From Okamejei kenojei (lineage: Eukaryota): a stretch of 64,000 bases of DNA. Below, piece after piece: positions 1 to 64,000 of this stretch. Every line of letters begins with the position of its first letter. Positions within the stretch are counted from its first letter, which is position 1. The notes below the pieces were generated by a model. That model was not told the DNA's origin. It did no database searches and was given only the letters and a program-made list of their open reading frames with translations. Where the stretch lies: the NCBI GenBank assembly GCA_035221665.1, contig CM069135.1:76694001-76758000 (forward strand). The letters are read 5' to 3'. The position numbers were made by a program, and so were the translations under genes.

Positions 1-534
1 CGACATTGACATAAGTAATACTATTATGGATTTCTCAAATCATAGATATTCTTCTAATTACCAAACAGAAATCCCCGCTAATTTAACTACGTAGTACCCA
101 TTTTGCATCAAGCATTACTTGTTGCTGTGGTAGCCACCTATTTATTTATTTATTTTTATTTTACAGGCAGCTATTTCCTTCATGTTACCAGATTTTCAGT
201 CCTGAAATCTAAGTTGCATCAAATGATGCTTTGTCTTTTTAACACTTCAAAACCCACACAATTCTGATCAGCAAGAATAGTTGATTGGAGCGGCTGCAAG
301 TTCACTGACATTTTGGCTTGTCTAATTTCTCACGTTTTCAGGCCATGGATGGAGACTCGTCCATTCTTTATCTGGATTTGTTTAGTGAAGGCTTTCCTCC
401 GTTTTTTCTTTTCCAATTGACCAAGTGCAGATGCTCGAGCATCCATCTAAAATGCATTCAGTTCATTCAGTAGAAGTGAATGTGACTAGTTAGAAAGAGA
501 TGCACTGAACTCTAGATGCTAGTTTATAAATAAA

Positions 535-748
535 TACACAGAGTGCTGGAGTAACTCAACGTAGCATCTCTGGAGAACATGGATAGGTGATGTTTTGAGT
601 TGGGACTAATCCTCAGACAGACGTTTTGGTTCAGGTCCTTTCATCAGACTGAAAGTTTGAAAAAGAAAGTCCCAATCCGAAATGTCACCTACCCATGATC
701 TCCAGAGATGCTGCCTGACTCGCTCTGAGTTACTCTAGCACTTTGTCT
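535..748. mobile_element. Penelope-derived fold-back (inverted pseudo-LTR) mini-element, degenerate
   Basis: Left arm acacagagtgctggagtaactca...atctctggagaacatggataggtga is the inverse of right arm tcacctacccatgatctccagagatgctgcctgac...gagttactctagcactttgt; same family as 4566-4737, 26674-26875 and 44471-44685. Confidence 0.7.
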
Positions 749-1194
749 TTTTTTTCACTAGTTAGAAAATGTCTCCAGATGGCAAAGTTCTTTCCATGGC
801 AAGAAATTAATCATTAAATTAATGATTTCGACAAATAACATGACATCTCATTCAAAAAATCACTGTACATCACTGGCCATTGTGTTAGCTAGTAATTATC
901 TTTGGGCATGTGTCCAGGATACCTGCATTATTAATAAGGAAGGAAACAGTAGATCAATGCCCTTGAACGAAGAGCAATTTGTAGTTGCTCAATGCCCCGA
1001 TGTGTTTCCCATCAGCAGACAGGTAGGTACCACAGAATTCCTTGGCTTCTACTTGCTGTTCATTAATTTACAATAATAAAAAATAGTTGTTCAGACCCAT
1101 CACAATGAAAGTGTGTGCAAAAGATCACATAAAATATTTCAAATGATACTTAACTCTGCGAGGGTGTGTTCAACTTGCGTCAAACCTCACGTTC

Positions 1195-1700
1195 ACATGT
1201 TATAGGAGTAGAATTAAACATTCGGCCCATTGAGTCTACTCTGCCATTCAATCATGTCTGATCTCTGCCTCCTAATCCATTTTTCCTGCCTTCTCCCCAT
1301 AACCCTTGACACCCGTTCTAATCAAGAATTTGTCTATCTGTGCCTTAAAAATATCCACTGACTTGGCCTCCATAGCCGTAAGTGGCAATGAGTTTCACAG
1401 ATGAACTGCCCTCTGACTAAAGAAGTTCCTTCTCACCTCCTTTCTAAAGGAGCGCCCTTTAATTCTGAAGCTATGACCTCTGGTCCTAGACTCTCCCACC
1501 AGTGAAAACATCTTTCCCACATCCTTTCATAATTCTGTAAGGTCCCCCCCTCAACCTTCTAAACTACAGCGAGAAGATGCCCAGTGCTGTCAAACGCTCA
1601 TCATATGCTAACCCAATCATTCCTGTAAACTTCCTCTCGACCCTCTCCAGAGGCAACACATCCTTCCTCAGATATGGGGCCCAAATTTGTTCACAGTAAC
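1195..1700 (-). mobile_element. CR1 LINE 3' fragment
   Basis: Reverse complement of the CR1 RT C-terminus/3'UTR seen at 15100-15670 (ggccattcggccc, ccttctccccataaccc, tggtcctagactctccc). Confidence 0.8.
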
Positions 1701-1789
1701 TTAATGAAGGGTGTGTAAAACTGTGGTGCAAAATTTTTGCTAGTAGATTTTGTTTTCATATATAATTGGGGAGGATGAAGCTAGATGGT

Positions 1790-2095
1790 GGGGGAGTCCA
1801 AACCAAGGGCCACAGTTTAAGAATATGGGGTAGGCCATTTAGGACTGAGATGAAGGAAACACTTCACCCAGAGTTGTGAATCTGTAGCATTCTTTGCCAC
1901 AGAAGGCAGTGGAGGTCAATTCACTGGATATTTTCATGAGAGAGTTAGATTTAGCCCTTAGGACTAAAGGGATTGGGGGAACAAGCAGGAACGTGGTACT
2001 GATTTTAGATGACCAGCCATGATATTATTGAATGGTGGTGTTGGCTCGAATGGCTGAATGGCCTACTCCTGCACCTATTTTTCTATGTATCTATG
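1790..2095 (+). mobile_element. CR1 LINE 3' end
   Basis: ggggagtccaaaccaagggccacagtttaagaat...ggcctactcctgcacctattttctatg matches the 3' end of the 12160-15675 CR1. Confidence 0.85.
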
Positions 2096-2819
2096 TTTAG
2101 ATAATGTAATAACTCACTTACCTCATATAATGCAGGCAGAACATGGTAGAGTATAGGAACAGGATCTTCGGCTTGGTATCCTTGCCAAGCATGATGCCAG
2201 GCTAAACTAAACGCTTCTACCTGTACATGTCCATATAACTCCATTCCCTGCATATCCATGTTCCTGTCTTAATGCCTCTTAAATGCCCCTATCATATCTG
2301 TCTCCAGTAGCATCACAACAGCACATTCCAGGCATCCAACATTAGAAAATACTTGCCCTGGACATCACCTTTTTTAAATGTCTTCCCTCTCACCTTAAAG
2401 CTGTGGAGTCTGTCATTTCCGCCCTGGGAAAATTATATATACACCTCTCAAAATGTTATATGCTACTATTAGGTCTCCCCTCAGCCTCTGACATTCCAGA
2501 GAAAAAGGCTGTCACATCTATTCTTTAATGTATATCTCACTATTGTATCATCTACTCTAATTAGCAGACAAAAAAGAAAGAGAAAATTGCATCGTTGTCA
2601 TAGTTTGAACATTGAGTATACATTTCAAACCACTTTAAGCAAAGTAATTTCTTCCTGTCGTGCCCTTATGAAGGTTACAGACCTGTCGCTTTTCATATCA
2701 TAAGATCCTACTTCAGAGAATTGATGTAACAAATAATTAATTGCCTCTCAGTGGAGATGTATTGGGCAGCTCAGCAAACTTCTCCTGTGGGTGCTGCAGA
2801 GAATATTTTATCCATCAAA

Positions 2820-3360
2820 AGGCAACAGGGAGCCCAACATCTATGGTGAGTGAGTTACTGGGGAGGATTCTGAGGAATAAGATATACATGTGCTTGGATA
2901 GACAGGAGCTGATTAGGGACCCTAGATGTTATTTATATGGACTTGTGCATGGTAGGCTGCTCTGGAAGGCTAGTTTGCATGGGATCCAGGGACAGCTGGC
3001 TAATAGGATACAAAACTGGCTTTCTGGAAGAAAGAAAAGAGTGGTGGTGGAAGGGTGTTTTCAGATTGGAAGCCTGTGACTGGTGGCATGCCTCAGGCTT
3101 TGGCACTGGGCTCATTGCTGTTTGTGATTTATATCAATAATTTCAATAAGGTTGTACAAAGCAAGATGAGTAAGCTTGAAGATGGCACAAGTGGTGGTAT
3201 CATAGATAGTGACGATGATTATCAAAAATTACAGCAGGCTCGATCAGCTGGGTAAATGGTCTGAGGGATGGAATTTAATGCAGTTAAGTGTGCAACTTGC
3301 ATTTTGCAAATTTAAACCAGGGCAGGACCTTCACAGTGAATGGTAGGTTGGTCAGAATGG
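2820..3360 (+). mobile_element. Degenerate CR1 reverse transcriptase fragment
   Basis: Broken ORFs read HGIQGQLANRIQNWLSGRKKRVVVEG / FSDWKPVTGGMPQ..LGSLLFVIYIN. Confidence 0.8.
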
Positions 3361-4565
3361 TCTCTGATTGAGAACCCAGCATGTGTGTGTTGCTCCTTGC
3401 ACAATGACATGTATTGTGTTTGGGGTTATTGCACGGTTGCTGGGTTTCTGCATGAGGAGGGAATCCGCTGAAGGGTTTGCCAGTAATTTGGGTTTGGAGA
3501 TTATCAGACTGAGTCCTGGTTCTGCCCATAAACAGCAGCCAAACATGTATTTTGCCAAAAGAACATCCACCATAACATTGTATTCAAGAGAGAGTTGGAT
3601 ATAGCTCTTGGGGCTAATGGAATCAAAGGATTTGGGGAAAAAGCTGGCTCGAAGGGCCGAATGGCCTTTTCCTGCACTTATTTTCTATGTTTCTATTGGA
3701 TGCAGAAGTCATGGATGAAGTTGTCCTACTTAACCTGGGGTTCTGAGATTTATTGTTATATCCATTCCAAAGCCAGCTAACAAAGATCAGCCTGTCAGAG
3801 GTGGAAAGAAAGATGTTTCTATCATATGAATAAATCTCCTGACTTAGTCAGTTCATCTGCTATGTTCTATCATCCACAATAAGAACTGATTTTGGTGCTA
3901 GCGGAGAATTTGGGCTCAATGTTATTAAAGGAAGCAGCTGTTTCATTCTCAGCCAGTTCTTTAAAGATTTGTTTACACTGAAGAAACGGTACATAAGGTC
4001 ATCCGCAAACTTGAGCAATAGTTTCATTTGAAGGAAAGGAGCAGCTGAAGATCATATTTTGCAGTCTCCACATTGGCACTAAGAGGCACTGGGTGTAATT
4101 CTATATTGTGAAATGATGAGGTAGGCACAACTAGGTCATCTGATCAGATTCTGCCTGTGTTATTTACTGGCTGTGAATCATTTAGTAAATGTACTTTGGT
4201 GTCATCAATCCAACATATGATGATACTAGTGTGAAAACTGGAGCAAAACATGGCCTAAAATGCCAAACGCAACATTTGTCCATGTCATATAGTACAAGTT
4301 CAGGGTAATCGTTCTTGCTGCCTTCCTTTATCTTATTGTTTCAAAGGAAATTAGTTTCAAACCATCTTTTATGTATATTAAGGATTACTACTGCATGTAA
4401 GATTTGAAATGTGGATACCTTTTGGATGCTGCACATTTTGTGAAATATACTCAAATATATAGTGTAGATCATAACACATAATAAACAGTAAGGCATTGGT
4501 GAAATTAGATAGTAATTTTATTGAGTAATAAAATAATGGCTTTTTTAAGCTAGTCTTCTGAATGT

Positions 4566-4737
4566 TGGCGGGTCAGGCAACATCTCTGGAGAAAAGGAAT
4601 AGGTGACTTTTCGGACCTGAAACGTTACCTATTCCTTTTTTCTAGTGATGCTGTCTGACCCACTGAGTTACTTCAGTTTTTGTGTCTCTCTTTGGTTTAT
4701 CTTTGGTTTAAACCAACATCTGAAGTTCCTTCCTACA
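4566..4737 (+). mobile_element. Penelope-derived fold-back mini-element with 11-nt TSD
   Basis: Flanked by identical cttctgaatgt (4555-4565 and 4738-4748); internal inverted arms. Confidence 0.75.
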
Positions 4738-4762
4738 CTTCTGAATGTAGGGTTGGCTAGAG

Positions 4763-4932
4763 ATAGAAAAATAGAAACATAGAAAATCGGTGCAGGAGGA
4801 GGCCATTCGGCTCTTCGAGCCAGCACCGCCATTCATTGTGATCATGGCTGATCGTCCCCAATCAATAACCCGTGCCTGCCTTCTCCCCATATCCCTTGAT
4901 TCCACTAGCCCCTAGAGCTCTATCTAACTCTC
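4763..4932 (-). mobile_element. CR1 LINE extreme 3' end
   Basis: catagaaa tail units plus ggtgcaggaggaggccattcgg...cttctccccatatcccttg, the reverse complement of the CR1 3'UTR. Confidence 0.85.
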
Positions 4933-4955
4933 ATATTCCAGAATGTTTGGTCTTG

Positions 4956-7200
4956 GTTCTTGGTTACTTGGTCCTCCAAAATATTCCAACTGGAATTTAA
5001 ACTGGAGGTGGTGAAGGGAGGGGTTAAGCCAGAGAGGGTTATTGGGAAGAAAGTGCCACTTTAAATTTAGTTGCATCTGGCTGGGCAACCGTGGTTTGGT
5101 GGAGACTATTCCATGCTTTAATAGTGCGTGGGAAGAACAAATTGCTGTACACATCTGTCTTTGTGGCTGGGACCACAAATTGGATCGAATGCCCTTGTCT
5201 GCTCCTAATTGGTTTGGGGTTGGTGTAGGTCTTGTGATCTATGTCTAGCTGACCATTTAACATTTTGCAAAAACAGGTCAAACGGTGAACTTCACGTCTG
5301 TCTTGGAGAGGGTTCCACCCCAGAGAATTCAGAAGTTTGGTGACACTCGCTTCTCTCTCGTAGGTGTTAGTAACAAATCGAGCGGCCTGTCTTTGGACAC
5401 GCTCGATGGATGAAATGTTTTTATCTGTGTATGGGTCCCACGCTGCAACTGCGTAGTCCAGATGAGGTCTAACGAGGGTGAAATACAGCTTCTCCTTGAC
5501 AGAAGCTGAACAACGATGGAAGTTGCGCCTCAGGAAGTTTAGGACACCTGTTGCTTTCGCTGTTGCATGATGAGTCTGACCATTCCAACGTAGATCATTC
5601 TGTAATTTGATGCCAAGATACTTGGTTTGTTTGGATTCTTCAAGGGTGACACCAAGTATGTTGTAAGATGTGACGCCTGGATTCCTCTTTCTGGTGACAC
5701 GCATGGTTTCACATTTGGAAGGGTTGAACTGCATGCCCCATTGTTGTGACCACTCGACCATAGTATCGAGATCCTTTTGGAGAGCATCTTCATCATCAGC
5801 TGACTTAATTGGACGGTACAGCAAACAATCATCAGCGAATAGTCTGGTCGTACTTGCGACTTTTTCATGGATGTCATTGATGTAAAGCAAAAATAGGTGT
5901 GGGCCAAGTACTGTGCCCTGGGGTGTACCACTCAACACTGGGTGCCAATTGGAGCTCTTTCCGTTCACACACACACGCTGAAGACGTTTTGTCAGGAAAC
6001 TGGAAATCCAACGTTTCGTGTTGGAACGAATACCGTAGAAGTCAAGCTTCCGAAGCAGTCTCTGGTGTGGGATGACATCAAATGCTTTAGAAAAGTCCAG
6101 TACAACTAAGTCCATGATGACGTTACTGTCAAGGTGCTTGGCCAGGTCATTTGTTGTCAGGATAAGCTGAGACGCGCATGATCTCTGCCTCCTAAATGCA
6201 TGTTGGTTGTCGGCAAGAATATTATGTTTGCTCATGTGTGGCATCAGATTACTATCAATGTTATGCTCCAGCAATTTACAGCAAGTATTTGTCGGTGAAA
6301 CAGGACGATAATTCGCTGGGTTGGTGGTTGAACCCTTCTTAAAGAGAGGAGTGATGTTGGCCTTCCTCCAATCCAGCGGTACATCGCCCGAGTCAAGCGA
6401 TTGTTGAAAAATGAACTGTAAAACTGGAGCCAGTTCTTCGGCTGCGATCTTGAGGGCTTGATTTTGTATCTGATCTGGTCCAATTGCTTTTGTGGTATTA
6501 ATGTTGAGCATTAACTTCTTGACACCTTCAACCTCAATTTTAATAGCAGGCATATGGGCTGGGCGGAAGGACTGGAAATGATGAAGGCTCCACATCTTCC
6601 CGGGTGAAAACATGTTGGAATTGGTTCGCAAGAGCTTCTGCTTTCGCCTGGTCCTCAGTGACCAGGCAGTTGTTCACTTTTAGCATCTGGACACCAGTGT
6701 TGTCTGTCCGTCTGGATTTCACATATCTCCAAAAATCCTTGGGTTGTTCTCCCCCAAGAATAGAGGAAACATGTTGTCTATGAGCACTCCTAATTGCATG
6801 ATCGACTTGCTTTCGCACACTAGTAAAATCGTCCCAGTCCAATTTTGTACCCCCTTTTTTGGCACGGATATAAAACTTCTCTTTCTTACTGCAGAGACGT
6901 TTCAGTTTCGCCGAAAACCAAGGAGGACGCATACGGCCCTTGATTAGTTTTTGCGGAACATGATTTGTGACAATATTATTTAAAGAGTTTTTCAGCCACA
7001 CCCAGTTGTCTTCTACGGATCTACTATCTGGTTGCAGGTTGAAGAAATCTTTTGCCAGTTTTTTAGCTAAGCCTTTAAATTCCTCGCTGTTCACTTTTTT
7101 CCAGAGGGAAATTTTTTGCGGTGGTTTTGAAGGGACTTTAAGCTTTAAGTGCAATTTTGTTTGGATAATATAATGATCACTAATTCCTGCACACGATGAA
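4956..7200 (-). mobile_element. 5'-truncated non-LTR retrotransposon (CR1/L2 supergroup, lineage distinct from the resident CR1s); ORF2 with a single frameshift near 6550
   Basis: ORFs 6540-7232 (ISDH, end of APE endonuclease) and 5039-6631 (NYRPVS, LDFSKAFD, GTPQGTVLGP, RLFADD, WGMQFNPSKC, FFPRTIKAWNSL); short 3'UTR ending in an ACCAAG(A) repeat tail. Confidence 0.9.
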
Positions 7201-7319
7201 ACACAGGAATAAATTAGTGAAAACTGAAACATTTTGTGTGTGACTCTCTCTGACTCTCTCCTGTCTAAATCTATGTTGACAAATTTGGACTCTTTGAAGG
7301 ATTTTTATCAGAATATATC

Positions 7320-8050
7320 ACAGCCTGGTTTGGGAACAACTACAACCAAGAAATTGCCGAGAGTTGTGCATCTAGTGCAGACCATCACACAAACCAAACT
7401 CCCATTGACTCCATTGAATCTTCATGCTGCCTCAGCAAGGCTGCCAGCATAATCAAGAACCACCCATACTGATCTTTCTGTCAGGGGCCCCCTCTGCTGT
7501 CAGTGAGGCCCAGTGCAAATTGGAGGAACAACACCTCATATTTCACTTGAGCAGCATACACCACAGTGGTATGAATATTGACCTCTAACTTCAAGTAACC
7601 CTTGCTTTCCCTTTATCTCCATCCTTCCCCCGTTCCTGTTTTCCGACCAGTCTGCCTGTTTCCCTGATTAAATGTTATCTCTGTATGCGTTGTTGTCATC
7701 TTCTCCGAGCTAACAACGATCTATTCTCCATGTTCCTTGAACAGCATCCACTTTGATATCTGGTGTTCACACCTTACATTTCCATATATCTATGTCTCCC
7801 TCCCCTGATTCTCAGTCTGAAGAAGGGTCTCGACCCGAAACATTCCTTCTATCCAGAGATGCTAGCTGTTCCGCTTAGTTACTCCAGCATTTTGTGTCCA
7901 TTCGGTGTAAACCAGCATCTGCAGTTCCTTCCAACACACATCACCCCAATTATTCTCTCTACTACCCTCTCCATCAGGCAAGAGGTACAGAAGTTTGAAA
8001 ATGAAAATGTCCAGATTCAGGGGCAATTTCTTCCCAGCTGTTATGACACA
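7320..8050 (+). mobile_element. Rex1/Babar-like LINE C-terminal fragment interrupted by a Penelope 3' fragment (~7465-7937)
   Basis: cacagcctggtttgggaac...gccagcataatcaag resumes at ctccatcaggcaagaggtacagaagt; the insert encodes remnant KLEEQHLIF..MNID and carries ctgaagaagggtctcgacccgaaac at 7817-7841. Confidence 0.7.
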
Positions 8051-8134
8051 AGTGGGTGCTAGTTGACAGCTTCTGAGGGAAGCAGACCTTGTTTCTTGGA
8101 CGTCTACTAGTTCACCATTTTAGGTGGACCTCTA

Positions 8135-8265
8135 GCACAGTGGCACAGTGGTGGAGCTGCTGTCTCACCGTGCCAGAGACCCAGGTTTGATCCTGACCTA
8201 GGGTGCTGACTGTACAGAGTTTGTACATTCTCTCTGTGACTGCGTGGGTTTTCTCCGGGTGCTCT
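8135..8265 (+). mobile_element. tRNA-derived SINE (HE1-like), 3'-truncated
   Basis: gcacagtggcacagtggtggagctgctg (A box)...ggtttgatcc (B box)...gagtttgtacattctc. Confidence 0.75.
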
Positions 8266-8564
8266 ATAGACAAAGGGGTGCTGGAGTGCATGCAGCAGAA
8301 CACAAAAGCAGGCCAGAATCAGGGGGCCCGAACCAGCGGGCCAGCTGAGGAGTTTGGCCCGGGCGTCGGACTTTGCAAACGACGTCGCCCGTGCCAAAAC
8401 TCGTCAGCCAGATCGGCAACTGGGCCTTATGGGCAGTCCAGCACCCGGGCCAACTCATCATTCACCCAGCCATGGCCGAGTCGGCCAATGTATTGCCGTT
8501 GGGAATTAGTCCCTTATTTTGACTTTTTGTCCATTATTTGGGAGTGAGAAATTTGGTGACCCTA
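8266..8564. mobile_element. GC-rich end fragment of a probable non-autonomous DNA transposon
   Basis: Ends in ttggtgacccta (TAGGGTCACCAA-type TIR); imperfect palindrome at 8344-8408; other end not found. Confidence 0.45.
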
Positions 8565-9557
8565 GTGTCCAGGCAAGTTGATATCAACTCCTGCTCATAT
8601 CTAAGTCATGTTTGTGTACATACAGATGTTCCAGCATTAGCTCAGGGAACATTATCTGTCATTTTGTAACTCTAGGGGAAGAACTAATTAGCAGTTGCTT
8701 TCTGTGTTGCAATCTTTAGCTGCTCCTCCCTTTGCACCAGCGAACTACCAGATTATTTTTAAAACCTGCAGGTTGAGATCTTTCCTCGTCACGTATGAAT
8801 ATCATGCAATATGGGCATGGCTGTGTATTTTATTAAGCTGCTAAACTGCAATTCTGGACCAGATTTCAGAAGTGCAGCATAATGAACAGTTGTGAGTTTG
8901 TTGCAGTTTAATGAAGATTGCTGAGGATAAAGTTCCACCCACTTGTGTCTTAAACTGTACATGCTTCTTACACAGCACTTTATCAGGAACTAAATATGGC
9001 ACTTTCATTGCAATCGCTATTACTTGTACGCAATCAGCAATCTACTCATAACTCAATTATGGAATGACCTTTGCAAGTCTGCTTCCCTCATTAGCCCCTA
9101 CCTTTCTTCATTAATCAGTTTTTTTTAAAATCATCAACTCTACATTAATGGATTTATAATTAGATGGGTAAACCATTTCCCCTTGTTTTTTTATAGATTC
9201 ATAACCTTCCAGTCCTTTGACATAATTTCCTTTACTGAAAAATGTTGACTTTTTTTCTTTGAAAGCCCAAGAGAAATCTCATCAAAATTTTGCACTCATT
9301 TAATCCCTTTTACTGCCTTGCAAAGCCACAATGTTTTGCAACTGGGGAGATGTCATAGGGTTGTACAGCACAGAAACATGCCCTTTGGCCCAGAATGTCA
9401 ATGCCGACCAACATGACCCTAGTACCAACATGGGTACACTTGTCCCACGTGTGTGTGTTTGGCCCATAGCCCTCTAACCTTTCCTATCCATGGACCTATC
9501 CAAATACTTTGGAAGTGTGACATTCTGGTTGAATACAAAATACATGCAACTAATTTA

Positions 9558-9872
9558 GGGGCAGCACAGTGGCACAGCTGGTAGAGCTGCTGCCTCACAG
9601 CGCCAGGGGCCAAGATTCAAACTTGCTCTCAGGTATTGGCTGTGCAGAGTTGACATGTTCTCACTTTGATGCACGGGTTTCTCTTGGTTTCTTCCCGCAT
9701 CCCAAAGACGTGCAGATTTGTCGGTTGATTGCCGTTTGTAAGTTGCCCCTAGTTTTTAGGAAGCGGATGAGAAAGTGGGATAACATAACTATTGTTAACC
9801 GGTGATCAATGGTTGGCGTGAAGTTGGTGGGTTGTAGGGCCCGTTTCCATGCTCCATCTGTAAACTAAACTA
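9558..9872 (+). mobile_element. tRNA-derived SINE, full length
   Basis: A/B boxes, core ttcccgcatcccaaagacgtg, LINE-derived tail gggcccgtttccatgct and (taaac)n. Confidence 0.8.
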
Positions 9873-10937
9873 AGTAATAGTGTGCACATAATCTGTTTCT
9901 GATGGTGTTTTTTGAGGGTTCGCAATTGACCAAAGCATTGGGAAATCTTCCCGACTCTTCAAGATAGTGCTTTGAGATATTTTCCGTCCAATTAAGAGAA
10001 TTTCCAGAACTCAGTTTAATGATCCATTTGAAAGACTGACCATGGAACATTCCCTCAGAACAATTCTGAAGTTTCAAACACTACTAATTTATTTTGAAGT
10101 TTCTGGAGTGGGAATTGCACTCACACCCTTTTTTTGGGAGGTAAGCATTCTATCAGTTGAGTCATCATAACTCGTTATCCAAAATGGTTGAATATGAGAG
10201 GTCACATTTTATATCTAAGAAATTGTGATGAACATGTTGTTTTGCCAGTTAGCTTTTTTTTAAGTTGCTTTTTTGTTTCTGTGATGCTTTAGTTGGGACA
10301 CCTCTCTATCTCTTCACCTTACTCAATTACAAGCCTCATCCCAACAAAAGGGAAAGAAGCTGAGGGCAAAAGATAGCGAAAATAAAATGTGGTCTAAAAT
10401 TCCTTAGATCCAGGATTGCTTTAATAATTTACCTCAAGAAGAGTTAGGCTTGTAATGAAAGTTTTTCATTAATCTCTTAAAAAAGAACATAAGATTTGAT
10501 GGCATCATTGAACATTTTCTAAAGTCCACACCGACCCATTCACATTAGTTCTGTTCCAGGTGTTCTCCAACTCTCCCAGCCCCCAATGACCATGACCTTG
10601 CCCGACTCGGCAATCCTCTGAGATTTCTGCTCTTCACTAATTCTTCTCTTCTGAAATCTTTTTTTGTGTGTTATTTTCATTCCAGCATTGCTAAAGGCAC
10701 TTGCATTCATTTGTTGACTAAGAAAGGAGCACCTGAGAATGCAAGGTCTGGAATTCTTTCCCAAACCCTCACTTACTCTCTACATTCTTGCCATGAAATA
10801 ATTTGAATAGACTTTTCAGGTGCCATTATTCAGCCCTTTGTCACCTTCCTTAATATATTCTTACATGACAAATTTAGTTTGAAAATACTCATGTGAAATA
10901 CTTTGGGATGCCAAAGCTGCTACAGTTATACAGTTAT

Positions 10938-11070
10938 TGAGTCTGAGGAACGGTCTCGGCCTAAAATGTCACCTATTCCTTCTCTCCAGAGATGCTGCCT
11001 GTCCCACTGAGTTACTCCAGTATTTTGTGTCTATCTTCGACTTAAGCCAGCATCTGTAGTTCCTTCCTAC
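10938..11070 (+). mobile_element. Penelope-derived pseudo-LTR fragment with degenerate hammerhead core
   Basis: gtctgaggaacggtctcggcctaaaatgtcacc...gttccttcctacac; acagttatac on both sides. Confidence 0.7.
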
Positions 11071-11598
11071 ACAGTTATACAAGTTGTTGCATTTGTTGCT
11101 GTCCAGGTTAACTTGACCTTGAGGAAAGGATTGTGCAAACCTGTTGATCTAAGGAGTTTAGTTTAGTTGAGAGACAGAGCACAGAAACAGGCTCTTTGGC
11201 CCATTGAGTCCATGTCGACCAGTGATCCCTGCACATTAACACTATCGTACACACCTTAGGGACAATTTATAATTTAACCAAGCCAATCAGCCTACAAACC
11301 TGTATGTCTGTGGAGTGTGGGTGGAAACTGGAGATCCTGGAGAAAACCCACGCAGATCATGTGAGAACATAAAAACTCTGTACAGACAAGCGCCCATAGC
11401 AGAGCTGCCAACTCTCACGCATTGAGCGTGAGACTCACGCATTGAACGTGAGACGCATTTCGCCCAATTCTCATGCTCTCATGCTGATCACAGAATTTCT
11501 CACGCTCTGCCGTGAGAAATTCTGTGATCAATGAGAATTTCAAAACTAATATCAACTGTATGGGCCGTGGGTGTTGGAGAGCCGGGGTGGAGGGAGGG

Positions 11599-11831
11599 AT
11601 GGAAGCAGAAGCAGCGGCAGGGGCAGATAAGGACGAGGAGCCGGGGCTGGCGAGTGTTTGCTGGGCTGGCAAGTAGCTCGCTGCAGCTCCGGCCATGGAG
11701 CAGCCTCAGTGCAAGAGTCGGAGACGTCAGAAGCGTTGCGCCGCTGCTGTGAGAGTCTCTGTGCCGAATTCACCCTGATGGATCAGGCTGTGGCTCGCTG
11801 CATCCTGGAGGACAACCAGTGGCTGCTGGAC
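11599..11831 (+). pseudogene. TDP2: Captured fragment resembling TDP2 coding exon 1 (N-terminal UBA-like domain)
   Basis: Frame of ORF 11658 reads LRRCCESLCAEFTLM---DQAVARCILEDNQWLLD versus recalled human TDP2 VKKRRLLCVEFASVASCDAAVAQCFLAENDWEME; followed by ctaggt, a GTAGGT donor with g>c. Confidence 0.65.
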
Positions 11832-11939
11832 CTAGGTACCAAGCACTGGGTAGAAGTGGTGGAAGATAGTGGCTGTCAAATGGGGGTGGTTGGAGAAAGC
11901 ATCCTGCTTGCCTGCTAGATTTTCACTTACTGTAACTGC

Positions 11940-14900
11940 AGGAAAAATGTTCCCGATGTTGGGGGAGTTCAGACCAGGGGTCACAGTTTAAGAATAAGAG
12001 GTAGGCCATTTAGGACTGAGATGCGGACAAACTTTCATCACCCAGAGAGTTGTTAATCTGTGGAATTCTCTGCCACAGAAGGCAGTGGAGGCCAATTCAC
12101 TGGATGTTTTTAAGAGAGAGTTACATTTAGCTCTTGGAGCTTGCGAAATCAAGGGATTGACCTTAACTGGAGTGGGACTGACATTCTTGCAGGCAGGTTT
12201 GCTAGGGCTACACGTGTGGGTTTAAACTAAATAGTGGGGGGAGGGATTGACAAATTGGGAGTATAATGATGGAGTTGAAGGGGAAGTGAGTACAGGAAAA
12301 ATCACAAAAGAGTCTCGAATTAATAGTAAGGAAAGTTCAAGAAGGGATAAAAGTGTAAGGTCAGGGCCAATTGTGAGCCGTGCGAGGGGGGATGTGAATA
12401 CGGAGGTCAAAGTGTTGTATATGAATGCGCAAAGTATAAGAAATAAAGTGGACGAGCTTGAGGCTCAGTTACAAATTGGCAAGTATGATGTTGTGGGAAT
12501 TACAGAGACATGGCTGCAAAAGGGCCAGGGCTGGGAACTGAAAATTCAAGGGTATACCTCCTATCGAAAAGACAGACAGGTGGGCAGAGGGGGTGGCGTT
12601 GTTCTGTTGGTGAGGAATGAAATTCAGTCCCTTGCAAGGGGTGACATTGAAACAGGAGATGTGGAGTCAGTATGGATCGAACTAAGGAATTGTAAGGGTA
12701 AAAAAACCCTAATGGGACTTATCTACAGACCCCCAAACAGTAGCCTGGACATAGGGTACAAGTTGAATCAGGAATTAAAATTGGCATGTAGCAAAGGTAA
12801 TGCTGTGGTTGTTATGGGAGATTTCAACATGCAGGTAGACTGGGAAAATCAGGTTGGTACTGGACCCCATGAAAGGGACTTTGTAAAGTGCCTTTGTGAT
12901 GGATTCTTAAAGCAGCTTGTATTGGAGCCTACCAGGGAGAAGGCAATTCTGGATTTAGTGTTATGTAATGAACCAGATTTGATAAAGGACCTCGAGGTTA
13001 ATGAGCCATTAGGAAGTAGAGACTATAACATGGTCAGGTTTAACCTACAATTGGAGAGGGAGAAGGGTAGATCGGAGGTGTCAATGTTACAGTTGAATAA
13101 AGGGGACTATGGGGCCATGAGGAAGGAGCTGGCCAAAGTTGACTGGAACGATACACTAGCAGGGATGACAGTGGAACAAAAATGGCAGGTATTTCTAGGA
13201 ATAATACAGGAAGTGCAGGATCAGTTCATTCCTAGGATGAAGAAATATTCCAAGGGGAGTAAGGGGTGACCTTGGCTGACAAGGGACGTCAGGAACAGTA
13301 TAAAAATAAAAGAGAAGTACAACATAGCAAAAATGAGCGGGAAGCAAGAGGATTGGGTAATGTCTAAAGAGCAACAGAAGATAACCATATAACCATATAA
13401 CAATTACAGCACGGAAACAGGCCCTCTCGGCCCTTCCAGTCCGTGCCGACCATGGAAGGGCCGAGAGGGCCTGTTTCCGTGCTGTAATTGACTAAAATTG
13501 ACTAAATAACTAAAAAGACAATACGGAGAGAAAAGATGAGGTACAAAGATAAGCTAGCCAAGAATATAAAGCAGGATAGTAAAAGCTTCTTTAGGTATGT
13601 GAAGAAAAAAAATCAGTTAAGACCAAAGTTAGATCCTTGAAGACCGAAAAAGGTGAATTTATTATGGGGAACAAGGAAATGGCAGATGAGTTGAACAGGT
13701 ACTCTGGATCCGTCTTCACAAAGGAGGACACAAACAATTTTCCTGATATAGTAGTGGCCAGAGGATCTGGGGTAACGGAGGAACTGAAGGAAATCCACAT
13801 TTGGCAGGAAATGGTGGCAGATTTGTATTTTACAGGAAGGGTTTAGAGGGCCTTTGGTCAAATGCAGGCAAAAGGGACTAGCCCAATACACCAACTTAGT
13901 TGGCAAGGACAAGATGGGCCAGAGAGCCCATATCCCAGTTGTACAGCTCTATGCCTTGATGACTCTAAATATGGTTCTTGTCATGTTTCTTCCTGATATA
14001 GTAGTGGCCAGAGGATCTGGGGTGACGGAGGAACTGAAGGAAATCCACATTAGGCAGGAAATTATGTTGGGTATACTGATGGGACTGAAGGCTAATAAAT
14101 CCCCAGGGCCTGATGGTCTGCATTCCAGGGTACTTAAGGAAATGGCTCTCGAAATCGTGGATGCATTGGTGATGGTTTTCCAATGTTCGATAAACTCAGG
14201 ATCAGTTCCTGTGGATTGTAGGGTAGCTAATGTTATCCCACTTTTTAAGAAAGGCGGGAGAGAGAAAACAGGGAATTATGGACCTGTTAGCCTGACATCG
14301 GCAGTGGGGAAGATGCTGGAGTCAATTATAAAAGATGAAATAGCCACACATTTGGATAGCAGTAACAGGATCGGTCCGAGTCAGCATGGATTTACGAAGG
14401 GGAAATCATGCTTGACTAATCTTCTGGAATTTTTTGAAGATGTGACTAAGAAAATGGACAAGGGTGAGCCAGTGGATGTAGTGTACCTGGACTTTCAGAA
14501 AGCATTTGATACGGTCCCACATAGGAGATTAGTGGGCAGAATTATGGCGCATGGTATTGGGGGTGGAGTGCTGACATGGATAAAAAATTGGTTGGCAGAC
14601 AGGAAACAGAGAGTGGGGATTAACTGGTCCCTTTCAGAATGGCAGCCAGTGACTGGTGGGGTCCGCAAGGCTCGGTGCTGGTACTGCAGCTATTTACAAT
14701 ATACATCAATGATTTGGATGAAGGGATTCAAAGTAACATTAGCAAATTTGCAAATGACACAAAGCTGGGTGGCAACTGTGTGAACTGTGAGGAGGATGCT
14801 ATGTGAATGCAGGGTGGTTTGGACAGGTTGGCGGAGTGGGCGGATGCATGGCAGATGACGTTTAATGTGGAGAAATGTGAGGTTATCCACTTTGGTAGTA

Positions 14901-15788
14901 AAAACAGGAAGGCCGATTCCTATCTAAATGGCGTCAAGTTGGGAAAAGGGGAAGTACAGCAGGATCTGGGGGTCCTTGTTCATCAGTCTATGAAAGTAAG
15001 CATGAAGGTACAGCAGGCTGTGAAGAAAGCAAATGGCATGTTATAACAAGAGGAATCGAGTATTGGAGCAAAGAGGTCCTTCTGCAGTTGTACAGAGCCC
15101 TAGTGAGACCACACCTGGAGGATTGTGTGCAATTTTGGTCCCCTAATTTGAGGAAGAACATTCTTGCTATTGAGGGAGTGCAGCATAGGTTTACAAGGCT
15201 AATTCCCGGGATGGAGGGACTGTCATATGCTGAGAGAATGAAGCAGCTGGGCTTGTACACTCTGGAGTTTAGAAGGATGAGAGGTGATCTTTTTGAAACA
15301 TATAAGATTGTTAAGGGTTTGGACACGCTGGAGGCAGGATACATGTTCCCAATGTTGGGGGAGTCCAGAACCAGGGGCCACAGTTTAAGAATAAGGAGTA
15401 AGCCATTTAGAACAGAGATGAGGAAACACTATTTCTCACAGAGAGTAGTGAGTGTGTGGAATTCTCTGCCTCAGAGGGCGGTGGAGGCAGGTTCTCTGGA
15501 TGCTTTCAAGAGAGAGCTGGATAGGGCTCTTAAAGATAGTGGAGTCAGGGGATATGGGGAAAAGGCAGGAACAGGGTACTGATTGGGGATGATCAGCCAT
15601 GATCACATTGAATGGCGGTGCTGGATCGAAGGGCCGAATGGACTACTCCTACACCTATTGTCTATTGTCTATTGATATGGGAAAAAAAACTGGAAAGGTA
15701 CTGATTTTAGATGAACAGCCATGATCATATTGAATGGCTCGAAGGGCAGAATGGCCTATTCTTGCACCTATTTTGTATGTTTCTATGC
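11940..15788 (+). mobile_element. Older CR1 3' fragment (11940-12157 plus 15675-15788) split by a younger CR1
   Basis: ...gaaatcaagggat | gatatgggaaaaaa...cacctattttgtatgtttctatg rejoin as a CR1 3'UTR. Confidence 0.75.
12160..15675 (+). mobile_element. CR1 LINE, near-complete ORF2 (APE endonuclease + RT) with stops and frameshifts
   Basis: VLYMNAQSIRNK, GITETW, GDFN, ILDLVL (EN); SPGPDG, QHGF, YLDFQKAFD, LVRPHLE, WNSLP (RT); (ctattgt)n tail. Confidence 0.95.
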
Positions 15789-15857
15789 CTGAGTATATGG
15801 CAATAAAACTCGACCACTTGATTGTGAAGCATTCATGCAGGGTGGAGGTATAATGTA

Positions 15858-16092
15858 GTCATAGAGTGATACACTGTGAAAACAGGCCCTTTAGCCCAAC
15901 TTGCCCTCACCCGCCAACATGTCCCAGCTACACTACCTGCTTTTGGTCCATATCCCTCCAAACCTGCTTTTGGTCCATATCCATGTATATGTCTAACTGT
16001 TTCTTAATTGTTGGGATAGTCCCTGCCTCAACAACCTCCTCTCGCAGCTTGTTCCATACACCCACCACCCTTTGAGTGGAAAATGTTACCCC
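15858..16092 (-). mobile_element. CR1 (HER1-like) 3' end with a 27-nt tandem duplication
   Basis: gtcatagagtgatacactgtgaaaacaggccc...; acctgcttttggtccatatcc occurs twice. Confidence 0.75.
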
Positions 16093-19000
16093 TTAAAAAG
16101 TTATGTCTTAAACATACTTCAAACAAAAAACATTGAAATCATACTTCTACAATGGACTAAAACATGATTTTAATACAAAAAGTCCCTATCCCCACTCGGT
16201 CGATCCACTCCCTCACCAGGTACCCCAAGGCCAGTGATCAGTGATCACTCAGCCCCCCCCCCCCCCCCCCACTTTCCAAAATGCCCCGTGGCCCCTGGTT
16301 CAGATGGAGAGCACTGCCAGATGTGAGCGGGGAACTGAGGCCAGTTGACCGTGATGTCTGGATCCCAATGATCAGCCCTTCATGTTTCGGAGTTGGCTAA
16401 TGTTATTGATTTGTAATTAGCCTGATTTGTAATTAGTTGACAAAACCTTAATTTATGAATCCGGAATATCCAGGGGGATGGGATAAGTGTAATATTAAAA
16501 TGACATGCAAGCTGTCAGGCTGTCTGTCACAACATACAGCCCCGATAACCCATTATTTCCTTCAGTTAAATATTGGGAAGGTAGCACTATTGTCATTTGC
16601 CACTCAACTATTAGGTTTGATTACCTCACTGACTACATCAACCCCCCCCCAAATTCCTTTGACTGGTTGAATAGAAATATCCCCAATCTCGTTTTCTTAT
16701 TAACTGAACACATAGATGAACATCCTCAAGGCATGTAATCAGATGGAAACTGATTCAGATGCAATGTTTAAGAGCTTGTTCAAAGAAGGGGCATATTTTA
16801 AAGGAGTGACAGAAATACTTGCAGGGGAATGTGTGATGAGGTTATTATTTGTCTTTAGTTTTAGCTTGAACCAGGACATCTGAAGATTCAAAGTTGAATA
16901 TAGTAATTGTGCTGATACTGACTCGAACCAACCATGTAATGAATATCATCCATTCCGGAGGTTTTATATTTCTCATGCCTTTAAACTTCACTTGGATTTC
17001 AATCACTTCAATGTAAAAGTAATTGGTAATGGGGAGCATTGGAACAAAAAATTGCCCTTGGTACATATTAACTGTAATATAATAATGTCTGCATGTTGGT
17101 AGGTACAATCAAAACAAATATCTTTTTTATCATTGTTGTGTTATGAATACCACAGAAAATATTATGTACTCTCAAGATCACATTAAATAGAATATTATTG
17201 CTTAAATATATAGTTATTGGACTTTGCATTTCAGAAAAGTCCCAGCTGAGAGGAAGACAGCAAAACACTGAAAACATTGGGGGTGAAAATTATTTCAGGA
17301 CAATTTGTTAGGAAAATTAAGGAAATGGTAATAGAATACTTATACAGCTGAGTGAGTATAATTTTATGGATGAGAAATTGTGTTCCACCAATTGATGACT
17401 TATTTGACAAAGTAAATAGCATGTTAGATAACAAGGAGGCTAACGAATGGAGCAAATTTTGTTATTTGGTCCGTGAAGTGCCCCATAAAATATTACCACA
17501 TTAGGTAAGCACCTGTGGACTTGAACATAATAGGTTAAGTTCAGGAGGTCAGATGTGGGGCTTTATGTGTGGGCCAGATATATTGTCAGTGCAGAAGGGC
17601 TAGGAGCAAGGCCAAGTGTGCATCCAGAGTCAAGGTCTGGAATAGTATTAGTTGTGCAGCCAAAGCTGGGACAATGGGAGTGTTCAGCACCGGAAACCTA
17701 AGCAGGTAGCTATGATCAGGGCATAATAGGGGGCCAGGTGTAAGGCTGGACTCAGGGTCAGGAATGAGTGAAGGTATGCAACTGGAGTCAGAGTCAGCAA
17801 TAGTACCCGGTGTGCAGTGAGACCCAGGTTGGTCAACATGTACCAAGTACTTGATTATAATCTGATTTCCATACATGAATACACTAAGATCATTCATGTG
17901 CTGCACCTGTTTATCTGAGCCTGGCTCTACTGTGGAATGTAATTAGGAATGTAATTTAGCCTAACCTTATTCATAGCTAATCCAATTTAAAGCATAAATA
18001 TTGCATTCAAGTGTAAGTTAAAAGACTCACTACAGTATGCACCAGATTGCACAATTTCAAGCTGAAAAATGCAACAGCAACATACCAAGCTCCGACATCC
18101 CCTTCCCACGCCCCCCCCCCCCCCCCCCACAATCACTAGACTCCCTCGGGCTTGGTCTCTCGCAATTTCGCACTGCCAACTCTCACCCAAATTTGGCAAC
18201 TTGCCGTAGCCAGGATCAAACCTGGGTCTCTGCCGCAGTAAAGTAGCATCTCTACCACTGCGCCACCGTGCCAAACATGGAGTTCCCTGAATTCTGGTGG
18301 CAGCCCAGCTACCTCTGAGCCTGGCTCTCTGGCTCTGCCATCTCGAGTGGTTGAATACGAGAGATAATGTTTTATATCTCAGAAACTGGTATTGCTAGTC
18401 TGCCGTTTTACCAGTTAATTTTCCAGTTGCGTTTCATTTCTCTAATGACTTAGGTTAAACATTTCCCTTTGGTCTTTATCTTATTCAAGCAATTAGCCTA
18501 ATTACAGGCCTTCAATCCCAGCAATAGGGATTTAAACTGGCAGCAAAAAAACTAAAATAAAATGCTATCTAGTATTCTCTTGCCCCAAGCTTGCTTTGGT
18601 AATGGTTATTGACAGATAATATAATCCAAGAGTACTATTGGCAAAATTGAATGAAATTGACAGATGATGAATAATAATGTGAAAAACATGATATGTTAGG
18701 TAAATTAGGTTATTTTTGAAATGTCCAAATTAGATTGTTACATGCATATTTAAAAAAAAACTGCAATTTTCAAAAGCCAATACTCTGAAATTGGAATTAT
18801 GATGCTATATTTCTTTACGGAAAATCGTTCAGTTCTGGAGCAGAGAAAATAAAGCATTCATCTGAGTAATTCGTATAAACTGGAGCCATATGGCAAACCA
18901 TAATAGTTCTGAGGGAGCTCGGTAATGTATGCTCTTTCCACTGAAGCTCAGGGTGATATCAACTGACTGAAGAGAAATTAACATGATGTGCTATGGAGCA

Positions 19001-19598
19001 GATGCATGACAACAAGGACTGCCTAGGGGGGTGGACCTTAGGACACAGACGAGCGTAATGAAGAAACAATCCCCACTAGAAGCCACGTACTGCAGTTAAT
19101 CAACTGCATTTTAAATGCTCGCAGTGCAACAAGGCCTGCACTGTAAAACTGGAAACCATATGTGGGGAGAAAAAAACTTCTAAATCTCCTAGGGTTGATT
19201 GATTTTTTTTTCTCTCTCTCTTTTTCGTTCTCCTCCTGGCAGCCTGTGAAGGTTTACGGAATCAGCTAATAAGTGGCAGACCAGAGATTTGTGGGAGGAG
19301 ATTTGGCTCTATTGAATTTGTCTGTGAGCAGAGTGCAGCTCAGAGTGAGATCACATCCTCACGTTAAAGGCTGTCCATATCAGTGTATCGCCGCAGTTTG
19401 GGGGCTGCATGATATCCTCAGGATTACAACAGCAGGAAATCAAAAGCGTTTTGCTTCACTCTCGGGAGTCACGTCCGTGGTCAGCTCAACAAAATGGGCC
19501 TCAAGTAGGATAGTTTTCTCAAGAAGTAGAAGCAACTGGATCTGATACTTTTATGGTCAATTCTGGAGTTCTTTTGGTCTCATACTTGACTCTTCGCT

Positions 19599-19659
19599 AT
19601 GTGGGGCAGAGTAATTTCAGACCACAAGAATGGCTTTACGATCTGCAGAAGACAAGCAG
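19599..19659 (+). CDS. CEP85L: CEP85L coding exon 1 (MWGRVISDHKNGFTICRRQA-G, phase 1)
   Basis: MWGR start and ...AG end match recalled human CEP85L (MWGRFLAPE...FPAG); donor CAG|gtaaaa; 61 nt, phase-compatible with the 42507 exon. Confidence 0.85.
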
Positions 19660-20465
19660 GTAAAAAAAAACATGTAGAAAAGAGGTCCTGATTCAGTAAG
19701 CAGATTTTTTTTTTTTTTCTGAATAAGAAAGGAACAGCTGGAGTAGGATGTCCCTACCAACAGCGTGGCTAATCGGTGTGTGATTCCAGGCTAGCTACAA
19801 TGTTCGGAGAAGTGAGCTGCTGTTTAAGCTTTTAGAGTGCTTGGATTGACTAGAAAGAGAAAACCAAATCTGATGACACATTCTGAGCTTGACAGAGATT
19901 GTGAAGAAACTCTGCTTGATGAAGCAGATTGGTAAATAGATGTTCTGTTCCAGAAGGTGCAGACGTGCAACTGTTGTATTGAATTTCAGTTTATTTTAAT
20001 GCAATTTAAGATGCACTTCTGGTCTTCACTTTTAATGTCTTTAACAGAGGCTCAATTGCATGGTTTTTACGGTGTTTATGCAAATCTCATAACGCCTTGA
20101 ATATTAATGCTTTTACTTTAAAAAAAAACTCATTGTTAGTCTAAAGAGATTTATTTGCTGTGTACCTTTAAACTTGCTGTGTAGCTTTGGCAGATGTGTA
20201 GAGAAAGTAGCAAAATAGGGAGACAGTTTATGTTGAAATATGTTAAAAATTATTCAGTTTACTGAATAACTACAGAAGTGTTAACATGTCCAAATAGCGG
20301 TTATAAATTCACAGCTTAACAGTGTTCAAGAGAGATCTTGCAACCATTTTGTTGGAATTCATGCTCCATTGGTAGTCCTTAAGGTGCTATTTGGTTGCAA
20401 GGTCAATGTAAATGAATTTTGTAGGTAGAGCACAGGGCGGCATGTTAGCGCAGTACATCATACTT

Positions 20466-20725
20466 GGGGGTGGCGCAGTGGTAGAGTTGCTGCTTTACAA
20501 CGCTCGATCCTGTCTGTACGGAGTTTGTACATTCTCCCTGTGACCGAGTCAGTTTTCTCCGGAAGCTCCGGTTTTCTCCCACGGTCATACAGGTTTGGAA
20601 ATTTATTCGCTTTGGAAAAAATTGTAATTGGTCCCTGGTGTGTAGGATACTGTTAGTATACGAGGGTGACGACTTGGTGGGTTGAAGGGTCTGCTTCCGC
20701 ACTGTATCTCTAAACTAAACTAAAC
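20466..20725 (+). mobile_element. tRNA-derived SINE
   Basis: ggtggcgcagtggtagagttgctg...ggagtttgtacattctccc...(taaac)n tail. Confidence 0.8.
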
Positions 20726-21502
20726 TACCGCCACTACTGACTGTGGGTAAACTTTTCCCTTGCGTTTACCCACAGTCAGTGGTGGCGGTAGTTTAGACTT
20801 TATGCCTTTGAGCTTCCAGGTCAGATTTCAGTGGCACAAATGTGTTCTTCACTGTTTTATTTTAGATAAGACCTATTCCAATGTGATTGTGTGAACAATA
20901 GTAGATAATATATAGCCATATGTCATAATGTTCCAATCGCTAAGCTTACAACCCAATGATATGAATTCTCCAACTTCAAATAATCCCAACAATCCCTCTT
21001 TCTTTCAAAATAGTGTAACATTAGATAGTCACCCATTATATAAAACCAATTTGGTAGTGTAAACAGAACAAAACTGGATATATTTGGCTCATTCTCTCTT
21101 AGCTTTCTTTGCTACTTTGATAAAGAAGCTTGTTAAACCTGGGGAAAATTTAAAAAAAGTTCCTTTTACCTATGAAGTTAGAAAGCTCCTGTCAACTAGA
21201 AAGACAGAGTTGATCCTGACGCACTCCTCATCTGCTGCCTGCATTTTCTGGGAGGGGATAATGAATAGCAGCTGACACCAAGGTGCCTTGGCTGTTTTTA
21301 TCCACAACCTACACAGGACATTGAAACTGATTAGTGTTATTATCAGCATCTTGGATTAACTTGGTTAAATCACAGACTAAGGATTATACATCACATGATC
21401 AGGAATGCTATTTGGCAAAATAGGTCTGATGCAGAGATCTCAAAATGAAGCTAATTTGGATATTGATCAATTGTTGCAGATACTGAAAGTCTCCTATAAA
21501 TG

Positions 21503-21815
21503 GGTGGCACGTTGGTGCAGCCGGTAGAGCTGTTCCTCGCAGCACCAGAGACCCAGCTTCAATCCTCATCTCGGATGGTGGCTGTGTGGAGTTTGCATAT
21601 TTTTCTGTGATCACCTAATTTCCTCTGGGTGCTTTCGTTTCCTCCCACATCCCAAAAGACGTGCGGGTTTTAGGTTAATTGGCTTCTGTAAATTGGCCTT
21701 TGTGTGTTGGAGTGGATGCAGAAGTGGGATAACATAGAACCCGTGTGAATGGGTGATCAATGGTTGGCGTAGATTTAGTGCTGTTTCTTTGCTGTATCTA
21801 TCAATCAATCAATCA
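21503..21815 (+). mobile_element. tRNA-derived SINE
   Basis: A/B boxes, cctcccacatcccaaaagacg core, (tcaa)n tail. Confidence 0.8.
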
Positions 21816-22395
21816 ATTCAATACAAGTGTGCAGTGAGATTGATGCATTAGGAAATTATAATATACATATAATATAAATAAGAATTCTTTCTGAGATATG
21901 TTTGCTGGGTCCCTCAAATGATGCAGCGACATAGTCTGAGCGAAACGTCGGCAGACTATGTAGTCTACCGTCTACCCACGCATCCTGTTCATTAGCTGAA
22001 GAGTAGTGGTTCCTGCCCACAGGAGAAATTGTCCGAAATGGCATCTAGGGACTGAACAATGTTGGCCATTAATGTTGGGTTAATGACTAAAGGGCCATTT
22101 CCCAAAATGAATGACAGTCTTCACTAAGGGAAGAATTTAAGTGAGAATGGTTTCATTGTCAGTGCTTTGTGGCAGAATAATAATTTGCTCTTATCATCTC
22201 AGCAATTGAACTAAAATGAGTGATGTTTAAACTGGTGTGAAACGTGGAAGCTACTGTTCCCCATTAAATCACACACCTCACTGATTATCAGAAATAAGTG
22301 GTTTAATTTTTCAATTTCATTTTTGTCATTAGCTGAGTAATCCAGAGGCATTCTTTTTGCCTCATCCTTTGAGATTTCTCACCTTTCCAGATCAG

Positions 22396-22558
22396 NNNNN
22401 NNNNNNNNNNNNNNNNNNNNNNNNNNNNNNNNNNNNNNNNNNNNNNNNNNNNNNNNNNNNNNNNNNNNNNNNNNNNNNNNNNNNNNNNNNNNNNNNNNNN
22501 NNNNNNNNNNNNNNNNNNNNNNNNNNNNNNNNNNNNNNNNNNNNNNNNNNNNNNNNNN
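22396..22558. other. Assembly gap (163 N)
   Basis: Run of n characters. Confidence 1.
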
Positions 22559-22914
22559 ACCAGACATATGGACATTAATCTAGGGACGCATTCAAAATCC
22601 ACAGATAGCAGCAGTGGAATTTAAATGCAGTCAGTAACCAGAATTGTTATTAATAATGACCAAACTACTGATTGTACCTTTCAGGAGAGAAAATTGCTCT
22701 CTTTGCTCAATTTGGATTATATGTGATTCCAGAACAATCAATAGAGTTTGCTATTAAATGCCCCCTGAAGCTAAGCCACCATAAATACTGCATTGTAACT
22801 GGGAAAGAAAGCCTGGCGATCTACCTTCATTGGTAAAGAATGGCTTTTTCCTCATGGGCTTAACTAGTTTTATAAAAGGAATTTTATAATGCCGGTTTGG
22901 GGATTGGTGTCGAG

Positions 22915-23195
22915 ATAGGGCGGCGTGATTGCTGCCTTACAGCGCTTGCGATGCCAGAGATCCAGGTTCGATCTTGATTACGGGTGTCTGTACCGAGTTT
23001 GTACGTTCTCCCCATGACCGCGCGATTTTTTTTTCTCCAAGATCTTCGGTTTCCTCCCACACTCCAAAGACATAGTGGTTTGTAGGTTAATTGGCTTGGT
23101 ATGAATGTAGGGTAGAGTTAATGTGCGGGGATTGCTGGTCAGCACAGACTCAGTGGGCCGTAGGGCCTGTTTCCGTATTGTATCTCTAAACTAAA
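22915..23195 (+). mobile_element. tRNA-derived SINE
   Basis: ggttcgatc B box, ttcggtttcctcccacactccaaagac core, gggcctgtttcc tail. Confidence 0.8.
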
Positions 23196-23814
23196 GAGTA
23201 AACAAACAAAAGACTGGCAAAGTCATACTCAAAGAATCACACCTGACAATGTGCTAGACTCCTCCATTATAATTCCTTGGGATGTCCTGGAGTGTGGTGT
23301 GGGAATTGTGGTGAGTGACTTGCCTTCTGGCACCCAGAGATCCTTCCACCTTCAACAGGAATGTGATGGAATTCCCTTCACTCGCCTGGATTAGGCACAG
23401 TCCCAGTCAATGCTGTCTGCCTGATCAGCACCTCACCCATTGCCCTACATATTTGCTCCATTCACCAGCAGTACACAATGTTGCCATCCACAAATGCAAC
23501 ACTATTACTCCACTCTGAATAGTGCCAACATCTCCCATACCTGGGACATCCACTGCCACGTTGGGCAAGGATAACAAGCTGATGGGAACACTGCCACTTG
23601 CAGATTACCTTAGTCATTCTGGAAAGGGATTATAATTTCTCTGTGGTCATTGGATCTAGGTCCAGAAGCTCCCTTCCTAATGTCATAAGGACGGCAGCAA
23701 TTAAAGGTGCTGCCTGACCTCTATCTTCTCCAGAAAGGCCTGAATAAACAAGAAGCTTTGCCTTCGACAGCAACATCAAGATGTCGGTTAAAAGAAGTTA
23801 GAAAATATAATCTA

Positions 23815-24230
23815 GTACAGTGTGGAAAGAGGCCCTTCGGCCCAATTTGCCCACACCGGCCAACATGTCCCTGCTACATTAGTACCACCTGTACGAGTTT
23901 GACCCATAAACCTCCAAACCTGTCCTATCCATGTACCTGTCTAGCTGCTTCTTAAACATTGGGGTAGTTCCTGCCTCGGCTGCCTTCTCTGGCAGTTTGT
24001 TCAATACACCCACCACCATATGTATGAAACAATTTATCCCTTAGATTCCTTTTAAATCTTTTCTCCTTCACCTTAAACCTGTGTCCTCTCATCCTCGACT
24101 TGCCAACTCTGGGCAAGAGACTCTGTGCATCTACCCAATCTATTCCTCTCGTGATTTTATACACCTCTATAAGATCACCCCTCATTCTCCTGCACTCCAA
24201 GGAATAGAGTCCCAGCCTACTCAATCTCTC
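23815..24230 (-). mobile_element. CR1 3' fragment
   Basis: ORF 23952-24344 reads RLSRLGLYSLECRRMRGDLIEVYKI. Confidence 0.85.
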
Positions 24231-24869
24231 TGCAATGTAACTGCAGTTCAAGGAATGATTGTGAATACACTTGCCTGGATGAGACCAGCCAACAACAGCA
24301 AAGAATCCTATAGGAATTGAGGAATCAGTGCAGAAATATGGCATTGAAGCAAGAAAGAAAATTCAGCCATGATCTTGTTCCTTATGTTCTTTCCGTGCAC
24401 ACAAATATTGTGACAGGATCCAGTGCAGGGTTAATTTCAAATTGTTTGTATCCTTATAAGGAACATTTGGATCGATTTGTCACCGTTGGAGACAGTTGGA
24501 GTGTAACTGTTTTGTACGCACTTTTCTCCAGTTTCTATACCAAAACGTGGTGTGCCATAATTTTATTGCCTCCTTTACGCTCTTGGATACAGCATTGATT
24601 TCACTTGTGTAGAGTCTAACAATGTTTGGAGTGTGTCTATACTTTCAATATCGAACTGTATAGTAAAGGGACCTAAGGGTATAACAATGGCTCGTGCCTC
24701 TATTTGATGTCAGATGATCGGCATTCCTTTTTGGCGAATTAGCCTTCCATGTACAAATTGCATTCAATATTATTCAAAATTATCAAAACAGTGTTGTTTT
24801 GTTGGCTCTAGAATCTGCTTATACTTGTTTGTAGATTTCTGAATGTAAAATCTGCCAAGAACGAATAAA

Positions 24870-25695
24870 ATTTGGCGGTATATTTGGAGTTGACGATGGC
24901 GTTTGAGTGGGCGCTGTCCTGTACGGCTGCCTGTCCTGCAGCTGTCTTTTTTTTTTCACTTATTATTTTTAGTAAGTTAAAAGTGTGCTAGTTGGGTGTC
25001 TAATCTTTTTATGTGTAGGGGGTGGGGGGTGGGGAAGGGGGAAACTGCTTTTCAAGTCCCTACCTGGTCGGAGAGGTTGCTTTCCTCCGGGCAGCACCTT
25101 CGACACGTCCTCGCGGCCTACCAGCGGGGCCTGGAGCGGCGTTTCCTGAGGGGACCTGGTCCAGAACCTCGGCTTCGGCGGCGGCGCCGCACTGGAGCGT
25201 TATCGCGGAGCGGGCGATGCCTGGGTCGACGCGCTGGAACTCCGGTATGCTGGGATCTGCCGACTGAAACATCACGGAGCTGCAGTCTGTGGAGTGGCCA
25301 GACGCGGGCGGCGGCGCTGTACTTTAACATCGGGAGCCTGGGATCTCTCGTCGAGATCGCCAGTGGTGGAGCTCCGTCCAGCTCCGTCCAGTTGGTTTGG
25401 AGGCTGCGGTCTCCGGTAAGGAAGCGGCTGTTCCAGGCATCCCAAGCCGCTGAGATTGTTCTCCCGATGCCAGAGGACCATCACCCAGCGAGAGGGTCTG
25501 TAACATTGGGCCACTGTAGCGGCGACTGTGGAGGCCTCAATAGGCCTGACCATGGGTGGACAAGAGGATGGGGACTGGACTTTGTGCCTTCCCCAACAGT
25601 GGGAACCATTGTAGGGGGATGTTTTTATGTTTTGATGCTGCAGGGACATCTGAATTTCCCCTGAAAAGGGGATTAATACAGTATTTATTATTATT
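24870..25695 (+). mobile_element. GC-rich non-autonomous retroelement with a LINE-like 3' tail
   Basis: Shares box ctttgtgccttccccaacagtggg and overall layout with 36898-37265, 52812-53525, 53690-54000 and 63495-64000; ends aatttcccc..gggattaatacagta(tta)n. Confidence 0.6.
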
Positions 25696-25699
25696 ACCT

Positions 25700-26170
25700 A
25701 TATAAGGTAGTTTTACTGGGCAATATTAGTTCGTATTTTGATTGGTCAAAAAACGCGCAGTTTCCAGCGGGCAATATTACTTGGTATTTTTCTTCTTCCG
25801 GGTTTCGCCATTGACTTTACGTAGAAAAACTGCAGTCAATCACAAAGATGAAATATTACGAACCCTGGGCGTACATCCGGGACACGAACCCGGCCAAAGT
25901 TCACCGCGAAGAATCAGGTCACGGCATCTAAACAAACATGGCAGCCTCCAGCAGTGCGAAATTCGCGTCTCTTGACGACGACGGAATTATTTTAATTTAC
26001 GTGGGGATAGGTAATAATTATAATATTGACTGGCTTCTTTCGGGAGACACCAGGAAATATTGCCCGCACTGAAATCATATTGCCCTCGTCTTCGACTCGG
26101 GCAATATGATTTCAGTTTGGGCAATATTCCTGGTGTATCCCTCAAGGCCAGTCAATATTATATAATAATT
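25700..26170. mobile_element. Palindromic non-autonomous element, possibly Crypton-like
   Basis: ~144-nt imperfect palindrome 26019-26162 centred on gccctcgtcttcgactcgggc; repeated GGGCAATAT motif; AT-rich flanks. Confidence 0.45.
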
Positions 26171-26236
26171 ATTATTATTATTTAATTAAAATAAAAAAAT
26201 TATGTTGGCAGGGGGGGAAAGGAACTCTATTTAAGT

Positions 26237-27081
26237 GTGTAGGAAGGAACTGCAGATGCTGGTTTACACCGAAGATGGACATAAAAAGTTGGAGTAACTC
26301 AGCGGGTCAGGCAGCATCTTTGGAGAAAAGGAATAGGTGACGTTTTGGGTTGAGACCCTTCTTCAGACTGAGTCGGGGAGGGAAACGAGATATGAAAAGG
26401 TACATGGAACACATGACTGAAAGATATGCAAAAGGACAAATCAAAGCCAGCAGCAATGATCAAGGATAAGGTGAAGCCCACAATGGTCCATTGTTGGCTG
26501 TGGGGATGGTGATAACTAGTGATGCAAATGGAGAAATTCTGAAGGACGGCAGTGAACTTAGTACGAGGACTAGGATGTGTGAGGGAAAGAGAGAGGGGGA
26601 TTTAAGGGTTATTTGAAGTTAAATCAATATTCGTACCGTTGGGTTGTAAGCTGCCCAAGCGAAATATGAGGTGTGTAGGAAGGAACTGCAGATGATGGTT
26701 TACACCGAAGATAGACACAAATTGCTGCAGTAACTCAGCGGGACAGGCAGCATCTCTGGAGAGAAGGAGTGGATGATATTTCGGAAGGGTCTCGACCTGA
26801 AACATCACCCATTCCTTCCCTCGAAAGATGCTGCCTGTCCCACTGAGTTACTCGAACATTCTGTGTCTATCTTCAAAATATAAGGTGCTTTTCCTCCAAT
26901 TTGCGTTTGGCCGCACTCTGACAGTGGAGGAGGCCCAGCACAGAATGGGAAGGGGAGTTAAAGTGTTTGGCAACCGGTGATCGCGTAGGCCAAGGAAGAC
27001 TGAGCGAAGGTGTTCAGCGAAACGATTGCCTAGACTGCACTTGGTCTTGCCAATATATAGGTCCACATCTTGAATAGCGGA
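26237..27081 (-). mobile_element. Penelope-like element 3' fragment: GIY-YIG endonuclease remnant + 3'UTR/pseudo-LTR, with a nested mini-element at 26674-26875
   Basis: LYIGKTKCSLGNRFAEHLRSV and HLIFRLGSLQPNGTNID in minus-strand ORFs; nested insert flanked by aaatatgaggtg / aaatataaggtg. Confidence 0.85.
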
Positions 27082-27264
27082 GTTTTGATGTGATGCTCTT
27101 ATACCTATGCAGGTGAAAGTCGAGGATCCATTTGCAAAGGGATGCACAGAGACCCAGTTCTGAAGGTTTCAAGAACATTACCCCTCTTTTTCACAGACAA
27201 ATGAAAGAGAAACAGGACAAAGTCAGAGAACTGTTCGAGGTGGCACTGAAAGCAAAATATCAGT

Positions 27265-28590
27265 TTGGATAGCAGTAGAAGGATTACTCCAAGTCAACAT
27301 GGATTTATGAAAGGGAAATCATGCTTGACTAATCTTCTGGAATTTTTTGAGGATGTGACAAGTAAAATGGATGAAGGGGTGCCAGTGGATGTGGTGTATC
27401 TAGATTTTCAGAAAGCCTTTGATAAGGTCCCCAGCGGGAGACTGGTGACTAAAATTAGAGCACATGGTATGGGGGTAGGGTGCTGACATGGATAGAAAAT
27501 TGGTTGGCAGACCAGAAGCAAAGAGCAGGAGTGAACAGGTCCTTTTCAGAATGGCAGGCAGTGGCGAGTGGAGTGCCGCAAGGCTCGGTGTTGGGGCCAC
27601 AACTGTTTACCATTGATATAAATGATTTGGAAGAGGGACTTAGGAGCAACGCTAGCAAGTTTGCGGATGACACAAAGCTGGGTGGCAGTGTGACCTTTGA
27701 AGAGGATGTTAGGAGGTTGCAGGAGGAGCTGGACAGGTTGAGTGAGTGGGCAGATGCGTGGCAGATGCAGTGTAATATAGATAAATGTGAGGTTATCCAC
27801 TTTGGCGGCAAAAACAAGGGGGCAGATTATTATCTCAATGGGTTTAGGTTAGGTAAGGGGGAGGTACAGCGAGACCTGGGTGTCCTTGTACACCATTCAC
27901 TGAAAGTTGGCGTGCAGGTACAGCAGGCAGTGAAGAAAGCTAATGGAATGTTAGCCTTCATAACAAAAGGATTTCAGTACAGGAGTAAAGAGGTTCTTCT
28001 GCAGTTGTATAGGGCTCTGGTGAGACCACATCTGGAGTATTGTGTACAGTTTTGGTCTCCTAATTTGAGGAAGGACATCCTTATGATTGAGGCAGTGCAG
28101 CGTAGGTTCACAAGATTGATCCCTGGGATGGCGGGACTGTCATATGAGGAAAGATTGAAAAGACTAGGTTTGTATTCACTGGAGTTTAGAACGATGAGGG
28201 GGGATCTTATAGAAACATATAAAATTATAAAAGGACTTGACATGCTAGATGCAGGAAAAATGTTCCTGATGTTGGGTGAGTGTCAGAACCAGGGGCCACA
28301 GTCTTAGAATAAAGGGGAGGTCATTTGAGACTGAGCTGAGAAAAATCTTTTTTATCCAGAGAGTTGTGAATTTATGGAATTCCCTGCCACAGAGGGCAGT
28401 GGAGGCCAACTCACTGGATAGATTTAAGAGAGAGTTGGATAGCGCTCTAGGGGCTAGAGGAGTCAAGGGATATGGGGAGAAGGCAGGCACGGGTTATTGA
28501 TAGCGGACAATTAGCCATGATCACAATGAATGGCGGTGCTGGCTCGAAGGGCCGAATGGCCTCCACCTGCACCTATTTTCTATGTTTCTA
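27265..28590 (+). mobile_element. 5'-truncated CR1 LINE (RT through 3'UTR)
   Basis: QHGFMKGKSCLTNL, YLDFQKAFD, GVPQGSVLGP, KFADDTK; stop at 28500; ttctatgtttcta tail. Confidence 0.95.
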
Positions 28591-28789
28591 AAACTGCAAC
28601 CAATAAACTTTTGTGGTCAGTATCTTGCAAGCATAGCAAAGCTTTAAAAAAAAGGAAAACGGGGTACACGTGGGCTGCATGACCTATTATTTCTATACAA
28701 CTTTTGGGGAGAGAAATTATGTATGCAGTTCATAGCTCAATGTAAGTAACCTTGAGCTGTGAGATTGTATTTACGAGCAAGAAGGAGCT

Positions 28790-29962
28790 CGGCGCAAGGC
28801 TCGGTGCTGGGACCGCAGCTATTTGCAATATGCATCAATGATTTAGATGAAGGGATTCAAAGTAACATTAGCAAATTTGCAGATGACACAAAGCTTTGAA
28901 TCTCTTCATCTAAATCTTTGATGCATATTGTAAATAGCTGCGGTCCCAGCACCGAGCCTTGTGGTACCCCACTAGTCACTGCCTGTCCATTCTGAAATGG
29001 ATCCGTTAATCCTTACTCTTTGTTTCCTGTCTGCCAACCAATTTTCTATCCATGTCAGTACTCCACCCCCAATGTATTTGAGGATGCTATGATAATGCAG
29101 GGTGACTTGGACTGGTTGGGTGAGTGGGCAGATGTATGGCAGATGCAGTTTAATGTCATTAAATGTGAGGTTATCCACTTTGGTAGCAAAAACAGGAAGC
29201 AGATTATTATCTAAATGGTGTCAAGTTGGGGAAAGGGGAAGTACAAAGGGATCTGGGGGTCTTTGTTCCTCAGTCAATGAAAGTAAGCATGCAGGTACAG
29301 CAGGCAGTGAAGAAAGCGAATGGCATGTTGGCCTTCATAACAAGAGGAGTTGAGTATATGAGCAAAGAGGTCCTTCTGCAGTTGTATAGGGCCCTAGTGA
29401 GATGACACCTGAAGTATTGTGTGCAATTTTGGTCCCCCAATTTGAGGAAGGACATTCTTGCTATTCAGGGAGTGCAACGTAGGTTTACAAGGTTAATTCC
29501 CGGAATAGCGGGACTCTTATATGCTGAGAGAATGGAGTGGCTGGGCTTGTATACTCTGGAGATTAGAAGGATGAGAGGTGATCTTATTGAAACATACAAG
29601 ATTATTAAGGGTTTGGACACGCTAGAGGCAGGAAACATGTTCCCAATGTTGGGGATCCAGAACCAGGGGCCACAGTTTAAGAATAAGGGGTAAGCCATTT
29701 AGAACGGAGACGAGGACACACTTTTTCACACAGAGAGTTGTGAGTCTGTTGAATTGTCTGCCTCAGAGGGTGGTGGAGGCCGCTTCTCTGAATACTGTCA
29801 AGAGAGAGCTAGATAATAGGGCTCTTAAAGATAGCGGAGTCAAGGGATATGGAGAGAAGTCAGGAATGGGGTACTGATTAGGGATGATCAGCCATGAACG
29901 CATTGAATGGCGGTGCTGGCTCGAAGGGCTGAATGACCTACTCCTGCACCTATTGTCTATAA
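28790..29962 (+). mobile_element. CR1 3' fragment with 5' inversion/duplication
   Basis: Forward 28790-28893, inverted 28894-29075, forward 29079-29962 ending in cacctattgtctat. Confidence 0.85.
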
Positions 29963-29967
29963 TCTAT

Positions 29968-30142
29968 AACATGGAAACAGGCCCTTCAGGCAAACAAGTC
30001 CACACTGACCAATGATCACCCCTTCACTAGTTCTATCCTACACCTTAGGGACAATTTACAGAAACCAGTTAATCTACAAACCTGCACTTCTTTCGAACAT
30101 GGGTAGAAACCAGAGCACTCAGAGAAAACCCACATAGTCATA
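29968..30142 (-). mobile_element. SINE 3' half
   Basis: catggaaacaggccc...tagggacaatttaca...gagaaaacccac. Confidence 0.7.
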
Positions 30143-30361
30143 GGTGTGCATTTATTTTTGAAATTTGCAGCTTCAAATTAAAACTGTAGTATACCTTTTA
30201 AATTACATATGGAAATAAATATTCATTCACAAAAGCTAAGGAATATTTGCACAGTTATTTACATTTTATTTCCAGTTATTTACAGAGATGAGTAATTGGG
30301 GAAATACACAGAATGTATTCCCTTCTGCCACTTTAATGCAGGCAGTGCGTGTATGCTTTTT

Positions 30362-31445
30362 CATAGAGTCATAGAGTGTGGAAACAGCCCCTTTGGTCCA
30401 ACTTGCCCACACCAGCCATTATATCCCAGCTACAATTTTCCCACCTGCCAGCATTTGCTCCATATCCCTCCAAACCTGTCCTATCCATGTACTTGTCTAA
30501 CTGTTTCCTAAATGTTGGGATAGTCCCAGCCTCGACTATCACCTATGGCAGCTTGTTCCATACATCCACCACCCTTTGTGTGAAAAAGTTACCCTCAGAC
30601 TCCTATTAAATCTTTTCCCCTTCACCTTAAACCTATGTCCTCTGGTCCTTGATTCATCTACTCTGCGCAAGAGTCGGTGAATCTACCCAATCTATTCCTC
30701 TCATGCTCTTATACACCTCTATAGGATCACCCTTCGTCCTCCTGTGCTCCATGGAATAGAGCCCCAGCCTACTCAACCTCTGCTTATAGCTCACGCCCTC
30801 TAGTCCTGGCAACATCCTCATAAATCTTCTCTGTACCCTTTCCAGCTTGACAACATATTTCCAATAGCACAGTGCCTTAACTGAACGCAATACTCTAAAT
30901 GCGGCCTCACCAATAATGTCTTACACAATTGCAACATGACCTCCCATCTTCTATACTCGATACTCTCACTGATGAAGGCCAATGTGCCAAAAGCCTTTAT
31001 GACCACCTGATCCACCAGCGACTCCACATTCAGGGAACTATGCACTTGGAGTCCTAGATCCCTCTGCTCTACAACACTACCCAGAGCCTACAATTCATTG
31101 TGTAGGTCCTGCTCATGTTAGACTCCCAAAATGCAAAACCTCCCATTTTTCTGCATTAAATTCCATCAAACGTTCCTCAGTCTACTTGGCCAATCCATCA
31201 AGATCCTGCTGCAATTTTCACAACCATCCTCACTATCTGTAAAACTGCTAACTTTTGTATCATCTGCAAACTTGCTAATCTTGCCGTATAGGTTCTCATC
31301 AAAATCATTGATATAGGTGACAAACAGTAACGGGCCCAACACTGAACCCTGAAGCACACCACTAGCCACAGGCCTCCAATCTGAGAAGCAACCTTCCACC
31401 ATCACCTTCTGCTTCCTTCCATGAAGCCAATTTTCTATCCATTCA
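30362..31445 (-). mobile_element. CR1 (HER1-like) RT fragment to 3' end
   Basis: Minus-strand ORFs EWIENWLHGRKQKVMVEG..GVLQGSVLGP..KFADDTK; LVRPHLEYCVQ. Confidence 0.9.
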
Positions 31446-32944
31446 TGACTTTGAATATCTTGAAGTACAAACTTTGCCAGTGTGTTTTGTTGGACATGTG
31501 TAAATGTTGTTTGGTTACTTGCCTTAATAAGCAGCATTGCACAGAAGATCCATGAATGCAATATAGGTGATAAGTTTGGGGTCTAGCTGCTGAGGAAGTG
31601 GCAAGACCATATTCAAGTGTAAGAGAAAAGACAATGGGCTTTTCCAGACAGTCTGATGATGGCAGGCATTAGATATGCTGACAAAGTATGCATGCCATTG
31701 GCTCTGCATGTGGAATGAGTGACGGTATTCCTGACATCAAAGACATGCTTGACGGTAGATGATAGAACAACACGGCCATGGGGGAGAATAAAAGATAATG
31801 TAACAACTAGTGGCATGATTGAATATGTATATAACACTGGTAAATTTATTAGCAGCAACATCTGCTGAATAGGATGTGTTGATTGTCATTGGGTAGAGCA
31901 AATTGCATGCTGAAATCTGAGAGCACAGAACTGCCACAAACCAATCCATCATTGTGTAAAATGTGCACTGGGAATGGATACACAAGACATTGTAGATGCT
32001 GGAAACTGGAACAAAAAAAGAACAAACCACTCGAGAAAACTCATTGAGCCAACCATCATCTGTAAAATCGAGATGAAGTGTCCTGACCTGGAATATCAAT
32101 ATACATCTCCCTCCACAGGTGCTGCCTGACACACAGAATTTCTCCAGTAGTTGTGTCATGCACTGTGAATAACTGCAGTAAGTACCTTTTTACTAAGCAC
32201 CTTTTTTCAGGATGGATTCTGCAGAGTTTAGTGAAGATGCACCACAGAATTGCCAATGGAAATAGATGGGTAGAGTTATCTACTGTAGTTGTGGACCAGA
32301 ACCATGTGCCTGTAACCATGGGTCATAAGGAATAGGAGGAGAATTAAGCCATTCTGCCCATCAGGTCCACTCCACTATTCAATCATAGATGATCTATCTC
32401 TCCTTCCTAACCCCATTCTCCTTCCTTCTCCCCATAACGCCTGACACCCGTACTAATCAAGAAACCACTGGGCATCAATTGGATCAAGACATGAGTTAAG
32501 AGGAATGGAAAATAAATACATTTATACTTGGCTAGAGTTATAACTGTTAACTCTCATACATTGTGTTCATAATTGTTTGTAAAATATTGAGTTCCACTTT
32601 AATTGGCAATTACAAAAAGTTAATATATAGATATTTATTGTGTTTTCAGTCAAGGCACCATTGTCTGTAAATTTTATATGTAAATATAAACCGGATGTTT
32701 CGGTTGCTATAGAGTATTTTTTTAGTAATAATTAAAGGATGTTTGGCTGGAAAGTATTTCCCATGTCCTGAGTTCCAAAACGGCAATGTAGAACGGGATC
32801 TGCTATGATTACAACCAGCAAAACATGTTATTTATTGAGCAAAATGCCATTTTGGAAGTAATTTGTTCATTCGTAAGGTTATTTTTGTAAAATACTTTCC
32901 ATGTAGCTTGCAAAGTATTTTGAAATGACATACTTAAATGCAAA

Positions 32945-33215
32945 TAGTTTAGTTTAAAGATACAGAATGGAAACATGCCCTTTGGCCCACTGGGTCTATG
33001 CCAATCTGTTCACATAGTTCTATGTTATCCCATTTTCTCACTCACTCCCTGCACTGCCGATTTAGAGAGGGTTTTCTAAAAAGCCCTCATGTCTTTGGGA
33101 CGTGGCAGAAGAAACCCATGCGGTCACAGGGAGAACATACAAGCTCCACACAGACAGCACCCAAGGTCAGGTTCAAACCAGGGTCTCTGGCACTGTAAAG
33201 CAGTCGCTCTACCAG
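32945..33215 (-). mobile_element. tRNA-derived SINE
   Basis: gtttagttta tail; acagacagcacccaaggtcaggttcaaaccagggtctctgg. Confidence 0.7.
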
Positions 33216-33939
33216 CTAAAGCCTTGATCATATTGAATGGCTCGAAGGGCCAAATGGCCTACTCCTGCACCTATTTTCTATGTTTCTATGTTTCTATGTA
33301 AAGGTGGACTAATGAAGATATGGAGGATTTCCATCATGTAATAATTTGTACCTGCTGGTCTCTTTGCACCATCTCAGTTCCAGTCACAGTTCTGGTGAGG
33401 GGTGCTAAGCTGTGCAGCGACTCAGCTCACAAACAGACCTCTCGGCGCCACTTCCCCCATTTATTGCAACAAAGCATTTAACAGCTTCTCTCCTTACACC
33501 ATCATTAATTATGCAACTTTCATTTGCTCATATATGGCACAAATTCTCTGCTCCATCTATTTTTCAGCAATTTGGTTAGCACGTGAAGGTCAAATAATTC
33601 AGGTTTTAGTTTGATCAATTGAGGAAACAATGGGCAAACATATGAAGTGGATGGAGGATGAAGGTTTCCATTTTGGCTTATGCTATTCTTTCAATAAATA
33701 CAAATAGCTTGGATGGAGTACTTCATTCATGATAGCTAATGCAATGTTGCCAATGGAGTATCTCTTCAGGATTGCTCATTTCTCTGGGCTATAGAAGAGT
33801 GACTGACCATCGAGTAGCTGAGCCTGTGATGATCCACCCAAAAATTATTATTTATGGAATCAAGAATAAGAGGGCATAGGTTTAAGGTGATAGGGGAAAG
33901 ATTAAATTGGAACCCGAGGGGAACGTTTTCACACAGGTC

Positions 33940-35180
33940 ATAAATGAAAGAAGTAGAATTAGGCCATTCGGCCCATCAAGTCTACTCCGCCATTCAATCA
34001 AGGCTGATCTATCTCTCCACCTAACCCCAATCTCCTGCCTTCTCCCCATAACCTCTGACACTTGTACTAATCAAAAATCTATCTATCTCTGCCTTACAAA
34101 TATCCAGTGACAGCTTCCACAACCTTCTGTAGCAAAGAATTCCACAGATTCACTACCCTCTGACTAAAGGAATGTTTCCTCATTGGGAGGTCATGGTGGC
34201 GCAGCGGTAGAGTTGCTGCCTTACAGCGAATGCAGCGCTGGAGACGCAGGTTCGATCCCAACTACAGGTGCTGTCTGTACAGAATTTGTACGTTCTCCCC
34301 GGGTCCTGCGTGGGTTTTCTGCGAGATCTTCGGTTTCCTCCCACACTCTAAAGACATACAGGTTTGTAGGTTAATTGGCTTGGTAAATGTAAAACATGTC
34401 ACTGGTGGGTGTAGGATAGTGTTAATGTGCGGGGATTGCTGGTCGGCATGGACCCGGAGGGCCGAAGGGCCTGTTTCCGCGTTGTATCTCTAAATTAAAC
34501 TAAATCTCCTTCCTAAAAGACTGTCCTTTAATTCAGAGGCTATGACCTCTAGTCCTAGACTCTCACACTAGTGGAAACATCCTCTACACATCCACTCTAT
34601 CCAAGCCTTTCACTAATCTGTATGTTTCAATGAGGTCCCCCCTCATTCTTCTAAACTCCAGCGAGTACAGGCCCAGTGCCAAAAACGCACATCCCGGGAT
34701 CATTCTTGTAAACCTCCTCTGTATACTCTCCAGAGCAGGCACATCCTTCCTCGGATATGGTGGGCAAAATTGCTCACGATATTCCAAATGCGGCCTTACC
34801 AGTGCCTTATAGAGCCTCGGCATTGCATCCCTGTTTTTGTATACAACCCCTCTTGAAATAAATGCAAGCATTGAGTTTGCTTTCTTTTCTACCGATTCGA
34901 CCTGCAGATAAACCTTTTGGGAATCCTACACCAGCACTCGTGTCCGTTTGCACCTCCGATTTCTGGATTCTCTCCCCATTTAGAAAATAGTCTACACTTT
35001 TATTCTTACTACCAAAATGCATGACTCCACACTTTGCTACACTATATTCCATCTGCCACTTCTCTGCCCACTCTCCCAAACTGTCCAAGTTCTTCTGCAG
35101 AGTCTCTGCTTTCTCTACACTCCCTGCCCTTCCACCTACTTTCGTATGATCCACAAACCTGGCCACAAAGCCTTCAATCC
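33940..35180 (-). mobile_element. CR1 3' fragment interrupted by a + strand SINE (34187-34505)
   Basis: LVRPHLEY..RRFTRMIPG, EWAEKWQMEYSVAKC; SINE ggtggcgcagcggtagagttgctgcc...ctaaattaaactaaa. Confidence 0.85.
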
Positions 35181-35575
35181 GGAGGGTGGTGGGTATATGG
35201 ATGAGCTGCCAGATGAGGTAGTTAAGACTGGAAGATAAGATTTAAAGAGTCTTGGACAGGTACAAGTATAAGAAAGATTTAGAGGGATCGGGGCCAAATA
35301 CGGACAGATGGAACTGGTGTAGATGGAATATCTTGGTCGGCATGGGCAAGTTGAGCCTGTTTCCATGCTGTATGACTGATGCATCTCTGTGAATTGATTA
35401 ATTCGTCTGCCCCACTTTCACCTTTGTTCAATGGATTTTTGGGCTTCAGTCAAAAAACAATTGAAATCTACTACATGCAAGATAACCATTCAACCCATAT
35501 TAGATCCAAGAGGAAACTAAAGCACATGATGCTATTCTGAACTTTACATTCTTTATCAGACTGTAGTTCCTGAAC

Positions 35576-35669
35576 AGACACAAAGTTGGAGTAACTCAGC
35601 AGGACAGGCAGCATATCTGGAGAGAAGGGATGGGTGACGTTTCAGGTCGAGACCCTTCTTCAGACTGAC
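35576..35669 (-). ncRNA. Penelope-derived mini-insertion with an intact minimal hammerhead-ribozyme core (35633-35668)
   Basis: Minus strand agt-CTGAAGA-a-GGGTC tc GACCT-GAAAC-GTC-acc; TSD gttcctgaac / gttcctggac. Confidence 0.6.
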
Positions 35670-35987
35670 GTTCCTGGACTTTTTTCCTTTTGAATGAATT
35701 TAATTGAGCTTTGTTGATTTGGTTTTACATGTCCAGAAAAACTCTGGAACAGTTGTATCCTTATTCATCGCTGGTGGAAACTTACTCAAAATCTGCAAAA
35801 AACCCCCATTTATTTTGATTTAAATTGATGTTGGAACATTCACATTATGCTTTTTTGGTTAGACTCTCATGCTCACTTCAACTGCGAGGTATTTGATTTG
35901 TGCAGATGGTTGCATTAGCTTCCAGCATAGGTTTAAAATCTCGTGATCTTTCTCTGCCTTTCACTGTGTCAGGGTGCCATTGATGTT

Positions 35988-36275
35988 TTAGTTTTTAGAG
36001 ATACAACGCGGAAACAGGCCCATTCGGGCCACCGGATCCGTGCCGACCAGTGATCCCCATTTATTAACACTTTCCTACACACTAGGGACATTTTTACATT
36101 TGTCAAGGCAATGTACCTACACACTTATACGTCTTTGGAGTGTGGGAGGAAACCAAAGATCTTGGAGCAAACCCACGCGGTCAGGGCAGCACCCGTAGTC
36201 GGGATCGAACCCGGGTCTCTGGCGCAGCAAGCGCTGCAAGGCAGCAACTCTACCACTGCGCCACTGTGCCGCCCT
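35988..36275 (-). mobile_element. tRNA-derived SINE, near full length
   Basis: gggatcgaacccgggtctctggcg...ctctaccactgcgccactgtgccgccc. Confidence 0.85.
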
Positions 36276-36734
36276 GTGTTATGGGATGTACTTAGAATGA
36301 TATTATAGCCATCACAGAAACTTGATTGAGAGAGCACGGCACTGGTAGCTCAATGCTTCTGGGCATCAAGGCTTCAGATTTGACAGAGGGGTGTGTAAAA
36401 GTGGTGGGGGAGTTAGGCTGCTGATTAAGGAGAATATCACAGATGCACCAAGAGAGGACTTTTGAAAGGTTCATCCTATAAGGGCATATGGGTAGAACAC
36501 GGGGATAAGAAAGGTGTGATCAATTTTAATAGGATATTCTATAGTTTCCCGATAACCTTTGGAGGCTAGAGTGACAGATGCATAGGCAGATCATGGAAAT
36601 ATGTAAAATTAACAGGGTAATTGTAACAGGTGATTTTATCTTCCCCAGTATTGACTGGGACTCTTTTAGTAAAGGGTGGTAAATAAGGCACACCACATGC
36701 TTGCCTTCATCATTTGGAGCATTGAGTATAAAAC

Positions 36735-37520
36735 AGGATGCATCACAGCTTGGTTTGGGAGCAGCCCCATCCAAGACCGCAAGAATTTGCAGTGTATTGT
36801 GGACTCGGCCCAAACCAACCTCCCTTCCATTGATTCAATTTGTATGCAAGGCCAGCAGCATAATCAAGGACGAGTTGCACCCTGGCCACTCTGTCTTACA
36901 AGATACAAGATACAAGATACATTTATTTGTCACGTGTGCCAATTGGCACAGTGAAATGAAATCACCATACAGTAAAAAATAAAGAACACAACATAGAGTA
37001 GATAGAATTCAACATAATACATCCCCACACAGCAGGATCATAGTTTCCCACTGTGAGGGAAGGCACCAAAGTCGGTCTCTTCCCCTGATGTTCCCCACTG
37101 TTCAGCCGTGGTCGGGGCCTCCCCGAGCCCTCTGCAGTCGCCGCTATGGGCGACCCAATGTTCAGGCCCCCTCGCCGGGGTGATGTAAGTCCGACGTCGG
37201 GGCTGGGGGATGTCCTCAGCGGCCTGGACCCTGAGTCGGCCCCCTCCTACCGGAGTCCGCGGCTCCTCTCTCCCATCGGGATATTCAGGGTCATATTTCT
37301 TCCTAGCTCTTATCAGGCAACTGAATCATCCTACAACAACTGAGAGCAGTCATACTATCTACCTCATTGGTAACTACTATCTTTGATTGGACTTTACTGG
37401 CTTTACCTTGTACTAAGCATTATTCCCTTAACATGTATCTGTACACTGTGGCTGGCTCGATTGTAATCATGTATTGTCTTTCTGCTGACTGGTACACAAT
37501 AGCTTTTCACTGTACCTCGG
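36735..37520 (+). mobile_element. Rex1/Babar-like LINE 3' fragment split by a minus-strand GC-rich retroelement (36898-37265)
   Basis: CITAWFGSSPIQDRKNLQ; resumes ctctcccatcggg...tgtacctcggtacatgtgaaaataaac; insert has a (tacaaga)n tail. Confidence 0.7.
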
Positions 37521-37979
37521 TACATGTGAAAATAAACTAGGTCTCATTTGGTGTATTGAATGCAGTTCTGGGTATCTCACTATAGGAAGGATGTGGGGGC
37601 TTTGGAGAGGATGCAGCTGAGGTTCACCAGGATGCTGCCTGGATTGAAGAGCATTAGGAATAGGAAACTATAAGGAGACTTAGATTATTTTCCCTTGAGT
37701 GTCAGAGGCTGAGGAGCGACGTGACAGTACGTACAATTAAGAAAGGCATAAATCGGGTAGACAGTCTTTTTCCCAGGGTGGTAATGTCAAAAGCCAAATG
37801 CTGTAGCTTTAAGCTAAGTGGGGGGAAATTTTAAAGAAATTTGCAAGGCAATTTAAAAAAAAAACATGGAATGCCTGGGCCCTAGAAATTGCTGCCAAGG
37901 AAGTAGATTAAATCAGATGTTATAGCAATATTTAGGACGCATTTAGACATACATGTGAGGGATAGTGACCATTTGCAGG

Positions 37980-39957
37980 CAGTGCCAGATTTACCTATAG
38001 ACTTGTTAGGCTGAAGCCTAGGGCCTCAGAATCTAGGGGGTCTCTGGCCAAGGTGTATAATATTTTTGACACTGTCATAGGCATTTCTTACAAACGCTGT
38101 CACAACGCACTGTTCTCTCTAAACAACCATAATTTTCCTTTTCCTTTGAAATGCCATCCATTTCAGAAGAATACTGTTTTAAGCTGATAACTCGACACTA
38201 GCACTGGCAATAAATACATTTATAAAAAGCGAAGCTTTCCAGCCCCTTATCTCATTGGTCATGCTCAGCTGCACATCGGTGTCAATCTGGTGGCACCGGG
38301 GTCCGGCATACTTTCACACGTGCTCCTGTAAGCAGCGATGGTCGGTGCAGGGAACACCTTTGGATACTTGCAGGCTTCAAAAGACAAAACTCAGGGGTTA
38401 GTAGGAAAGTGCAAAGATATTTGAACTAAGAAGTTGGCAATGAGTAATGCTAGGGATAGAGCTAGAAACTTACTGTGTAGTGCTGTGGCTGCCACTGTCA
38501 GGTTAGTAATAAAACTAAGCTTATTTGTAGCATCTTTGTTAACGATAGGAAAAAGCATATTCGTTTTGTAAACGGTTTTTGGAAGCACATTTGGAAGAAC
38601 TGGAATTTGTGTTTATGCTGTATTTTTGGACCTGTGTGCTAGGTCATTTCCACAAGGTCAACAAAGCCATTCAGAAATCAAAACTGTTATTGAGTACTTG
38701 TGCAAGTTTGTACAGTTCACTTCAGGATTTTTTTAAGCAATGTTAGAGAAGATTTTTGATGAGCTTGAGCAACAAGCAAAGGCCACCTTGCCAAATGTTA
38801 ACTACGGAAGTGTCACAGGGAGACAAAAAGTAAGGAAACGGCAAGGAAATGATGGATGTGCACCAGGTCCTGATGTTTTAGATAAACTCTCTTCAGGAGA
38901 TAAGTTTAGGATAAAATCCTTTATTCCTATACTAGATGCACTTGAAACCAATTTAAGAAGAAGAGCTACTGTGTACAGTGATGTTGCACAAATGTTTTCA
39001 TTTCTTGCTAATCTGACCGTATCTAAGCAAGAAATTCAGCAAGGTGTTAACCTGTTGATGGAAGCATATCCAGAAGATGTTGACCTGAAACTTACGGATA
39101 AACATTTGCACTTTCACTTGTATGTGAGACAAAGCCATAGGCCTACAGAAGAGCACTCTCTGTCTCATACAGACCTTTATCAAATTATATACAAGGACAA
39201 AATTCAGATGGCCTTCCCCAATGTGGAAGCAATCTTGCTGCTGTTTCTTATCTTAATGGTCACTAACTGCTCGGGAGATAGGTATTCTACAAGACTCAAA
39301 AGAATTAAAAATGAATTAAGGGCCACAATGTCTCAAGACAGGTTGTCAGCACTGAGCATTCTGTGCATTGAGAGTGACAAACTTAGACAAACACATTTTG
39401 ATGAACTTCTGGATGATTTTGCAATGAGGAAGGCTAGAAACTTTTTTTGTCTCAAAGTATTTGATGATTGTAGTTTATTTATTTCTTAACATGTCAATAT
39501 ACAGTAGGATCTAAAAGTGTCACACTGTCACTGTCAGGTAGTCATGGTCTTCTTATTATCACTTCCCAGGCAATAACCTTTTAAGCTCACATTTTTGATT
39601 GTTTTTTTTATTTTTATTTTTTAATATAAAAGTAAACCTACAATTTTATTTTCCTAAAAATTCCTGCTTATTCCACAAAATGTTTACAAAGTTCAGTTAT
39701 AGCAAAAGTTTTTCACAGTGTTCATTTTAACATTCATGCATTTTTTTTTCAATCACTACAGTATTTAACAATAACATTTTATGTCCTTTAGACAAGGAAT
39801 TGCGAATTGCGGAATTTTAAACACCCGTCATCATCCTTGGCTTTACTCAAATTATTTAAAACACTCTTCCATCTTCCTCTAGTCGTGGGGGTGGGGATTG
39901 GGAGGGGCCTCACAAGTGGAATAGCCTAGGGCCTCTCTTCATCTAAATCCGGCATTG
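37980..39957 (+). mobile_element. hAT DNA transposon, internally deleted
   Basis: Perfect 8-bp TSD tttgcagg (37972-37979 and 39958-39965); imperfect TIRs cagtgccagattta / taaatccggcattg. Confidence 0.92.
38740..39489 (+). pseudogene. hAT transposase C-terminal remnant (hATC dimerisation domain)
   Basis: AFPNVEAILLLFLILMVTNCSGDRYSTRLKRIKNELRATMSQDRLSALSILCIE matches the hAT FP...T..S.ER.FS.LK.IK..LRS.M...RL..L motif, with the catalytic ER-FS decayed. Confidence 0.85.
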
Positions 39958-42506
39958 TTTGCAGGCATATGAGATTGTTTTAGTTTGGCATCATGGTTGC
40001 TGCAGACATACTAAGCAGGAGGGGCCTGTTCCTGTCCCAAACTGTTTAATTCAATGTTCCAACCTAACCTACAGCAGGTTTAACAAGCAGTTCCCACCTC
40101 CTGGAAATAATCAAACCGATTTCTTGAGGCTAGCGTACTGCTGGTATGATTTTCTGGTGTTTTGTCAAAATTATTCAGTCAGTTTTATTCATTGTGAAGT
40201 GTCTCTTCCTACTGTTACCAGTATTTATCTTTAGTTATAATGGGAAACAATAAGCAAAAGGTCACTCAGCAGGTCAGATGGCATCTGTGGAAGGAGAAGT
40301 GGCATTGACGTATATGTTTAAACCCTTCATCAAAACAAGGAAAGGGAGAAATAGGTCGTTTTTAATTTGCAAAGAAGGTGGGAGAGGAATGGCTGGGACA
40401 ATGTGAGCCGACATTACTCATAGTCATACAGTGTTGAAACAGGCCTTTTGGCCCAACTTGCTGTGGATGTAAGTTGTAAAGGTCATCTATTCAATGTGAA
40501 ATGGGAGTAGTGAGAAAGAGAAAATAAATGGAACAAAAGGTAGAGACGAGTGTAGTCAGCCATTACAGAGGTTCATTGTTATTCGGTAAAACTCAGCAAT
40601 CCCAATGCTTTTTATAATTTTCAGTCAACAGTAACTGGATTTTTTTTTCCTTTTCATCACTTTCCCAAACAGTAAAAAACTCATAAATTGAAGTAACTGA
40701 TATATTAACTGACACCTGGAGTTGAACAAAATGTAATAATGATGTAAGAGGAAATGCATGACGAGACATCCATTCCAGTCAATAACACGAAACATGCTCA
40801 TATCATCAGTTTTAGGTTTAGGTTGATTATTTTCATGTGTGCTAAGGTAGAGTGGAATGATGGTGAATGTTTGCGGCATTGATAGTAGTAAATTAGGCAT
40901 GTTACCTTACCTTTCTTTGGCACCAGGCTGATGATGGTCTACTTAAAACAGTTTGGGACCTCAAATGTAGCAGTGAATGGTTAAAGAAGTCTGTGAATAT
41001 CTCTGTCAGCTGGTACGCACAGGTCCTGTGGACACAACTGGGGTCTCCACCCGGGCCAGATACTTTCCATGGATTCACACTCAGGAAAGCCAGTCCTTAA
41101 GTCTGCCACAGTAACCATTGGCACAGGCACACCCAGGATTGACAGTTCTGACACGAGACTGAAGGTGGTATTTTAGCTCTGAAACTCTCGCCGCTGCTGG
41201 GGATGACCGTTGTCTGATACTTGTGTACTGTGAATGTTACTTACCACTAATCAACTCATGCCTGAATATTGTCTAGATCGTGCAACATAGAAAGGTCGAC
41301 TGCTTCATTTTTGGGGAAATTGAAAGTTATTTGAAAAATATGCCATAATTTGCGAGTATTCTCACTTCTGAACATATGGGTAGAAAGTCATTAATGAAGC
41401 AGCTGAAGATGATTGGGCCAAGACACTGCTCCGGGGAACTTCTGCAATGATGTCCTGGGGCTGGAACGATTAACTTCCAACAAGTGCAACAATCTTCCTC
41501 GGTGTATAGTATGAATCCAGTCATTAGAGTGTTTTCTACTTGATGGCCATTCACCAGTTTTACCAGGGCTCCTTGATACCACACTTGGTCAATAGCCATC
41601 TTGATGAGAAGAGCAGTCACTTTCAATTAACCTCCAAAGTTAATCACTTTGACTTCTGTTGGCTCAGGATCTGGAGATAAATGGTTATCATTGAGCAGTT
41701 TTCCATAAACTACTACATTCTGCTTCTTACAGTTCCAGCCTTGTCTACCACCTTTGTTCGTCTTTTTTTTTAAACTCCTCCATACAGATCAGCTATGATT
41801 AATGGAGATTCATCACCCTGTCTCACCTCCTTCTCCCAGTAGTTCTAAACACACTTGCTTTCTTGTTTTAGTTCTCATCAACTTGCATTGTTAACTCCAT
41901 TATTATCTCTACAGATACTGGCTGATCTGCTGTGAACCTACTGAAGTTCTATTTTTATTTTGGGTTTCCACCATATCTAAAATTTTGCTTCCTAATGCAG
42001 ACATGGACTAAGGTGGGCTGGGAGTTACTTTGCTGCCTACGCAGGCACTAGTCAGCAAAAACGACAGAGAAAGCTGCCCAGTCTCGCAACCACTGGATTT
42101 GGTCAAAGCTCAGCAGTCCAGTCACATCTTAATGATGGTGGGCAGTTAAACGGCTAATGGGAGGAGGTAGCTCTGAGTATAAAGCATTTCTGTCAGAGTA
42201 AAGGAGTAGTTACGGGCATGCTGTTCACGTTTAAAATCGTGACAATGAAGTACATTGTCTGCGGGCGTGAAACAGTCAGACAGGCCTGGCCTCTGACTGC
42301 ATCCTTCACAAATGTATCTGAAACCGAAACAAAGTCATGGAGTGAGTCTGTGTGAAATAAAATACAAACTTACAGCTGACAAGAGGTAGAGTAACCTTCA
42401 GGGGCTTTTTGTCCTCTCTAGTATATTCGTGTGGTATTAACCCCAAATGCAGCAAAATGTATCTGTCACTTTTATCTAATTGCTGGCTCAATCTGTCATT
42501 GCCCAG

Positions 42507-42668
42507 GTCCTGATGTTCCACACGCAGGATGGGTTCCAGGTTGTGAAGCAGGGTGGCCAGTCTCCACACCATTGACCAGTGGTCAGAACATCACCAGCAG
42601 AAGATTCAGTGCTGCCTCTGATAGTGGAGACACTGGAATAGGCACTTCAAGTTCAGATAGCATTGAAG
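42507..42668 (+). CDS. CEP85L: CEP85L coding exon 2 ([54 protein letters not shown], phase 1-1)
   Basis: Acceptor cattgcccag|GT, donor GAAG|gtgagt; 162 nt; matches recalled human [23 protein letters not shown] better than paralog CEP85 (DSGDTAIGTSCSDIAE). Confidence 0.9.
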
Positions 42669-42929
42669 GTGAGTGAGACTTTGACCTTGCTGTGTGCGAA
42701 TGCTTACTTTAATATTGGACAGTGCTGTTTATATTTATGGGTGAGAGTAGATCTTTTATGTTGTCACCATGATTCTCATGGCAATAAATGTGGAGCAGTA
42801 CATGAAACCTGCTACGCATGAAATCTTAAAATGTGTTTTATTTTGGAGATGGATATATCTAGATTATCAGATATGTTTGCTGTTATGGTTATAAATAATA
42901 GTGATGATAATAGTGTTTGTCTTTCTTTG

Positions 42930-43590
42930 CTGTGACTAGTGGGGTGCTGCAAGGCTCAATGCAGGGACTGCAGTTATTTACAATTTATATGAACGATTTA
43001 GACGAGGGAATTAAATATACCATCTCCAAATTTGCAGATGACAGACAGCTGGGTGGCTGTGTGAGCTGCAAGGAGGATGCTATGAGGCTGAGGGTGACTT
43101 GGATAGGTTGGGTCAGTGAGCAGATGCATGGCAGGTGCAGTATAATATGGATAAACGTGAGGCTATCCACTTTGGTGGCAAGAACAGGAAGGCAGATTAT
43201 TATCTGAATGGTGTCAGATTAAGGAAAGGGGAGGTGCAACGAGACCTGGGTGTGCTTGTACATCAATCACTGAAAGTAAGCATGCAAGTACAGCAGAAAG
43301 TGAAGAAAACTAATGGCATGTTGTCCTTCATTGCGCGAGGATTTGAGTTTAGGAGCAAGGAGGTCCTACTGCAGTTGTACAGGGCGTTGGTGAGACCGCA
43401 CCTGGAGTATTGTGTGCAGTTTTGGTTTCCTAGTTTGAGGAAGGACATTTCTGCTATTGAGGGAGTGCAGGGTAGGTACACCAGGTTAATTCCCGGGACT
43501 GACATATGATAAAAGAATGGGTTGACTGGGCTTGTATTCACTGGAGTTCAGCAGGATGAGAGGGGATCTTATAGAAACATATAAAATTCT
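42930..43590 (+). mobile_element. CR1 RT fragment
   Basis: GVLQGSM..YMNDLDEG..KFADD; LYRALVRPHLEYCVQFW. Confidence 0.9.
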
Positions 43591-43708
43591 TCCTATGAAT
43601 ATTGGAGAAAATATTGTACAGTTTCAGATGCGATGAAATGTAACTCATTGAATCATGTTTGAATTGAACAAAATCCTTGGGTAATTATTGACCTTTGAGG
43701 CACTACTA

Positions 43709-44323
43709 ATGGGTCTGTCCCACTTAGGCGATTTTTCAGCGGACTGTCGGTGACAGTCAGAGTGCAACACACACATGCATGCACGCATGCACGCGCGCAC
43801 ACACACACACACACACTCCAAAAAAAATCACACGGTGAAACAGGCACACACTGCGATGAACATGCCACCGTATAAAGACGGCTAAAGCACAGTGTATGGT
43901 AAGTCTTTTAAGAGAGGGGGGAGAAGGAGTGGGTACAACTTTTACGAAGCCGGAGATACACGGCTATGAAGCTCGGTGGACATTTAACATCACTGGTTGG
44001 TTATCCTTGGATCTGAAAATCTTTTTTTCCCAATGAACCAATGAATTCACCGGTCAGCACCGACTACAACCTACGAGAACCTCCAAAAGCCTTTGACTTC
44101 CTGGCAACCCACTAGGACCACCTGGCGACCCACCTACAGCTCGAGAATTCTCACTACTCTCCATGGCGGCTTCATTCTAGTCGCCGCTAATTCCCAGAAT
44201 GCAGGAACTCCTCGTGACCATGAAGGCGACTTCCCGGCAACTACCCGCGAACATGTGGTGACCATGTGGTGACTGCATAGTCTCCTGCAGTTGCCTAAAA
44301 AGTCGTCCAAGTGGGATAGGCCA
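43709..44323. mobile_element. MITE (PIF/Harbinger- or ISL2EU-like), copy 1
   Basis: Ends atgggtctgtcccactt / aagtgggataggcca; body homologous to 46485-47240. Confidence 0.7.
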
Positions 44324-44470
44324 GATTCTGCATTTAATTGACCCATTCTAATTCCTCCTTTTTACCAAGGTGTCCTTTTGTCCCTAAGATGATTATCAGC
44401 TGATCTTTCCAACAACTTTCCGGATGCACTTTCACCTGTGGGTCAGAAACCTCATAGGCTCAACTTTAAT

Positions 44471-44685
44471 GTGCAGGAAAGAACTGCAGATGCTGGCTTA
44501 AATCCAAGATAGACACAACAGGCTGGAGTAACTCAGCAGGTCAGGCAGCATCTCTGGAGGAATGGGTGACGTTTCGGGTAGAGACTGTTTTGATTCTGAA
44601 GAAGGTTCTCATCCCAAAACGTCACCCATTCCTTCTCTCCAGAGATGCTGCCTGCCCCGCTGAGTTACTCCAACATTTTGTGTCT
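44471..44685. mobile_element. Penelope-derived fold-back mini-element with 14-nt TSD
   Basis: ggctcaactttaat (44457-44470) / ggctcaattttaat (44686-44699); ~80-nt inverted arms. Confidence 0.8.
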
Positions 44686-46189
44686 GGCTCAATTTTAATA
44701 CTGGATTAATATAACCAATTTGTTTTTTCACAGATGAAGTCCTTGAATACCCACTAGCTCACAGTTGAAGTGAGCATTAGAGTCTAACCAAACGAGCATA
44801 ACATTAAATATTTTATTCCTGTATCACTGAATCAATAAGCTGTAGCCAATCATGGTTGTTGTTGGAAATAGGTCAGGAACAGCACATTTTCTCCACATGG
44901 CAGAAATGTGAGCTTTTGGGCAAAAAAAACCCCTTGAAACTGGGGTTACTTATTCACAACAAAACCAGGATCAGTGTCAGGCAGTGTTTAGAAATGAGCC
45001 AGCATCCAAAGGGTCATCACAGTCATATCGATGTCTTCCATCTTGCATTCCCCAGCCTTGCTTTACAATGGTGAGCACAATGTGAAATAATTCACTGCAG
45101 ATCCTCTCACTGATTGTAAGTGAAATATTGTAGCAATCACATGATCTGCTTCTGGTGATTAACCCACATGCTGCAGTGGCTTAGGGCCTGCCTGGGCATT
45201 GAAGCTAATCATGCCAGTTCCTCAGCTATACCAAAGTATGCTTTGTCCTCTTTCCTCTAACTTCATCGCCTCCTGAGCAGTTTTTCTGCTGCCATACTGT
45301 GACCTCAACTGAAAAGTCCTTCAGTGCTTGATGATCAGCATGGCAGTTGCCAGCTCTGTATTGGGATCCAAATGTGAAAAGCAAAGTTCCCATCTGAGTA
45401 CACTAATTCATGTGCTAAATGCCATTGCACTATTGTCATCTAATTTTGCAATTCTAATATTTCTAAATGTTGTCTCGGAAATAAGATGAGAATTAGAGGC
45501 ACCACTTGCACCAAGAAAGGATGAATGCCAATTTCTTGGCAATTTATGTTCATAGTCTGGTAAGAACTGATGTGTATCTGTGTACTGGAGAAAGTAGTAT
45601 TTAAAAAAATTAAATGAATATTTATTTTTGCAGCCCCAATAAGTCCTGCTCGACAGCTGTATCAGAGATGTACTGCTGGAAGGGAAAATGACACAGGCAG
45701 TGAAATGGGGATGTGGGAGACCTTTCCTTATCCTCTTTGCTCTTAATGGATGCATCTTAATGCTGTTTGTACATTTTTATTTTTATTCTTGAATACAATG
45801 CAGTTTTTATAACCCGGTACAAATTGATGTGTTCCTATTGATTTTGTGATACAGTGTATTGCTTTGCCAGTTTACACTATACAGGGTGAGCACTACAGAA
45901 GTTTTAGATGTGAGGCTGCAGAGCCAAGGTTATGCAGAGGATGCAAGCAAGATAATATTTCACTAAAAGGTTACATGTTAACTTGAGCAGTGTCGACAAC
46001 AGGATGGCACCAGGACTGCTAAAGTGAAATACAGCATTAATTTAGTTTCAGCATTTGTCAGATATTATTACCTTCAGGATGGCAAAAAAAAGAATCAAAG
46101 AATCATGAAATACCTGGAATGATAACATTAGCTAACTCCCATCTTTTGATGTCGAGATAATTTTTGCAGTTGCTTAATTGCAAGACGAG

Positions 46190-46350
46190 ATTCCAAGGAC
46201 GTACAGGTATGTAGGTTAATTGGCTTGGTATCATTGTGAATTGTCCCTTGTGTGTAGGATAGTGTTAATGTGCGGGAATCGCTGGTCGGTGTGGACTCGG
46301 TGGGCTGAAGGGCCTGTTTCCGCGCTGTATCTCTAAACTAAACTAAACTA
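46190..46350 (+). mobile_element. SINE 3' half
   Basis: tccaaggacgtacagg...gggcctgtttccgcgctgtatctc(taaac)n. Confidence 0.8.
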
Positions 46351-46484
46351 AAGTAAATAATTAAGCACAATTAGAATCTGGGATTGTGATTTTTTTTAAA
46401 TGTGGCAGTTCCATACAATGTAATATCACTGAGAATCGATCGTCACTGTGTTAAGCCTGTGCCACTTTAAGAATTATGCGACTA

Positions 46485-47240
46485 ATGGGCCTGTCCTACT
46501 TAGGCGATTTTTCAGGCAACTGTCAAGTTGCCGGCAGTCACCTGAAAAACCGGCAACTGGAGCGGCGACTCAGAGTTGCACACACACACAGCTTTCTTCA
46601 CCAGACCATTATGCAGGCGGGGGACAGGGCAAGGCAAGTGGGGGTAGCGATGTCTGAGTGAAATTCACACGGTGCAAAGTCAAGGTGATACAGACACACA
46701 CCGTGATGAACAGGAAGGCTGGGGCTGTAATTAAGGTGGCTAAAGCACAGTGTGCGGTAAGTCCTTTAAGAGAGGGGGGAGAAGGAGTGGAGACAACTTT
46801 TAAGAAGCCAGACATACACGGCAGTTAAGCTCGGCAGACATTAACATTACCGGTCAGTTATCCTTGGTTCTGAAAACTACTTCTTTTTTACCCAATGAGC
46901 CAATGAAATTCACCGGTCAGCACTGGCTACAACCTACGAGAACCTTCGACCTCCTGGCAACCCACTTCGACCTCCTGGCAACCCTTCTGGCGACCCACCT
47001 ACGGCATGAGAATTTTCGCTTCTCTCCATGGCGTCTTCATTCTTGTCGCCGCTAATTTTTCAACATGTTGAAAAATTCGCTGCGACCATAATGAGGCCGC
47101 GACTAGTTCCCAGAATGCGGGAACTCCTCACGACCATGAAGGCGACTTCCCCACAACTAACCGTGAACATGTTGCAACCATGTAGCGACTGCATAGTCTC
47201 CTGCAGTCACCTAAAAAGTTGCCTAAGTGGGACAACCCAT
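46485..47240. mobile_element. MITE (PIF/Harbinger- or ISL2EU-like), copy 2
   Basis: ta|atgggcctgtcctacttaggc ... gcctaagtgggacaacccat|ta; internal 21-nt tandem duplication at ~46945-46985. Confidence 0.75.
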
Positions 47241-50200
47241 TACTGTTTGGTTGTTGCGATATTGTTTTGTGTGAAGTTGCAGAGATTATTTCTGCCTCTG
47301 CGGTGAAAACTATTGGAACAATGTTTTCTATCCTGAAGATCCCCTGAAGAACATCTCCATCCTCAAAATATACACGTAATAATTCATTAATTGAAATTCA
47401 TTCACATAACATAAATTCATGTTATTATGTTGTTTACATGGGAATAGCCTAATGTTGGGTTGACAGATAAATTATAACAAAAAAGAGTGTATGAAGTAGG
47501 AAGCACCCTAGGCACAGGGTTGTAAGATTGTGGAGAAGGGGGGTAGGGGGCATGATCTAAAATCAAAGGTCTTGGGTTTTCCCAGGAAACGTCAAGGATA
47601 GGAATCCAATGTTAAATTTCCATGAGATGGAATACTTGGGGAATGAACATAATCATTCAAAGGAACATATTGACACTTGTTGTAGAGCTACATTGCCAAT
47701 AATTGCTCTCATTGGCCATGGATGATTGTCACAAATAAAGGTCAGAGGTGAACCATCTGAGCCTATTTAATCTTCATGGCTGTTTACAGCAAATAATTTC
47801 CTGTTTTTTAATAGTTTTAAAATATACCTTTGATAAAATGCTTATTCTGTGTGATTTTGCGATGATGTGCCATTGAAGTTATAAAATCCCCTGTATGTGC
47901 TGGCATAAAACTTGCTTACTCTTCTGCTGATCAACTGCAGTGCTATGCAGAGTCATTGCTTTTTAATGAGTTGAAATCTTCAATTTGGATTAACTTTAAT
48001 ACCTGTAGTTGAAATGAGTTGATGCTTTAGGGTATTATTCCAATATATTCCTCGTACTTCATTGTGCAATAGATTTTATTGGTATAGAGTTTTTGCTTTG
48101 CAGAAGCCGGAATGAAATTCAATATGTTGGATGTCTGGTGTTGTAGCAACCCCTGAGGTTATACAGGAAAATCACTCTGTTTTATGTACTACTATATATC
48201 CCAAGGCTTCTTGTGATTTCCTGACTTTGAAAATTGATATTATAATTAACAGACCAAGCAAGGTTCATACCATAAAATGTTGGAGTTTTTCTTTTAACTG
48301 CAGAACAGCTTAAATTTAAACATCGTGTAAATCAGAATAACATGTAGTGTAGAACATAATTTAACAAAGTTCAAAGAGCTTCCTAGAATCATAATGAACA
48401 AACATTTAAAACACCTCCTCGTGGTGTTTTGCAGAGATGTAAGGAGATAAGCCATAAGATACAGAAGAAGAGAAAATGGGAGAATTTGAGGGATTTATAC
48501 AAGGTGAAAGTGAATGCCCGATACCAGCTCTTAAGCAGATGTAGTGATAGTTGGCAATTATTGGATTTAAGGAGGAGATGTATATTAGACTGAAGGTACA
48601 TCCATTTGGGTCAGACGAGAATAGAGAGGGAGATGCATGGGATCTGAGGAATTAATGATCTTAATATAAATTTAAGGCATTTAATGATTGGAAGATGCTA
48701 TAAATGGACAGGGGTAAGTATGAACGGCAAGTTTATCTAGACATGAATTTGTGTGAACAGAACAGCAAGTTGGTTTAATTGGGTGAATGATATCAGGCTA
48801 TCCAGGCAAGAATGAAAGGAAGCAGTAGAGATGCGTATAATTATGACTATTGAAAGATACTTGAATTGGTACACAGAAAAGGTATGGAGGGATATGGGCC
48901 CAGCATAGGCCAATGGGACTAGTTTAGTTAAGCAAACTTGGTCGGAATGGGAGGATTGGGCTGAAGAGATTGTTTCAGTGCTGCGTATCTCTATGACTCT
49001 GTCCTGGGTTCTGCTTCATTCTTCTGTAGGGCATGACGCTGAACAATTTGGAAACAGGCCCTTTGGCTCACTGCCCATATCAGTCAACAAGAACTGATCT
49101 ATAATAATCCTAATTTCTAGCCGACTCACCCATTATCTCCAATGGCATTGCATTTCAAGTAGTTATCTAAGGGTTATTACATTTTGTGTAACCATCAAAA
49201 AGGATGAAATTCAATATGTTGGATGGTGGGAGGAGAGTGATGGAAAACCAAAGACGATAACTTTGTATCCCTAATATTTGGGTGGATGAAGCTGGAGCTC
49301 ATGCATGTTTGGAAATTAATCAGGCAGTCTACTAACACAAGGTTAATATTAATGCAAGGGAAGGTAACACCAGGAGTCCTTATCGCGAATGCAGAGGGTG
49401 ATTTAATGATGGTTTAATCAATGTTACCAAGAGGGAATAAATAGGTGAGGAGATCAATTCAAGGAACAAATATTGGGACAATGTGATGGTGATGGAAGAA
49501 TGAATCTCTCGATAATCTGTGGGTTTGATTATTTGGAAGAAGGTGGGAATCGAGCAAGGGCAGGCTTCTAAAGCTAAAGATTGGCTGCGGAAAGGAGAAA
49601 TTTGAGGTTTTAAAAAACAATTCTCTTAATAGTGACATATAATGTGCATGCTTTTACCATTTAAATTGAGACCAGATTCCAGTGGAGTTAGTAAATCTCT
49701 GCTCAGTGATTATGAGCCTGCCAAAAAAGGTGACAGGAATATTAACTCTAAATACCCAACAGAATAGCTGGAGTGGGTAATAGAAAATGTCAGGTTGGTC
49801 CGACACACATAGGCATGATAGAATATCTATGCCAAGAGAGTAACATGCCAGTATTTCTGGTTGAGTGCAGTATCTGTAGAAAGCATATATAGGAAATAAG
49901 TTGGGCAGCCTGGCTCATTAATACAGAATACTGGGAGAAATGCTAATCTGCTTGTGTTATTTAAAATGGGAAATGCTGGAAGTACTTAGCAATATCTGTG
50001 GAGAGAGAGGAACAGTTGTTTCAGTTGCTCCCCCTACACCAGAACTCTCTGATTTAATTAGTAGCACAAGGAACTGCAGATGCTGAAATCTAAAACAATA
50101 AACAAGCTGAAGGAAGAACTCAGCAGGCAACATCACTGGAGGGAAATGGACTGATGACGTTTCATGTTGGGATACTTCGGACTGGCTAATTGGTCTGAAG

Positions 50201-50835
50201 AAGGGTCCCGATCCGACCTGTTCATGTTCTCCAAAGATGCTGCCTTCCCCGCTGAGTTACTTCAGCAATTTGTGTCTTTCATCGGCTTAATTGGTCATCT
50301 TATGTTAGAGTATACGTTTATTAGTGATAGGAACAGTATTAAGTCATTCAGCCCATCAAGTCTACTCTGCCATTCAATTATGGCTGATCTATCTTTCCCT
50401 CTTAATCCTACTCTCCTGCCTTCTCCACACAACCCCTGACATCCGTACTAATCAAGCATATTCTATGCACATTGTCCTGGGACCTTTTTGGTATCACATC
50501 TGCCCCTCACAATGGCGGACATTAATCATATTGTTAGGCATTAGTCAAGTCAACCCGGGTTTATTGTCATATGCTTAAATACAATCGGGTGCAGGTACAA
50601 TGAACATCTTGCATGCAGCAGCATCACAGGCACATAGATATAAATAGATAAAGGGTGGCTTTAGCTCTTGCTAGGGTTCACCTGACTTCTCATGAGTAAA
50701 ATGTTGTACATTAATTAATGGGTCAGCACCATCCTTTTGACCACTGTATCAGAGTCCAGTCCAAATTGAGGATCTTAAAACAAAATGCAATGAAGAACTG
50801 CGTACCAAAAAGCTGTTACCACATGACATGATTTT

Positions 50836-51470
50836 GTTTAGGTTAGAGCCACAGTGCAGAAACAGCCCCACTAGGAACAATTGAAATATTTTTTAAACTG
50901 AAGCCAATTAACCTACAAACCTGTCCGTATGTCTTTCGAGTGTGGGAGGAAACCGGAGCACCCAGGGAAAACCCACAAGGTCCCAGGGAGAACAAACAAA
51001 CTCTGTACAGACAGCACCCAGTCGGGATCGAACGTAATAAGGTAGCAACTCTACCGTTGCGCCACAGTGCCACTCCTGATGCAAGACAGAAACCACTCCA
51101 AAAGCATAAAATATACTTTCACATCAGATGAAGAAATAAATGTTAACTTTTAAGTTAATTAGGGGCATCACAGTGGTACAGTTACTAAAGTTGCTGCTTC
51201 ACAGCTCTAGAAACCCATGTTTGTTCCTGAATTCTGGTGCTGTCTATGTGCAGCTTGCACGTTTCCAATGTGACTGTGTGTTTTTTCCCCCAGGTGTTCC
51301 AATTTCCTCCTACATCACAGACATGCAGATTGGTAGGTTATTTGTTGTTATAAATTCCTCCTAGTGTGTAAGTTAGTAGTGAAATCTGAGGAGATTTCAA
51401 GGTGATTGGAGGAGAATAAAATGAGATGAGTGTGAAAGGTGTGCTTTATTATTGAAATGGACACAGTCAA
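50836..51470. mobile_element. Two SINEs in opposite orientation (50836-51072 minus; 51160-51470 plus, older)
   Basis: SINE A/B boxes and core on each strand. Confidence 0.7.
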
Positions 51471-51474
51471 ACGA

Positions 51475-51625
51475 GTAGGAAGGAACTGCAGATGCTGGTT
51501 TAAACTGAAGATAGACACAAAATGCTGGAGTAACTCAGCGGGACAGGCAGCATCTCTGGAGAGAAGGAATGGGTGACGTTTCGGGTCAGGTCTGAAGAAG
51601 GGTCTCGACCCGAAATGTCACCCAT
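51475..51625. mobile_element. Penelope-derived fold-back element with a hammerhead-like core (+ strand, 51589-51622)
   Basis: ggt-CTGAAGA-a-GGGTCtcGACCC-GAAAt-GTC-acc preceded by its own inverse. Confidence 0.75.
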
Positions 51626-52599
51626 GCATTTACAGATAGTATCTATCAGTGGGCTGTCGAGCCCGTTTCTGGGCTGTATGACTGTATCTATTCGATATGT
51701 CTCCTGATACTTTTCTCAGTCTACATTGTTTTGTTGCTGAAGTTTGCAGACACAAGAAGCTGCAGCTCGGTGCCTTTGAGCATATTATAGAATATTAATA
51801 TGGCTATGTGTAGCATATTAATATGGCTGTAAAAAGGAAGCTTGCAATGAAAACTGTGTGGAAAGAATATAAAAGCTCTGATTGCAGTGTGGTAACAGAA
51901 AGTGAAAGGTCCACATGGCTCATAACATTAATAGCTTTGTTTTTCAAAACAAATTGATCATGTACACTGCACTATGTATTAGTACATTATTTCTGGATCA
52001 TTACAGCTCAACCTAATAGCAGATGACAATATTATAAGTGAGACAATGTTTTGTGATGCAACATTTCGGAGCCAGCTCAAATTTTGGAAGTAATTATAGT
52101 GACATAAATAGACCTATTTCAATGATTCCTCTGGTGCAGAACAGATTTAGTAGAATGGATTCAGGGATGAGGAATTTCAATTAAAGGGTTAGACTGGAGA
52201 AGCTGGGGTTTACTACTTGAAAGCAGTGAGTTGAGATTTGATTATAGTGTCCAGGATCGTGACTGGTTTAAACAAAGTAAACAGAGTGAAGTTGTTCTCA
52301 GTAACTGATGGTTCACTGAAGATGCACAGATATAAGATCCTGGTCAGGTGATACAATTAAAGTGAAAGTTTAATTTATTTTTAAATGGCGAGTATGGTTG
52401 GATCTAACTATAGCGGAAGTTTTTCACTGTACCTCAGTATATGTGACAAAAAACGAAACTAAACTAACATTCATTCTCAGTAAGGGTAATAGAAAGGCAC
52501 TTAAAAGAGAGAAATTTGCAAGGCTAAGTGGAAAAGGTGAGGGAATTAGGCCGGGAGAAACACCTTGGTCTGAATGGCTTCATTTTAGAATTTTACATT

Positions 52600-53600
52600 G
52601 CTATAGATTCGACCCACCGAGCCTGCGCTGACCAGCGGTCACCCTGTACACTAACACTATCCTACACACTAGGGACAATTTTCAATTTAACCGAAGCCAA
52701 TTAACCTAAAAACCTGTACGTCTCTGGAGTGTGGAAGGAAACCAGGGCTCCCACGTGGTCAGAGGGAGAATGTAGAAACTCTGTACAGACAGCACGTGCA
52801 GTCAGGATCAAATCATAATCATATTTTATTAGCCAAGCATGTTTTGCGACATATGAGGAATTTGATTTGCCATATAATCATACCAATAAAAAGCAATAAA
52901 ACACACAAAACACATTTTATCATAAACATGCACCACAGAGACTCCTCCACATTCCTCACTGTGATGGGAGGTGAAACAAAGTTCTCTTCCCTTCTTTGTT
53001 CCCCTGCGATCGGAGGCCTCGAACCTTCCATTGAAGGGACGATCTTGGATCCCGTAGCCAGCGGTTGGGCCCTCTGCGTCAGGGCGATCAAGCTTCCGCA
53101 TCAGGGGGATCGCAGCTCCCCGTGCCGGGCGATCGGACCCTAGGTCAGGGCTGATCGAACCTCCTGCTGCTTTGGTGCTTCGCGACATCAGTCTCTACCC
53201 GAGACTGCGAGCTCCTCGATGGTAAAATCCGCAGGCCATGGTTGGAATGGCGATCCTAGGCAAGGGATCACAGGCTCCGATGGCAAGTCCACGGCCCGCT
53301 GTGGGGCTCACAGCCAGTCTCCAGCAAAACCTCCTGCTCCATGATATTAGGCCGCAGAGCGACCGGAGATACGATCCGGAAAACAATCGCATCTCCGGCA
53401 GGGTAAGAGATTGAAAAAATGTTTCCCCCGACCCCCTCCCCCACCCCCCACAAACCAGAGAACATTAACACAAACTTTTAAAACACACTAAAAATAACAA
53501 AAAAGACAGACAGACCGTTGGCGAGTATTTTGTATTGTAATAAACCAGGGTCTCTTGCGAAGTTAGGCAGCAGCTCTACTGCCTTGTCACTGTGCTGCCC
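52600..53600 (-). mobile_element. SINE interrupted by a GC-rich LINE-tailed retroelement (52812-53525)
   Basis: SINE ...gtcaggatcaaa | ... | aaaccagggtctct...ctctactgcc; insert has a tcataa tail and the cctcactgtgatggga box. Confidence 0.7.
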
Positions 53601-53689
53601 ACAGTATTTTGTACTGTACTCATTAAAAAATGAAATAGTAGCAAGTAACTGCCCATATAATCCTAAAACACAGTTCTAGTCATAATCAT

Positions 53690-54000
53690 AATCGTAATAT
53701 ATAAGCCAAGTATGTTTTGCAACATAGGAGGAATTTGGTTTGCCATATGGTCATACCAAAAAAGCAACAAGACACTCAACTACATAAAAGATTGACATAA
53801 ACATCCACCACAGCGGCTCCTCCACATTACGCACTGTTAAGGATGGCAATAAAGTCTTATTTTCTTTCCTTCTTTTCTCCCGCGGTCGGGGGAGTCGAAC
53901 CATCCGCAGCCGGCGATCGAGCTCCCACATCGGGGTGGTCTGAGCTCCCGCATCGGGATGGTCAAAACTCTTGCGGCTTGGAGTCTCCGAAGTCGGTCCC
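53690..54000 (-). mobile_element. 5'-truncated copy of the same GC-rich LINE-tailed family
   Basis: agccaagtatgttttgcaacatag..gaatttggtttgccat shared with 52830-52875. Confidence 0.65.
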
Positions 54001-57000
54001 TAAACCCGCACAGGTCACGGGGAGAAGGTACAAACGTGGTACAGACAGCACCAATAGTCAGGATCGTGCCTGGGTCTCTGGCACTGTAAGGCAGGTGTGT
54101 TGCAGGAACAATTAAAATTGGTACTAATTTCTGCATTTCTTTGAAAAGGACTGAGGTCCACACCAAAGGCATTCAAATTAAATTTGGAATCTGACTTTAA
54201 TATAAAAAGAGGAAAAAATCTTTTGAAGAATGAATGTGAGATAACAGGTTGATTCCATTCCTGAAACTGTCAAATGCAAGACATTCCTTAATTGTGGTTG
54301 AAGGATGTTAGTTGTGAGGGTACTGTATTTGCTGCAGTAGACAATTGATCCATTACTGCATTTTCTGTACTTTTTAAAAATTGGGATTGTGTAGAAGTAA
54401 TCTGTGATATCACAATGATCACCAACAGGAAGAAAGAAAGTGTTTTCCTTATACCACTCGCTTGGATATATCACATCTTTAATTAACCACAGCATTTGCT
54501 TTGTTAACAATTTAGAATTGATGTAAGGGCAACATTTATCACAAGTACATTCAACATACTTATATCTCCATTTATATGTGTACGTAAAAAAGGGTCTTGA
54601 CCTGAAACATCACCCATTCCTTCTCTCCAGAGATTCTGCCTGTCCCGCTGAGTTACTGCAGCTTTTTGTGTCTATCTTCTAAGTTGCACACCATTGCAAA
54701 CATAATACCATGTATTCATCCATCATGACCTGAAATGCCCTGCCCAACAATAGTTCATCAACAGGACACCAGCAGTCCAAGAAGGTAGTTCACCTCCAAC
54801 TTTTCAAGGACTGTTAGCAATGGGTAATAAATTCTGACCTTTCAGTTAGGTTTTATGAAAGATTGGAGAATTGTTCTTATATTAATTTGCCACAACTGCT
54901 GATTTACTGAGTCTCAATTGTTACTGAGCCACAACATTCCTTTATAAATGTCATCTTCTGAATTAAACAGAACCAAAACAATATTTGAATTGTTCTGCCA
55001 TTTTTTCCCCTCATTTCTTTCAAGCATCATATTACACATATTCATTGATACAGATGAAGTTTCATAGTGCTGAGGTAGACCACAGCATTGATTGACATCC
55101 TGAATAAGAATACAATATAAAAAATTTCAATATGCTGGAGAGATCCACATCCGCAATTTATCTTCCATTTCAGTATTATCGAACGCTTAAGTGCATGTTG
55201 TCTGAGCCTTGAGTTTGCTTCTGGGATTTGCAGCAGCTATTGGGTTGCAAAAGCAATCAGTTTACAGCCAAGCTGGTACAATTTTGACCTCTGCAAGAAG
55301 AGTGTGTTGCGTCAATATTTCATCGTCAAGGAATATTGCCTTTTACAGTATTGTCCGTTCTTACCAAAAGTCTCACTAATTCTTGGGGTATTAATAAACA
55401 TCCTGGGCCATTTGTAATGAAAAATGTCTCAGGAGCCTACTTGGTGTTCAGCTGGGCTATCTTCTCAGTAGTTTGCAGATTTTTGCACTTCCTGTTAAGA
55501 ATTAAAGAGCATTTATCACAAAGATATTTGGACAGTTGATGACATGTTGGACCAAAACGAGATGAATACTCTCTGTGATTAAAACTCTGTAATTTTTCCA
55601 CATTTCCCCATCTGTTTTCCAATATATTTTTGCTTGGCAATGACCGTCACCACCACCATTCATAACAGAACTTATTTTTATACCACCAACAAAGGAGCGT
55701 ACCCCAGGATATGTTGAGGAGAGTTACTAAAGCTGACTCCTGCGGAAATATTCAGGCAGGAGACTTTTAACAGAATTAAAAATGGAAGAAGAAGGTGAAT
55801 CAGTAAAATAAATCTATTATTTTTCCGTTTGATAGCATGTGTGATATGAGGATACATTTATTTGATGTAGATGTTGTCTGCTAAGCCCTCTTTTATAGAC
55901 CACCCTATGTATACATGTGTATTAAAAACTTAAGATAGAACAATCATTTTTATACCAGGATATTGCTTTAAATATTCCTACGGACTCAGTACTCAGCTCG
56001 AACATCTTGATCTTCTTGCTATCATCATTATAAGTGGGGATATTTGCTGATGATTCTGCCATATTCAAATCCATTCCCAACTCCTAAGTAAATGAAGCAG
56101 TCTGTGGCTGCATGGAAAATATCCAGGGCAACATTCAGGCTCATGCTGATAAGTAGCAGGTAACATTTGTGCTGCACAAGTGCCAGGCAATGCCGGTCTC
56201 CGACAAGGGAAATCTAGCTAGGTCCATTTTGACATTGTCCCTGAATTTCTCCAATATAAATGCTCCTGGGTTTATTTGTGACTGGAATGGACCACTAGCA
56301 TAAATACCACAGCTACAAGTGTCTTTCAGAGGCTGGATATACTCCAACTATCATTTCATGTCCAGGCTCTCCATAGCCTTTCCACCATCTCTGTGACACA
56401 TCAGGAGAGTTACAGAATATTTACAATTGCAGTTGGAGCAAACGCCCTGGACAAATAGTCCCCTTTATAAACACCCCTTTCTCCCTTTCACTATCAGTGC
56501 ACTGTGCACTGCAGTGGGTACTGTTAAAAGATGCACTGGAGAAACTTTCCATTACTTCTTTTAACAGCACTTCCTACATCCAGATCTCCACCTGCAAAGA
56601 GGATGAGTGATGGGTACATGGGAAGTGGTCCTGCATTTTTGCCTCTCCAAGTTGTGCACAGTTGGAATTACATTAGCATACTTATTTTGGCAAAAGTCCA
56701 AGAACAATGTACTTGGCAGCTTAATGGAAGAATCTTCATAATCACTACAAGTAGGAGGTTTACAGTTTGAAATCTTGTTTTATGGGAAATAATGAACAAA
56801 ATGTCCTGCTGGCGCTAGGGCAGGTTAACAGAACACGAGGGCTTTGGCAATGAAGGGTTTTGGAGGAAATATTTCTTTATGTAGGGGATAATGAAATGTT
56901 GCTGCAGTTGACAGGAAGGGTAACTGGAGCTGGAACAGTGCTTCCTTTTAGGAATATCTCACAGTGGCAAGAGGAACTGGTACCTGGAAATGAGTAAATG

Positions 57001-57849
57001 GGCTGCAGGAGCTTTCATCATAGACTCTGGAAGTTCATTGTGACATACAGGTGTTGCATCTGTTTATATCGCATTGATGCAAGCATTTGAAAGGCTTTTC
57101 CAGTTTATTTCCTAATGTTAATGGTAATCTTAATAATGTTTAGTGGGTGGTATTTGATTAGTATAATATTCATAAACAAACTGTCCTCCTGTCCCTTTGA
57201 TGCTGTTATTTGTGTAAAAGTTTATGTCACGGCCATCTCTTGGCTTTATTCGCAACCGTGTTAACCAGCTTACATAATGTTTGCCTGTTTTGTGGACAAA
57301 TGGTGGCTCCAACCTTTACCACCCAAAAATAAAAATATACTTGCTCAATTTCTAATCCAATGTTTCTTGAAGATTACATCAACAGCCATGTTTCACAGTC
57401 TGACTTTCAAAAAAATCATTGTCAGAGACTTGCATTCAATGTACAGTAAAATGAGCTAATCAATTTAGACATCCTAATGGTTGATCCTGTAATCCATGAC
57501 CTTCATCCCTTCCCCAAACTTCCTGTACTCCCTTTAAGCTCTGTTTTCTTTCCTGCTCACTCTGAGAAACATCTAAAATAATGTGCAGTAAAAGTGTGTT
57601 CGGGTGTAAGTAGGTGTCAATTACAGTATTCCAGAAAATCTGCCAATCCCAAGAGTACCAGTTTATTGGAGTTGGCATGTTATAAAATAAATATGTTTTA
57701 AAATATTGATTTATTTGAAAACAAAATAGCTACCGGTAAATAGATAGCTTACTCTTAAAGGTACATATATTTTACATTGAAAATAAACAAACTTAGAAGC
57801 CTTATTTTTTTTGTTGTATTACCTCCCTGGTGGAATAAAACTGGGTGAA

Positions 57850-58132
57850 AAAATGGTCTTACCTTCCACTACCTGCAACCTCTGGCAACCACCTTCAACT
57901 AGCATCGCAACCGGCTTAGACTAAAACATTACTGATTTTTAAAATGGCAACCTATTTTTAGTCGCGGCCGGTTTTGAATTTTTTGAAATAATCGCCGGAA
58001 CATGGAAGAAGCGGAAACCACTTTCGGCCATTAGGGAGACTGACAAAAACCTCAGGGAACCGCACGGAAATCTTGGGTGGGACGCTGTCTCCAGAGATTT
58101 CCTTTCAGGTTTCCTAAGTGGGACAGGGGCAT
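57850..58132. mobile_element. MITE right-end fragment (same TIR class as the 43709 and 46485 copies)
   Basis: Ends cctaagtgggacaggggcat|ta. Confidence 0.6.
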
Positions 58133-59049
58133 TAGGCAGCAAATCCACTGCTTTGCCAGCCTACTGCCCCATTTGCCACATGAAATTGTTCTAATTCTAT
58201 TACAGCTTTTCCATTTCAGATTGTGTGAGGTGGAATGGAATAGATTACATTTTATTTTATTCTGCTGACCCGGCAGACCTCCAAAGGCATTTTTGTTGGA
58301 TTTTGGACTGTACCATAAGACCTAAAGATATTTATTTAAGCAAACATTAATAATCTAAATAAAGTTTGGCAATATTTTAGTGAGCCCTGTCATTATCACA
58401 TCACTTTGCTGGGAATATTTTATTCTCTAAAATTATAGGGACATGCATTGCCCTTTATGCAATTGATTAGTTTTTGTTTAGTTTATTGTCATGTGTACTG
58501 AGATACAGTGAAATGCTTTTGTTACGTGCTAACTAAGTGATTAACTGATTAAAGTAGGTGGTAGGGATTCAGTGGAAATTAAAATGTTTAATTTATTGTC
58601 CAGCATTTCTTTCAGGGCTTCAAAAGTAAATAAAAGATTGGGTCGCGAATTGAAATGTACAGAAATTCTGCTTTGTTTGATAGACAGATGAATATGCATT
58701 GTTGCCATATTTTTTAACTAATCATAGATTGCTGCCATTATCTATTATCTGTTGATAAAATAAGCAAAAAAAATCATTACTTTCAGACTATTAGAACAAA
58801 TTCAAATTTTTTTCAAATATGATCCTTGAGATGAAGTATGCAGTGTAGTGGATATTGGTTGAAACATTTTCCTACTAACCTTGCACAGCACGTGAGTGTG
58901 TGATATCCATTACAATTATATTGAATGGCAGCTTGGGTTCTTGCTTTCCGCTTATCTATGCTGAAAATAAAGTATCGTTGTCCTGTAATGGAGCATGGAA
59001 TGCAGGAATCAGCAAGACATCATTACCCATTTAATTCCACACCTTCTTA

Positions 59050-60673
59050 CAGTGGCTTGCAAAAGTATTCATACCCCTTGAACTTTTCCACATTTTGTCA
59101 CGTTACAACCACAAACGTAAATGTATTTTATTGGGATTTTATGTGATAGACCAACACATAGTGGTGCATAATTATGAAGTTGAAGGAAAATGATACATGG
59201 TTTCCAAATTTTATTACAAATAAAAAACTGAAAAGTGTGGCATGCAAAAGTATTCAGCCCCCTTTACTCTGATACCCCTAAATAAAATCCAGTGTTACCA
59301 ATTGCCTTCAGAAGTCACCTAACTAGTAAATAGAGTCCACTTGTGTGTAATCTAATCTCAGTATAAATACAGCTGTTCTGTGAAGGCCTCAGAGGTTTGT
59401 TAGAGAACATTAGTGAACAAACAATGTTCCTTCGGCATCATGAAGCACAAGGAACACACCAGACAGGTCAGGGATAAAGTTGTGGAGAAGTTTAAAGCAG
59501 GTTAGGTTATAAAAAAATCCCAAGCTTTAAACATCTCACGGAGCACTGTTCAATCCATCATCTGAAAATGGAAAGAGTATGGCACAACTGCAAACCTACC
59601 AAGACATGGCTGTCCACCTAAACTGGCAGGCTGGGCAAGGAGAGCATAGATCAGAGAAGCAGCCAAGAGGCCCATGGTAACACTGGAGGAGCTGCAGAGA
59701 TCCACAGCTCTGGTGGGAGAACCTGTCCACAGGACAACTTTTAGTTGTGCATTCCACAAATCGGGCCTTTATGGAAGAGTGGCAAGAAGAAAGCTATTGT
59801 TGAAACAAAGCCATAAGAAGTGCCGTTTGCAGTTTGCCACAAGCCATGTGGGGGACACAGCAAACATGTGGAGGAAGGTGCTCTGGTCTGATGAGCCCAA
59901 AATTGAAGTTTTTGGGCTAAATGCAAAACGCTATTTGTGGCGGAAAACTAACACTGCACATCACCCTGAACACTCCATCCTCACTGTGAAACATGGTGGT
60001 GGCAGCATCATGCTGTGGGGATGCTTTTCTTCAGCAGGGACAGGGACGCTGGTCAGAGTTGATGGGAAGATGGATGGAGCCAAATACAGGGCAATCGTGG
60101 AAGAAAACCTGTTAGAGTCTGCAAAAGACTTGAGACTGGGCGGAGGTTCACCTTCCAGCAGGACAACGGCCCTAAACATACAGCCAGAGCTACAATGGAA
60201 TGGTTTAGATCAAAGCATATTCATGTGTTAGAATGGCCCAGTCAAAGTCCAGACCTAAATCCAATTGAGAATCTCTGGCAAGACTTGAAAATTGCTGTTC
60301 ACAGATGCTCTCCATCCAATCTGACTGAGCTTGAGCTATTTTGCAAAGACGAATGGGCGAAAATTTCAGTCTCTAGATGTGCAAAGCTGGTAGAGACAGA
60401 CCCCAAAAGACTTGCAGCTGTAATTGCAGCGGAAGGTGGTTCTTCAAAATATTGACTCAGGGGGGCTGAATACTTTTGCACGCCGCACTTTTCAGTTTTT
60501 TATTTGTAATAAAATTTGGAAACCATGTATCATTTTCCTTCCACTTCACAATTACGCACCACTTTGTGTTGGTCTATCACATAAAATCCCAATAAAATAC
60601 ATTTACGTTTGTGGTTGTAACGTGACGAAATGTGGAAAAGTTCAAGGGGTATGAATACTTTTGCAAGCCACTG
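59050..60673 (+). mobile_element. Full-length Tc1 (IR/DR-type) DNA transposon
   Basis: TA TSD on both sides; ~210-nt TIRs starting cagtggcttgcaaaagtattcatacccc; internal direct repeat gcaaaagtattca. Confidence 0.97.
59440..60455 (+). pseudogene. Tc1 DD34E transposase, frameshifted
   Basis: MKHKEHTRQVRDKVVEKF, VLWSDE, TVKHGGGSIMLWGCF, QQDN-x34-E (WPSQSPDLNPIE); several frameshifts and stops. Confidence 0.93.
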
Positions 60674-61079
60674 TAAATGTGAATTTTCTTTTAATTTTCT
60701 AGTTTCATGGAGCAGCTATATATTTGTCATGTCTGCAATCTTTTGTTGTCAATTCCTATGAGGAAGTCTCAGAGAGTCAGAGAGCCATACAGGAAGGAAA
60801 CAGGAGGCCCTTCGACCTGACTTGCCCATGTCGACCACATTGCCCCATCTACACTTCTCACCTGCCTGTGTCTCATCCAAATGCATGGTCATTTCAACTG
60901 ATGAAAGTATACACTTATTAAAATATCTAGTCTGTATTTTACCCACGATAAACCAGACCTGCTTGGAATCACTTCTTGTAACTCCCCAAGTGTCTGTGAA
61001 CACTTGTACTAACACTATATCCTTTGATATTACTAACAATGTATTAGTTGCAGGCTTGAATGTACTCCGAGTAAATGTC

Positions 61080-61930
61080 CAGAGGTCCCTTGGTAAATAA
61101 TTCCAAGACGTTAACCATCCTTTAGGTGAATAAATATCTTCTCATTTCTGTCCTAAATAGTCAACTACTTCTGTCTAAAACTGTGATCTCTGGCTCTTAA
61201 GCCCAATGCGATCGCCTCTCCTACAAAGTCAAAAGTACCTGCTAACTTTCCTTCTGTAACATTTCTGCCAGTGCACGAATAATTTGGCCATATTTCACTG
61301 CATTCCCTCAATGATAAGTATGTTCCTTCCTGGATATTGAGGCTCATCTGGTAAACAGGTATTTTAATACTCAACAGTATTCAAATACATTATGTAGTTA
61401 GCGCAAAGCATCTATAATTTGTATTCAAATCCACTTGCCACTTAGCTAACTTCCAGTGATTCCTGTAGAAGGATCCCAGGTGTCTCTGAACATCAGCACC
61501 TTTCAAATTGGCACCTTTTCACTAATATTTTGGCTTTTGTCTATCAAATGGGATGACCTCACATTTTTCCATTTTATATCCTAACTTCCATGTCCTTGCC
61601 CAAGCTCTTAACCTGTCTGTATCTCCTGGCATCTCTCTGTGGTCTCCGCATAACTTGCATGCCATCCTGCATTTCATCAACTGCCGATTTGGATAAGTTA
61701 CACTTGATCCCCTTACCCACATCATTGATGTAGTTTGTAAACAACTATGGTCCCAGCACAAATCCCAGTTCCAGCCTGCCAACCCAAAACCAAACTGTTG
61801 GTTTTTTGTCTGTTAGCCAATGCTAATCCATGTCAGTATAGTCTGCTCTGATTTTTGTTTCGTAGTCTTGCTTTGCATCTTACCCAAACCATTTAGTAAG
61901 TCCAAGTGCACCATATTGACTGGTTCATCT
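61080..61930 (-). mobile_element. Old CR1 RT fragment
   Basis: DRLRAWARTWKLGYKMEKCEVIPF in a minus-strand ORF. Confidence 0.7.
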
Positions 61931-62346
61931 TTTTATTATCTGTTTGTTAATGGATTTGTTGAAACATTATTTCCCTTTTTTGAATTTATGATTTGGTCTG
62001 CCAAACTCCATTACCCTGTTATCACTTTAATAACAAATCCAAATAATTTTCCTACAATTTACAAATCTGAATAAGATGCTTCTATCCCTATGTGTATCAT
62101 GTGTATGTCGTCAATATATTCAATATGTCAAAAATACATCAAAGAATATTTTTTTCTTTCATCCCATGAGTGGTGATCTTTTGTACCCCTCACCCCCTCA
62201 CCCCCTCCAATCCATTGAAGTAAGTGGTATGAAAATCAATCGACTATGCCAGACCACCACATTAGTTAAGACAACATTTGCTCCATGTTAAGGTATGTTA
62301 ACAGACACGAATCTCTAATTACACAGCAAGTAAACATAGAACATAT

Positions 62347-62656
62347 GGCAGCTCAGTGGCGTGGTGGTAGAGCCTTAGAGCAGTAAGGTATACAGCTTTA
62401 CAGCTCCAGAGACCCATGTTCGATCCTGACTACGGGTGCTTGTCTGTACGGAGTTTGTACATTCTCCCTGTAACCTGCGTGGGTTTTCTCCGAGATCTTC
62501 GGTTTCTCCCACACTTCTAAGACATACAGCTTAATTGGTTAATTGGCTTGGTATATGTGTAAATTGTCCCCAGTGTGTCTAGGATAATGTAAATGTGCGG
62601 ACTTGGTTGGCCAAAGGGCCTGTTTCCGCGCTATGTTTCTAAACTAAACTAAACTA
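62347..62656 (+). mobile_element. tRNA-derived SINE
   Basis: gttcgatcctgactacgggtgc...(taaac)n tail. Confidence 0.8.
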
Positions 62657-62776
62657 AGAAACTAGCAATTATGATTAAACAGTGCAACTTAAAGTGCGCG
62701 ATAATATGAAATCTTGGACACATTTAAACAAGCATGATATACCTTGGAAAATTGAAGTGGTTGTCCCAACTATATG

Positions 62777-62883
62777 GGGGTACACAAAAAGCTGGAGAAA
62801 CTCAGCGGGTGCAGCAGCATCTAAGGAGCGAAGGAGATAGGCGACGTTTCGGGTCGAGATCCTTCTTCAGACTTCTTCATATA
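62777..62883 (-). mobile_element. Penelope-derived mini-insertion (second subfamily) with hammerhead core and 14-nt TSD
   Basis: gtcccaactatatg (62763-62776) / gtcccatctatatg (62884-62897); minus strand CTGAAGAaggatctcgacccGAAACGTC. Confidence 0.75.
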
Positions 62884-63494
62884 GTCCCATCTATATGAGT
62901 GAGTTTGTTGCTATAACAAGGCACACGCGAGTTGATGGTGGGCGGTTCTGCCAACAGGCTGAGACAGTTTGAAATGGACTGCTCCATTTCTTCAAAATAT
63001 GCATTAGCATGATTCCCTAAGCCTCAGCATTATCCATTACCATCATGCAATTAGACCCCTTTAATCCCAAGTACTTCATGAGCTTTCCTTATTGTTTGTT
63101 TTCAAACATGTTCTACAGTGGTTTTTATAATTTATTTCCCAAACTATACTATATACGTAGTCGCAAAAGATTTTTCTGACAATAGCATGTTAACAGATAA
63201 GCTAAATACAATTGTGACATTGAAACAGAAGGTCTCTCGAATACCTTTTGTTTTTATAGTAATAAAGCATCTATTTTTATAATTGTCTATTTTCAGAAGT
63301 ACTCCTCTGTTATTGACGTATGATGGTAGCCCATGTAGGAAATAATAACAGGATGCCAAACCCTTTCCTAGCTGTGTGCTCCTAGATCGTAAACAGTTAC
63401 CTCCCTCTATCCCTGATCAATGGGCAACCAAGCACGCCAAACAATCAGAAACAGCTTTTTGCGCAAAGGTTTAGTAATCGTAACATAAATATAT

Positions 63495-64000
63495 TAGATT
63501 AGATTAGATTCTTTATTTGTCATTCAGACCTTTCGGTCTGAACGAAATTTCGTTCCCCTGCAGTCATACATATTTTTTTTTTAAATGACAGAACATACAA
63601 TAAACACAAATTTAACATCCACCACAGTGAGTTCACCAAACACCTCCTCACTGTGATGGAAGGCAAAGTCTTAAAGTCTCTGTCTCTTCCCTCTTTGTTT
63701 CCCTCTGCGCCGAGGCGATCCAGGCTTCAGATGTTGTGACCCCACCGGGTAGGATGGTAAGTAAGTCAGCCCCGCGGTTCAACCGAGTCCTGCGAATGGG
63801 CCGGTTCAACTCCACGGCCCGGGGTGGTCGGAGCTGCCGCCCTCCAGACCAGCGGACGAAGCTGTTGTTGCGGGAGCTCGTAAAAGCAGGTCACCAACCT
63901 GTGAGCTGCGAGCTCCCGACGATGTCGTCCACTGGGCCCGCGGCCAATTCCACGTGGTCGCGGTTGGGCCGTTGCCACTGCCGCCGCCACCGCTTCGGGA
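63495..64000 (-). mobile_element. GC-rich LINE-tailed retroelement, runs off the window
   Basis: (ttaga)n tail, tttatttgtcattcag..gaaatttcgtt, cctcactgtgatggaaggc box. Confidence 0.65.

Follow-up and report, generated by a model that had tools for sequence, protein, structure and literature searches.

The interval 11400..18203 of the window (the 64,000-nucleotide stretch of DNA analyzed here) is probably one copy of a high-copy family of Pack-TIR elements of skates, i.e., a non-autonomous, hAT-like, cut-and-paste element of about 3.3 kb that carries the start of the host gene TDP2. The host of the window is, as judged from protein comparison, a skate: the second-exon region of CEP85L (42506-42667) is 98% identical to CEP85L of Leucoraja erinacea, and the named proteins of other cartilaginous fishes are 63-83% identical to this exon. 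The first coding exon of CEP85L lies on the forward strand at 19599..19659, and its start codon at 19599 is 1,396 bp downstream of the end of the element, in agreement with the original prediction of about 1.4 kb; an Atlas search with the CEP85L exon returned nothing.

The element interrupts a tRNA-type SINE on the reverse strand, whose 3' half (body and AAACT-repeat tail) is at 11155..11399 and whose 5' head is at 18204..18272. Aligned with the seven other copies of this SINE in the window, the two halves prove complementary and rejoin exactly at a single meeting point, where only CCATAG (11394..11399, forward strand) and CCGTAG (18204..18209, forward strand) are doubled; thus, a single SINE was bisected by the 11400-18203 insert, as had been proposed. 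The left terminal inverted repeat (TIR), CAGAGCTGCCAA, occupies 12 bp at 11400..11411 on the forward strand, and its reverse-strand counterpart at 18193..18203, which reads TTGGCAACTTG on the forward strand, is one base shorter. These are the letters previously quoted for the termini. The inverted ends are imperfect, with 10 of 12 columns matching and one gap, and past 12 bp the right terminus diverges from the left.

A degenerate duplication, gcccatag/ccgtag, had been reported around the insert; a duplication is indeed present, though probably one shorter than 8 bp. When the rejoined site was scored against five intact SINEs for overlaps of 0-9 bases, an overlap of 6 bases scored best for three of them, and overlaps of 5 and 3 bases did so for the remaining two; one of 8 bases was never best. 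In this single decayed copy, a duplication of 6 bp bearing one CpG-type mismatch is the preferred reading and would be simpler than a decayed duplication of 8 bp: the 6-bp reading requires one base lost from the right TIR, and the 8-bp reading at least two changes within ~5 bp. Within the same family and mechanism, it is possible, if less probable, that the element is an ordinary hAT with an 8-bp duplication and that a few bases are missing from its right junction in the window copy. Most hATs make duplications of 8 bp, according to the available text of PMC3942097 and PMC12730594, the right TIR is already one base short, and an unrelated hAT in the window (37981-39958) has a perfect 8-bp duplication; against these points stand the additional changes needed and the alignments with the five intact SINEs. 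The expectation that 8 bp would indicate a hAT would in itself leave out part of the superfamily, since hAT5, hAT6, and hAT7 elements duplicate 5, 6, and 7 bp, respectively; hAT6 groups with Blackjack (PMC12730594, in the sections available).

Returning to the 6-bp reading, hAT membership, possibly of the hAT6 type, is plausible from the ends of the element. The TIRs of hATs are short, at 10-25 bp (PMC3942097, as far as its available text goes), a range that includes the 12 bp found here. As in hAT6 and hAT5 of the Blackjack lineage, a 6-bp duplication is combined with short CA..TG inverted ends and subterminal motifs (PMC12730594, available sections). IS3EU elements, also described in the accessible part of PMC12730594, make 6-bp duplications and have TAYGG..CCRTA ends and TIRs of >30 bp, unlike the CAG..TG ends and 12-bp TIRs of the skate element, and were rejected. 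The motifs lie in two subterminal regions on the forward strand: the left (11405..11530) contains a 14-mer (11405-11418), eight CTCACGC-like motifs in both orientations, and a palindrome with 20-bp arms (11485-11530), and the right (18061..18192) contains a poly-C tract, three CTCACGC-like motifs, and the 14-mer again (18173-18186). The sharing of this 14-mer near both ends had been noted before and is exact, though the copies form a direct rather than an inverted repeat; a search allowing up to two mismatches gave four matches against 0.47 expected, and none of 100 shuffles gave four. The eight CTCACGC-like motifs fall in the first 141 bp of the element and the three in its last 143 bp, compared with a window rate of 1.3 per kb, and they are likely transposase-binding sites. 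The TIR itself presumably resembles Blackjack-type ends.

A relative of these termini was found on a metagenome contig (L001), which bears an element of 433 bp with nine CTCACGC-like motifs and TIRs that match perfectly over 13 bp; one end of that element shares 93% identity with the first 44 bp of the skate element. A target duplication was looked for around the 433-bp element and is absent, such that this relative supports a TIR-type carrier, as far as the likeness of the ends goes, and is uninformative on duplication length. It was the one match of a 28-nt 5'-end pattern in metagenomes; the same pattern had no match in viral contigs or genome contigs, and a 3'-end pattern had none in the genome contigs searched. 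The 54 viral loci that matched a short end pattern were attributed to chance (0/54 extended in BLAST), and horizontal transfer to or from the host of L001 was set aside, the likeness resting on 44 bp.

As originally predicted, the element has no transposase of its own: of the 68 stop-to-stop frames of at least 28 aa lying outside the CR1s, none had a match among transposase families, the sole profile match being to a plant cysteine-rich domain far below the cut-off. Likewise, the hAT and Tc1 proteins of the window matched nothing in the element below E 0.2, and the ends of the hAT at 37981-39958 differ from those of the element, so this hAT was discarded as an autonomous partner.

Downstream of the left end lies the captured host sequence, a GC-rich segment on the forward strand (11599..11831) identified by protein matches as the first coding exon of TDP2, which encodes the N-terminus and the UBA domain. 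The UBA domain of TDP2 binds ubiquitin and is required for repair (PMC5137425, in the text available). Against PDB, the frame of the window exon gave a weak match to the TDP2 UBA domain (E 0.041). It also retrieved a 112-aa protein with a UBA_4 domain (P0001), which as a query retrieved skate TDP2 (E 2e-23 and 1e-18) and in an Atlas search only UBA-like leads, at 0.85. Conversely, tblastn with skate TDP2 proteins matched the window exon at E 2e-16 to 9e-12 (within the window), which bears out the TDP2-like exon of the original prediction. The alignment begins at the start codon (11599) and runs to 11831 ("WLL"), and the likeness stops where host TDP2 goes on with "RALNSYF"; there P0001 and a second protein, P0004, read into different sequence. 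The first exon of human TDP2 presumably ends at the same place. What follows at 11832..11936 on the forward strand appears to be the start of TDP2 intron 1, and no later TDP2 exons were found in the window. The letters of the GT donor at the exon end are carried by nearly all of the depth in each DNA run (70-85 contigs per run) and are absent from the window copy. On this alignment, the cargo is the whole first coding exon with the beginning of intron 1 and would have been captured as DNA, because genomic exon 1 and the start of intron 1 are present together.

The same cargo is seen elsewhere. P0001 and P0004, which come from other contigs, are 74-78% identical to the window copy, and both include exon and intron; P0004 spans the terminal region, the exon, and the intron in succession. 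Over a 51-residue core, P0001 is 88%, 84%, and 80% identical to the TDP2 of Leucoraja, Amblyraja, and Rhinoraja, respectively. These values are compatible with a capture within skates, at a date left open for want of an outgroup. The exon in the 11400-18203 copy is no longer intact: it has a stop at 11674, is frameshifted near 11718, and has lost three codons. A TDP2-CEP85L chimeric product from this copy was rejected on its sequence, the donor being mutated and the exon phases being 0 and 1. Since both the TDP2 frame and the splice donor are broken, the window copy is most likely inert at CEP85L.

The remaining interior is a composite of retroelement pieces and a long body. An older CR1 3' fragment on the forward strand is split into a left part (11937..12157) and a tail (15674..15786), which rejoin exactly when compared with three other CR1 tails. 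Between them lies a 5'-truncated and broken CR1 LINE (12158..15673, forward strand) with endonuclease, reverse transcriptase, and tail, which itself contains two further inserts (13381-13505 and 13813-13989). This 3.5-kb CR1 had been suspected of being a later insertion, a view upheld by its splitting of the older tail and the duplication of GAT around it; without its 3,516 bp, the 6,804-bp element measures 3,288 bp. Farther on are a reversed LINE 3' tail fragment (15859..16095, reverse strand) and an AT-rich, CpG-poor body of 2 kb (16096..18060) with no recognizable protein, which is possibly more host intron. A search for the body in phages was negative. In Rfam, no match reached the gathering threshold, and two that lay far below it fell on a palindrome inside the CR1. 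The frame 17352-17501, read by eye as a decayed reverse-transcriptase piece, had no Pfam match, and its two matches to repetitive proteins were judged spurious.

Family-level evidence was drawn from contigs of public sequencing runs and from protein collections; four of the 23 listed runs were examined, and depth was compared in three DNA runs (X1, X6, and X7) from three organisms. The flanks in X1 are nearly identical to those of the window (0/355 and 3/588 letters differ), those in X6 and X7 are 95-98% alike, and the flank contigs end at repeats (10954-10979 and 18313-18347), short of the orthologous insertion site; an empty site was seen in none of the runs. Bins in the single-copy flanks have depths of 15-44, 99-155, and 11-25 in X1, X6, and X7, respectively. 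The corresponding depths are 88,586, 296,127, and 33,425 for the bin at the TDP2 end and, as means of six bins (16140-17801), 95,519, 383,669, and 55,227 for the body, such that the TDP2 end and the 2 kb of body are about 1,300-6,400 times as deep as the flanks. Thus, the "unique DNA" formerly seen in the element is not so: the segment 16140-17801 is single-copy inside the window itself and high-copy in all three runs. The TDP2 exon, the start of the intron, the first CR1 fragment, and the 2-kb body appear to be common family sequence present at thousands of copies; the junction between intron and CR1 is also crossed by an X6 contig at 88% identity, well under the identity of the X6 flanks. 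Of the earlier picture of a patchwork Pack element, a non-autonomous TIR element with host and retroelement cargo that split a SINE stands, whereas a one-off with unique DNA is contradicted by the depth.

Summed contig depth is no copy number by itself, and the estimate of 1,500-6,000 copies rests on a calibration with three reference repeats, which makes its order (thousands) safe and the exact number not. Here, X1 depth ratios were compared with window repeat counts multiplied by 34,375, which scales them to the 2.2-Gb little skate assembly (PMC10115646, in its available part). The X1 depth ratios of the three repeats are 311,000, 29,000, and 315,000, and their window copies number 10, 1, and 2 at ≥85% and 16, 12, and 7 in all. 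Ratios and scaled counts differ by no more than about 2-fold for the first and second repeats, and the third fits to this degree only when all seven of its copies are counted. Some part of the 16100-18400 region is contained in 20 of the 23 listed runs, none of which holds at least half of its words (best 0.48). A reading of this low share as absence of the window copy from those animals was rejected, given that contigs drop rare variants. No RNA run is listed among those that contain this region, and coverage in X15, only tentatively an RNA run, was given no weight as a sign of expression.

These data also bear on whether the two ends belong together. The bin at 17802-18078 has 2.3-2.6 times the depth of the body in X1, X6, and X7, and the 3' part may be common to another or shorter family. 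None of the contigs listed covers the whole element, and none connects the body with either the 5' part or the right end. Together with the divergence of the termini past 12 bp, this would suit a chimera of two families, in which recombination or end-bypass transposition, at this locus alone or in a small number of copies, fused a 5' element bearing TDP2 to a distinct high-copy 3' element whose ends are related. We regard such an origin as unlikely: the 5' end and the body are similar in depth in the three organisms (body-to-5' ratios of 1.08, 1.30, and 1.65 in X1, X6, and X7), no second, internal pair of termini is seen, and the whole is bounded by one duplication and one split SINE. On the preferred reading of a single Pack-TIR family, both ends would be linked across the whole family.

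The element behaves as a Pack-TIR, showing three of the four features by which the class is recognized: TIRs at both ends, host sequence with an identifiable parent gene, and no transposase of its own. On the fourth, several copies of one structure with distinct target duplications, the observations are limited to high depth and paralogous junctions in contigs. Helitrons, the other carriers to be considered, have TC..CTRR ends and a 3' hairpin and make no target duplication. Although a short hairpin precedes the right end of the element, it is no stronger than in shuffles (z 0.73), neither the TC (5') nor the CTRR (3') terminus is seen, and the duplication is present, as are perfect TIRs in the L001 relative; hence, a rolling-circle element like bat HelibatN3, with inverted ends and duplication by coincidence, is very improbable. 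Least credible of all is a capture confined to this locus, in which gap filling added the cargo to a TIR element already resident there. Most animal Pack-TIRs arose in this way (PMC8277862, in the parts available), and the body is single-copy within the window, but the cargo and body are thousands-fold deeper than the flanks in three runs, which contradicts locus-specific cargo unless it lies in a tandem array, dozens of distinct contigs share the majority letters, and the paralogous P0001 and P0004 have the same junctions.

Host-gene capture by cut-and-paste transposons is routine in plants, and reports from animals are mostly of single-copy accidents. In the available parts of their survey of 100 animal genomes, Tan et al. 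(PMC8277862) describe 370 Pack-TIRs, four of them multicopy, with 3-5 copies each in the examples and none in the elephant shark. That survey targeted young elements under strict filters and included the elephant shark and no skate, a design that would tend to miss old, high-copy families; the terms "skate" and "TDP2" are absent from the text parts and 12 supplement files searched. The skate element resembles its Pack-hAT-N8_XT of Xenopus tropicalis and Ssk-FB4 of Drosophila in being a non-autonomous TIR element that moves, as a unit, a GC-rich piece from the 5' part of a host gene, and differs from these multicopy examples in its estimated thousands of copies. With rice Pack-MULEs, as characterized in the same text, it shares host gene fragments between TIRs and a GC-rich bias. 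Unlike those elements, it has TIRs of 12 bp and a duplication of about 6 bp. MULE carriers have long TIRs and duplications of 9-10 bp. Comparable in cargo is bat HelibatN3, which spread a host first exon with a partial first intron to about a thousand copies, and among bat Helitrons it was 5' gene pieces that reached the highest copy numbers; its carrier is a rolling-circle element, in contrast to the inverted repeats and target duplication seen here (PMC4224331, available sections). No paper linking TDP2 to a skate transposable element or to transposon capture was found in a search whose scope stopped short of Repbase, Dfam, and subscription journals, and further literature searches gave nothing on a TDP2-carrying family by title or abstract start. 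Neither "TDP2" nor "hAT" occurs in the main text (supplements aside) of two skate genome papers. The family may already be catalogued in Repbase or Dfam without its cargo being recorded.

Taken in order, a short TIR element would have taken up DNA of host TDP2, namely, its first coding exon together with the beginning of intron 1, probably through template switching in the course of repair or replication. Acting in trans, a transposase, most likely that of a hAT of the Blackjack/hAT6 group, would then have recognized the ends of the element and the subterminal CTCACGC motifs and amplified the cargo-bearing element, perhaps to the estimated number of copies before the split of the three sampled skate lineages; the high copy number itself is evident from depth. 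One copy entered the SINE 1.4 kb upstream of CEP85L, with a duplication best taken as 6 bp. The 3.5-kb CR1, presumably after this arrival, entered the older CR1 tail and then received its own two inserts, an order apparent from the nesting, and the window copy decayed to its present state.

What is notable here is the copy number of a Pack-TIR in a vertebrate, the element being otherwise of a known kind. A bolder extension, to which we assign only a slim chance, would make the family a cut-and-paste equivalent of the promoter-carrying Helitrons of bats. Its TDP2 first-exon cassettes would number in the thousands, many of them retaining the GT donor and some, as in P0001 and P0004, an intact 112-aa UBA-only frame. 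Some cassettes might serve as portable first exons spliced into genes nearby, encode ubiquitin-binding mini-proteins, or give rise to small RNAs that tune host TDP2; the cargo may then have aided the spread of the element, whose ends would represent a lineage also found in a distant host (L001). At a practical level, TDP2-carrying copies could confound the annotation of skate TDP2 and read mapping. If the single high-copy family is real, TIR elements, like the Helitrons of bats, are able to turn out gene fragments in bulk in vertebrate genomes, and the family would allow tests of whether a captured 5' gene end promotes the spread of its non-autonomous carrier.

A relative of the left end of the skate element (the probable non-autonomous Pack-TIR at 11400-18203) is carried by the metagenome contig L001 as a 433-bp element (2102-2534), with perfect 13-bp TIRs and 93% identity to that end over the first 44 bp. 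No target duplication is visible around this 433-bp element, and the DNA surrounding it, which yields no further match to the window, looks non-vertebrate. Near the right end of the skate element, the depth at 17802-18078 is 2.3-2.6x that of the element body in three public skate DNA runs; a shorter derivative of the element, or a different repeat, could account for this excess.

The skate element is itself bracketed by a direct duplication of about 250 bp (10185-10428 and 18348-18603), which at 65% identity is old and has no further copy within the window. A near-perfect 33-bp inverted repeat is seen at 20720-20796, immediately after a SINE tail. The CR1 nested within the element (12158-15673) has in turn received inserts. 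One is a head-to-head pair of SINE/LINE tail pieces (13381-13505), with perfect 38-bp arms at 13401-13490, that is missing from related CR1 contigs. Another, of 177 bp (13740-14062 region) and LINE-tail-like by eye, is flanked by an unusually long direct duplication of 73 bp, 97% identical.

Elsewhere in the window, a separate hAT element with imperfect 14-bp TIRs occupies 37981-39958 and is bounded by a perfect 8-bp duplication, TTTGCAGG. Apparently internally deleted, it retains a 250-aa frame for the C-terminal part of the transposase (38737-39486; Dimer_Tnp_hAT, E 0.0011, below the cut-off). A Tc1/mariner transposase remnant lies in two frames at 59650-60452, with HTH_Tnp_Tc3_2 and DDE_3 domains.

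At the CEP85L locus, intron 1 contains a run of N, an assembly gap, at about 22395-22565. In rays and sharks, some CEP85L isoforms (P0015 and P0018) begin with another N-terminus, of 5 residues, which implies a putative alternative first exon; the window's + strand yielded no exon of this type. If it is located further upstream, the skate element would be intronic in that isoform.

Follow-up and report, generated by a model that had tools for sequence, protein, structure and literature searches.

In plants, Pack-MULEs and Pack-TYPE elements are non-autonomous and carry intron-retaining, GC-rich 5′ gene fragments between inverted ends, and MULEs are characterized by long inverted ends and target duplications of 9-11 bp. 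In animals, Tan et al. 2021 (PMC8277862) reported 370 Pack-TIR cases in 100 genomes, of which four, in frog and alligator, are multicopy; two of the multicopy cases are described there with three and five copies, and the word 'shark' is absent from the main text of that paper. As its method starts from consensus elements, a family in which the cargo is already part of the consensus would probably have been missed. Among vertebrates, bat Helitrons are the precedent in which 5′ gene parts reached thousands of copies, by a different mechanism; Thomas et al. 2014 (PMC4224331) counted 12,382 copies, derived from 54 genes and 16 other regions, the 5′ parts being the most numerous. In addition, REP-21_CPB of turtles has been presented as a hybrid non-autonomous DNA transposon with thousands of copies and foreign sequence inside (Frith, bioRxiv 10.1101/2021.11.26.470093).

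The locus considered here lies in a stretch of 64,000 nucleotides from the skate Okamejei kenojei (GCA_035221665.1, contig CM069135.1, forward strand, positions 76,694,001 to 76,758,000), hereafter the window. A first-pass annotation, made from the letters alone, had pointed to a first exon of the gene for tyrosyl-DNA phosphodiesterase 2 (TDP2) inside a DNA transposon. The element is very probably a non-autonomous TIR transposon that carries about 930 bases of host TDP2 as a passenger, captured once from genomic DNA and now present at an estimated 2,000 sites. This reading is directly supported by the termini, the target duplications, the parent locus, the retention of an intron, the dispersed copies and neutral decay. 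In the papers searched, among them passages of two skate genome papers (PMC10115646, PMC12361510), no description of a TDP2-carrying family was found.

Layout of the window copy

The stretch 11400-18203, which had been delimited as the element, is one copy of a non-autonomous TIR element of about 3.3 kb that splits a SINE and is itself interrupted by a CR1 of 3.5 kb (Table 1). The delimitation holds for the window but not for the family: the CR1 is absent in 19 of 19 other copies compared, in which position 12157 is joined straight to about 15674 or the similarity stops before, and because the insertion is private to the window copy among these, the family unit is about 3.3 kb and not 6.8 kb. 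A perfect 20-nt hairpin is found in the left arm of the carrier, at 11485-11530.

Table 1. Features of the TDP2-carrying element and its borders in the window
Feature	Position	Strand	Remarks
Left target-site duplication CCATAG, within SINE	11394..11399		Equals 18204-18209 except for one CpG-type change
Left terminal inverted repeat CAGAGCTGCCAAC (family: CAG(A/G)GCTGCCAAC)	11400..11412	+	Flanks of copies differ; similarity begins here
Carrier left arm	11400..11572	+	First 80-90 nt common to cargo-free sister elements
Captured TDP2 5′ leader; left breakpoint approximate	11573..11598	+	Corresponds to native L034 from 3211 onward
Captured TDP2 exon 1, coding part, broken in window copy	11599..11831	+	Stop codon (11674-11676) and deletions of 10 nt (near 11719) and 9 nt (after 11777)
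Decayed splice donor CTAGGT	11832..11837	+	GT-type in most copies
Captured TDP2 intron 1: unique part, then CR1 3′ fragment	11838..12157	+	CR1 fragment at equal place in native intron
Later CR1-type LINE insertion	12158..15673	+	Private to window copy among copies compared
Remaining captured intron 1 (CR1 tail end, SINE-like piece)	15674..16093	+	Right breakpoint about 16093, beside near-duplicated 14-nt word
Non-coding carrier body	16094..18191	+	Last ~340 nt common to cargo-free sister elements
Right terminal inverted repeat, decayed (family end GTTGGCAGCCCTG)	18192..18203	-	Compared with other copies
Right target-site duplication CCGTAG; SINE resumes after	18204..18209		Pairs with CCATAG

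In the exon block, the ATG, the LRRCCESL...WLLD block and the CTAGGT that follows it are all present as first described, and the loss of three codons corresponds to a real 9-nt deletion. The leader, which had been read in another frame, is indeed separated in the window copy, in which a private 10-nt deletion splits the frame and a private stop is also present; in unbroken copies, by contrast, one reading frame of 81-84 codons extends from the ATG to a phase-0 donor. Derivation of the 'CC' pair from two arginines by CpG decay applies to the second C, whose codon is TGT in the window and CGT in 35 of 50 copies, but not to the first, where 45 of 50 copies and the native gene alike have TGC. In CTAGGT a splice donor has decayed, for which GTAGGT had been proposed as the original; among 50 copies of the family, 24 have GTAAGT and 17 have GTAGGT. 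Taken alone, the window peptide gives weak matches, with E=0.046 for the TDP2 UBA in PDB and E=0.037 for Pfam UBA_4, the latter below cut-off.

Directly 3′ of the cargo, the segment 16094-16280 resembles the element's own right subterminal motif and ends like the terminus of another DNA transposon, and the carrier may be composite. Elsewhere in the window, two near-perfect inverted repeats, one of 38 nt at 13401-13490 (inside the CR1 insert) and one of 33 nt at 20720-20796, have spacers of 11-14 nt, and open reading frames, named by resemblance, recall a hAT transposase C-terminus (38737-39489), a Tc1 transposase (59650-60231) and a LINE reverse transcriptase (5039-7304). A second full-length copy (L092, G000:C5:76,762,881-76,766,529) is situated about 5 kb past the window end on the opposite strand.

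Termini and affiliation of the carrier

The family has 13-nt inverted ends, and an automatic rule applied to 49 loci located both ends in 16 distinct copies. Of these, 13 are flanked by a target duplication in which one position at most is mismatched (6 bp in five, 7 bp in seven, 8 bp in one) and three show none, and such duplications appear in 0-1.8% of wrongly paired control flanks; two further loci, L051 and L056, have exact 6-bp duplications that were seen by eye and are additional to the automatic count. Sister elements have a different interior and no cargo; what they have in common with the family is 80-90 nt at the left and about 340 nt at the right, at 75-86%.

Transposons of the hAT superfamily typically generate 8-bp target duplications, shorter in some subgroups, and those of the P superfamily have CANRG ends and duplications of 7-8 bp. 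The hAT-typical length is seen in one of the 16 copies, with 6 or 7 bp in 12 of 16; the family ends fit CANRG, and duplications measure 7-8 bp in 8 of 13 copies and 6 bp in 5 of 13. Moreover, hAT families with 7-bp duplications are mentioned in a Repbase paper (PMC4455052). Judged by these rules for ends and duplication length, a hAT-like carrier is mildly favored, a P-like one is possible at a clearly lower probability, and a carrier of some other superfamily is fairly unlikely.

No autonomous hAT with the family ends was present in 80 hAT-domain stretches sampled (PF05699, 30 of 150 plus 20 more; PF14291, 30 of 95), most with only 1.5 kb of flank, and no P transposase enclosed by family ends in 30 P-type loci. 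A family end does occur in 13 of these 30 loci, but within short nested elements that lie upstream of the transposase and have a constant flank, and it was rejected as the transposase's own terminus. In this P/THAP9-like transposase family (39 matches; L131-L157), 12 of 30 loci have a GA-rich short element with a family-type end at one fixed site upstream of the domain. Mobilization of the skate family would have occurred in trans, by a hAT- or P-type transposase made elsewhere.

In the carrier interior, nothing recognizable is encoded: three frames have no convincing Pfam match (APG6, E=0.004, half the cut-off), the Atlas search gave no match, and no Rfam match was obtained in L093. When the interior was compared in translation with transposase loci (two of four copies, first part of the output), only the shared right end matched. 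A transposase remnant or a second captured exon was rejected as the nature of the interior, since neither a convincing Pfam match nor an Atlas match was obtained.

Native TDP2 as the source of the cargo

The parental locus, as anticipated by the first-pass annotation, is the native TDP2 gene at G000:C2:145,913,232-145,941,822, with seven exon matches, whose exon 1 (L034:3232-3501) ends at the codon equal to that of the cargo. According to the first-pass annotation, exon 1 of human TDP2 ends at the equivalent residue, E55. The proposed TDP2/UBA origin is significant when read through L019, an unbroken natural copy, which among longer proteins has only two matches, both skate TDP2 (Rhinoraja, 77%, and Leucoraja, 81%; E 2e-25 and 1e-16), and an unbroken copy also matches the human TDP2 UBA structure (E=7e-4).

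The cargo aligns in order to L034:3211-4142, a span of about 930 bases that takes in some 20 nt of leader, exon 1 and the first 640 nt or so of intron 1. Similarity had been expected to continue beyond the exon on both sides, and it does so into intron 1 but not into the 5′ flank, where it stops about 20 nt before the ATG. Two repeats nested in intron 1, a CR1 tail and a SINE-like piece, occupy corresponding positions in the element and in the gene. When compared with the commonest letter at each position of 42 copies, which themselves differ by 4-5%, the native intron is 83% alike in its unique part, 88% in the CR1 tail and 92% in the SINE-like piece, with 57% past the right junction, and the element arms have no match around the native TDP2 locus. 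Because intron 1 is retained with its two nested repeats, the source was unspliced rather than a spliced or processed mRNA, and the earlier view of a captured genomic exon instead of a processed retrocopy is sustained. A processed pseudogene was accordingly rejected: in aligned copies exon 1 is followed by donor and intron, with no exon-exon junction or A-tail.

At the right junction, a 14-nt word is near-duplicated in the element (shown in four copies) and single in the gene, which suggests that capture proceeded by template switching or gap repair. The duplicated word would fit template switching, and a later tandem duplication could also yield it. The left breakpoint and the microhomology are tentative, since no exact cargo-free progenitor was found among the loci examined, 30 left-end loci included.

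The native exon 1 donor is GCAGGT and not GT (L034:3499-3510, L034:9990-L035:15; G000:C2:145,913,50x and 145,920,00x), so that either a GC-AG intron would be used or donor and acceptor would both be shifted by 4 nt with the frame kept. A stretch of 80 kb at G000:C2:145.69-145.77 Mb (L041-L048) resembles the TDP2 region at 91-98%; the expected place of exons 2-6 is taken by a gap of 500 N with many indels next to it, and the stretch may be either a false assembly duplication or a recent segmental duplication. As the source of the cargo this duplicate was rejected, being more distant than the native gene. A broken second TDP2 last exon, at G000:C2:145,967,605-145,967,883 and 145,757,057-145,757,335, resembles the Amblyraja TDP2-like protein P0015 and appears to be the remnant of a skate TDP2 paralogue.

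Copy number and dispersal

A DNA search of the skate's own genome with 11540-11930 gave 3001 candidates; of the 40 that were scored, one is the window itself and the other 39 cover nearly all of the query at 85-89%. A search with the middle segment gave 2058 candidates and one with the left end 2309, which is of the same scale, and an exact 31-nt pattern spanning exon end and donor had 640 matches, with none for the control. For calibration, 58 loci were picked by the middle or the left end, the region being present in 35 and the exact pattern in 10 of these 35, with samples that differ (1 of 14 and 9 of 21). Calibrated on these 35 copies, the family is estimated at about 2,200 copies (95% range 1,400-4,400).

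Dispersed copies with the same termini, which had been predicted, are many, and they lie on many contigs between unrelated flanks with different target duplications of their own. In three public runs, two presumed to be DNA and the third of unproven type, many diverged versions of the element were detected along all 30 bins, so the family is not an assembly artefact. In 29 of 30 loci picked by the left end, the sequence goes on into the TDP2 leader or exon, and in the remaining one a deletion leads directly to the intron cargo; since all 30 carry cargo, the loaded form is the form that multiplied. Tandem partial copies (L192, L197; G000:C2:145,890,022-145,890,374 and 145,896,102-145,896,396), made of a left end with part of the exon, a GA-rich tract and another left end, possibly represent a sub-family. 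In repeat libraries, a TDP2-carrying family could mask the true TDP2 exon 1 or yield false skate gene models.

History and decay of the cargo

Similarity is 90% among the copies and 77% between them and the native exon region (50 copies). The copies group in a single star-like clade, separate from the gene (100/100, in a bootstrap not fully settled), the star being 4-5% deep. As all copies belong to one clade and share both breakpoints, we infer that one capture took place, likely of the TDP2 leader, exon 1 and the start of intron 1 from genomic DNA, after which the cargo likely spread as a passenger. In protein comparison, the N-terminus of the cargo is of the skate type and a segment present in other rays and sharks is missing, which would place the capture after the origin of skates. 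If rates were equal, capture in a skate ancestor would be about 1.4-2.4 times as old as the burst. One copy lies 23.5 kb upstream of TDP2 on the other strand and, at 73-87% to the native cargo, is like the other copies; it was rejected as the founder because it is no closer to the native cargo and its duplicate falls inside the star.

The native exon differs from the copies by 30 weak-to-strong and 9 strong-to-weak differences (p=0.001), against 11 and 4 in the intron, and has a GC content of 78.5% compared with 67.5% in the copies; the methionine that starts the Leucoraja protein is replaced in it. The copies and other skates thus keep the skate-type N-terminus, from which the native exon has moved away by an AT-to-GC shift, with GC-biased gene conversion at a CpG island as the simplest presumed cause.

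Changes in the captured exon are neutral. The pN/pS over 50 copies is 0.92 outside CpG (223 and 84 changes) and 0.99 at CpG, a measure that could miss a few selected copies among thousands. CpG sites change at 12% versus 3% elsewhere, four times faster, as would be expected for methylated copies. An open frame from ATG to donor is found in 18 of 50 full-exon copies, 17 of them with a GT donor and the window copy not included, and in 9 of 24 copies picked by other parts. A search for fused proteins in public sets yielded nothing beyond skate TDP2, one TDP2-like protein and three translations that read through element copies.

The significance once attached to a repair gene as cargo is not upheld, in view of this neutral decay and of what was left behind. 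The TDP2 catalytic part has matches only at the native region, and the cargo stops before UBA helix 3, which by alignment lies in exon 2 and bears an aromatic residue important for ubiquitin binding (PMC5137425). With no catalytic exon and no UBA helix 3, a repair role of the cargo is unlikely, and the identity of the captured gene is probably incidental.

Alternative explanations

The start of the cargo about 20 nt before the ATG, with no promoter sequence included, is close to a possible transcription start, and an RNA template would give likewise. A copy of unspliced TDP2 pre-mRNA, made by RNA-templated repair or reverse transcription and then moved by DNA transposition, could draw on the CR1 reverse-transcriptase remnants in which the region is rich, but is very improbable, as the cargo ends inside the SINE-like piece of intron 1, with no A-tail and no exon 2, and no duplication of its own is visible at its junctions. 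Horizontal transfer of the loaded element from another skate lineage would explain the likeness of the exon to the TDP2 of other skates, the N-terminal half being nearer to the Leucoraja, Rhinoraja and Amblyraja proteins (73-85% by alignment) than to the native exon (63% identity). The differences, however, are strongly directional in the native gene and explained by a GC shift in the host lineage, and both nested repeats are common to host intron and cargo, which makes such a transfer very improbable. That the native-looking locus was derived from the element, or that the copies are segmental duplications or assembly artefacts, can practically be dismissed, even with a copy 23.5 kb upstream of the gene and a duplicated region nearby in the assembly. 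Homology of the native exon extends to the TDP2 of rays, sharks, human and worm, the nearby copy resembles the gene no more closely than the rest do, and the diverged versions along the whole element in public runs, together with unrelated flanks and separate target duplications on many contigs, refute it.

Rather than being a passenger, the CpG-rich first exon might have helped the family, as a promoter, by escape from silencing or by splicing into host transcripts. The open frames of full-exon and otherwise picked copies, the cargo in 30 of 30 left-end loci, and the higher copy numbers reached by bat Helitrons with 5′ gene parts (PMC4224331) would agree with such help, which nevertheless seems unlikely: a decay of 4-5% over 250 nt would be expected to leave open frames, pN/pS is about 1, the fast decay of CpG sites indicates that the copies are not protected islands, cargo-free sister elements also multiplied, and helix 3 with its key aromatic residue was not captured. 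It is decidedly unlikely that, among the several hundred copies that would still have ATG, open frame and GT donor, some now serve as new first exons, or that small RNAs of the element target TDP2 and the AT-to-GC divergence of the native exon represents escape from cross-silencing.

Comparison with known systems

Under a single genomic capture followed by passenger spread, the copies are a dated record of the ancestral TDP2 exon. They also offer a natural experiment on the rate at which transcripts take up a first exon that comes complete with ATG and donor, on a possible effect of cargo-derived small RNAs on the parent gene, and on the later evolution of that parent.

By the features examined, namely inverted ends, differing target duplications, an external parent and a kept intron, the family is a Pack-TIR. 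Compared with plant Pack-MULEs, its ends are short, its duplications are 6-7 bp and its host is a vertebrate, while the style of capture is alike. With the animal Pack-TIRs described by Tan et al. (PMC8277862) it shares a TIR element, an internal host fragment and an identifiable parent, as well as the position of multicopy cases far from the parent, distinct target duplications and a preference for GC-rich cargo; the difference lies in number, with three and five copies there and an estimated 2,200 in the skate family. Bat Helitrons (PMC4224331) are likewise vertebrate DNA elements that amplify captured promoters, first exons and first introns, but they are rolling-circle elements, whereas the skate carrier has inverted ends, 6-7-bp duplications and one gene fragment in all copies. 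The cargo of turtle REP-21_CPB is a CR1 fragment (bioRxiv 10.1101/2021.11.26.470093), in contrast to the host exon of the skate family. Gene capture at an estimated 2,000 copies is unusual for TIR transposons in vertebrates, and it means that such capture is not limited to relics of single or few copies, one event being able to give rise to thousands.
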